Source of the DNA: Naegleria gruberi
Lineage: Eukaryota
Assembly: GCA_000004985.1 (NCBI GenBank)
Contig: GG739031.1
Length of the DNA: 36,911 nt
Direction: 5' to 3' (one strand)
The notes under the pieces are model-generated. The model saw only the letters and a list, made by a program, of their open reading frames with translations. It was not told the DNA's origin and ran no database searches. The position numbers were made by a program, and so were the translations under genes. Below, piece after piece: positions 1 through 36,911 of this stretch. Within the stretch, counting starts at the first letter, position 1. Every line of letters starts with the position of its first letter.

Positions 1-126
1 GAAAGAGGGTGGCGAATCTTTATTTATTTTCTCAGTGGTTATAAGAGATAAAACTTTGAATAGGTAGATTACATACTATTACCTCTATTATGAAAAAAGC
101 AAAACTCAAATATTCCAGAAACAGTC

Positions 127-131
127 AAAAA
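127..131 (-). terminator. Pol III oligo-T terminator for the tRNA
   Basis: Plus-strand AAAAA at 127-131 gives TTTTT on the minus strand, 7 nt downstream of the tRNA 3' end. Confidence 0.5.
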
Positions 132-137
132 TTATGA

Positions 138-208
138 CTCGAGTGCCGGGAATTGAACCCGGGTCGCCAGAGTGACAGTCTGGAATGCTACCACTATACC
201 ACACCCGA
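138..208 (-). tRNA. tRNA-Asp, anticodon GUC, 71 nt
   Basis: The reverse complement of 138-208 is TCGGGTG-TG-GTAT-AGTGGTA-GCAT-T-CCAGA-CTGTCAC-TCTGG-CGAC-CCGGG-TTCAATT-CCCGG-CACTCGA-G. The 7-bp acceptor stem TCGGGTG/CACTCGA includes one G-U pair. The anticodon stem CCAGA/TCTGG has a 7-nt loop CTGTCAC with U33 and anticodon GTC. The T-stem is CCGGG/CCCGG with loop TTCAATT. The variable loop is 4 nt, as is usual for Asp tRNAs. The discriminator is G. No CCA is encoded, which is the eukaryotic pattern. Confidence 0.92.
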
Positions 209-446
209 TTTCACATGAATTAATCAACTAAAACAGACTTTGACATTATATTTAGAGAAAATTTATTGAAACTTCCATTTCAAAGTTGCAACTTTGATCT
301 GTTCAAAAAACAAATCATACCATAATGAAGCGAACCTTTGGAACACTCTGAGAAGGCAACAGGTTTGGTTTCACTAATATATTTGAGGCATGTAGTGTAA
401 TTCTTGTAACATTCAATTTTTTGATTATTTGTTGTAAAATGCTGAA

Positions 447-453
447 TTTCCAG
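447..453 (+). promoter_or_regulatory. TTTCCAG acceptor-like site 27 nt upstream of ATG(481); candidate trans-splice or 5'UTR acceptor
   Basis: The sequence aatTTCCAGctttctggagaaaaacagtcaaaaaaaATGtct places a nematode-type acceptor just 5' of an A-rich start context. This is inference only. Confidence 0.25.
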
Positions 454-480
454 CTTTCTGGAGAAAAACAGTCAAAAAAA

Positions 481-793
481 ATGTCTGCATCATCGACTAC
501 TGCTGCTGATCACTCAGTAAAGAAGAGAAAAACGTCATCAAATTTTGATGGATCATCACTCGCATCATCGGAAGTGTTTGAAAATGATCAGAATGAAAAG
601 TTGATTGATGAAATTTCCGATGCATTGCATAGGTTGTCCCTCCAGAAGCAAACTGAGGAAATGATCAAGAAATTGGTCGAGCAAAAGGATCAAAGTGTTC
701 TTATTGTTGCTGGTAGTGGTGATGAGACAAGTGATAAATTGGAAACACTCCAGAAAATGCAACAGGAAGAGATGGTTGTGCTGAAAGTTGGTG
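481..793 (+). CDS. Exon 1 of an unknown Ser/Lys/Glu-rich protein with a KKRK nuclear-localisation-like motif; exon ends in phase 1
   Basis: The ORF frame is open from 421, but ATG 481 sits in aaaaaaaATGtct context downstream of the TTTCCAG site. The protein reads MSASSTTAADHSVKKRKTSS...EEMVVLKVG. A GTATGT donor lies at 794-799, immediately after G793. Confidence 0.55.
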
Positions 794-864
794 GTATGTT
801 ATTGTTGTTTGATGATGATGATTTGAATAATTTCATGATTTTAATTTGATAATGATGATGACAG
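794..864 (+). other. Spliceosomal intron, 71 nt (GTATGT...ACAG), AT-rich
   Basis: A consensus GTATGT donor is followed by a gatgACAG acceptor. Joining G793 to GT(865-866) keeps the reading frame continuous with the 846-frame ORF, giving ...LKVGG|KFFYTT.... The readthrough translation (MLLLFDDDDLNNFMILI*) hits a stop. Confidence 0.6.
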
Positions 865-1092
865 GTAAATTCTTTTATACAACAATGAAAACCTTGATGG
901 GTGAAAGAGGTAATACTCAAGTTCAAACAAAGAAAATTATTATTGCTGATAAAGTTGGTAAAGCAACTGGTGCTGGAAAGAAGGGAGGAGAAGATGAAGA
1001 AGAAATGGAAGAAGGAGGTGGTGATGATGAAATGGAAGATGAAGGACCAAAGGATGACGGTATCTCATCACTTGAATATGTTTGTGCTCAAG
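865..1092 (+). CDS. Exon 2 (truncated by the N run) with an acidic E/D/G tract; product unknown
   Basis: The frame continues as KFFYTTMKTLMGERGNTQVQTKKIIIADKVGKATGAGKKGGEDEEEMEEGGGDDEMEDEGPKDDGISSLEYVCAQ, stays open and runs into the N block at 1093. Confidence 0.5.
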
Positions 1093-4000
1093 NNNNNNNN
1101 NNNNNNNNNNNNNNNNNNNNNNNNNNNNNNNNNNNNNNNNNNNNNNNNNNNNNNNNNNNNNNNNNNNNNNNNNNNNNNNNNNNNNNNNNNNNNNNNNNNN
1201 NNNNNNNNNNNNNNNNNNNNNNNNNNNNNNNNNNNNNNNNNNNNNNNNNNNNNNNNNNNNNNNNNNNNNNNNNNNNNNNNNNNNNNNNNNNNNNNNNNNN
1301 NNNNNNNNNNNNNNNNNNNNNNNNNNNNNNNNNNNNNNNNNNNNNNNNNNNNNNNNNNNNNNNNNNNNNNNNNNNNNNNNNNNNNNNNNNNNNNNNNNNN
1401 NNNNNNNNNNNNNNNNNNNNNNNNNNNNNNNNNNNNNNNNNNNNNNNNNNNNNNNNNNNNNNNNNNNNNNNNNNNNNNNNNNNNNNNNNNNNNNNNNNNN
1501 NNNNNNNNNNNNNNNNNNNNNNNNNNNNNNNNNNNNNNNNNNNNNNNNNNNNNNNNNNNNNNNNNNNNNNNNNNNNNNNNNNNNNNNNNNNNNNNNNNNN
1601 NNNNNNNNNNNNNNNNNNNNNNNNNNNNNNNNNNNNNNNNNNNNNNNNNNNNNNNNNNNNNNNNNNNNNNNNNNNNNNNNNNNNNNNNNNNNNNNNNNNN
1701 NNNNNNNNNNNNNNNNNNNNNNNNNNNNNNNNNNNNNNNNNNNNNNNNNNNNNNNNNNNNNNNNNNNNNNNNNNNNNNNNNNNNNNNNNNNNNNNNNNNN
1801 NNNNNNNNNNNNNNNNNNNNNNNNNNNNNNNNNNNNNNNNNNNNNNNNNNNNNNNNNNNNNNNNNNNNNNNNNNNNNNNNNNNNNNNNNNNNNNNNNNNN
1901 NNNNNNNNNNNNNNNNNNNNNNNNNNNNNNNNNNNNNNNNNNNNNNNNNNNNNNNNNNNNNNNNNNNNNNNNNNNNNNNNNNNNNNNNNNNNNNNNNNNN
2001 NNNNNNNNNNNNNNNNNNNNNNNNNNNNNNNNNNNNNNNNNNNNNNNNNNNNNNNNNNNNNNNNNNNNNNNNNNNNNNNNNNNNNNNNNNNNNNNNNNNN
2101 NNNNNNNNNNNNNNNNNNNNNNNNNNNNNNNNNNNNNNNNNNNNNNNNNNNNNNNNNNNNNNNNNNNNNNNNNNNNNNNNNNNNNNNNNNNNNNNNNNNN
2201 NNNNNNNNNNNNNNNNNNNNNNNNNNNNNNNNNNNNNNNNNNNNNNNNNNNNNNNNNNNNNNNNNNNNNNNNNNNNNNNNNNNNNNNNNNNNNNNNNNNN
2301 NNNNNNNNNNNNNNNNNNNNNNNNNNNNNNNNNNNNNNNNNNNNNNNNNNNNNNNNNNNNNNNNNNNNNNNNNNNNNNNNNNNNNNNNNNNNNNNNNNNN
2401 NNNNNNNNNNNNNNNNNNNNNNNNNNNNNNNNNNNNNNNNNNNNNNNNNNNNNNNNNNNNNNNNNNNNNNNNNNNNNNNNNNNNNNNNNNNNNNNNNNNN
2501 NNNNNNNNNNNNNNNNNNNNNNNNNNNNNNNNNNNNNNNNNNNNNNNNNNNNNNNNNNNNNNNNNNNNNNNNNNNNNNNNNNNNNNNNNNNNNNNNNNNN
2601 NNNNNNNNNNNNNNNNNNNNNNNNNNNNNNNNNNNNNNNNNNNNNNNNNNNNNNNNNNNNNNNNNNNNNNNNNNNNNNNNNNNNNNNNNNNNNNNNNNNN
2701 NNNNNNNNNNNNNNNNNNNNNNNNNNNNNNNNNNNNNNNNNNNNNNNNNNNNNNNNNNNNNNNNNNNNNNNNNNNNNNNNNNNNNNNNNNNNNNNNNNNN
2801 NNNNNNNNNNNNNNNNNNNNNNNNNNNNNNNNNNNNNNNNNNNNNNNNNNNNNNNNNNNNNNNNNNNNNNNNNNNNNNNNNNNNNNNNNNNNNNNNNNNN
2901 NNNNNNNNNNNNNNNNNNNNNNNNNNNNNNNNNNNNNNNNNNNNNNNNNNNNNNNNNNNNNNNNNNNNNNNNNNNNNNNNNNNNNNNNNNNNNNNNNNNN
3001 NNNNNNNNNNNNNNNNNNNNNNNNNNNNNNNNNNNNNNNNNNNNNNNNNNNNNNNNNNNNNNNNNNNNNNNNNNNNNNNNNNNNNNNNNNNNNNNNNNNN
3101 NNNNNNNNNNNNNNNNNNNNNNNNNNNNNNNNNNNNNNNNNNNNNNNNNNNNNNNNNNNNNNNNNNNNNNNNNNNNNNNNNNNNNNNNNNNNNNNNNNNN
3201 NNNNNNNNNNNNNNNNNNNNNNNNNNNNNNNNNNNNNNNNNNNNNNNNNNNNNNNNNNNNNNNNNNNNNNNNNNNNNNNNNNNNNNNNNNNNNNNNNNNN
3301 NNNNNNNNNNNNNNNNNNNNNNNNNNNNNNNNNNNNNNNNNNNNNNNNNNNNNNNNNNNNNNNNNNNNNNNNNNNNNNNNNNNNNNNNNNNNNNNNNNNN
3401 NNNNNNNNNNNNNNNNNNNNNNNNNNNNNNNNNNNNNNNNNNNNNNNNNNNNNNNNNNNNNNNNNNNNNNNNNNNNNNNNNNNNNNNNNNNNNNNNNNNN
3501 NNNNNNNNNNNNNNNNNNNNNNNNNNNNNNNNNNNNNNNNNNNNNNNNNNNNNNNNNNNNNNNNNNNNNNNNNNNNNNNNNNNNNNNNNNNNNNNNNNNN
3601 NNNNNNNNNNNNNNNNNNNNNNNNNNNNNNNNNNNNNNNNNNNNNNNNNNNNNNNNNNNNNNNNNNNNNNNNNNNNNNNNNNNNNNNNNNNNNNNNNNNN
3701 NNNNNNNNNNNNNNNNNNNNNNNNNNNNNNNNNNNNNNNNNNNNNNNNNNNNNNNNNNNNNNNNNNNNNNNNNNNNNNNNNNNNNNNNNNNNNNNNNNNN
3801 NNNNNNNNNNNNNNNNNNNNNNNNNNNNNNNNNNNNNNNNNNNNNNNNNNNNNNNNNNNNNNNNNNNNNNNNNNNNNNNNNNNNNNNNNNNNNNNNNNNN
3901 NNNNNNNNNNNNNNNNNNNNNNNNNNNNNNNNNNNNNNNNNNNNNNNNNNNNNNNNNNNNNNNNNNNNNNNNNNNNNNNNNNNNNNNNNNNNNNNNNNNN

Positions 4001-7000
4001 NNNNNNNNNNNNNNNNNNNNNNNNNNNNNNNNNNNNNNNNNNNNNNNNNNNNNNNNNNNNNNNNNNNNNNNNNNNNNNNNNNNNNNNNNNNNNNNNNNNN
4101 NNNNNNNNNNNNNNNNNNNNNNNNNNNNNNNNNNNNNNNNNNNNNNNNNNNNNNNNNNNNNNNNNNNNNNNNNNNNNNNNNNNNNNNNNNNNNNNNNNNN
4201 NNNNNNNNNNNNNNNNNNNNNNNNNNNNNNNNNNNNNNNNNNNNNNNNNNNNNNNNNNNNNNNNNNNNNNNNNNNNNNNNNNNNNNNNNNNNNNNNNNNN
4301 NNNNNNNNNNNNNNNNNNNNNNNNNNNNNNNNNNNNNNNNNNNNNNNNNNNNNNNNNNNNNNNNNNNNNNNNNNNNNNNNNNNNNNNNNNNNNNNNNNNN
4401 NNNNNNNNNNNNNNNNNNNNNNNNNNNNNNNNNNNNNNNNNNNNNNNNNNNNNNNNNNNNNNNNNNNNNNNNNNNNNNNNNNNNNNNNNNNNNNNNNNNN
4501 NNNNNNNNNNNNNNNNNNNNNNNNNNNNNNNNNNNNNNNNNNNNNNNNNNNNNNNNNNNNNNNNNNNNNNNNNNNNNNNNNNNNNNNNNNNNNNNNNNNN
4601 NNNNNNNNNNNNNNNNNNNNNNNNNNNNNNNNNNNNNNNNNNNNNNNNNNNNNNNNNNNNNNNNNNNNNNNNNNNNNNNNNNNNNNNNNNNNNNNNNNNN
4701 NNNNNNNNNNNNNNNNNNNNNNNNNNNNNNNNNNNNNNNNNNNNNNNNNNNNNNNNNNNNNNNNNNNNNNNNNNNNNNNNNNNNNNNNNNNNNNNNNNNN
4801 NNNNNNNNNNNNNNNNNNNNNNNNNNNNNNNNNNNNNNNNNNNNNNNNNNNNNNNNNNNNNNNNNNNNNNNNNNNNNNNNNNNNNNNNNNNNNNNNNNNN
4901 NNNNNNNNNNNNNNNNNNNNNNNNNNNNNNNNNNNNNNNNNNNNNNNNNNNNNNNNNNNNNNNNNNNNNNNNNNNNNNNNNNNNNNNNNNNNNNNNNNNN
5001 NNNNNNNNNNNNNNNNNNNNNNNNNNNNNNNNNNNNNNNNNNNNNNNNNNNNNNNNNNNNNNNNNNNNNNNNNNNNNNNNNNNNNNNNNNNNNNNNNNNN
5101 NNNNNNNNNNNNNNNNNNNNNNNNNNNNNNNNNNNNNNNNNNNNNNNNNNNNNNNNNNNNNNNNNNNNNNNNNNNNNNNNNNNNNNNNNNNNNNNNNNNN
5201 NNNNNNNNNNNNNNNNNNNNNNNNNNNNNNNNNNNNNNNNNNNNNNNNNNNNNNNNNNNNNNNNNNNNNNNNNNNNNNNNNNNNNNNNNNNNNNNNNNNN
5301 NNNNNNNNNNNNNNNNNNNNNNNNNNNNNNNNNNNNNNNNNNNNNNNNNNNNNNNNNNNNNNNNNNNNNNNNNNNNNNNNNNNNNNNNNNNNNNNNNNNN
5401 NNNNNNNNNNNNNNNNNNNNNNNNNNNNNNNNNNNNNNNNNNNNNNNNNNNNNNNNNNNNNNNNNNNNNNNNNNNNNNNNNNNNNNNNNNNNNNNNNNNN
5501 NNNNNNNNNNNNNNNNNNNNNNNNNNNNNNNNNNNNNNNNNNNNNNNNNNNNNNNNNNNNNNNNNNNNNNNNNNNNNNNNNNNNNNNNNNNNNNNNNNNN
5601 NNNNNNNNNNNNNNNNNNNNNNNNNNNNNNNNNNNNNNNNNNNNNNNNNNNNNNNNNNNNNNNNNNNNNNNNNNNNNNNNNNNNNNNNNNNNNNNNNNNN
5701 NNNNNNNNNNNNNNNNNNNNNNNNNNNNNNNNNNNNNNNNNNNNNNNNNNNNNNNNNNNNNNNNNNNNNNNNNNNNNNNNNNNNNNNNNNNNNNNNNNNN
5801 NNNNNNNNNNNNNNNNNNNNNNNNNNNNNNNNNNNNNNNNNNNNNNNNNNNNNNNNNNNNNNNNNNNNNNNNNNNNNNNNNNNNNNNNNNNNNNNNNNNN
5901 NNNNNNNNNNNNNNNNNNNNNNNNNNNNNNNNNNNNNNNNNNNNNNNNNNNNNNNNNNNNNNNNNNNNNNNNNNNNNNNNNNNNNNNNNNNNNNNNNNNN
6001 NNNNNNNNNNNNNNNNNNNNNNNNNNNNNNNNNNNNNNNNNNNNNNNNNNNNNNNNNNNNNNNNNNNNNNNNNNNNNNNNNNNNNNNNNNNNNNNNNNNN
6101 NNNNNNNNNNNNNNNNNNNNNNNNNNNNNNNNNNNNNNNNNNNNNNNNNNNNNNNNNNNNNNNNNNNNNNNNNNNNNNNNNNNNNNNNNNNNNNNNNNNN
6201 NNNNNNNNNNNNNNNNNNNNNNNNNNNNNNNNNNNNNNNNNNNNNNNNNNNNNNNNNNNNNNNNNNNNNNNNNNNNNNNNNNNNNNNNNNNNNNNNNNNN
6301 NNNNNNNNNNNNNNNNNNNNNNNNNNNNNNNNNNNNNNNNNNNNNNNNNNNNNNNNNNNNNNNNNNNNNNNNNNNNNNNNNNNNNNNNNNNNNNNNNNNN
6401 NNNNNNNNNNNNNNNNNNNNNNNNNNNNNNNNNNNNNNNNNNNNNNNNNNNNNNNNNNNNNNNNNNNNNNNNNNNNNNNNNNNNNNNNNNNNNNNNNNNN
6501 NNNNNNNNNNNNNNNNNNNNNNNNNNNNNNNNNNNNNNNNNNNNNNNNNNNNNNNNNNNNNNNNNNNNNNNNNNNNNNNNNNNNNNNNNNNNNNNNNNNN
6601 NNNNNNNNNNNNNNNNNNNNNNNNNNNNNNNNNNNNNNNNNNNNNNNNNNNNNNNNNNNNNNNNNNNNNNNNNNNNNNNNNNNNNNNNNNNNNNNNNNNN
6701 NNNNNNNNNNNNNNNNNNNNNNNNNNNNNNNNNNNNNNNNNNNNNNNNNNNNNNNNNNNNNNNNNNNNNNNNNNNNNNNNNNNNNNNNNNNNNNNNNNNN
6801 NNNNNNNNNNNNNNNNNNNNNNNNNNNNNNNNNNNNNNNNNNNNNNNNNNNNNNNNNNNNNNNNNNNNNNNNNNNNNNNNNNNNNNNNNNNNNNNNNNNN
6901 NNNNNNNNNNNNNNNNNNNNNNNNNNNNNNNNNNNNNNNNNNNNNNNNNNNNNNNNNNNNNNNNNNNNNNNNNNNNNNNNNNNNNNNNNNNNNNNNNNNN

Positions 7001-10000
7001 NNNNNNNNNNNNNNNNNNNNNNNNNNNNNNNNNNNNNNNNNNNNNNNNNNNNNNNNNNNNNNNNNNNNNNNNNNNNNNNNNNNNNNNNNNNNNNNNNNNN
7101 NNNNNNNNNNNNNNNNNNNNNNNNNNNNNNNNNNNNNNNNNNNNNNNNNNNNNNNNNNNNNNNNNNNNNNNNNNNNNNNNNNNNNNNNNNNNNNNNNNNN
7201 NNNNNNNNNNNNNNNNNNNNNNNNNNNNNNNNNNNNNNNNNNNNNNNNNNNNNNNNNNNNNNNNNNNNNNNNNNNNNNNNNNNNNNNNNNNNNNNNNNNN
7301 NNNNNNNNNNNNNNNNNNNNNNNNNNNNNNNNNNNNNNNNNNNNNNNNNNNNNNNNNNNNNNNNNNNNNNNNNNNNNNNNNNNNNNNNNNNNNNNNNNNN
7401 NNNNNNNNNNNNNNNNNNNNNNNNNNNNNNNNNNNNNNNNNNNNNNNNNNNNNNNNNNNNNNNNNNNNNNNNNNNNNNNNNNNNNNNNNNNNNNNNNNNN
7501 NNNNNNNNNNNNNNNNNNNNNNNNNNNNNNNNNNNNNNNNNNNNNNNNNNNNNNNNNNNNNNNNNNNNNNNNNNNNNNNNNNNNNNNNNNNNNNNNNNNN
7601 NNNNNNNNNNNNNNNNNNNNNNNNNNNNNNNNNNNNNNNNNNNNNNNNNNNNNNNNNNNNNNNNNNNNNNNNNNNNNNNNNNNNNNNNNNNNNNNNNNNN
7701 NNNNNNNNNNNNNNNNNNNNNNNNNNNNNNNNNNNNNNNNNNNNNNNNNNNNNNNNNNNNNNNNNNNNNNNNNNNNNNNNNNNNNNNNNNNNNNNNNNNN
7801 NNNNNNNNNNNNNNNNNNNNNNNNNNNNNNNNNNNNNNNNNNNNNNNNNNNNNNNNNNNNNNNNNNNNNNNNNNNNNNNNNNNNNNNNNNNNNNNNNNNN
7901 NNNNNNNNNNNNNNNNNNNNNNNNNNNNNNNNNNNNNNNNNNNNNNNNNNNNNNNNNNNNNNNNNNNNNNNNNNNNNNNNNNNNNNNNNNNNNNNNNNNN
8001 NNNNNNNNNNNNNNNNNNNNNNNNNNNNNNNNNNNNNNNNNNNNNNNNNNNNNNNNNNNNNNNNNNNNNNNNNNNNNNNNNNNNNNNNNNNNNNNNNNNN
8101 NNNNNNNNNNNNNNNNNNNNNNNNNNNNNNNNNNNNNNNNNNNNNNNNNNNNNNNNNNNNNNNNNNNNNNNNNNNNNNNNNNNNNNNNNNNNNNNNNNNN
8201 NNNNNNNNNNNNNNNNNNNNNNNNNNNNNNNNNNNNNNNNNNNNNNNNNNNNNNNNNNNNNNNNNNNNNNNNNNNNNNNNNNNNNNNNNNNNNNNNNNNN
8301 NNNNNNNNNNNNNNNNNNNNNNNNNNNNNNNNNNNNNNNNNNNNNNNNNNNNNNNNNNNNNNNNNNNNNNNNNNNNNNNNNNNNNNNNNNNNNNNNNNNN
8401 NNNNNNNNNNNNNNNNNNNNNNNNNNNNNNNNNNNNNNNNNNNNNNNNNNNNNNNNNNNNNNNNNNNNNNNNNNNNNNNNNNNNNNNNNNNNNNNNNNNN
8501 NNNNNNNNNNNNNNNNNNNNNNNNNNNNNNNNNNNNNNNNNNNNNNNNNNNNNNNNNNNNNNNNNNNNNNNNNNNNNNNNNNNNNNNNNNNNNNNNNNNN
8601 NNNNNNNNNNNNNNNNNNNNNNNNNNNNNNNNNNNNNNNNNNNNNNNNNNNNNNNNNNNNNNNNNNNNNNNNNNNNNNNNNNNNNNNNNNNNNNNNNNNN
8701 NNNNNNNNNNNNNNNNNNNNNNNNNNNNNNNNNNNNNNNNNNNNNNNNNNNNNNNNNNNNNNNNNNNNNNNNNNNNNNNNNNNNNNNNNNNNNNNNNNNN
8801 NNNNNNNNNNNNNNNNNNNNNNNNNNNNNNNNNNNNNNNNNNNNNNNNNNNNNNNNNNNNNNNNNNNNNNNNNNNNNNNNNNNNNNNNNNNNNNNNNNNN
8901 NNNNNNNNNNNNNNNNNNNNNNNNNNNNNNNNNNNNNNNNNNNNNNNNNNNNNNNNNNNNNNNNNNNNNNNNNNNNNNNNNNNNNNNNNNNNNNNNNNNN
9001 NNNNNNNNNNNNNNNNNNNNNNNNNNNNNNNNNNNNNNNNNNNNNNNNNNNNNNNNNNNNNNNNNNNNNNNNNNNNNNNNNNNNNNNNNNNNNNNNNNNN
9101 NNNNNNNNNNNNNNNNNNNNNNNNNNNNNNNNNNNNNNNNNNNNNNNNNNNNNNNNNNNNNNNNNNNNNNNNNNNNNNNNNNNNNNNNNNNNNNNNNNNN
9201 NNNNNNNNNNNNNNNNNNNNNNNNNNNNNNNNNNNNNNNNNNNNNNNNNNNNNNNNNNNNNNNNNNNNNNNNNNNNNNNNNNNNNNNNNNNNNNNNNNNN
9301 NNNNNNNNNNNNNNNNNNNNNNNNNNNNNNNNNNNNNNNNNNNNNNNNNNNNNNNNNNNNNNNNNNNNNNNNNNNNNNNNNNNNNNNNNNNNNNNNNNNN
9401 NNNNNNNNNNNNNNNNNNNNNNNNNNNNNNNNNNNNNNNNNNNNNNNNNNNNNNNNNNNNNNNNNNNNNNNNNNNNNNNNNNNNNNNNNNNNNNNNNNNN
9501 NNNNNNNNNNNNNNNNNNNNNNNNNNNNNNNNNNNNNNNNNNNNNNNNNNNNNNNNNNNNNNNNNNNNNNNNNNNNNNNNNNNNNNNNNNNNNNNNNNNN
9601 NNNNNNNNNNNNNNNNNNNNNNNNNNNNNNNNNNNNNNNNNNNNNNNNNNNNNNNNNNNNNNNNNNNNNNNNNNNNNNNNNNNNNNNNNNNNNNNNNNNN
9701 NNNNNNNNNNNNNNNNNNNNNNNNNNNNNNNNNNNNNNNNNNNNNNNNNNNNNNNNNNNNNNNNNNNNNNNNNNNNNNNNNNNNNNNNNNNNNNNNNNNN
9801 NNNNNNNNNNNNNNNNNNNNNNNNNNNNNNNNNNNNNNNNNNNNNNNNNNNNNNNNNNNNNNNNNNNNNNNNNNNNNNNNNNNNNNNNNNNNNNNNNNNN
9901 NNNNNNNNNNNNNNNNNNNNNNNNNNNNNNNNNNNNNNNNNNNNNNNNNNNNNNNNNNNNNNNNNNNNNNNNNNNNNNNNNNNNNNNNNNNNNNNNNNNN

Positions 10001-13000
10001 NNNNNNNNNNNNNNNNNNNNNNNNNNNNNNNNNNNNNNNNNNNNNNNNNNNNNNNNNNNNNNNNNNNNNNNNNNNNNNNNNNNNNNNNNNNNNNNNNNNN
10101 NNNNNNNNNNNNNNNNNNNNNNNNNNNNNNNNNNNNNNNNNNNNNNNNNNNNNNNNNNNNNNNNNNNNNNNNNNNNNNNNNNNNNNNNNNNNNNNNNNNN
10201 NNNNNNNNNNNNNNNNNNNNNNNNNNNNNNNNNNNNNNNNNNNNNNNNNNNNNNNNNNNNNNNNNNNNNNNNNNNNNNNNNNNNNNNNNNNNNNNNNNNN
10301 NNNNNNNNNNNNNNNNNNNNNNNNNNNNNNNNNNNNNNNNNNNNNNNNNNNNNNNNNNNNNNNNNNNNNNNNNNNNNNNNNNNNNNNNNNNNNNNNNNNN
10401 NNNNNNNNNNNNNNNNNNNNNNNNNNNNNNNNNNNNNNNNNNNNNNNNNNNNNNNNNNNNNNNNNNNNNNNNNNNNNNNNNNNNNNNNNNNNNNNNNNNN
10501 NNNNNNNNNNNNNNNNNNNNNNNNNNNNNNNNNNNNNNNNNNNNNNNNNNNNNNNNNNNNNNNNNNNNNNNNNNNNNNNNNNNNNNNNNNNNNNNNNNNN
10601 NNNNNNNNNNNNNNNNNNNNNNNNNNNNNNNNNNNNNNNNNNNNNNNNNNNNNNNNNNNNNNNNNNNNNNNNNNNNNNNNNNNNNNNNNNNNNNNNNNNN
10701 NNNNNNNNNNNNNNNNNNNNNNNNNNNNNNNNNNNNNNNNNNNNNNNNNNNNNNNNNNNNNNNNNNNNNNNNNNNNNNNNNNNNNNNNNNNNNNNNNNNN
10801 NNNNNNNNNNNNNNNNNNNNNNNNNNNNNNNNNNNNNNNNNNNNNNNNNNNNNNNNNNNNNNNNNNNNNNNNNNNNNNNNNNNNNNNNNNNNNNNNNNNN
10901 NNNNNNNNNNNNNNNNNNNNNNNNNNNNNNNNNNNNNNNNNNNNNNNNNNNNNNNNNNNNNNNNNNNNNNNNNNNNNNNNNNNNNNNNNNNNNNNNNNNN
11001 NNNNNNNNNNNNNNNNNNNNNNNNNNNNNNNNNNNNNNNNNNNNNNNNNNNNNNNNNNNNNNNNNNNNNNNNNNNNNNNNNNNNNNNNNNNNNNNNNNNN
11101 NNNNNNNNNNNNNNNNNNNNNNNNNNNNNNNNNNNNNNNNNNNNNNNNNNNNNNNNNNNNNNNNNNNNNNNNNNNNNNNNNNNNNNNNNNNNNNNNNNNN
11201 NNNNNNNNNNNNNNNNNNNNNNNNNNNNNNNNNNNNNNNNNNNNNNNNNNNNNNNNNNNNNNNNNNNNNNNNNNNNNNNNNNNNNNNNNNNNNNNNNNNN
11301 NNNNNNNNNNNNNNNNNNNNNNNNNNNNNNNNNNNNNNNNNNNNNNNNNNNNNNNNNNNNNNNNNNNNNNNNNNNNNNNNNNNNNNNNNNNNNNNNNNNN
11401 NNNNNNNNNNNNNNNNNNNNNNNNNNNNNNNNNNNNNNNNNNNNNNNNNNNNNNNNNNNNNNNNNNNNNNNNNNNNNNNNNNNNNNNNNNNNNNNNNNNN
11501 NNNNNNNNNNNNNNNNNNNNNNNNNNNNNNNNNNNNNNNNNNNNNNNNNNNNNNNNNNNNNNNNNNNNNNNNNNNNNNNNNNNNNNNNNNNNNNNNNNNN
11601 NNNNNNNNNNNNNNNNNNNNNNNNNNNNNNNNNNNNNNNNNNNNNNNNNNNNNNNNNNNNNNNNNNNNNNNNNNNNNNNNNNNNNNNNNNNNNNNNNNNN
11701 NNNNNNNNNNNNNNNNNNNNNNNNNNNNNNNNNNNNNNNNNNNNNNNNNNNNNNNNNNNNNNNNNNNNNNNNNNNNNNNNNNNNNNNNNNNNNNNNNNNN
11801 NNNNNNNNNNNNNNNNNNNNNNNNNNNNNNNNNNNNNNNNNNNNNNNNNNNNNNNNNNNNNNNNNNNNNNNNNNNNNNNNNNNNNNNNNNNNNNNNNNNN
11901 NNNNNNNNNNNNNNNNNNNNNNNNNNNNNNNNNNNNNNNNNNNNNNNNNNNNNNNNNNNNNNNNNNNNNNNNNNNNNNNNNNNNNNNNNNNNNNNNNNNN
12001 NNNNNNNNNNNNNNNNNNNNNNNNNNNNNNNNNNNNNNNNNNNNNNNNNNNNNNNNNNNNNNNNNNNNNNNNNNNNNNNNNNNNNNNNNNNNNNNNNNNN
12101 NNNNNNNNNNNNNNNNNNNNNNNNNNNNNNNNNNNNNNNNNNNNNNNNNNNNNNNNNNNNNNNNNNNNNNNNNNNNNNNNNNNNNNNNNNNNNNNNNNNN
12201 NNNNNNNNNNNNNNNNNNNNNNNNNNNNNNNNNNNNNNNNNNNNNNNNNNNNNNNNNNNNNNNNNNNNNNNNNNNNNNNNNNNNNNNNNNNNNNNNNNNN
12301 NNNNNNNNNNNNNNNNNNNNNNNNNNNNNNNNNNNNNNNNNNNNNNNNNNNNNNNNNNNNNNNNNNNNNNNNNNNNNNNNNNNNNNNNNNNNNNNNNNNN
12401 NNNNNNNNNNNNNNNNNNNNNNNNNNNNNNNNNNNNNNNNNNNNNNNNNNNNNNNNNNNNNNNNNNNNNNNNNNNNNNNNNNNNNNNNNNNNNNNNNNNN
12501 NNNNNNNNNNNNNNNNNNNNNNNNNNNNNNNNNNNNNNNNNNNNNNNNNNNNNNNNNNNNNNNNNNNNNNNNNNNNNNNNNNNNNNNNNNNNNNNNNNNN
12601 NNNNNNNNNNNNNNNNNNNNNNNNNNNNNNNNNNNNNNNNNNNNNNNNNNNNNNNNNNNNNNNNNNNNNNNNNNNNNNNNNNNNNNNNNNNNNNNNNNNN
12701 NNNNNNNNNNNNNNNNNNNNNNNNNNNNNNNNNNNNNNNNNNNNNNNNNNNNNNNNNNNNNNNNNNNNNNNNNNNNNNNNNNNNNNNNNNNNNNNNNNNN
12801 NNNNNNNNNNNNNNNNNNNNNNNNNNNNNNNNNNNNNNNNNNNNNNNNNNNNNNNNNNNNNNNNNNNNNNNNNNNNNNNNNNNNNNNNNNNNNNNNNNNN
12901 NNNNNNNNNNNNNNNNNNNNNNNNNNNNNNNNNNNNNNNNNNNNNNNNNNNNNNNNNNNNNNNNNNNNNNNNNNNNNNNNNNNNNNNNNNNNNNNNNNNN

Positions 13001-16000
13001 NNNNNNNNNNNNNNNNNNNNNNNNNNNNNNNNNNNNNNNNNNNNNNNNNNNNNNNNNNNNNNNNNNNNNNNNNNNNNNNNNNNNNNNNNNNNNNNNNNNN
13101 NNNNNNNNNNNNNNNNNNNNNNNNNNNNNNNNNNNNNNNNNNNNNNNNNNNNNNNNNNNNNNNNNNNNNNNNNNNNNNNNNNNNNNNNNNNNNNNNNNNN
13201 NNNNNNNNNNNNNNNNNNNNNNNNNNNNNNNNNNNNNNNNNNNNNNNNNNNNNNNNNNNNNNNNNNNNNNNNNNNNNNNNNNNNNNNNNNNNNNNNNNNN
13301 NNNNNNNNNNNNNNNNNNNNNNNNNNNNNNNNNNNNNNNNNNNNNNNNNNNNNNNNNNNNNNNNNNNNNNNNNNNNNNNNNNNNNNNNNNNNNNNNNNNN
13401 NNNNNNNNNNNNNNNNNNNNNNNNNNNNNNNNNNNNNNNNNNNNNNNNNNNNNNNNNNNNNNNNNNNNNNNNNNNNNNNNNNNNNNNNNNNNNNNNNNNN
13501 NNNNNNNNNNNNNNNNNNNNNNNNNNNNNNNNNNNNNNNNNNNNNNNNNNNNNNNNNNNNNNNNNNNNNNNNNNNNNNNNNNNNNNNNNNNNNNNNNNNN
13601 NNNNNNNNNNNNNNNNNNNNNNNNNNNNNNNNNNNNNNNNNNNNNNNNNNNNNNNNNNNNNNNNNNNNNNNNNNNNNNNNNNNNNNNNNNNNNNNNNNNN
13701 NNNNNNNNNNNNNNNNNNNNNNNNNNNNNNNNNNNNNNNNNNNNNNNNNNNNNNNNNNNNNNNNNNNNNNNNNNNNNNNNNNNNNNNNNNNNNNNNNNNN
13801 NNNNNNNNNNNNNNNNNNNNNNNNNNNNNNNNNNNNNNNNNNNNNNNNNNNNNNNNNNNNNNNNNNNNNNNNNNNNNNNNNNNNNNNNNNNNNNNNNNNN
13901 NNNNNNNNNNNNNNNNNNNNNNNNNNNNNNNNNNNNNNNNNNNNNNNNNNNNNNNNNNNNNNNNNNNNNNNNNNNNNNNNNNNNNNNNNNNNNNNNNNNN
14001 NNNNNNNNNNNNNNNNNNNNNNNNNNNNNNNNNNNNNNNNNNNNNNNNNNNNNNNNNNNNNNNNNNNNNNNNNNNNNNNNNNNNNNNNNNNNNNNNNNNN
14101 NNNNNNNNNNNNNNNNNNNNNNNNNNNNNNNNNNNNNNNNNNNNNNNNNNNNNNNNNNNNNNNNNNNNNNNNNNNNNNNNNNNNNNNNNNNNNNNNNNNN
14201 NNNNNNNNNNNNNNNNNNNNNNNNNNNNNNNNNNNNNNNNNNNNNNNNNNNNNNNNNNNNNNNNNNNNNNNNNNNNNNNNNNNNNNNNNNNNNNNNNNNN
14301 NNNNNNNNNNNNNNNNNNNNNNNNNNNNNNNNNNNNNNNNNNNNNNNNNNNNNNNNNNNNNNNNNNNNNNNNNNNNNNNNNNNNNNNNNNNNNNNNNNNN
14401 NNNNNNNNNNNNNNNNNNNNNNNNNNNNNNNNNNNNNNNNNNNNNNNNNNNNNNNNNNNNNNNNNNNNNNNNNNNNNNNNNNNNNNNNNNNNNNNNNNNN
14501 NNNNNNNNNNNNNNNNNNNNNNNNNNNNNNNNNNNNNNNNNNNNNNNNNNNNNNNNNNNNNNNNNNNNNNNNNNNNNNNNNNNNNNNNNNNNNNNNNNNN
14601 NNNNNNNNNNNNNNNNNNNNNNNNNNNNNNNNNNNNNNNNNNNNNNNNNNNNNNNNNNNNNNNNNNNNNNNNNNNNNNNNNNNNNNNNNNNNNNNNNNNN
14701 NNNNNNNNNNNNNNNNNNNNNNNNNNNNNNNNNNNNNNNNNNNNNNNNNNNNNNNNNNNNNNNNNNNNNNNNNNNNNNNNNNNNNNNNNNNNNNNNNNNN
14801 NNNNNNNNNNNNNNNNNNNNNNNNNNNNNNNNNNNNNNNNNNNNNNNNNNNNNNNNNNNNNNNNNNNNNNNNNNNNNNNNNNNNNNNNNNNNNNNNNNNN
14901 NNNNNNNNNNNNNNNNNNNNNNNNNNNNNNNNNNNNNNNNNNNNNNNNNNNNNNNNNNNNNNNNNNNNNNNNNNNNNNNNNNNNNNNNNNNNNNNNNNNN
15001 NNNNNNNNNNNNNNNNNNNNNNNNNNNNNNNNNNNNNNNNNNNNNNNNNNNNNNNNNNNNNNNNNNNNNNNNNNNNNNNNNNNNNNNNNNNNNNNNNNNN
15101 NNNNNNNNNNNNNNNNNNNNNNNNNNNNNNNNNNNNNNNNNNNNNNNNNNNNNNNNNNNNNNNNNNNNNNNNNNNNNNNNNNNNNNNNNNNNNNNNNNNN
15201 NNNNNNNNNNNNNNNNNNNNNNNNNNNNNNNNNNNNNNNNNNNNNNNNNNNNNNNNNNNNNNNNNNNNNNNNNNNNNNNNNNNNNNNNNNNNNNNNNNNN
15301 NNNNNNNNNNNNNNNNNNNNNNNNNNNNNNNNNNNNNNNNNNNNNNNNNNNNNNNNNNNNNNNNNNNNNNNNNNNNNNNNNNNNNNNNNNNNNNNNNNNN
15401 NNNNNNNNNNNNNNNNNNNNNNNNNNNNNNNNNNNNNNNNNNNNNNNNNNNNNNNNNNNNNNNNNNNNNNNNNNNNNNNNNNNNNNNNNNNNNNNNNNNN
15501 NNNNNNNNNNNNNNNNNNNNNNNNNNNNNNNNNNNNNNNNNNNNNNNNNNNNNNNNNNNNNNNNNNNNNNNNNNNNNNNNNNNNNNNNNNNNNNNNNNNN
15601 NNNNNNNNNNNNNNNNNNNNNNNNNNNNNNNNNNNNNNNNNNNNNNNNNNNNNNNNNNNNNNNNNNNNNNNNNNNNNNNNNNNNNNNNNNNNNNNNNNNN
15701 NNNNNNNNNNNNNNNNNNNNNNNNNNNNNNNNNNNNNNNNNNNNNNNNNNNNNNNNNNNNNNNNNNNNNNNNNNNNNNNNNNNNNNNNNNNNNNNNNNNN
15801 NNNNNNNNNNNNNNNNNNNNNNNNNNNNNNNNNNNNNNNNNNNNNNNNNNNNNNNNNNNNNNNNNNNNNNNNNNNNNNNNNNNNNNNNNNNNNNNNNNNN
15901 NNNNNNNNNNNNNNNNNNNNNNNNNNNNNNNNNNNNNNNNNNNNNNNNNNNNNNNNNNNNNNNNNNNNNNNNNNNNNNNNNNNNNNNNNNNNNNNNNNNN

Positions 16001-19000
16001 NNNNNNNNNNNNNNNNNNNNNNNNNNNNNNNNNNNNNNNNNNNNNNNNNNNNNNNNNNNNNNNNNNNNNNNNNNNNNNNNNNNNNNNNNNNNNNNNNNNN
16101 NNNNNNNNNNNNNNNNNNNNNNNNNNNNNNNNNNNNNNNNNNNNNNNNNNNNNNNNNNNNNNNNNNNNNNNNNNNNNNNNNNNNNNNNNNNNNNNNNNNN
16201 NNNNNNNNNNNNNNNNNNNNNNNNNNNNNNNNNNNNNNNNNNNNNNNNNNNNNNNNNNNNNNNNNNNNNNNNNNNNNNNNNNNNNNNNNNNNNNNNNNNN
16301 NNNNNNNNNNNNNNNNNNNNNNNNNNNNNNNNNNNNNNNNNNNNNNNNNNNNNNNNNNNNNNNNNNNNNNNNNNNNNNNNNNNNNNNNNNNNNNNNNNNN
16401 NNNNNNNNNNNNNNNNNNNNNNNNNNNNNNNNNNNNNNNNNNNNNNNNNNNNNNNNNNNNNNNNNNNNNNNNNNNNNNNNNNNNNNNNNNNNNNNNNNNN
16501 NNNNNNNNNNNNNNNNNNNNNNNNNNNNNNNNNNNNNNNNNNNNNNNNNNNNNNNNNNNNNNNNNNNNNNNNNNNNNNNNNNNNNNNNNNNNNNNNNNNN
16601 NNNNNNNNNNNNNNNNNNNNNNNNNNNNNNNNNNNNNNNNNNNNNNNNNNNNNNNNNNNNNNNNNNNNNNNNNNNNNNNNNNNNNNNNNNNNNNNNNNNN
16701 NNNNNNNNNNNNNNNNNNNNNNNNNNNNNNNNNNNNNNNNNNNNNNNNNNNNNNNNNNNNNNNNNNNNNNNNNNNNNNNNNNNNNNNNNNNNNNNNNNNN
16801 NNNNNNNNNNNNNNNNNNNNNNNNNNNNNNNNNNNNNNNNNNNNNNNNNNNNNNNNNNNNNNNNNNNNNNNNNNNNNNNNNNNNNNNNNNNNNNNNNNNN
16901 NNNNNNNNNNNNNNNNNNNNNNNNNNNNNNNNNNNNNNNNNNNNNNNNNNNNNNNNNNNNNNNNNNNNNNNNNNNNNNNNNNNNNNNNNNNNNNNNNNNN
17001 NNNNNNNNNNNNNNNNNNNNNNNNNNNNNNNNNNNNNNNNNNNNNNNNNNNNNNNNNNNNNNNNNNNNNNNNNNNNNNNNNNNNNNNNNNNNNNNNNNNN
17101 NNNNNNNNNNNNNNNNNNNNNNNNNNNNNNNNNNNNNNNNNNNNNNNNNNNNNNNNNNNNNNNNNNNNNNNNNNNNNNNNNNNNNNNNNNNNNNNNNNNN
17201 NNNNNNNNNNNNNNNNNNNNNNNNNNNNNNNNNNNNNNNNNNNNNNNNNNNNNNNNNNNNNNNNNNNNNNNNNNNNNNNNNNNNNNNNNNNNNNNNNNNN
17301 NNNNNNNNNNNNNNNNNNNNNNNNNNNNNNNNNNNNNNNNNNNNNNNNNNNNNNNNNNNNNNNNNNNNNNNNNNNNNNNNNNNNNNNNNNNNNNNNNNNN
17401 NNNNNNNNNNNNNNNNNNNNNNNNNNNNNNNNNNNNNNNNNNNNNNNNNNNNNNNNNNNNNNNNNNNNNNNNNNNNNNNNNNNNNNNNNNNNNNNNNNNN
17501 NNNNNNNNNNNNNNNNNNNNNNNNNNNNNNNNNNNNNNNNNNNNNNNNNNNNNNNNNNNNNNNNNNNNNNNNNNNNNNNNNNNNNNNNNNNNNNNNNNNN
17601 NNNNNNNNNNNNNNNNNNNNNNNNNNNNNNNNNNNNNNNNNNNNNNNNNNNNNNNNNNNNNNNNNNNNNNNNNNNNNNNNNNNNNNNNNNNNNNNNNNNN
17701 NNNNNNNNNNNNNNNNNNNNNNNNNNNNNNNNNNNNNNNNNNNNNNNNNNNNNNNNNNNNNNNNNNNNNNNNNNNNNNNNNNNNNNNNNNNNNNNNNNNN
17801 NNNNNNNNNNNNNNNNNNNNNNNNNNNNNNNNNNNNNNNNNNNNNNNNNNNNNNNNNNNNNNNNNNNNNNNNNNNNNNNNNNNNNNNNNNNNNNNNNNNN
17901 NNNNNNNNNNNNNNNNNNNNNNNNNNNNNNNNNNNNNNNNNNNNNNNNNNNNNNNNNNNNNNNNNNNNNNNNNNNNNNNNNNNNNNNNNNNNNNNNNNNN
18001 NNNNNNNNNNNNNNNNNNNNNNNNNNNNNNNNNNNNNNNNNNNNNNNNNNNNNNNNNNNNNNNNNNNNNNNNNNNNNNNNNNNNNNNNNNNNNNNNNNNN
18101 NNNNNNNNNNNNNNNNNNNNNNNNNNNNNNNNNNNNNNNNNNNNNNNNNNNNNNNNNNNNNNNNNNNNNNNNNNNNNNNNNNNNNNNNNNNNNNNNNNNN
18201 NNNNNNNNNNNNNNNNNNNNNNNNNNNNNNNNNNNNNNNNNNNNNNNNNNNNNNNNNNNNNNNNNNNNNNNNNNNNNNNNNNNNNNNNNNNNNNNNNNNN
18301 NNNNNNNNNNNNNNNNNNNNNNNNNNNNNNNNNNNNNNNNNNNNNNNNNNNNNNNNNNNNNNNNNNNNNNNNNNNNNNNNNNNNNNNNNNNNNNNNNNNN
18401 NNNNNNNNNNNNNNNNNNNNNNNNNNNNNNNNNNNNNNNNNNNNNNNNNNNNNNNNNNNNNNNNNNNNNNNNNNNNNNNNNNNNNNNNNNNNNNNNNNNN
18501 NNNNNNNNNNNNNNNNNNNNNNNNNNNNNNNNNNNNNNNNNNNNNNNNNNNNNNNNNNNNNNNNNNNNNNNNNNNNNNNNNNNNNNNNNNNNNNNNNNNN
18601 NNNNNNNNNNNNNNNNNNNNNNNNNNNNNNNNNNNNNNNNNNNNNNNNNNNNNNNNNNNNNNNNNNNNNNNNNNNNNNNNNNNNNNNNNNNNNNNNNNNN
18701 NNNNNNNNNNNNNNNNNNNNNNNNNNNNNNNNNNNNNNNNNNNNNNNNNNNNNNNNNNNNNNNNNNNNNNNNNNNNNNNNNNNNNNNNNNNNNNNNNNNN
18801 NNNNNNNNNNNNNNNNNNNNNNNNNNNNNNNNNNNNNNNNNNNNNNNNNNNNNNNNNNNNNNNNNNNNNNNNNNNNNNNNNNNNNNNNNNNNNNNNNNNN
18901 NNNNNNNNNNNNNNNNNNNNNNNNNNNNNNNNNNNNNNNNNNNNNNNNNNNNNNNNNNNNNNNNNNNNNNNNNNNNNNNNNNNNNNNNNNNNNNNNNNNN

Positions 19001-22000
19001 NNNNNNNNNNNNNNNNNNNNNNNNNNNNNNNNNNNNNNNNNNNNNNNNNNNNNNNNNNNNNNNNNNNNNNNNNNNNNNNNNNNNNNNNNNNNNNNNNNNN
19101 NNNNNNNNNNNNNNNNNNNNNNNNNNNNNNNNNNNNNNNNNNNNNNNNNNNNNNNNNNNNNNNNNNNNNNNNNNNNNNNNNNNNNNNNNNNNNNNNNNNN
19201 NNNNNNNNNNNNNNNNNNNNNNNNNNNNNNNNNNNNNNNNNNNNNNNNNNNNNNNNNNNNNNNNNNNNNNNNNNNNNNNNNNNNNNNNNNNNNNNNNNNN
19301 NNNNNNNNNNNNNNNNNNNNNNNNNNNNNNNNNNNNNNNNNNNNNNNNNNNNNNNNNNNNNNNNNNNNNNNNNNNNNNNNNNNNNNNNNNNNNNNNNNNN
19401 NNNNNNNNNNNNNNNNNNNNNNNNNNNNNNNNNNNNNNNNNNNNNNNNNNNNNNNNNNNNNNNNNNNNNNNNNNNNNNNNNNNNNNNNNNNNNNNNNNNN
19501 NNNNNNNNNNNNNNNNNNNNNNNNNNNNNNNNNNNNNNNNNNNNNNNNNNNNNNNNNNNNNNNNNNNNNNNNNNNNNNNNNNNNNNNNNNNNNNNNNNNN
19601 NNNNNNNNNNNNNNNNNNNNNNNNNNNNNNNNNNNNNNNNNNNNNNNNNNNNNNNNNNNNNNNNNNNNNNNNNNNNNNNNNNNNNNNNNNNNNNNNNNNN
19701 NNNNNNNNNNNNNNNNNNNNNNNNNNNNNNNNNNNNNNNNNNNNNNNNNNNNNNNNNNNNNNNNNNNNNNNNNNNNNNNNNNNNNNNNNNNNNNNNNNNN
19801 NNNNNNNNNNNNNNNNNNNNNNNNNNNNNNNNNNNNNNNNNNNNNNNNNNNNNNNNNNNNNNNNNNNNNNNNNNNNNNNNNNNNNNNNNNNNNNNNNNNN
19901 NNNNNNNNNNNNNNNNNNNNNNNNNNNNNNNNNNNNNNNNNNNNNNNNNNNNNNNNNNNNNNNNNNNNNNNNNNNNNNNNNNNNNNNNNNNNNNNNNNNN
20001 NNNNNNNNNNNNNNNNNNNNNNNNNNNNNNNNNNNNNNNNNNNNNNNNNNNNNNNNNNNNNNNNNNNNNNNNNNNNNNNNNNNNNNNNNNNNNNNNNNNN
20101 NNNNNNNNNNNNNNNNNNNNNNNNNNNNNNNNNNNNNNNNNNNNNNNNNNNNNNNNNNNNNNNNNNNNNNNNNNNNNNNNNNNNNNNNNNNNNNNNNNNN
20201 NNNNNNNNNNNNNNNNNNNNNNNNNNNNNNNNNNNNNNNNNNNNNNNNNNNNNNNNNNNNNNNNNNNNNNNNNNNNNNNNNNNNNNNNNNNNNNNNNNNN
20301 NNNNNNNNNNNNNNNNNNNNNNNNNNNNNNNNNNNNNNNNNNNNNNNNNNNNNNNNNNNNNNNNNNNNNNNNNNNNNNNNNNNNNNNNNNNNNNNNNNNN
20401 NNNNNNNNNNNNNNNNNNNNNNNNNNNNNNNNNNNNNNNNNNNNNNNNNNNNNNNNNNNNNNNNNNNNNNNNNNNNNNNNNNNNNNNNNNNNNNNNNNNN
20501 NNNNNNNNNNNNNNNNNNNNNNNNNNNNNNNNNNNNNNNNNNNNNNNNNNNNNNNNNNNNNNNNNNNNNNNNNNNNNNNNNNNNNNNNNNNNNNNNNNNN
20601 NNNNNNNNNNNNNNNNNNNNNNNNNNNNNNNNNNNNNNNNNNNNNNNNNNNNNNNNNNNNNNNNNNNNNNNNNNNNNNNNNNNNNNNNNNNNNNNNNNNN
20701 NNNNNNNNNNNNNNNNNNNNNNNNNNNNNNNNNNNNNNNNNNNNNNNNNNNNNNNNNNNNNNNNNNNNNNNNNNNNNNNNNNNNNNNNNNNNNNNNNNNN
20801 NNNNNNNNNNNNNNNNNNNNNNNNNNNNNNNNNNNNNNNNNNNNNNNNNNNNNNNNNNNNNNNNNNNNNNNNNNNNNNNNNNNNNNNNNNNNNNNNNNNN
20901 NNNNNNNNNNNNNNNNNNNNNNNNNNNNNNNNNNNNNNNNNNNNNNNNNNNNNNNNNNNNNNNNNNNNNNNNNNNNNNNNNNNNNNNNNNNNNNNNNNNN
21001 NNNNNNNNNNNNNNNNNNNNNNNNNNNNNNNNNNNNNNNNNNNNNNNNNNNNNNNNNNNNNNNNNNNNNNNNNNNNNNNNNNNNNNNNNNNNNNNNNNNN
21101 NNNNNNNNNNNNNNNNNNNNNNNNNNNNNNNNNNNNNNNNNNNNNNNNNNNNNNNNNNNNNNNNNNNNNNNNNNNNNNNNNNNNNNNNNNNNNNNNNNNN
21201 NNNNNNNNNNNNNNNNNNNNNNNNNNNNNNNNNNNNNNNNNNNNNNNNNNNNNNNNNNNNNNNNNNNNNNNNNNNNNNNNNNNNNNNNNNNNNNNNNNNN
21301 NNNNNNNNNNNNNNNNNNNNNNNNNNNNNNNNNNNNNNNNNNNNNNNNNNNNNNNNNNNNNNNNNNNNNNNNNNNNNNNNNNNNNNNNNNNNNNNNNNNN
21401 NNNNNNNNNNNNNNNNNNNNNNNNNNNNNNNNNNNNNNNNNNNNNNNNNNNNNNNNNNNNNNNNNNNNNNNNNNNNNNNNNNNNNNNNNNNNNNNNNNNN
21501 NNNNNNNNNNNNNNNNNNNNNNNNNNNNNNNNNNNNNNNNNNNNNNNNNNNNNNNNNNNNNNNNNNNNNNNNNNNNNNNNNNNNNNNNNNNNNNNNNNNN
21601 NNNNNNNNNNNNNNNNNNNNNNNNNNNNNNNNNNNNNNNNNNNNNNNNNNNNNNNNNNNNNNNNNNNNNNNNNNNNNNNNNNNNNNNNNNNNNNNNNNNN
21701 NNNNNNNNNNNNNNNNNNNNNNNNNNNNNNNNNNNNNNNNNNNNNNNNNNNNNNNNNNNNNNNNNNNNNNNNNNNNNNNNNNNNNNNNNNNNNNNNNNNN
21801 NNNNNNNNNNNNNNNNNNNNNNNNNNNNNNNNNNNNNNNNNNNNNNNNNNNNNNNNNNNNNNNNNNNNNNNNNNNNNNNNNNNNNNNNNNNNNNNNNNNN
21901 NNNNNNNNNNNNNNNNNNNNNNNNNNNNNNNNNNNNNNNNNNNNNNNNNNNNNNNNNNNNNNNNNNNNNNNNNNNNNNNNNNNNNNNNNNNNNNNNNNNN

Positions 22001-25000
22001 NNNNNNNNNNNNNNNNNNNNNNNNNNNNNNNNNNNNNNNNNNNNNNNNNNNNNNNNNNNNNNNNNNNNNNNNNNNNNNNNNNNNNNNNNNNNNNNNNNNN
22101 NNNNNNNNNNNNNNNNNNNNNNNNNNNNNNNNNNNNNNNNNNNNNNNNNNNNNNNNNNNNNNNNNNNNNNNNNNNNNNNNNNNNNNNNNNNNNNNNNNNN
22201 NNNNNNNNNNNNNNNNNNNNNNNNNNNNNNNNNNNNNNNNNNNNNNNNNNNNNNNNNNNNNNNNNNNNNNNNNNNNNNNNNNNNNNNNNNNNNNNNNNNN
22301 NNNNNNNNNNNNNNNNNNNNNNNNNNNNNNNNNNNNNNNNNNNNNNNNNNNNNNNNNNNNNNNNNNNNNNNNNNNNNNNNNNNNNNNNNNNNNNNNNNNN
22401 NNNNNNNNNNNNNNNNNNNNNNNNNNNNNNNNNNNNNNNNNNNNNNNNNNNNNNNNNNNNNNNNNNNNNNNNNNNNNNNNNNNNNNNNNNNNNNNNNNNN
22501 NNNNNNNNNNNNNNNNNNNNNNNNNNNNNNNNNNNNNNNNNNNNNNNNNNNNNNNNNNNNNNNNNNNNNNNNNNNNNNNNNNNNNNNNNNNNNNNNNNNN
22601 NNNNNNNNNNNNNNNNNNNNNNNNNNNNNNNNNNNNNNNNNNNNNNNNNNNNNNNNNNNNNNNNNNNNNNNNNNNNNNNNNNNNNNNNNNNNNNNNNNNN
22701 NNNNNNNNNNNNNNNNNNNNNNNNNNNNNNNNNNNNNNNNNNNNNNNNNNNNNNNNNNNNNNNNNNNNNNNNNNNNNNNNNNNNNNNNNNNNNNNNNNNN
22801 NNNNNNNNNNNNNNNNNNNNNNNNNNNNNNNNNNNNNNNNNNNNNNNNNNNNNNNNNNNNNNNNNNNNNNNNNNNNNNNNNNNNNNNNNNNNNNNNNNNN
22901 NNNNNNNNNNNNNNNNNNNNNNNNNNNNNNNNNNNNNNNNNNNNNNNNNNNNNNNNNNNNNNNNNNNNNNNNNNNNNNNNNNNNNNNNNNNNNNNNNNNN
23001 NNNNNNNNNNNNNNNNNNNNNNNNNNNNNNNNNNNNNNNNNNNNNNNNNNNNNNNNNNNNNNNNNNNNNNNNNNNNNNNNNNNNNNNNNNNNNNNNNNNN
23101 NNNNNNNNNNNNNNNNNNNNNNNNNNNNNNNNNNNNNNNNNNNNNNNNNNNNNNNNNNNNNNNNNNNNNNNNNNNNNNNNNNNNNNNNNNNNNNNNNNNN
23201 NNNNNNNNNNNNNNNNNNNNNNNNNNNNNNNNNNNNNNNNNNNNNNNNNNNNNNNNNNNNNNNNNNNNNNNNNNNNNNNNNNNNNNNNNNNNNNNNNNNN
23301 NNNNNNNNNNNNNNNNNNNNNNNNNNNNNNNNNNNNNNNNNNNNNNNNNNNNNNNNNNNNNNNNNNNNNNNNNNNNNNNNNNNNNNNNNNNNNNNNNNNN
23401 NNNNNNNNNNNNNNNNNNNNNNNNNNNNNNNNNNNNNNNNNNNNNNNNNNNNNNNNNNNNNNNNNNNNNNNNNNNNNNNNNNNNNNNNNNNNNNNNNNNN
23501 NNNNNNNNNNNNNNNNNNNNNNNNNNNNNNNNNNNNNNNNNNNNNNNNNNNNNNNNNNNNNNNNNNNNNNNNNNNNNNNNNNNNNNNNNNNNNNNNNNNN
23601 NNNNNNNNNNNNNNNNNNNNNNNNNNNNNNNNNNNNNNNNNNNNNNNNNNNNNNNNNNNNNNNNNNNNNNNNNNNNNNNNNNNNNNNNNNNNNNNNNNNN
23701 NNNNNNNNNNNNNNNNNNNNNNNNNNNNNNNNNNNNNNNNNNNNNNNNNNNNNNNNNNNNNNNNNNNNNNNNNNNNNNNNNNNNNNNNNNNNNNNNNNNN
23801 NNNNNNNNNNNNNNNNNNNNNNNNNNNNNNNNNNNNNNNNNNNNNNNNNNNNNNNNNNNNNNNNNNNNNNNNNNNNNNNNNNNNNNNNNNNNNNNNNNNN
23901 NNNNNNNNNNNNNNNNNNNNNNNNNNNNNNNNNNNNNNNNNNNNNNNNNNNNNNNNNNNNNNNNNNNNNNNNNNNNNNNNNNNNNNNNNNNNNNNNNNNN
24001 NNNNNNNNNNNNNNNNNNNNNNNNNNNNNNNNNNNNNNNNNNNNNNNNNNNNNNNNNNNNNNNNNNNNNNNNNNNNNNNNNNNNNNNNNNNNNNNNNNNN
24101 NNNNNNNNNNNNNNNNNNNNNNNNNNNNNNNNNNNNNNNNNNNNNNNNNNNNNNNNNNNNNNNNNNNNNNNNNNNNNNNNNNNNNNNNNNNNNNNNNNNN
24201 NNNNNNNNNNNNNNNNNNNNNNNNNNNNNNNNNNNNNNNNNNNNNNNNNNNNNNNNNNNNNNNNNNNNNNNNNNNNNNNNNNNNNNNNNNNNNNNNNNNN
24301 NNNNNNNNNNNNNNNNNNNNNNNNNNNNNNNNNNNNNNNNNNNNNNNNNNNNNNNNNNNNNNNNNNNNNNNNNNNNNNNNNNNNNNNNNNNNNNNNNNNN
24401 NNNNNNNNNNNNNNNNNNNNNNNNNNNNNNNNNNNNNNNNNNNNNNNNNNNNNNNNNNNNNNNNNNNNNNNNNNNNNNNNNNNNNNNNNNNNNNNNNNNN
24501 NNNNNNNNNNNNNNNNNNNNNNNNNNNNNNNNNNNNNNNNNNNNNNNNNNNNNNNNNNNNNNNNNNNNNNNNNNNNNNNNNNNNNNNNNNNNNNNNNNNN
24601 NNNNNNNNNNNNNNNNNNNNNNNNNNNNNNNNNNNNNNNNNNNNNNNNNNNNNNNNNNNNNNNNNNNNNNNNNNNNNNNNNNNNNNNNNNNNNNNNNNNN
24701 NNNNNNNNNNNNNNNNNNNNNNNNNNNNNNNNNNNNNNNNNNNNNNNNNNNNNNNNNNNNNNNNNNNNNNNNNNNNNNNNNNNNNNNNNNNNNNNNNNNN
24801 NNNNNNNNNNNNNNNNNNNNNNNNNNNNNNNNNNNNNNNNNNNNNNNNNNNNNNNNNNNNNNNNNNNNNNNNNNNNNNNNNNNNNNNNNNNNNNNNNNNN
24901 NNNNNNNNNNNNNNNNNNNNNNNNNNNNNNNNNNNNNNNNNNNNNNNNNNNNNNNNNNNNNNNNNNNNNNNNNNNNNNNNNNNNNNNNNNNNNNNNNNNN

Positions 25001-27929
25001 NNNNNNNNNNNNNNNNNNNNNNNNNNNNNNNNNNNNNNNNNNNNNNNNNNNNNNNNNNNNNNNNNNNNNNNNNNNNNNNNNNNNNNNNNNNNNNNNNNNN
25101 NNNNNNNNNNNNNNNNNNNNNNNNNNNNNNNNNNNNNNNNNNNNNNNNNNNNNNNNNNNNNNNNNNNNNNNNNNNNNNNNNNNNNNNNNNNNNNNNNNNN
25201 NNNNNNNNNNNNNNNNNNNNNNNNNNNNNNNNNNNNNNNNNNNNNNNNNNNNNNNNNNNNNNNNNNNNNNNNNNNNNNNNNNNNNNNNNNNNNNNNNNNN
25301 NNNNNNNNNNNNNNNNNNNNNNNNNNNNNNNNNNNNNNNNNNNNNNNNNNNNNNNNNNNNNNNNNNNNNNNNNNNNNNNNNNNNNNNNNNNNNNNNNNNN
25401 NNNNNNNNNNNNNNNNNNNNNNNNNNNNNNNNNNNNNNNNNNNNNNNNNNNNNNNNNNNNNNNNNNNNNNNNNNNNNNNNNNNNNNNNNNNNNNNNNNNN
25501 NNNNNNNNNNNNNNNNNNNNNNNNNNNNNNNNNNNNNNNNNNNNNNNNNNNNNNNNNNNNNNNNNNNNNNNNNNNNNNNNNNNNNNNNNNNNNNNNNNNN
25601 NNNNNNNNNNNNNNNNNNNNNNNNNNNNNNNNNNNNNNNNNNNNNNNNNNNNNNNNNNNNNNNNNNNNNNNNNNNNNNNNNNNNNNNNNNNNNNNNNNNN
25701 NNNNNNNNNNNNNNNNNNNNNNNNNNNNNNNNNNNNNNNNNNNNNNNNNNNNNNNNNNNNNNNNNNNNNNNNNNNNNNNNNNNNNNNNNNNNNNNNNNNN
25801 NNNNNNNNNNNNNNNNNNNNNNNNNNNNNNNNNNNNNNNNNNNNNNNNNNNNNNNNNNNNNNNNNNNNNNNNNNNNNNNNNNNNNNNNNNNNNNNNNNNN
25901 NNNNNNNNNNNNNNNNNNNNNNNNNNNNNNNNNNNNNNNNNNNNNNNNNNNNNNNNNNNNNNNNNNNNNNNNNNNNNNNNNNNNNNNNNNNNNNNNNNNN
26001 NNNNNNNNNNNNNNNNNNNNNNNNNNNNNNNNNNNNNNNNNNNNNNNNNNNNNNNNNNNNNNNNNNNNNNNNNNNNNNNNNNNNNNNNNNNNNNNNNNNN
26101 NNNNNNNNNNNNNNNNNNNNNNNNNNNNNNNNNNNNNNNNNNNNNNNNNNNNNNNNNNNNNNNNNNNNNNNNNNNNNNNNNNNNNNNNNNNNNNNNNNNN
26201 NNNNNNNNNNNNNNNNNNNNNNNNNNNNNNNNNNNNNNNNNNNNNNNNNNNNNNNNNNNNNNNNNNNNNNNNNNNNNNNNNNNNNNNNNNNNNNNNNNNN
26301 NNNNNNNNNNNNNNNNNNNNNNNNNNNNNNNNNNNNNNNNNNNNNNNNNNNNNNNNNNNNNNNNNNNNNNNNNNNNNNNNNNNNNNNNNNNNNNNNNNNN
26401 NNNNNNNNNNNNNNNNNNNNNNNNNNNNNNNNNNNNNNNNNNNNNNNNNNNNNNNNNNNNNNNNNNNNNNNNNNNNNNNNNNNNNNNNNNNNNNNNNNNN
26501 NNNNNNNNNNNNNNNNNNNNNNNNNNNNNNNNNNNNNNNNNNNNNNNNNNNNNNNNNNNNNNNNNNNNNNNNNNNNNNNNNNNNNNNNNNNNNNNNNNNN
26601 NNNNNNNNNNNNNNNNNNNNNNNNNNNNNNNNNNNNNNNNNNNNNNNNNNNNNNNNNNNNNNNNNNNNNNNNNNNNNNNNNNNNNNNNNNNNNNNNNNNN
26701 NNNNNNNNNNNNNNNNNNNNNNNNNNNNNNNNNNNNNNNNNNNNNNNNNNNNNNNNNNNNNNNNNNNNNNNNNNNNNNNNNNNNNNNNNNNNNNNNNNNN
26801 NNNNNNNNNNNNNNNNNNNNNNNNNNNNNNNNNNNNNNNNNNNNNNNNNNNNNNNNNNNNNNNNNNNNNNNNNNNNNNNNNNNNNNNNNNNNNNNNNNNN
26901 NNNNNNNNNNNNNNNNNNNNNNNNNNNNNNNNNNNNNNNNNNNNNNNNNNNNNNNNNNNNNNNNNNNNNNNNNNNNNNNNNNNNNNNNNNNNNNNNNNNN
27001 NNNNNNNNNNNNNNNNNNNNNNNNNNNNNNNNNNNNNNNNNNNNNNNNNNNNNNNNNNNNNNNNNNNNNNNNNNNNNNNNNNNNNNNNNNNNNNNNNNNN
27101 NNNNNNNNNNNNNNNNNNNNNNNNNNNNNNNNNNNNNNNNNNNNNNNNNNNNNNNNNNNNNNNNNNNNNNNNNNNNNNNNNNNNNNNNNNNNNNNNNNNN
27201 NNNNNNNNNNNNNNNNNNNNNNNNNNNNNNNNNNNNNNNNNNNNNNNNNNNNNNNNNNNNNNNNNNNNNNNNNNNNNNNNNNNNNNNNNNNNNNNNNNNN
27301 NNNNNNNNNNNNNNNNNNNNNNNNNNNNNNNNNNNNNNNNNNNNNNNNNNNNNNNNNNNNNNNNNNNNNNNNNNNNNNNNNNNNNNNNNNNNNNNNNNNN
27401 NNNNNNNNNNNNNNNNNNNNNNNNNNNNNNNNNNNNNNNNNNNNNNNNNNNNNNNNNNNNNNNNNNNNNNNNNNNNNNNNNNNNNNNNNNNNNNNNNNNN
27501 NNNNNNNNNNNNNNNNNNNNNNNNNNNNNNNNNNNNNNNNNNNNNNNNNNNNNNNNNNNNNNNNNNNNNNNNNNNNNNNNNNNNNNNNNNNNNNNNNNNN
27601 NNNNNNNNNNNNNNNNNNNNNNNNNNNNNNNNNNNNNNNNNNNNNNNNNNNNNNNNNNNNNNNNNNNNNNNNNNNNNNNNNNNNNNNNNNNNNNNNNNNN
27701 NNNNNNNNNNNNNNNNNNNNNNNNNNNNNNNNNNNNNNNNNNNNNNNNNNNNNNNNNNNNNNNNNNNNNNNNNNNNNNNNNNNNNNNNNNNNNNNNNNNN
27801 NNNNNNNNNNNNNNNNNNNNNNNNNNNNNNNNNNNNNNNNNNNNNNNNNNNNNNNNNNNNNNNNNNNNNNNNNNNNNNNNNNNNNNNNNNNNNNNNNNNN
27901 NNNNNNNNNNNNNNNNNNNNNNNNNNNNN
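1093..27929. other. Run of 26,837 N (sized assembly gap or masked region)
   Basis: Uninterrupted n characters. The 9,000-aa 'ORFs' in the supplied track across this span are poly-X artefacts. Confidence 1.
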
Positions 27930-28011
27930 ACATCCACAACATACTGTATGGCTGGGTCAATCCAATCACTCTTAGCAATGGAGAATACAATCTTAATATT
28001 ACAATAGTGTC

Positions 28012-28017
28012 TTTATT
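28012..28017 (-). promoter_or_regulatory. AATAAA polyadenylation signal overlapping the kinase stop codon
   Basis: The minus strand reads ...CTT CAA TAA AGA..., so AATAAA spans the TAA stop. Confidence 0.35.
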
Positions 28018-28906
28018 GAAGAGTGGAGAGACGATCCAAAATTTCATCAAGTGTGATTCTGTCAGCAGTGTTTAATCTGAGCATTGAAATTACCAATTCA
28101 ACGAGTCCTGTAGAGTATGGATAGTGTTGATTCTTGATAATGCTTGATCTGAGATGATTCATTACCTTTTCTTCATTACCATACTTCATAATGAGACCAT
28201 TAATCATGGTGACAGTATCAAAAGTAAGGAGTTGGTAACACGTTACACCCAAAGCAAAAATGTCAGCAGAAGCAAACATGGCAGTATTTTCTTCCAATTC
28301 TTCAGAAATGTCCAAAAGTTCTGGTGGAATGAATTGAAGAGAACCAGCTTGTTGAATATCACTTGCAGAATCACTGACTGATTTGGATAAACGGAATCCA
28401 ATTAAAACAGTGTCAATATTTTCAGAAGGATCCCATTCTCTCAGTAAAATATTATGTGGTTTGATGTTTCTGTGAACAATCTTGTGTTTGTTCATGTATT
28501 GGAGGGTACCAATGATTTGAGAAATAAACTTCTTAATGACTGCTTCTTTCAAAACAACTTTTTGTTTGATAAGGCTCTCAAGACTTCCCTTGTCGTAGTA
28601 ATCCATTTCCACACAGAGCGTACTCTTGTTTGTAAGATCGTTTGAGTTTTGGTTATTCTCTGGAATTTTGCATTTCAAAACAGCAACATCTCTAACACCA
28701 ATAATGTGGTCTTGTCTTAATTTGATTAAATTCATGGCTGATTTGAGAGACTTGTTGAGAGCTTCGGTACTAAAGAAATCTACCAATTTTACAGCAATTA
28801 CTGGAGGATCATCTTTTCCTCTATTAAATTTCTTTGCCTTGTATACATATCCGTTAGTTCCCTTGCCTAAAAGTTGCATCTTTCTATATCTTTCCTTCAA
28901 AATCAT
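28013..28906 (-). CDS. Protein-kinase-fold domain, predicted catalytically inactive (pseudokinase); the N-terminus may continue into the 50-N gap
   Basis: Motifs present in order: glycine loop LGKGTNGYVY; VAIK-like IAVK with Lys40 (codon 28787-28789); catalytic loop HRNIKPHN (28466-28474) where HRD-Asp is Asn; the DFG position reads IGFR (~28391-28399) with no Asp; APE-like FIPPE; subdomain IX D(IFALG); subdomain XI Arg (RITLDEI). The frame upstream of the Met at 28906 is still open (Glu) at the gap edge. TAA stop at 28013-28015. Confidence 0.75.
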   Translation of the reverse strand: MILKERYRKMQLLGKGTNGYVYKAKKFNRGKDDPPVIAVKLVDFFSTEALNKSLKSAMNLIKLRQDHIIGVRDVAVLKCKIPENNQNSNDLTNKSTLCVEMDYYDKGSLESLIKQKVVLKEAVIKKFISQIIGTLQYMNKHKIVHRNIKPHNILLREWDPSENIDTVLIGFRLSKSVSDSASDIQQAGSLQFIPPELLDISEELEENTAMFASADIFALGVTCYQLLTFDTVTMINGLIMKYGNEEKVMNHLRSSIIKNQHYPYSTGLVELVISMLRLNTADRITLDEILDRLSTLQ

Positions 28907-28909
28907 TTC

Positions 28910-28959
28910 NNNNNNNNNNNNNNNNNNNNNNNNNNNNNNNNNNNNNNNNNNNNNNNNNN
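28910..28959. other. Run of 50 N (conventional unknown-size scaffold gap)
   Basis: Exactly 50 n. Reading frames on either side cannot be related through it. Confidence 1.
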
Positions 28960-29948
28960 ATGCATCTAGAAATCAACTGGAGTAGAAATCCAGTTGGAGA
29001 AGGAGTAAAGGTTGATTCAGTTACTCTAGGAACTGATGGAGAATGCGGTCTATTATTGATTGATGGAGGATATTGAGGAGGTAAAGTACTAGACACGCTA
29101 TTATAGAGTGGTGGAGCAGTTGATTGGGCAAATGGTTGTGTTTGAAGGAAATAGTTTGGTGGTGGTGGTTGAATAGGTTGATAGGTTTGAGGTTGCGCAT
29201 TTGAGAGTATTGGTTGATAGATAGATTGAGCTTGTTGGAATGTGTAAGAAGGAGGAGGTTGATTAAGAGTTGGTTGGTTAATAATCAAATTGCCTTGGTA
29301 TGAAGGAGGTGAAACAATTTGAGGTTGAGGCACATTCCCATATACAAGTGCATTCAAATCAATTCCGTTATGTTTGACTCTTTCTTCGCAGGTCAATCCA
29401 AATTCATCTCTTATATACATATTTGCTCCATTTTTGATTAATGTCTTGACAACATTCCAGTGTTTGCATTGAATGGCAACTTGAAGAGAATTCATGTTGC
29501 GATCCATAACTTTCAAATCAACTTGAGCTCCATGTTTTATCAACCATTCAACTGCCTCTGGATTGTTATGTTTAGATAATGCATAGAGTGGTGTTTCACG
29601 TTCTTGATTCAAACAATCCACAATGAGAATGTTATGTTTAAGATTCTTAGTAATAAGATAATTAGCTCTTTCGAAATTCCTTATACGGAGAGCATTAATA
29701 AATTTTTCAACTTGAGTAGCAATTACTTGATTAACAATAATGTCCATGCTTGGATTTGTTGGAATGGTAACTGTTTTTGGCTTGGCACCCATTCTAATGA
29801 GATAGGAAGCAAATGGAATAAGATTTCTTTCCATACAATATTGTAAAATACTTCTTCCATAAATTATTCCATTAGTATTGCCTCCTCTTCTAATGAGGAA
29901 TTTCAACATTTTCATATTTACAGAATCTACAGCTACACCAAGAGCAGT
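28960..29948 (-). CDS. Exon 2 of an ankyrin-repeat protein: about four ANK repeats followed by a P/Q-rich low-complexity tail with four PPxY motifs; 3' end lost in the gap
   Basis: ANK-like units: TALGVAVDSVNMKMLKFLIRRGGNTN; GIIYGRSILQYCMERNLIPFASYLIRMGAKPK; ETPLYALSKHNNPEAVEWLIKHGAQVDLKV; NSLQVAIQCKHWNVVKTLIKNGANMYIRDEFGLT. The tail (~28989-29336) carries PPSY, PPPSY, PPPNY and PPQY. The frame is open to the gap edge (…SPTGFLLQLISRC). The exon starts right after a TAG acceptor, so the in-frame stop upstream of the track's 'M' at 29915 is the acceptor itself. Confidence 0.72.
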
Positions 29949-30092
29949 CTAATTTCCGTTTAATCCATTATTGTAAATTAAAATTCATTTCAATCACCAT
30001 TAAAATCTTCATATTAGAATTTTAAATACTTACGCACTAATCATCAATTAATTTATCAGTTAAATTATAAAGAAATATGAAAATTTACTTAC
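29949..30092 (-). other. Spliceosomal intron, 144 nt, ~25% GC (GTAAGT...AAATTAG)
   Basis: On the minus strand ...GAT ACT AGT GGA|GTAAGTAAATTTTC... ends in ...ggattaaacggaaatTAG|ACT GCT CTT GGT. Both flanks are in phase 0. Splicing joins ...INDCDTSG|TALGVAVDSVN... and completes an ankyrin repeat across the junction. The unspliced frame reaches a stop after 10 codons. Confidence 0.65.
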
Positions 30093-30548
30093 TCCACTAG
30101 TATCACAATCATTTATTCCGGCTTCTCTGTTATTGATCATGGCTTCAACCATTTCATAATTTCCCTCCCGAACCATCTTTAAAAGCAAGCTAATCTTTCC
30201 ATTGTTACCTTGTTGATAATTATTGTTAGCACAATTACTAGTATTACTACTCGTATTCATACCACTCGAATTATTATTAATATTATTAATATTATTATTA
30301 TAATTATTATTGCTACCCGGAAGAGAAGCTTGTCCAGATCCACCCGATCCCATCGCCATGCCCATCGAAGCAACCATAAAGGACGAAGATGACAATGGAC
30401 TCGTTGTCGTAGTGGTTGTTGTTGTTAGTAGTGGTGAGGAGGGTTTTTCATCAGCACCTCCTCCTGCTAAATCATCTTGTTGTTTTCCACCATCATCATT
30501 GCTCGAACTGGAGAGTTTCATTTTTTGTCGTAGTGTTTGAAAGACCAT
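30093..30548 (-). CDS. Exon 1 of the ankyrin-repeat protein: S/T/N-rich low-complexity N-terminus plus the first ANK repeat; start at 30548, or at the second Met at 30521
   Basis: The protein reads MVFQTLRQKMKLSSSSNDDGG...PLLTTTTTTTTSPLSSSS...NNNYNNNINNINNNSSG...GKISLLLKMVREGNYEMVEAMINNREAGINDCDTSG. Exactly 152 codons fit between 30548 and the donor at 30093. The second ATG (30519-30521) has a better A-rich context (aaaaATGaaa) than the first (cacgATGgtc). Confidence 0.6.
30219..30425 (-). repeat. Coding low-complexity region: (Thr)8 at 30402-30425 and an Asn-rich tract at ~30219-30314
   Basis: An ACN x8 codon run, and an AAT-dominated tract NNNYNNNINNINNNSSGMNTSSNTSNCANNNYQQGNNG. Confidence 0.6.
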
Positions 30549-30661
30549 CGTGATGCAAAGTTCATGTGTTGTTGTAGTTGATTGTCTATTGTTGTTGTTG
30601 GTGATGAAAGTTGTTGGTTAAAGAAAGTTTGGAGGGGTTGGTGTTGATCTTCCGAAAGAAG

Positions 30662-30668
30662 CTGAAAA
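30662..30668 (-). promoter_or_regulatory. TTTTCAG acceptor-like site 113 nt upstream of ATG(30548); candidate 5'UTR or trans-splice acceptor
   Basis: The minus strand reads tctttcgTTTTCAG|cttctttcgg..., a strong pyrimidine-tract acceptor with no detectable upstream exon in the readable sequence. Confidence 0.2.
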
Positions 30669-30821
30669 CGAAAGACTATTTTTTTTGTTTTTTGGCCAAG
30701 TCACTTGCCAAATAGAAGGCACATGTGAAAGGTGAATTAATTTTGGTATTTGTTGTGAATATGGGAGTGGATTTGATTGGTTGGACAGAAAGTTTGTGAA
30801 TATCTATGAACAACAAGTTCA

Positions 30822-30827
30822 TTTATT
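30822..30827 (-). promoter_or_regulatory. AATAAA polyadenylation signal, probably for the upstream minus-strand gene ending at 31053
   Basis: Minus strand ...ttattgtAATAAAtgaac..., ~230 nt 3' of the stop at 31053-31055. Confidence 0.3.
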
Positions 30828-31052
30828 ACAATAAAAACTTGATCAAGCAACAGACTTGGTTGTATCCTATTGTGTGATTTTCTCAGAAATTACGAACGCG
30901 CAAAGAAATCTCAATCCAACTTAATGACATAATTCAAATAGAACCAATAATGTTACCTATTCTCAACTTGCATCGTTTTCCAATTATCAATCCTATTCTG
31001 AAATATTAGAAAAGCTCCCAATTACCGTTGATAATTACAGAGAAGTATTACT

Positions 31053-31154
31053 TCATAGTAGTTGTCCTGGAATCCCAAAATTAAAAAAGATTGTAAACAG
31101 TCTTTTTAGATAAATTCCATTATGTAACTCAATCAATTTGAATAGCACAACATC
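31053..31154 (-). CDS. Possible C-terminal coding fragment (…DVVLFKLIELHNGIYLKRLFTIFFNFGIPGQLL*) of a minus-strand gene whose body lies in the N run
   Basis: A 33-codon open frame contiguous with the gap edge, followed by an AATAAA ~230 nt downstream. There is no domain evidence, so this is weak. Confidence 0.25.
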   Translation of the reverse strand, partial: DVVLFKLIELHNGIYLKRLFTIFFNFGIPGQLL

Positions 31155-34100
31155 NNNNNNNNNNNNNNNNNNNNNNNNNNNNNNNNNNNNNNNNNNNNNN
31201 NNNNNNNNNNNNNNNNNNNNNNNNNNNNNNNNNNNNNNNNNNNNNNNNNNNNNNNNNNNNNNNNNNNNNNNNNNNNNNNNNNNNNNNNNNNNNNNNNNNN
31301 NNNNNNNNNNNNNNNNNNNNNNNNNNNNNNNNNNNNNNNNNNNNNNNNNNNNNNNNNNNNNNNNNNNNNNNNNNNNNNNNNNNNNNNNNNNNNNNNNNNN
31401 NNNNNNNNNNNNNNNNNNNNNNNNNNNNNNNNNNNNNNNNNNNNNNNNNNNNNNNNNNNNNNNNNNNNNNNNNNNNNNNNNNNNNNNNNNNNNNNNNNNN
31501 NNNNNNNNNNNNNNNNNNNNNNNNNNNNNNNNNNNNNNNNNNNNNNNNNNNNNNNNNNNNNNNNNNNNNNNNNNNNNNNNNNNNNNNNNNNNNNNNNNNN
31601 NNNNNNNNNNNNNNNNNNNNNNNNNNNNNNNNNNNNNNNNNNNNNNNNNNNNNNNNNNNNNNNNNNNNNNNNNNNNNNNNNNNNNNNNNNNNNNNNNNNN
31701 NNNNNNNNNNNNNNNNNNNNNNNNNNNNNNNNNNNNNNNNNNNNNNNNNNNNNNNNNNNNNNNNNNNNNNNNNNNNNNNNNNNNNNNNNNNNNNNNNNNN
31801 NNNNNNNNNNNNNNNNNNNNNNNNNNNNNNNNNNNNNNNNNNNNNNNNNNNNNNNNNNNNNNNNNNNNNNNNNNNNNNNNNNNNNNNNNNNNNNNNNNNN
31901 NNNNNNNNNNNNNNNNNNNNNNNNNNNNNNNNNNNNNNNNNNNNNNNNNNNNNNNNNNNNNNNNNNNNNNNNNNNNNNNNNNNNNNNNNNNNNNNNNNNN
32001 NNNNNNNNNNNNNNNNNNNNNNNNNNNNNNNNNNNNNNNNNNNNNNNNNNNNNNNNNNNNNNNNNNNNNNNNNNNNNNNNNNNNNNNNNNNNNNNNNNNN
32101 NNNNNNNNNNNNNNNNNNNNNNNNNNNNNNNNNNNNNNNNNNNNNNNNNNNNNNNNNNNNNNNNNNNNNNNNNNNNNNNNNNNNNNNNNNNNNNNNNNNN
32201 NNNNNNNNNNNNNNNNNNNNNNNNNNNNNNNNNNNNNNNNNNNNNNNNNNNNNNNNNNNNNNNNNNNNNNNNNNNNNNNNNNNNNNNNNNNNNNNNNNNN
32301 NNNNNNNNNNNNNNNNNNNNNNNNNNNNNNNNNNNNNNNNNNNNNNNNNNNNNNNNNNNNNNNNNNNNNNNNNNNNNNNNNNNNNNNNNNNNNNNNNNNN
32401 NNNNNNNNNNNNNNNNNNNNNNNNNNNNNNNNNNNNNNNNNNNNNNNNNNNNNNNNNNNNNNNNNNNNNNNNNNNNNNNNNNNNNNNNNNNNNNNNNNNN
32501 NNNNNNNNNNNNNNNNNNNNNNNNNNNNNNNNNNNNNNNNNNNNNNNNNNNNNNNNNNNNNNNNNNNNNNNNNNNNNNNNNNNNNNNNNNNNNNNNNNNN
32601 NNNNNNNNNNNNNNNNNNNNNNNNNNNNNNNNNNNNNNNNNNNNNNNNNNNNNNNNNNNNNNNNNNNNNNNNNNNNNNNNNNNNNNNNNNNNNNNNNNNN
32701 NNNNNNNNNNNNNNNNNNNNNNNNNNNNNNNNNNNNNNNNNNNNNNNNNNNNNNNNNNNNNNNNNNNNNNNNNNNNNNNNNNNNNNNNNNNNNNNNNNNN
32801 NNNNNNNNNNNNNNNNNNNNNNNNNNNNNNNNNNNNNNNNNNNNNNNNNNNNNNNNNNNNNNNNNNNNNNNNNNNNNNNNNNNNNNNNNNNNNNNNNNNN
32901 NNNNNNNNNNNNNNNNNNNNNNNNNNNNNNNNNNNNNNNNNNNNNNNNNNNNNNNNNNNNNNNNNNNNNNNNNNNNNNNNNNNNNNNNNNNNNNNNNNNN
33001 NNNNNNNNNNNNNNNNNNNNNNNNNNNNNNNNNNNNNNNNNNNNNNNNNNNNNNNNNNNNNNNNNNNNNNNNNNNNNNNNNNNNNNNNNNNNNNNNNNNN
33101 NNNNNNNNNNNNNNNNNNNNNNNNNNNNNNNNNNNNNNNNNNNNNNNNNNNNNNNNNNNNNNNNNNNNNNNNNNNNNNNNNNNNNNNNNNNNNNNNNNNN
33201 NNNNNNNNNNNNNNNNNNNNNNNNNNNNNNNNNNNNNNNNNNNNNNNNNNNNNNNNNNNNNNNNNNNNNNNNNNNNNNNNNNNNNNNNNNNNNNNNNNNN
33301 NNNNNNNNNNNNNNNNNNNNNNNNNNNNNNNNNNNNNNNNNNNNNNNNNNNNNNNNNNNNNNNNNNNNNNNNNNNNNNNNNNNNNNNNNNNNNNNNNNNN
33401 NNNNNNNNNNNNNNNNNNNNNNNNNNNNNNNNNNNNNNNNNNNNNNNNNNNNNNNNNNNNNNNNNNNNNNNNNNNNNNNNNNNNNNNNNNNNNNNNNNNN
33501 NNNNNNNNNNNNNNNNNNNNNNNNNNNNNNNNNNNNNNNNNNNNNNNNNNNNNNNNNNNNNNNNNNNNNNNNNNNNNNNNNNNNNNNNNNNNNNNNNNNN
33601 NNNNNNNNNNNNNNNNNNNNNNNNNNNNNNNNNNNNNNNNNNNNNNNNNNNNNNNNNNNNNNNNNNNNNNNNNNNNNNNNNNNNNNNNNNNNNNNNNNNN
33701 NNNNNNNNNNNNNNNNNNNNNNNNNNNNNNNNNNNNNNNNNNNNNNNNNNNNNNNNNNNNNNNNNNNNNNNNNNNNNNNNNNNNNNNNNNNNNNNNNNNN
33801 NNNNNNNNNNNNNNNNNNNNNNNNNNNNNNNNNNNNNNNNNNNNNNNNNNNNNNNNNNNNNNNNNNNNNNNNNNNNNNNNNNNNNNNNNNNNNNNNNNNN
33901 NNNNNNNNNNNNNNNNNNNNNNNNNNNNNNNNNNNNNNNNNNNNNNNNNNNNNNNNNNNNNNNNNNNNNNNNNNNNNNNNNNNNNNNNNNNNNNNNNNNN
34001 NNNNNNNNNNNNNNNNNNNNNNNNNNNNNNNNNNNNNNNNNNNNNNNNNNNNNNNNNNNNNNNNNNNNNNNNNNNNNNNNNNNNNNNNNNNNNNNNNNNN

Positions 34101-34478
34101 NNNNNNNNNNNNNNNNNNNNNNNNNNNNNNNNNNNNNNNNNNNNNNNNNNNNNNNNNNNNNNNNNNNNNNNNNNNNNNNNNNNNNNNNNNNNNNNNNNNN
34201 NNNNNNNNNNNNNNNNNNNNNNNNNNNNNNNNNNNNNNNNNNNNNNNNNNNNNNNNNNNNNNNNNNNNNNNNNNNNNNNNNNNNNNNNNNNNNNNNNNNN
34301 NNNNNNNNNNNNNNNNNNNNNNNNNNNNNNNNNNNNNNNNNNNNNNNNNNNNNNNNNNNNNNNNNNNNNNNNNNNNNNNNNNNNNNNNNNNNNNNNNNNN
34401 NNNNNNNNNNNNNNNNNNNNNNNNNNNNNNNNNNNNNNNNNNNNNNNNNNNNNNNNNNNNNNNNNNNNNNNNNNNNNN
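31155..34478. other. Run of 3,324 N
   Basis: Uninterrupted n characters. The 1,100-1,200-aa ORFs spanning it in the supplied track are poly-X artefacts. Confidence 1.
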
Positions 34479-34706
34479 CCGAAAGGATTGTTTACAATAA
34501 TTAATCAGAATCAGAAGAACTGTTTGAATTCTCTGTTGAAATTCCTCTCTAACTCTCTTCTTGCTGTTATTCTTTTCATTCTCCTTTGATACATCATTAT
34601 CACCCTTCTTCGATTTCTTCCTAAGGATCTCTTCAACTACACTTGTAGTGGATTCACCATTAGAATTCTCACCCTCCAATTTGCTTTTGCTTTGCTCTTG
34701 ATTGTT
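34479..34706 (-). CDS. Internal or 5' coding exon (no ATG in frame) of a minus-strand gene, K/E/S/N-rich, continuing into the N run
   Basis: The frame opens immediately after a TTTTTAG acceptor at 34707-34708. It reads NNQEQSKSKLEGENSNGESTTSVVEEILRKKSKKGDNDVSKENEKNNSKKRVREEFQQRIQ... with no stop or Met in 76 codons. The 'M' assigned by the ORF track at 34679 is a TTG codon. Confidence 0.45.
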
Positions 34707-34744
34707 CTAAAAACATTCTTGTCCTTGGTAAGCTTTGCTCTTAC
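34707..34744 (-). other. Candidate 38-nt intron (GTAAGA...TTTTTAG) joining an upstream mini-exon (ATG AAT GGC AAA, or a longer exon) to the 34706 exon
   Basis: Both splice signals are consensus. Removing 38 nt shifts frame A (...YYRMNGK) into the frame of the downstream exon exactly. The size is at the lower limit for spliceosomal introns, and the GC content (37%) is not lower than the flanking exons. Confidence 0.3.
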
Positions 34745-34858
34745 TTTGCCATTCATTCGATAATAATCTTGATGTGCAAACAAGTAAGATCTGAGCAGTT
34801 CTCTCGGAAAGCTCACAAATTTCAACACTATTACTTGATCGCCATGTTGAATAGTCAA
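34745..34858 (-). CDS. Possible first coding segment, frame A (…FPRELLRSYLFAHQDYYRMNGK); the only in-frame ATG is 4 codons before the donor (34754-34756)
   Basis: The ORF track's start at 34856-34858 is TTG, not ATG. The nearest ATG (caacATGgcg) is out of frame and reads M-A-I-K-stop. It is unclear whether this is coding or 5'UTR. Confidence 0.2.
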
Positions 34859-35125
34859 CTGCGATAATTTGATATCTTGATTTTAGACTTGGTGTACCAG
34901 CTTAGTTATTATCTGAATCTGAATTTGAATCTGATCAGGGCATGAAATCAAAATCTCCAATTTTAGATCAACATTGAAAGGCAACTCTCAAATTTGTTGC
35001 TATGATTCTATGCATGTATTATATATATGAATATTGCAGGATATGATGGCCATGATTCCAGTTCTTTATTGGGAGAAATTCGATCTCCTCTTCCTGAAAC
35101 AAAAATATCCTTCATTTGGAAGATT

Positions 35126-35197
35126 GTCATAATTATGTGGGGGTGGGTGGGTCGTGAAAAAAGGATGTCCATAATTACGTGGTCCAGAGTGGGTCAG
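35126..35197. repeat. Cluster of short repeated motifs: GTC(C)ATAATTA(T/C)GTGG x2 and G-rich GGGTGGGTGGGTC / GTGGGTC
   Basis: 35126-35140 gtcataattatgtgg; 35139-35153 ggggggtgggtgggtc; 35167-35182 gtccataattacgtgg; 35188-35197 agtgggtcag. It lies in the divergent intergenic region between the minus-strand gene (start ~34858) and the plus-strand F-box gene. Confidence 0.5.
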
Positions 35198-35617
35198 AAA
35201 GTAGAGCAGAGCAAAAACAAAAATTGGCAAAAGTAGAGCCGAAGGTTTATTAGCCAAGAGTGAGACAGCGTTCAAAGTATCAATTATCACTTGTTCTGCT
35301 AGCAACAAGTACTTCTGGGTTCTTGATTGTTTGTGTACCAACAACTTTGGGTAGGCATTCATCTAGATTGTTATGGTTGACTGTGCTATGGCTGATGTGG
35401 AAGGAAGCAAAGGGAGAACTCTCCTCCTGGTGGTACTGATGAAGGTTGGTAGTTAGCAGGGTGGTGATGAAATCATGAGTAATTGTTGTTTGTTGTTTTT
35501 TTTTGTTGAATATATAACGGTCAGAACATTCAACTTTCAGCGGTAACATGTTTGCTGGTAGTGTGAAAAAACTCACATGCAGTGGCCAGGATTTGTTGGG
35601 ACGATCTTACAGTGAGG

Positions 35618-35653
35618 TTGGGTGGGTCAAAAAGTGAGGGTCGTAATTATGAC
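35618..35653. repeat. Second copy of the composite motif (TTGGGTGGGTC-AAAAAG-TGAGG-GTCGTAATTATGAC)
   Basis: The same order (GGGTGGGTC, A-run, TAATTA-core element) as at 35139-35182, ~480 bp away and ~75% identical. Confidence 0.45.
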
Positions 35654-36405
35654 AATCTTCCTTTCTTCACAAATCTTATTCGCTGATTTAATATCTTGCT
35701 GAATTGGAACATATGTTGTTGAAAGAGTGAAAATGAGTCCTTCTCCAAAAAGGCAGAATTCATTGCTAAAGGGCAGTATAATCAACAGCATTTTACAAGT
35801 TCAGTTCACAGAACATTTGGAGGTGCCTTCTTTACGGAAACAAATCTTGCTAATCCTTTAACACCTGCAGAACAAGTTCAATAGAATCCATTACGTATTA
35901 TGAACATTGTCAATTATGTGATCTTCTTGATCTGAATGAACCCTTAAATTCAGGACAATGTATTGCTGGCAGCTATGTAGCGAGTAAGAAACGAGATGCT
36001 TTGATACAAAAACCAAGAAGGTTTGTCAGGTTGAGTCCTTTTCTAATGACTTTTATTCAATACAGCTTGCTATTGAAGATACATTTAAAAAAGACTTTAT
36101 TATTTTCAAGACTTGGTGAAATTTCAAATAGTTTCGAAAAAATTTACAAGTCGAGCTTGGGCAATTCTACATTTCGCTCACATCGCAAAAATCCATTAAC
36201 AAAAAATCGTTAAAAGTCAAGCCAGCATTTGCGAAAAGGGTTTAGCGGGAATATAAGTATCTAAGTATTTAATTATTTATTCTTGTACTATTATTATTTA
36301 ATATGAAGAATGAATAACCACTAAAGATTAAAATTGTTTCATTGTTTATTAAGTTCATAACTTAATTTCCAAGTCAAAAAAAACGAACAACTACCTTAAC
36401 CTTAC

Positions 36406-36495
36406 ATGAAGATGAGGATGGTCTTGGTGGCAGGGGTTTCTCTCAGAAAAAACGAAAGTTTTTGGATCATTATTCATCAAACTTTATTAAACCGA
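36406..36495 (+). CDS. Candidate first coding exon of the F-box gene (MKMRMVLVAGVSLRKNESFWIIIHQTLLNR)
   Basis: An ATG at 36406 lies 40 nt after the in-frame stop that opens the downstream long frame. The 30 codons end at a CGA|GTAAAT donor. The long F-box frame has no Met before the F-box, so an upstream start exon is needed. Confidence 0.3.
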
Positions 36496-36542
36496 GTAAA
36501 TATTTAATTCTCTCTCAAGAAAATCTTTGCTCTGATAAACAG
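36496..36542 (+). other. Candidate 47-nt intron (GTAAAT...AAACAG)
   Basis: It joins phase-0 exon 1 to the long open frame at 36543. The acceptor is weak and the intron is short, so this is speculative. Confidence 0.3.
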
Positions 36543-36911
36543 CAGGATGACAAAAATTCACACTTTCGAGAAACAATAATTATTCCAGAGAGAAATAATT
36601 ACAATATTCTTTCCCATAGCCAAATAGTTGATGATTGTTGGCAGATTATTTTTGATTTTGTGGAAAAGATTGAAGATAGGAAGAGTATGATTCTTGTGTG
36701 CAAACATTGGGCCAACATGTTTATTCAACCATTTATTGGATATTGTTATGAGATTTATGACGAAAATAGACATTTGAATGGATTGACAGAATATGTCGAA
36801 GAGAATGGAGAAGATGGATTTGTTTGTGAGGGAGGAATGTTTTTTACTGAAATGGCAACTTGGAAAGAACCTCTTTGCTATGATGGTCTGGAAGAGGAGG
36901 ATACTCTGGAT
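36543..36911 (+). CDS. F-box-like protein, 5' portion; the frame is open to the last base of the window
   Basis: The protein reads QDDKNSHFRETIIIPERNNYNILSHSQIVDDCWQIIFDFVEKIEDRKSMILVCKHWANMFIQPFIGYCYEIYDENRHLNGLTEYVEENGEDGFVCEGGMFFTEMATWKEPLCYDGLEEEDTLD. The segment at ~36627-36728 matches the F-box pattern (W..I...L....L..VCK.W..L). There is no stop in 123 codons, and the same frame is open back to 36366. Confidence 0.55.

Follow-up and report, generated by a model that had tools for sequence, protein, structure and literature searches.

Ankyrin repeats, a PPxY-rich linker and a predicted pseudokinase very probably belong to one Naegleria gruberi gene broken by an assembly gap

Two open reading frames of Naegleria gruberi, one encoding ankyrin (ANK) repeats and the other a kinase-fold domain, are separated by a run of N, which raises the question of whether they are two genes or the two ends of one. 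The window analysed is an entire N. gruberi scaffold of 36,911 bp, 82 % of which is N, and it carries NAEGRDRAFT_76568. As the original prediction had stated, the two frames lie on the same strand and both are still open where they reach the gap. Immediately past the gap the kinase frame reads GAA ATG (Glu-Met, 28909–28904), and it stays open from there to the TAA stop. The further statement that no AATAAA separates the two frames also holds: in a scan of the minus strand from 27930 to 30700 the motif turned up just twice, in exon 1 (30117–30112) and at the kinase stop (28017–28012), and never in the stretch from the ANK repeats to the gap. Coordinates of all features are given in Table 1.

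Table 1. Features of the NAEGRDRAFT_76568 locus, in positions of the window
Feature	Position	Strand	Remarks
Start codon ATG	30548–30546	minus	Read directly
Exon 1	30093–30548	minus	Start (MVFQTL...), S/T/N-rich low-complexity stretch and first ankyrin repeat (from ~30203)
Intron 1	29949–30092	minus	144 nt, GTAAGT...AATTAG; splits D-T-S-G / T-A-L-G within an ankyrin repeat
Exon 2	from 29948, open to 28960	minus	Two bases (AT) left over at the gap
Ankyrin-repeat domain	29349–30203	minus	Spliced residues ~116–352; ~7 repeats including C-terminal cap; intron 1 inside
P/Q/Y-rich linker with five PPxY	28992–29348	minus	Presumably disordered, judging from composition
PPxY motif 1, PPSY	29309–29298	minus	
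PPxY motif 2, PPSY	29255–29244	minus	
PPxY motif 3, PPNY	29162–29151	minus	
PPxY motif 4, PPLY	29114–29103	minus	
PPxY motif 5, PPQY	29081–29070	minus	
Contig end, probably garbled	28960–28991	minus	Literal GFLLQLISRC plus AT, against VISTPVDVLDC plus I in NAEGRDRAFT_75509
N run	28910–28959		Exactly 50 N
Linker end (E-M) and complete kinase-fold domain	28016–28909	minus	Pkinase match; alignment to TNIK
Glycine loop GKGTNG	28867–28850	minus	
VAIK-type Lys, in IAVK	28798–28787	minus	
αC Glu replaced by Ala	last codon of 28762–28736	minus	
HRD replaced by HRN	28474–28466	minus	
DFG replaced by GFR	28399–28391	minus	
TAA stop codon	28015–28013	minus	Read directly
AATAAA overlapping the TAA stop	28012–28017	minus	Candidate poly(A) signal of the entire gene
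Artificial intron of GenBank model XP_002668518.1	28821–28977	minus	157 nt, GT...AG, spans the gap

The region hidden by the gap can be read in a second copy of the gene. NAEGRDRAFT_75509 (XP_002669571.1, EFC36827.1, UniProt D2W297; P0168 below), an N. gruberi ‘predicted protein’ of 834 aa, is encoded on a 182,562-bp scaffold that has no gap at the junction, and it is continuous across the region in question. Its identity to the window gene is 298/298 residues after the gap, 317/319 in exon 2 before the gap and 143/143 in exon 1, leaving two substitutions in the readable parts. Between ...SPT and EMILKERY, where the window has its gap, NAEGRDRAFT_75509 supplies 73 residues; the sequence hidden by the gap comprises the end of the linker and an acidic block, ...HYVGDENREHDFDPEEPKSL, preceding the kinase domain. 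This acidic block is conserved in all relatives, and in all of them the Glu-Met at the gap edge is internal, within the conserved ...EEPK(S/T)L(E/D)M(I/V)(L/M)KERY....

The original prediction had spoken of a 50-N gap; the comparison points to a longer one. A literal 50 N leaves the two frames unjoined, as the two leftover bases plus 50 make 52 and lead into a frame reading NDFEGKI*. If the hidden segment has the same length as in NAEGRDRAFT_75509, the true gap would be about 184 nt, or ~62 codons. In the last 32 nt before the gap, three single-base insertions restore the match to the NAEGRDRAFT_75509 peptide in an alignment made by eye, and the shifted frame of the contig end reads ISTPVD. 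The final ~9 codons before the gap (GFLLQLISR) have probably been garbled by three single-base deletions, as judged from the protein comparison alone. The window scaffold holds a second, almost identical version of the NAEGRDRAFT_75509 locus, be it an unmerged haplotype (the other allele), one locus that was assembled twice or a duplicate of very recent date. It looks as if the 36.9-kb scaffold were redundant with a part of the 182-kb scaffold.

Relatives were found by an exhaustive HMMER search and by a word-indexed protein search with the joined exon-2 and kinase pieces; with the kinase ORF alone, the word-indexed search returned one irrelevant match and missed the model of its own locus. 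The N. fowleri orthologue FDP41_013621 (XP_044565120.1, 844 aa) lies on a gap-free 840-kb contig, and its locus (L001) contains one uninterrupted 624-codon frame that takes in the ANK repeats, the PPxY linker and the kinase N-lobe. ORF-level calls of 611 aa from independent read assemblies show the same continuity. By tblastx this locus is collinear with the window, the gene itself being the sole match in that synteny comparison. A metagenomic relative (P0004/P0156) carries a single 590-codon ORF of the same domain order in two independent metagenome assemblies. The N. lovaniensis orthologue is C9374_013456 (XP_044553865.1, 965 aa). A check of domain order in orthologues had been proposed, and ANK repeats, PPxY linker and kinase follow one another in this order in N. 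fowleri, N. lovaniensis and the metagenomic relative alike. A scan of metagenome contigs for the junction patterns [ED]M[IV][LM]KERY and G[ST]NGYVYK returned distant kinases only (24–31 % identity), none of which closed the gap.

Domain order, the position of intron 1, the HRN, GFR and αC changes, the acidic block and the PPxY motifs are common to the orthologues. Intron 1 falls at DLSG/TALG in N. fowleri (L001 ~3334–3592) and at DSNG/NALG in the metagenomic relative, and the MVF start recurs in both (MVFTGKK and MVFFKSK, respectively); the S/T/N-rich stretch of exon 1 is poorly conserved. The kinase domain is 58–62 % identical between species and the ANK domain is ~50 % identical to that of N. 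fowleri, whereas the linkers of the orthologues differ from that of the window gene in length and sequence, and the kinase part of the N. fowleri gene is split by a further intron (L001 ~5450–5620). A dN/dS comparison between N. gruberi and N. fowleri was rejected, as synonymous sites are expected to be saturated at 62 % amino-acid identity. The N. lovaniensis model has an N-terminal extension resembling a merged upstream YccF-like gene. The YccF-like upstream neighbour found in N. fowleri and the metagenomic relative was undetected in the 600 readable upstream bases of the window.

Four independent lines, namely NAEGRDRAFT_75509, the N. fowleri gene, the metagenomic gene and the conserved Glu-Met at the gap edge, thus bear out the central claim of the original prediction, a single gene broken by the gap: positions 30548–28013 of the minus strand very probably constitute one N. 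gruberi gene, NAEGRDRAFT_76568, whose CDS is interrupted by an assembly gap and not by a gene boundary. For the window copy the junction is taken from the near-identical copy and the orthologues, not from its own DNA across the gap. With two same-strand genes, the gap would contain the end of an ANK/PPxY protein, and a short stand-alone pseudokinase would start at Met 28906. The gap does hide the junction, an ATG stands one codon past it with a complete Pfam kinase domain downstream, and the frames are out of phase with a literal 50 N. However, neither the near-identical N. gruberi copy nor the gene of any of the three other taxa is broken here (for two of these taxa a single ORF was verified on the DNA). 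The Met is conserved, lies inside the protein and follows a conserved 20-residue block, and ~184 nt could not accommodate a terminator, a promoter and intergenic DNA, so that two genes are very improbable here. Slightly less credible still is a scaffolding error that wrongly joined an ANK contig and a kinase contig from different loci. The scaffold, so largely made up of N, is held by mate pairs only, yet the order, the orientation and the near-exact identity to NAEGRDRAFT_75509 on both sides fit a correct join, as does collinearity with N. fowleri.

GenBank already models both ORFs as one gene, XP_002668518.1 (D2W579), although wrongly spliced, and the ANK–kinase linkage is therefore not new. 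The CDS of this model was rebuilt exactly as 30521–30093 + 30036–30034 + 29948–28978 + 28820–28013. It starts at 30521, nine codons later than the ATG at 30548, and its extra Cys is explained by a 3-nt micro-exon (TGC, 30036–30034) inside intron 1; a single intron 1 was considered as the source of this residue and discarded, since the Cys cannot be derived from it. The model of NAEGRDRAFT_75509 shares the MKLSS start and the micro-exon-derived Cys, and both JGI models probably start nine codons too late and contain a dubious micro-exon. The intron at 28977–28821 removes LISRC and EMILKERYRKMQLLGKGTNGYVYKAKKFNR, that is, the β1 strand, glycine loop and β2 strand of the kinase, which form the most conserved stretch of the N-lobe. 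Were this 157-nt intron real, the mature protein would be without these elements. Its GT...AG boundaries and the restored frame speak for it, but it holds 30 open in-frame codons of the most conserved N-lobe part, the segment is retained in P0168, P0003, P0169 and P0004, N. fowleri and the metagenomic relative have no intron there, and the donor GTTGAT is weak and sits in the garbled contig end; that the GenBank model is correct is barely conceivable. P0168, P0003 and P0169 are ab initio models; the N. fowleri and metagenomic-relative ORFs were checked on DNA.

The protein of this single gene begins with a low-complexity N-terminus, followed by about seven ankyrin repeats; a P/Q/Y-rich linker with its five PPxY motifs and then the acidic block lead to a C-terminal kinase fold. 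The order had been given correctly in the original prediction; the counts of five ankyrin repeats and four PPxY motifs had been too low. The ankyrin repeats match Pfam Ank_2 (E=4.9e-21, 75.5 bits against a cut-off of 27.3), and the Ank (2.9e-15), Ank_3, Ank_4 and Ank_5 profiles also exceed their cut-offs. The ANK domain comprises ~237 residues, and a single 233-residue alignment links the N. fowleri orthologue to residues 110–358 of ankyrin-1/2.

In 10,000 shuffles of the 136-residue linker, PPxY occurred on average 0.31 times and none reached the five observed. Five motifs are likewise found in NAEGRDRAFT_75509 and in N. fowleri, four in N. lovaniensis and one in the metagenomic relative, against none in the active-kinase paralogues. 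Thus, the motif class is kept in the orthologues though the linker sequence diverges, and it is restricted to the HRN/GFR orthologues. The motifs lie in a segment that would be exposed and disordered, disorder being judged from composition only.

The kinase-fold domain begins eight residues past the gap: the Pkinase profile (PF00069) matches residues 8–292 of the post-gap frame over profile positions 1–259 of 263 (E=1.4e-32, 113.6 bits against a cut-off of 31.7). The best kinase matches in the PDB are RIPK3, CDPK1, TNIK/MINK and PKR (E ~1e-11 to 1e-13). An AlphaFold2 model of the domain from a three-sequence alignment has a mean pLDDT of 54 and a pTM of 0.47, a quality insufficient for comparing folds, and its order of secondary structures is at most compatible with a kinase fold. 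Kinase motifs were assigned by residue-by-residue alignment to TNIK. HRN and GFR are invariant in five sequences from four taxa, and the αC Glu is replaced in every orthologue, by Ala or, in one relative, by Gly. The orthologues have all kept the glycine loop, the β3 Lys and the catalytic-loop Asn without change, with G15, G17 and N19–K27 of the kinase invariant in three taxa. A pseudokinase is defined by sequence as a kinase fold from which at least one of the β3 Lys, HRD Asp and DFG Asp is absent; both Asp are absent here, and the pseudokinase call of the original prediction is supported by the HRN, GFR and αC changes in all orthologues.

Replacement of the HRD Asp by Asn and loss of the DFG Asp are not always inactivating, and some atypical kinases, CASK and WNK among them, work without canonical residues. 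An atypical but active enzyme would make the gene a conventional ANK-kinase and not a scaffold. The invariance of the GKGTNG loop, the β3 Lys and the catalytic-loop Asn points this way, as nucleotide binding may be kept, and in public databases the orthologues go under ‘non-specific serine/threonine protein kinase’, a name given automatically. Against activity, both catalytic Asp and the αC Glu are replaced and these changes are fixed across the genus, while the closest paralogues retain HRD, DFG and the αC Glu; activity is unlikely. The domain probably transfers no phosphate and would act as a binding or allosteric module.

An ANK domain N-terminal to the kinase is also present in active paralogues from Naegleria, Willaertia and an ENA metagenome protein, among them N. 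lovaniensis C9374_005766 (981 aa) and Willaertia magna ABK040_006408 (580 aa). These Heterolobosea paralogues belong to the same lineage-specific kinase family (36–44 % identity) and have a low-complexity linker between ANK and kinase, but none of the three catalytic features (HRD, DFG, αC Glu) is lost in them, and a PPxY motif is absent. Integrin-linked kinase (ILK) has N-terminal ankyrin repeats and a C-terminal pseudokinase, and is a scaffold in the ILK–PINCH–parvin complex. The Naegleria protein has this order too and is likewise probably a non-catalytic scaffold. In sequence, however, the two are not specifically related: ILK is absent from the 13 PDB sequences matching the kinase at E<=1e-10 and from the 60 top matches of the full-length orthologue, the nearest named relatives of the kinase are all heterolobosean proteins, and ILK, unlike the Naegleria protein, has no PPxY linker. 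The architecture looks to have arisen independently, from an active ANK-kinase family in Heterolobosea and not from ILK. Proteins of the RIPK4/ANKK1/DAPK1 type have a catalytically competent kinase domain that precedes the ANK repeats. The Naegleria protein resembles them in combining kinase and ankyrin repeats in one chain, but here the repeats come first and the kinase lacks its catalytic Asp residues.

PY-motif adaptors of Nedd4/Rsp5 ligases, for example the arrestin-related trafficking adaptors, carry several PPxY in a disordered region. The Naegleria linker is similar, with several PPxY in a presumably disordered region adjoining a folded protein-binding domain. The C2-WW-HECT ligases recruited by these adaptors were confined to Opisthokonta and Apusozoa in a survey with N. 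gruberi among its species (PMC3673628). The docking of a Nedd4-type ligase that had originally been suggested is therefore doubtful; such a reader is unlikely, and another protein would be needed to read the motifs in Naegleria. It may be that a WW-domain protein of another kind docks there. The motifs themselves stand an even chance of being functional, and it is rather doubtful that their partner is a WW domain.

In the mechanism proposed for the single-gene product, the PPxY cluster would provide short docking motifs and the protein would be a non-catalytic scaffold, uniting a partner of the ankyrin repeats, a partner of the pseudokinase, which may be one of the many active paralogous kinases, and the PPxY readers. 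Taken whole, a genus-conserved Naegleria ANK/PPxY/dead-kinase scaffold, derived from heterolobosean ANK-kinases independently of ILK and with its PPxY motifs read by a WW-domain or other proline-recognition protein, is a speculative proposal, held with low confidence.

No literature on this gene was found in searches for ankyrin–pseudokinase–PPxY and for Naegleria kinome, pseudokinase and PPxY. The intact near-identical copy and the intact orthologues are already in GenBank, which makes this an annotation repair and not a discovery, and its main value is in annotation housekeeping. XP_002668518.1 (D2W579) is mis-spliced and lacks the glycine loop, and should be replaced by or merged with XP_002669571.1. 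FDP41_013621 should be counted as a pseudokinase in kinome counts and drug-target lists of the pathogen N. fowleri. The biology is of modest interest, as a conserved ANK/PPxY/pseudokinase protein, putatively a scaffold, in a deep-branching eukaryote, and otherwise amounts to a note on domain architecture. If the scaffold proposal is true, PY-motif signalling would have an example beyond Opisthokonta and Apusozoa, in a lineage from which Nedd4-type ligases are reported to be missing.

The ankyrin/linker reading frame and the kinase frame that flank the 50-N run at 28910–28959 are very probably parts of a single gene. As originally predicted, both frames are on the same strand, both are open at the gap and no AATAAA intervenes. 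Between 27930 and 30700 the minus strand has just two AATAAA hexamers, one within exon 1 and one overlapping the kinase stop; the latter may be the poly(A) signal of the gene, and readable sequence stops 83 nt downstream of it, at a 26.8-kb gap. In Pfam the first part matches Ank_2 (4.9e-21) and four related profiles, and the second part matches a complete Pkinase (1.4e-32, profile positions 1–259 of 263) that begins 8 residues past the gap. Taken literally, a 50-nt gap puts the two frames out of phase.

Features of the ankyrin–pseudokinase locus, with window coordinates
Feature	Position	Strand	Remarks
Exon 1	ATG 30548 to 30093	minus	read from sequence
Intron 1	30092–29949	minus	144 nt, GTAAGT...AATTAG
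Exon 2	29948 to gap edge 28960	minus	no stop; two bases (AT) left over
Kinase frame	first base after 50 N to TAA 28015–28013	minus	GAA ATG ATT..., E-M-I-L-K-E-R-Y
AATAAA	28012–28017	minus	overlaps kinase TAA stop (CAATAAAG)
Last intron of GenBank model	28977..28821	minus	157 nt
Micro-exon TGC of JGI models	30034–30036, inside intron 1	minus	flanked by TTAG and GTAAGT; gives DTSG-C-TALG

The prediction of one gene broken by the gap is supported by a second N. gruberi copy, by N. fowleri, by a metagenomic relative and by a conserved acidic block. A search with the exon 2 and kinase pieces joined retrieved NAEGRDRAFT_75509 (XP_002669571.1, D2W297), an 834 aa protein whose gene lies on a 182,562-bp scaffold. 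Compared with the window, it has 143/143 identical residues in exon 1 and 317/319 in exon 2 as far as ...TFTPSPT; past the gap 298/298 residues are identical, among them the edge Glu-Met. Within it, 73 residues separate ...SPT and EMILKERY: VISTPVDVLDCIPQPSQVSPVSSETSPPEDSPIPVPNFDAGSPPITSSDSMAVHYVGDENREHDFDPEEPKSL. The N. fowleri orthologue FDP41_013621 (844 aa, kinase 62 % identical) is located on an 840-kb nanopore/Illumina contig, with no N within the 8,977 bp examined. A single 624-codon frame (3593–5464 of the N. fowleri locus DNA, L001, from VFQX01000019.1) runs there from the second ankyrin repeat through the PPxY-rich linker into the kinase, up to ...LIGFRLSKST, and 611-aa ORF-level calls from independent read assemblies agree with this uninterrupted frame. 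Collinearity between the N. fowleri locus and the window extends to either side of the gap. Likewise, the metagenomic relative (assemblies JGI 3300002220 and ENA ERZ27315067) carries ankyrin repeats, linker and kinase in a single 590-codon ORF, upstream of which lies an exon 1 that starts with MVF and has its intron boundary at the same place. Ankyrin repeats N-terminal to a kinase of the same family also occur in distant active paralogues from N. lovaniensis, Willaertia magna and an ENA metagenome protein.

All relatives, including N. lovaniensis C9374_013456, share an acidic block before the kinase, with the consensus (I/V)(E/H)(V/A)xYxGDE(D/N)RxxDFx(K/P)EEPK(S/T)L(E/D)M(I/V)(L/M)KERY. Thus, Met 28906 is an internal conserved residue, not a start. 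In the window the block is hidden in the gap; it occupies residues about 517–536 of NAEGRDRAFT_75509 and about 4850–4915 of L001. The portion YxGDE(D/N)RxxDFx(K/P)EEPK(S/T)L had no Pfam match and might form an N-terminal extension packing on the N-lobe.

Linkage of the two parts is not new: the GenBank model of the locus is already one gene, but the model is wrong. An exhaustive protein search found the 736-aa ‘predicted protein’ NAEGRDRAFT_76568 (XP_002668518.1, EFC35774.1, UniProt D2W579) to be 100 % identical to the kinase ORF, and its CDS was rebuilt exactly as 30521–30093, 30036–30034, 29948–28978 and 28820–28013. The last intron has no other role than to bridge the gap and bring the frame back. 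With it, LISRC and 30 open in-frame codons (EMILKERYRKMQLLGKGTNGYVYKAKKFNR) are lost; these codons represent β1, the glycine loop and β2, where the N-lobe is most conserved. Additionally, the JGI models of both N. gruberi copies begin at MKLSS (30521), the second Met. From the ATG upstream the frame reads MVFQTL..., and an MVF start is also found in N. fowleri (MVFTGKK) and the metagenomic relative (MVFFKSK); given this conservation, the annotated start is probably 9 codons late. Both JGI models also include a 3-nt micro-exon that adds a Cys present in no orthologue, whereas a single 144-nt intron yields the conserved D-x-S-G|T-A-L-G junction. When queried with the 298-aa kinase ORF, a word-indexed protein search missed the 736-aa model and all orthologues, which were found once the ankyrin and linker parts were added; a negative from such a search with a kinase-only query does not equate to absence.

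In the window, roughly the final nine codons ahead of the gap are probably incorrect. The last 32 bases read GFLLQLISRC in the ORF frame and ISTPVD in a shifted frame. From an alignment by eye of this contig-end DNA with the NAEGRDRAFT_75509 peptide, we infer a repair in which three single-base insertions convert ACTGGATTTCTACTCCAGTTGATTTCTAGATGCAT to ACT GTG ATT TCT ACT CCA GTT GAT GTT CTA GAT TGC AT, encoding T-V-I-S-T-P-V-D-V-L-D-C-(I). Repaired in this way, 28991–28960 would read ...ACTGTGATTTCTACTCCAGTTGATGTTCTAGATTGCAT. Three single-base losses in 32 nt at a contig end would have the look of low-quality read ends; since they sum to one codon, the frame is correct again at the gap edge. 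If its length equals that of NAEGRDRAFT_75509, the gap would hold the third base of the Ile codon and 61 codons, or 184 nt, a length that brings the two frames into phase (≡ 1 mod 3). These about 184 hidden nt would encode (I)PQPSQVSPVSSETSPPEDSPIPVPNFDAGSPPITSSDSMAVHYVGDENREHDFDPEEPKSL in frame. The 50 N are probably a floor value; the lengths of the remaining N runs (26,837 and 3,324) clearly reflect estimated sizes.

The window corresponds to an entire small scaffold from the N. gruberi assembly of 2010, which has 35 % G+C and 784 scaffolds built from 1,977 contigs (PMC6831594). Its three N runs (1093–27929, 28910–28959 and 31155–34478) make up 30,211 of 36,911 nt (82 %), and the readable pieces (1–1092, 27930–31154 and 34479–36911) have a G+C content of 34–35 %. 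The protein of its sole well-readable gene is 99.7 % identical to NAEGRDRAFT_75509 on the 182-kb scaffold. The scaffold probably represents an unmerged haplotype of the NAEGRDRAFT_75509 locus, or the same locus assembled redundantly, rather than a separate gene.

Several observations concern the neighbouring genes. A 182-codon open frame on the plus strand (36366–36911) runs off the scaffold end and has a sub-threshold F-box_5 match (21.6 bits vs a cut-off of 25.5, E=1.6e-4) around ...ILVCKHWANMF.... An F-box/LRR gene lies downstream of the N. fowleri orthologue; by tblastx the two show no similarity. In the metagenomic relative, a YccF-like membrane-protein gene (2508–3137 of its locus DNA, L012) directly precedes the orthologue; this gene is also detected, without annotation, in N. 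fowleri (tblastn E=2.5e-22, L001 2147–2678). The N. lovaniensis model C9374_013456 (965 aa) appears to have merged this gene as an N-terminal extension (residues about 40–140). No trace of the YccF-like gene is apparent in the 600 readable upstream bases of the window.

The kinase-fold domain is a pseudokinase by sequence definition, as had been claimed. In alignment with TNIK, HRD is replaced by HRN, DFG by GFR and the αC Glu by Ala; the domain retains its glycine loop (GKGTNG), β3 Lys (IAVK) and catalytic-loop Asn. Five sequences from four taxa all carry HRN and GFR, with Ala or Gly at the αC position in each. The domain is 58–62 % identical between species and is therefore under constraint. 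The closest paralogues retain HRD, DFG and the αC Glu. All of the nearest named relatives come from Heterolobosea (N. lovaniensis, N. fowleri and Willaertia magna), and the best solved structures are distant (TNIK/MINK, CDPK1, PKR and RIPK3, E about 1e-11 to 1e-13). By these comparisons, this is a lineage-specific kinase family, one branch of which lost its catalytic residues. An N. lovaniensis paralogue (C9374_006567, 1039 aa) has three tandem kinase-fold domains: the first has HGD and DFG and the middle one HRD and DFG, while in the third GGFG replaces DFG and a motif scan found no HRD-type match. Kinase domains seem to have degenerated more than once in the heterolobosean family. N. fowleri has an extra intron in the kinase domain (L001 about 5450–5620, after ...LIGFRLSKST) that is absent from N. 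gruberi and the metagenomic relative, implying intron gain or loss within the genus.

Two counts in the original prediction need revision. The ankyrin domain itself stands, yet its ~237 residues correspond to about seven repeats, not five. Likewise, the PPxY cluster is present but contains five motifs rather than four, PPLY at 29114–29103 having been overlooked. Such a cluster greatly exceeds what linker composition would yield: the shuffle mean for the linker is 0.31 motifs, and none of 10,000 shuffles reaches five. Both N. gruberi copies and N. fowleri have five motifs, N. lovaniensis four, the metagenomic relative one and the active paralogues none. The first motif (SPPSY, directly after the ankyrin domain) aligns across four of the five sequences, the remaining linker being barely alignable, a pattern that would fit short linear motifs under selection. 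A Nedd4-type ligase had been proposed as the docking partner. This is made doubtful by a HECT ligase survey that included N. gruberi, in which the C2-WW-HECT group was found in Opisthokonta and Apusozoa only (PMC3673628); any WW-domain reader in Naegleria would thus be some other protein.

An ankyrin domain, a motif-rich linker and a kinase fold without catalytic aspartates are combined in one polypeptide conserved across the genus. The kinase-fold domain is likely to be non-catalytic, acting as a binding or allosteric module. The PPxY cluster could recruit proline-recognition domains; the chances that its motifs are functional appear about even, and WW readers are a rather doubtful prospect. 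The whole protein might be a scaffold working like ILK, in which ankyrin repeats and a pseudokinase occur in the same order, although no specific sequence relationship exists and the Naegleria protein is not an ILK family member. RIPK4/ANKK1-type proteins, in contrast, have the opposite domain order and intact catalytic residues.

The break in the gene is an assembly and annotation artefact, the intact sequence being already public (XP_002669571.1 and orthologues). In UniRef the N. fowleri and N. lovaniensis orthologues carry the name ‘non-specific serine/threonine protein kinase’ despite HRN and GFR, and such automatic names probably inflate the count of active kinases in Naegleria. What is new is limited to a repaired gene model, an estimate of how long the gap is and what it contains, and the identification of the orthologue group, labelled as active kinase in public databases, as a conserved pseudokinase with a PPxY cluster.
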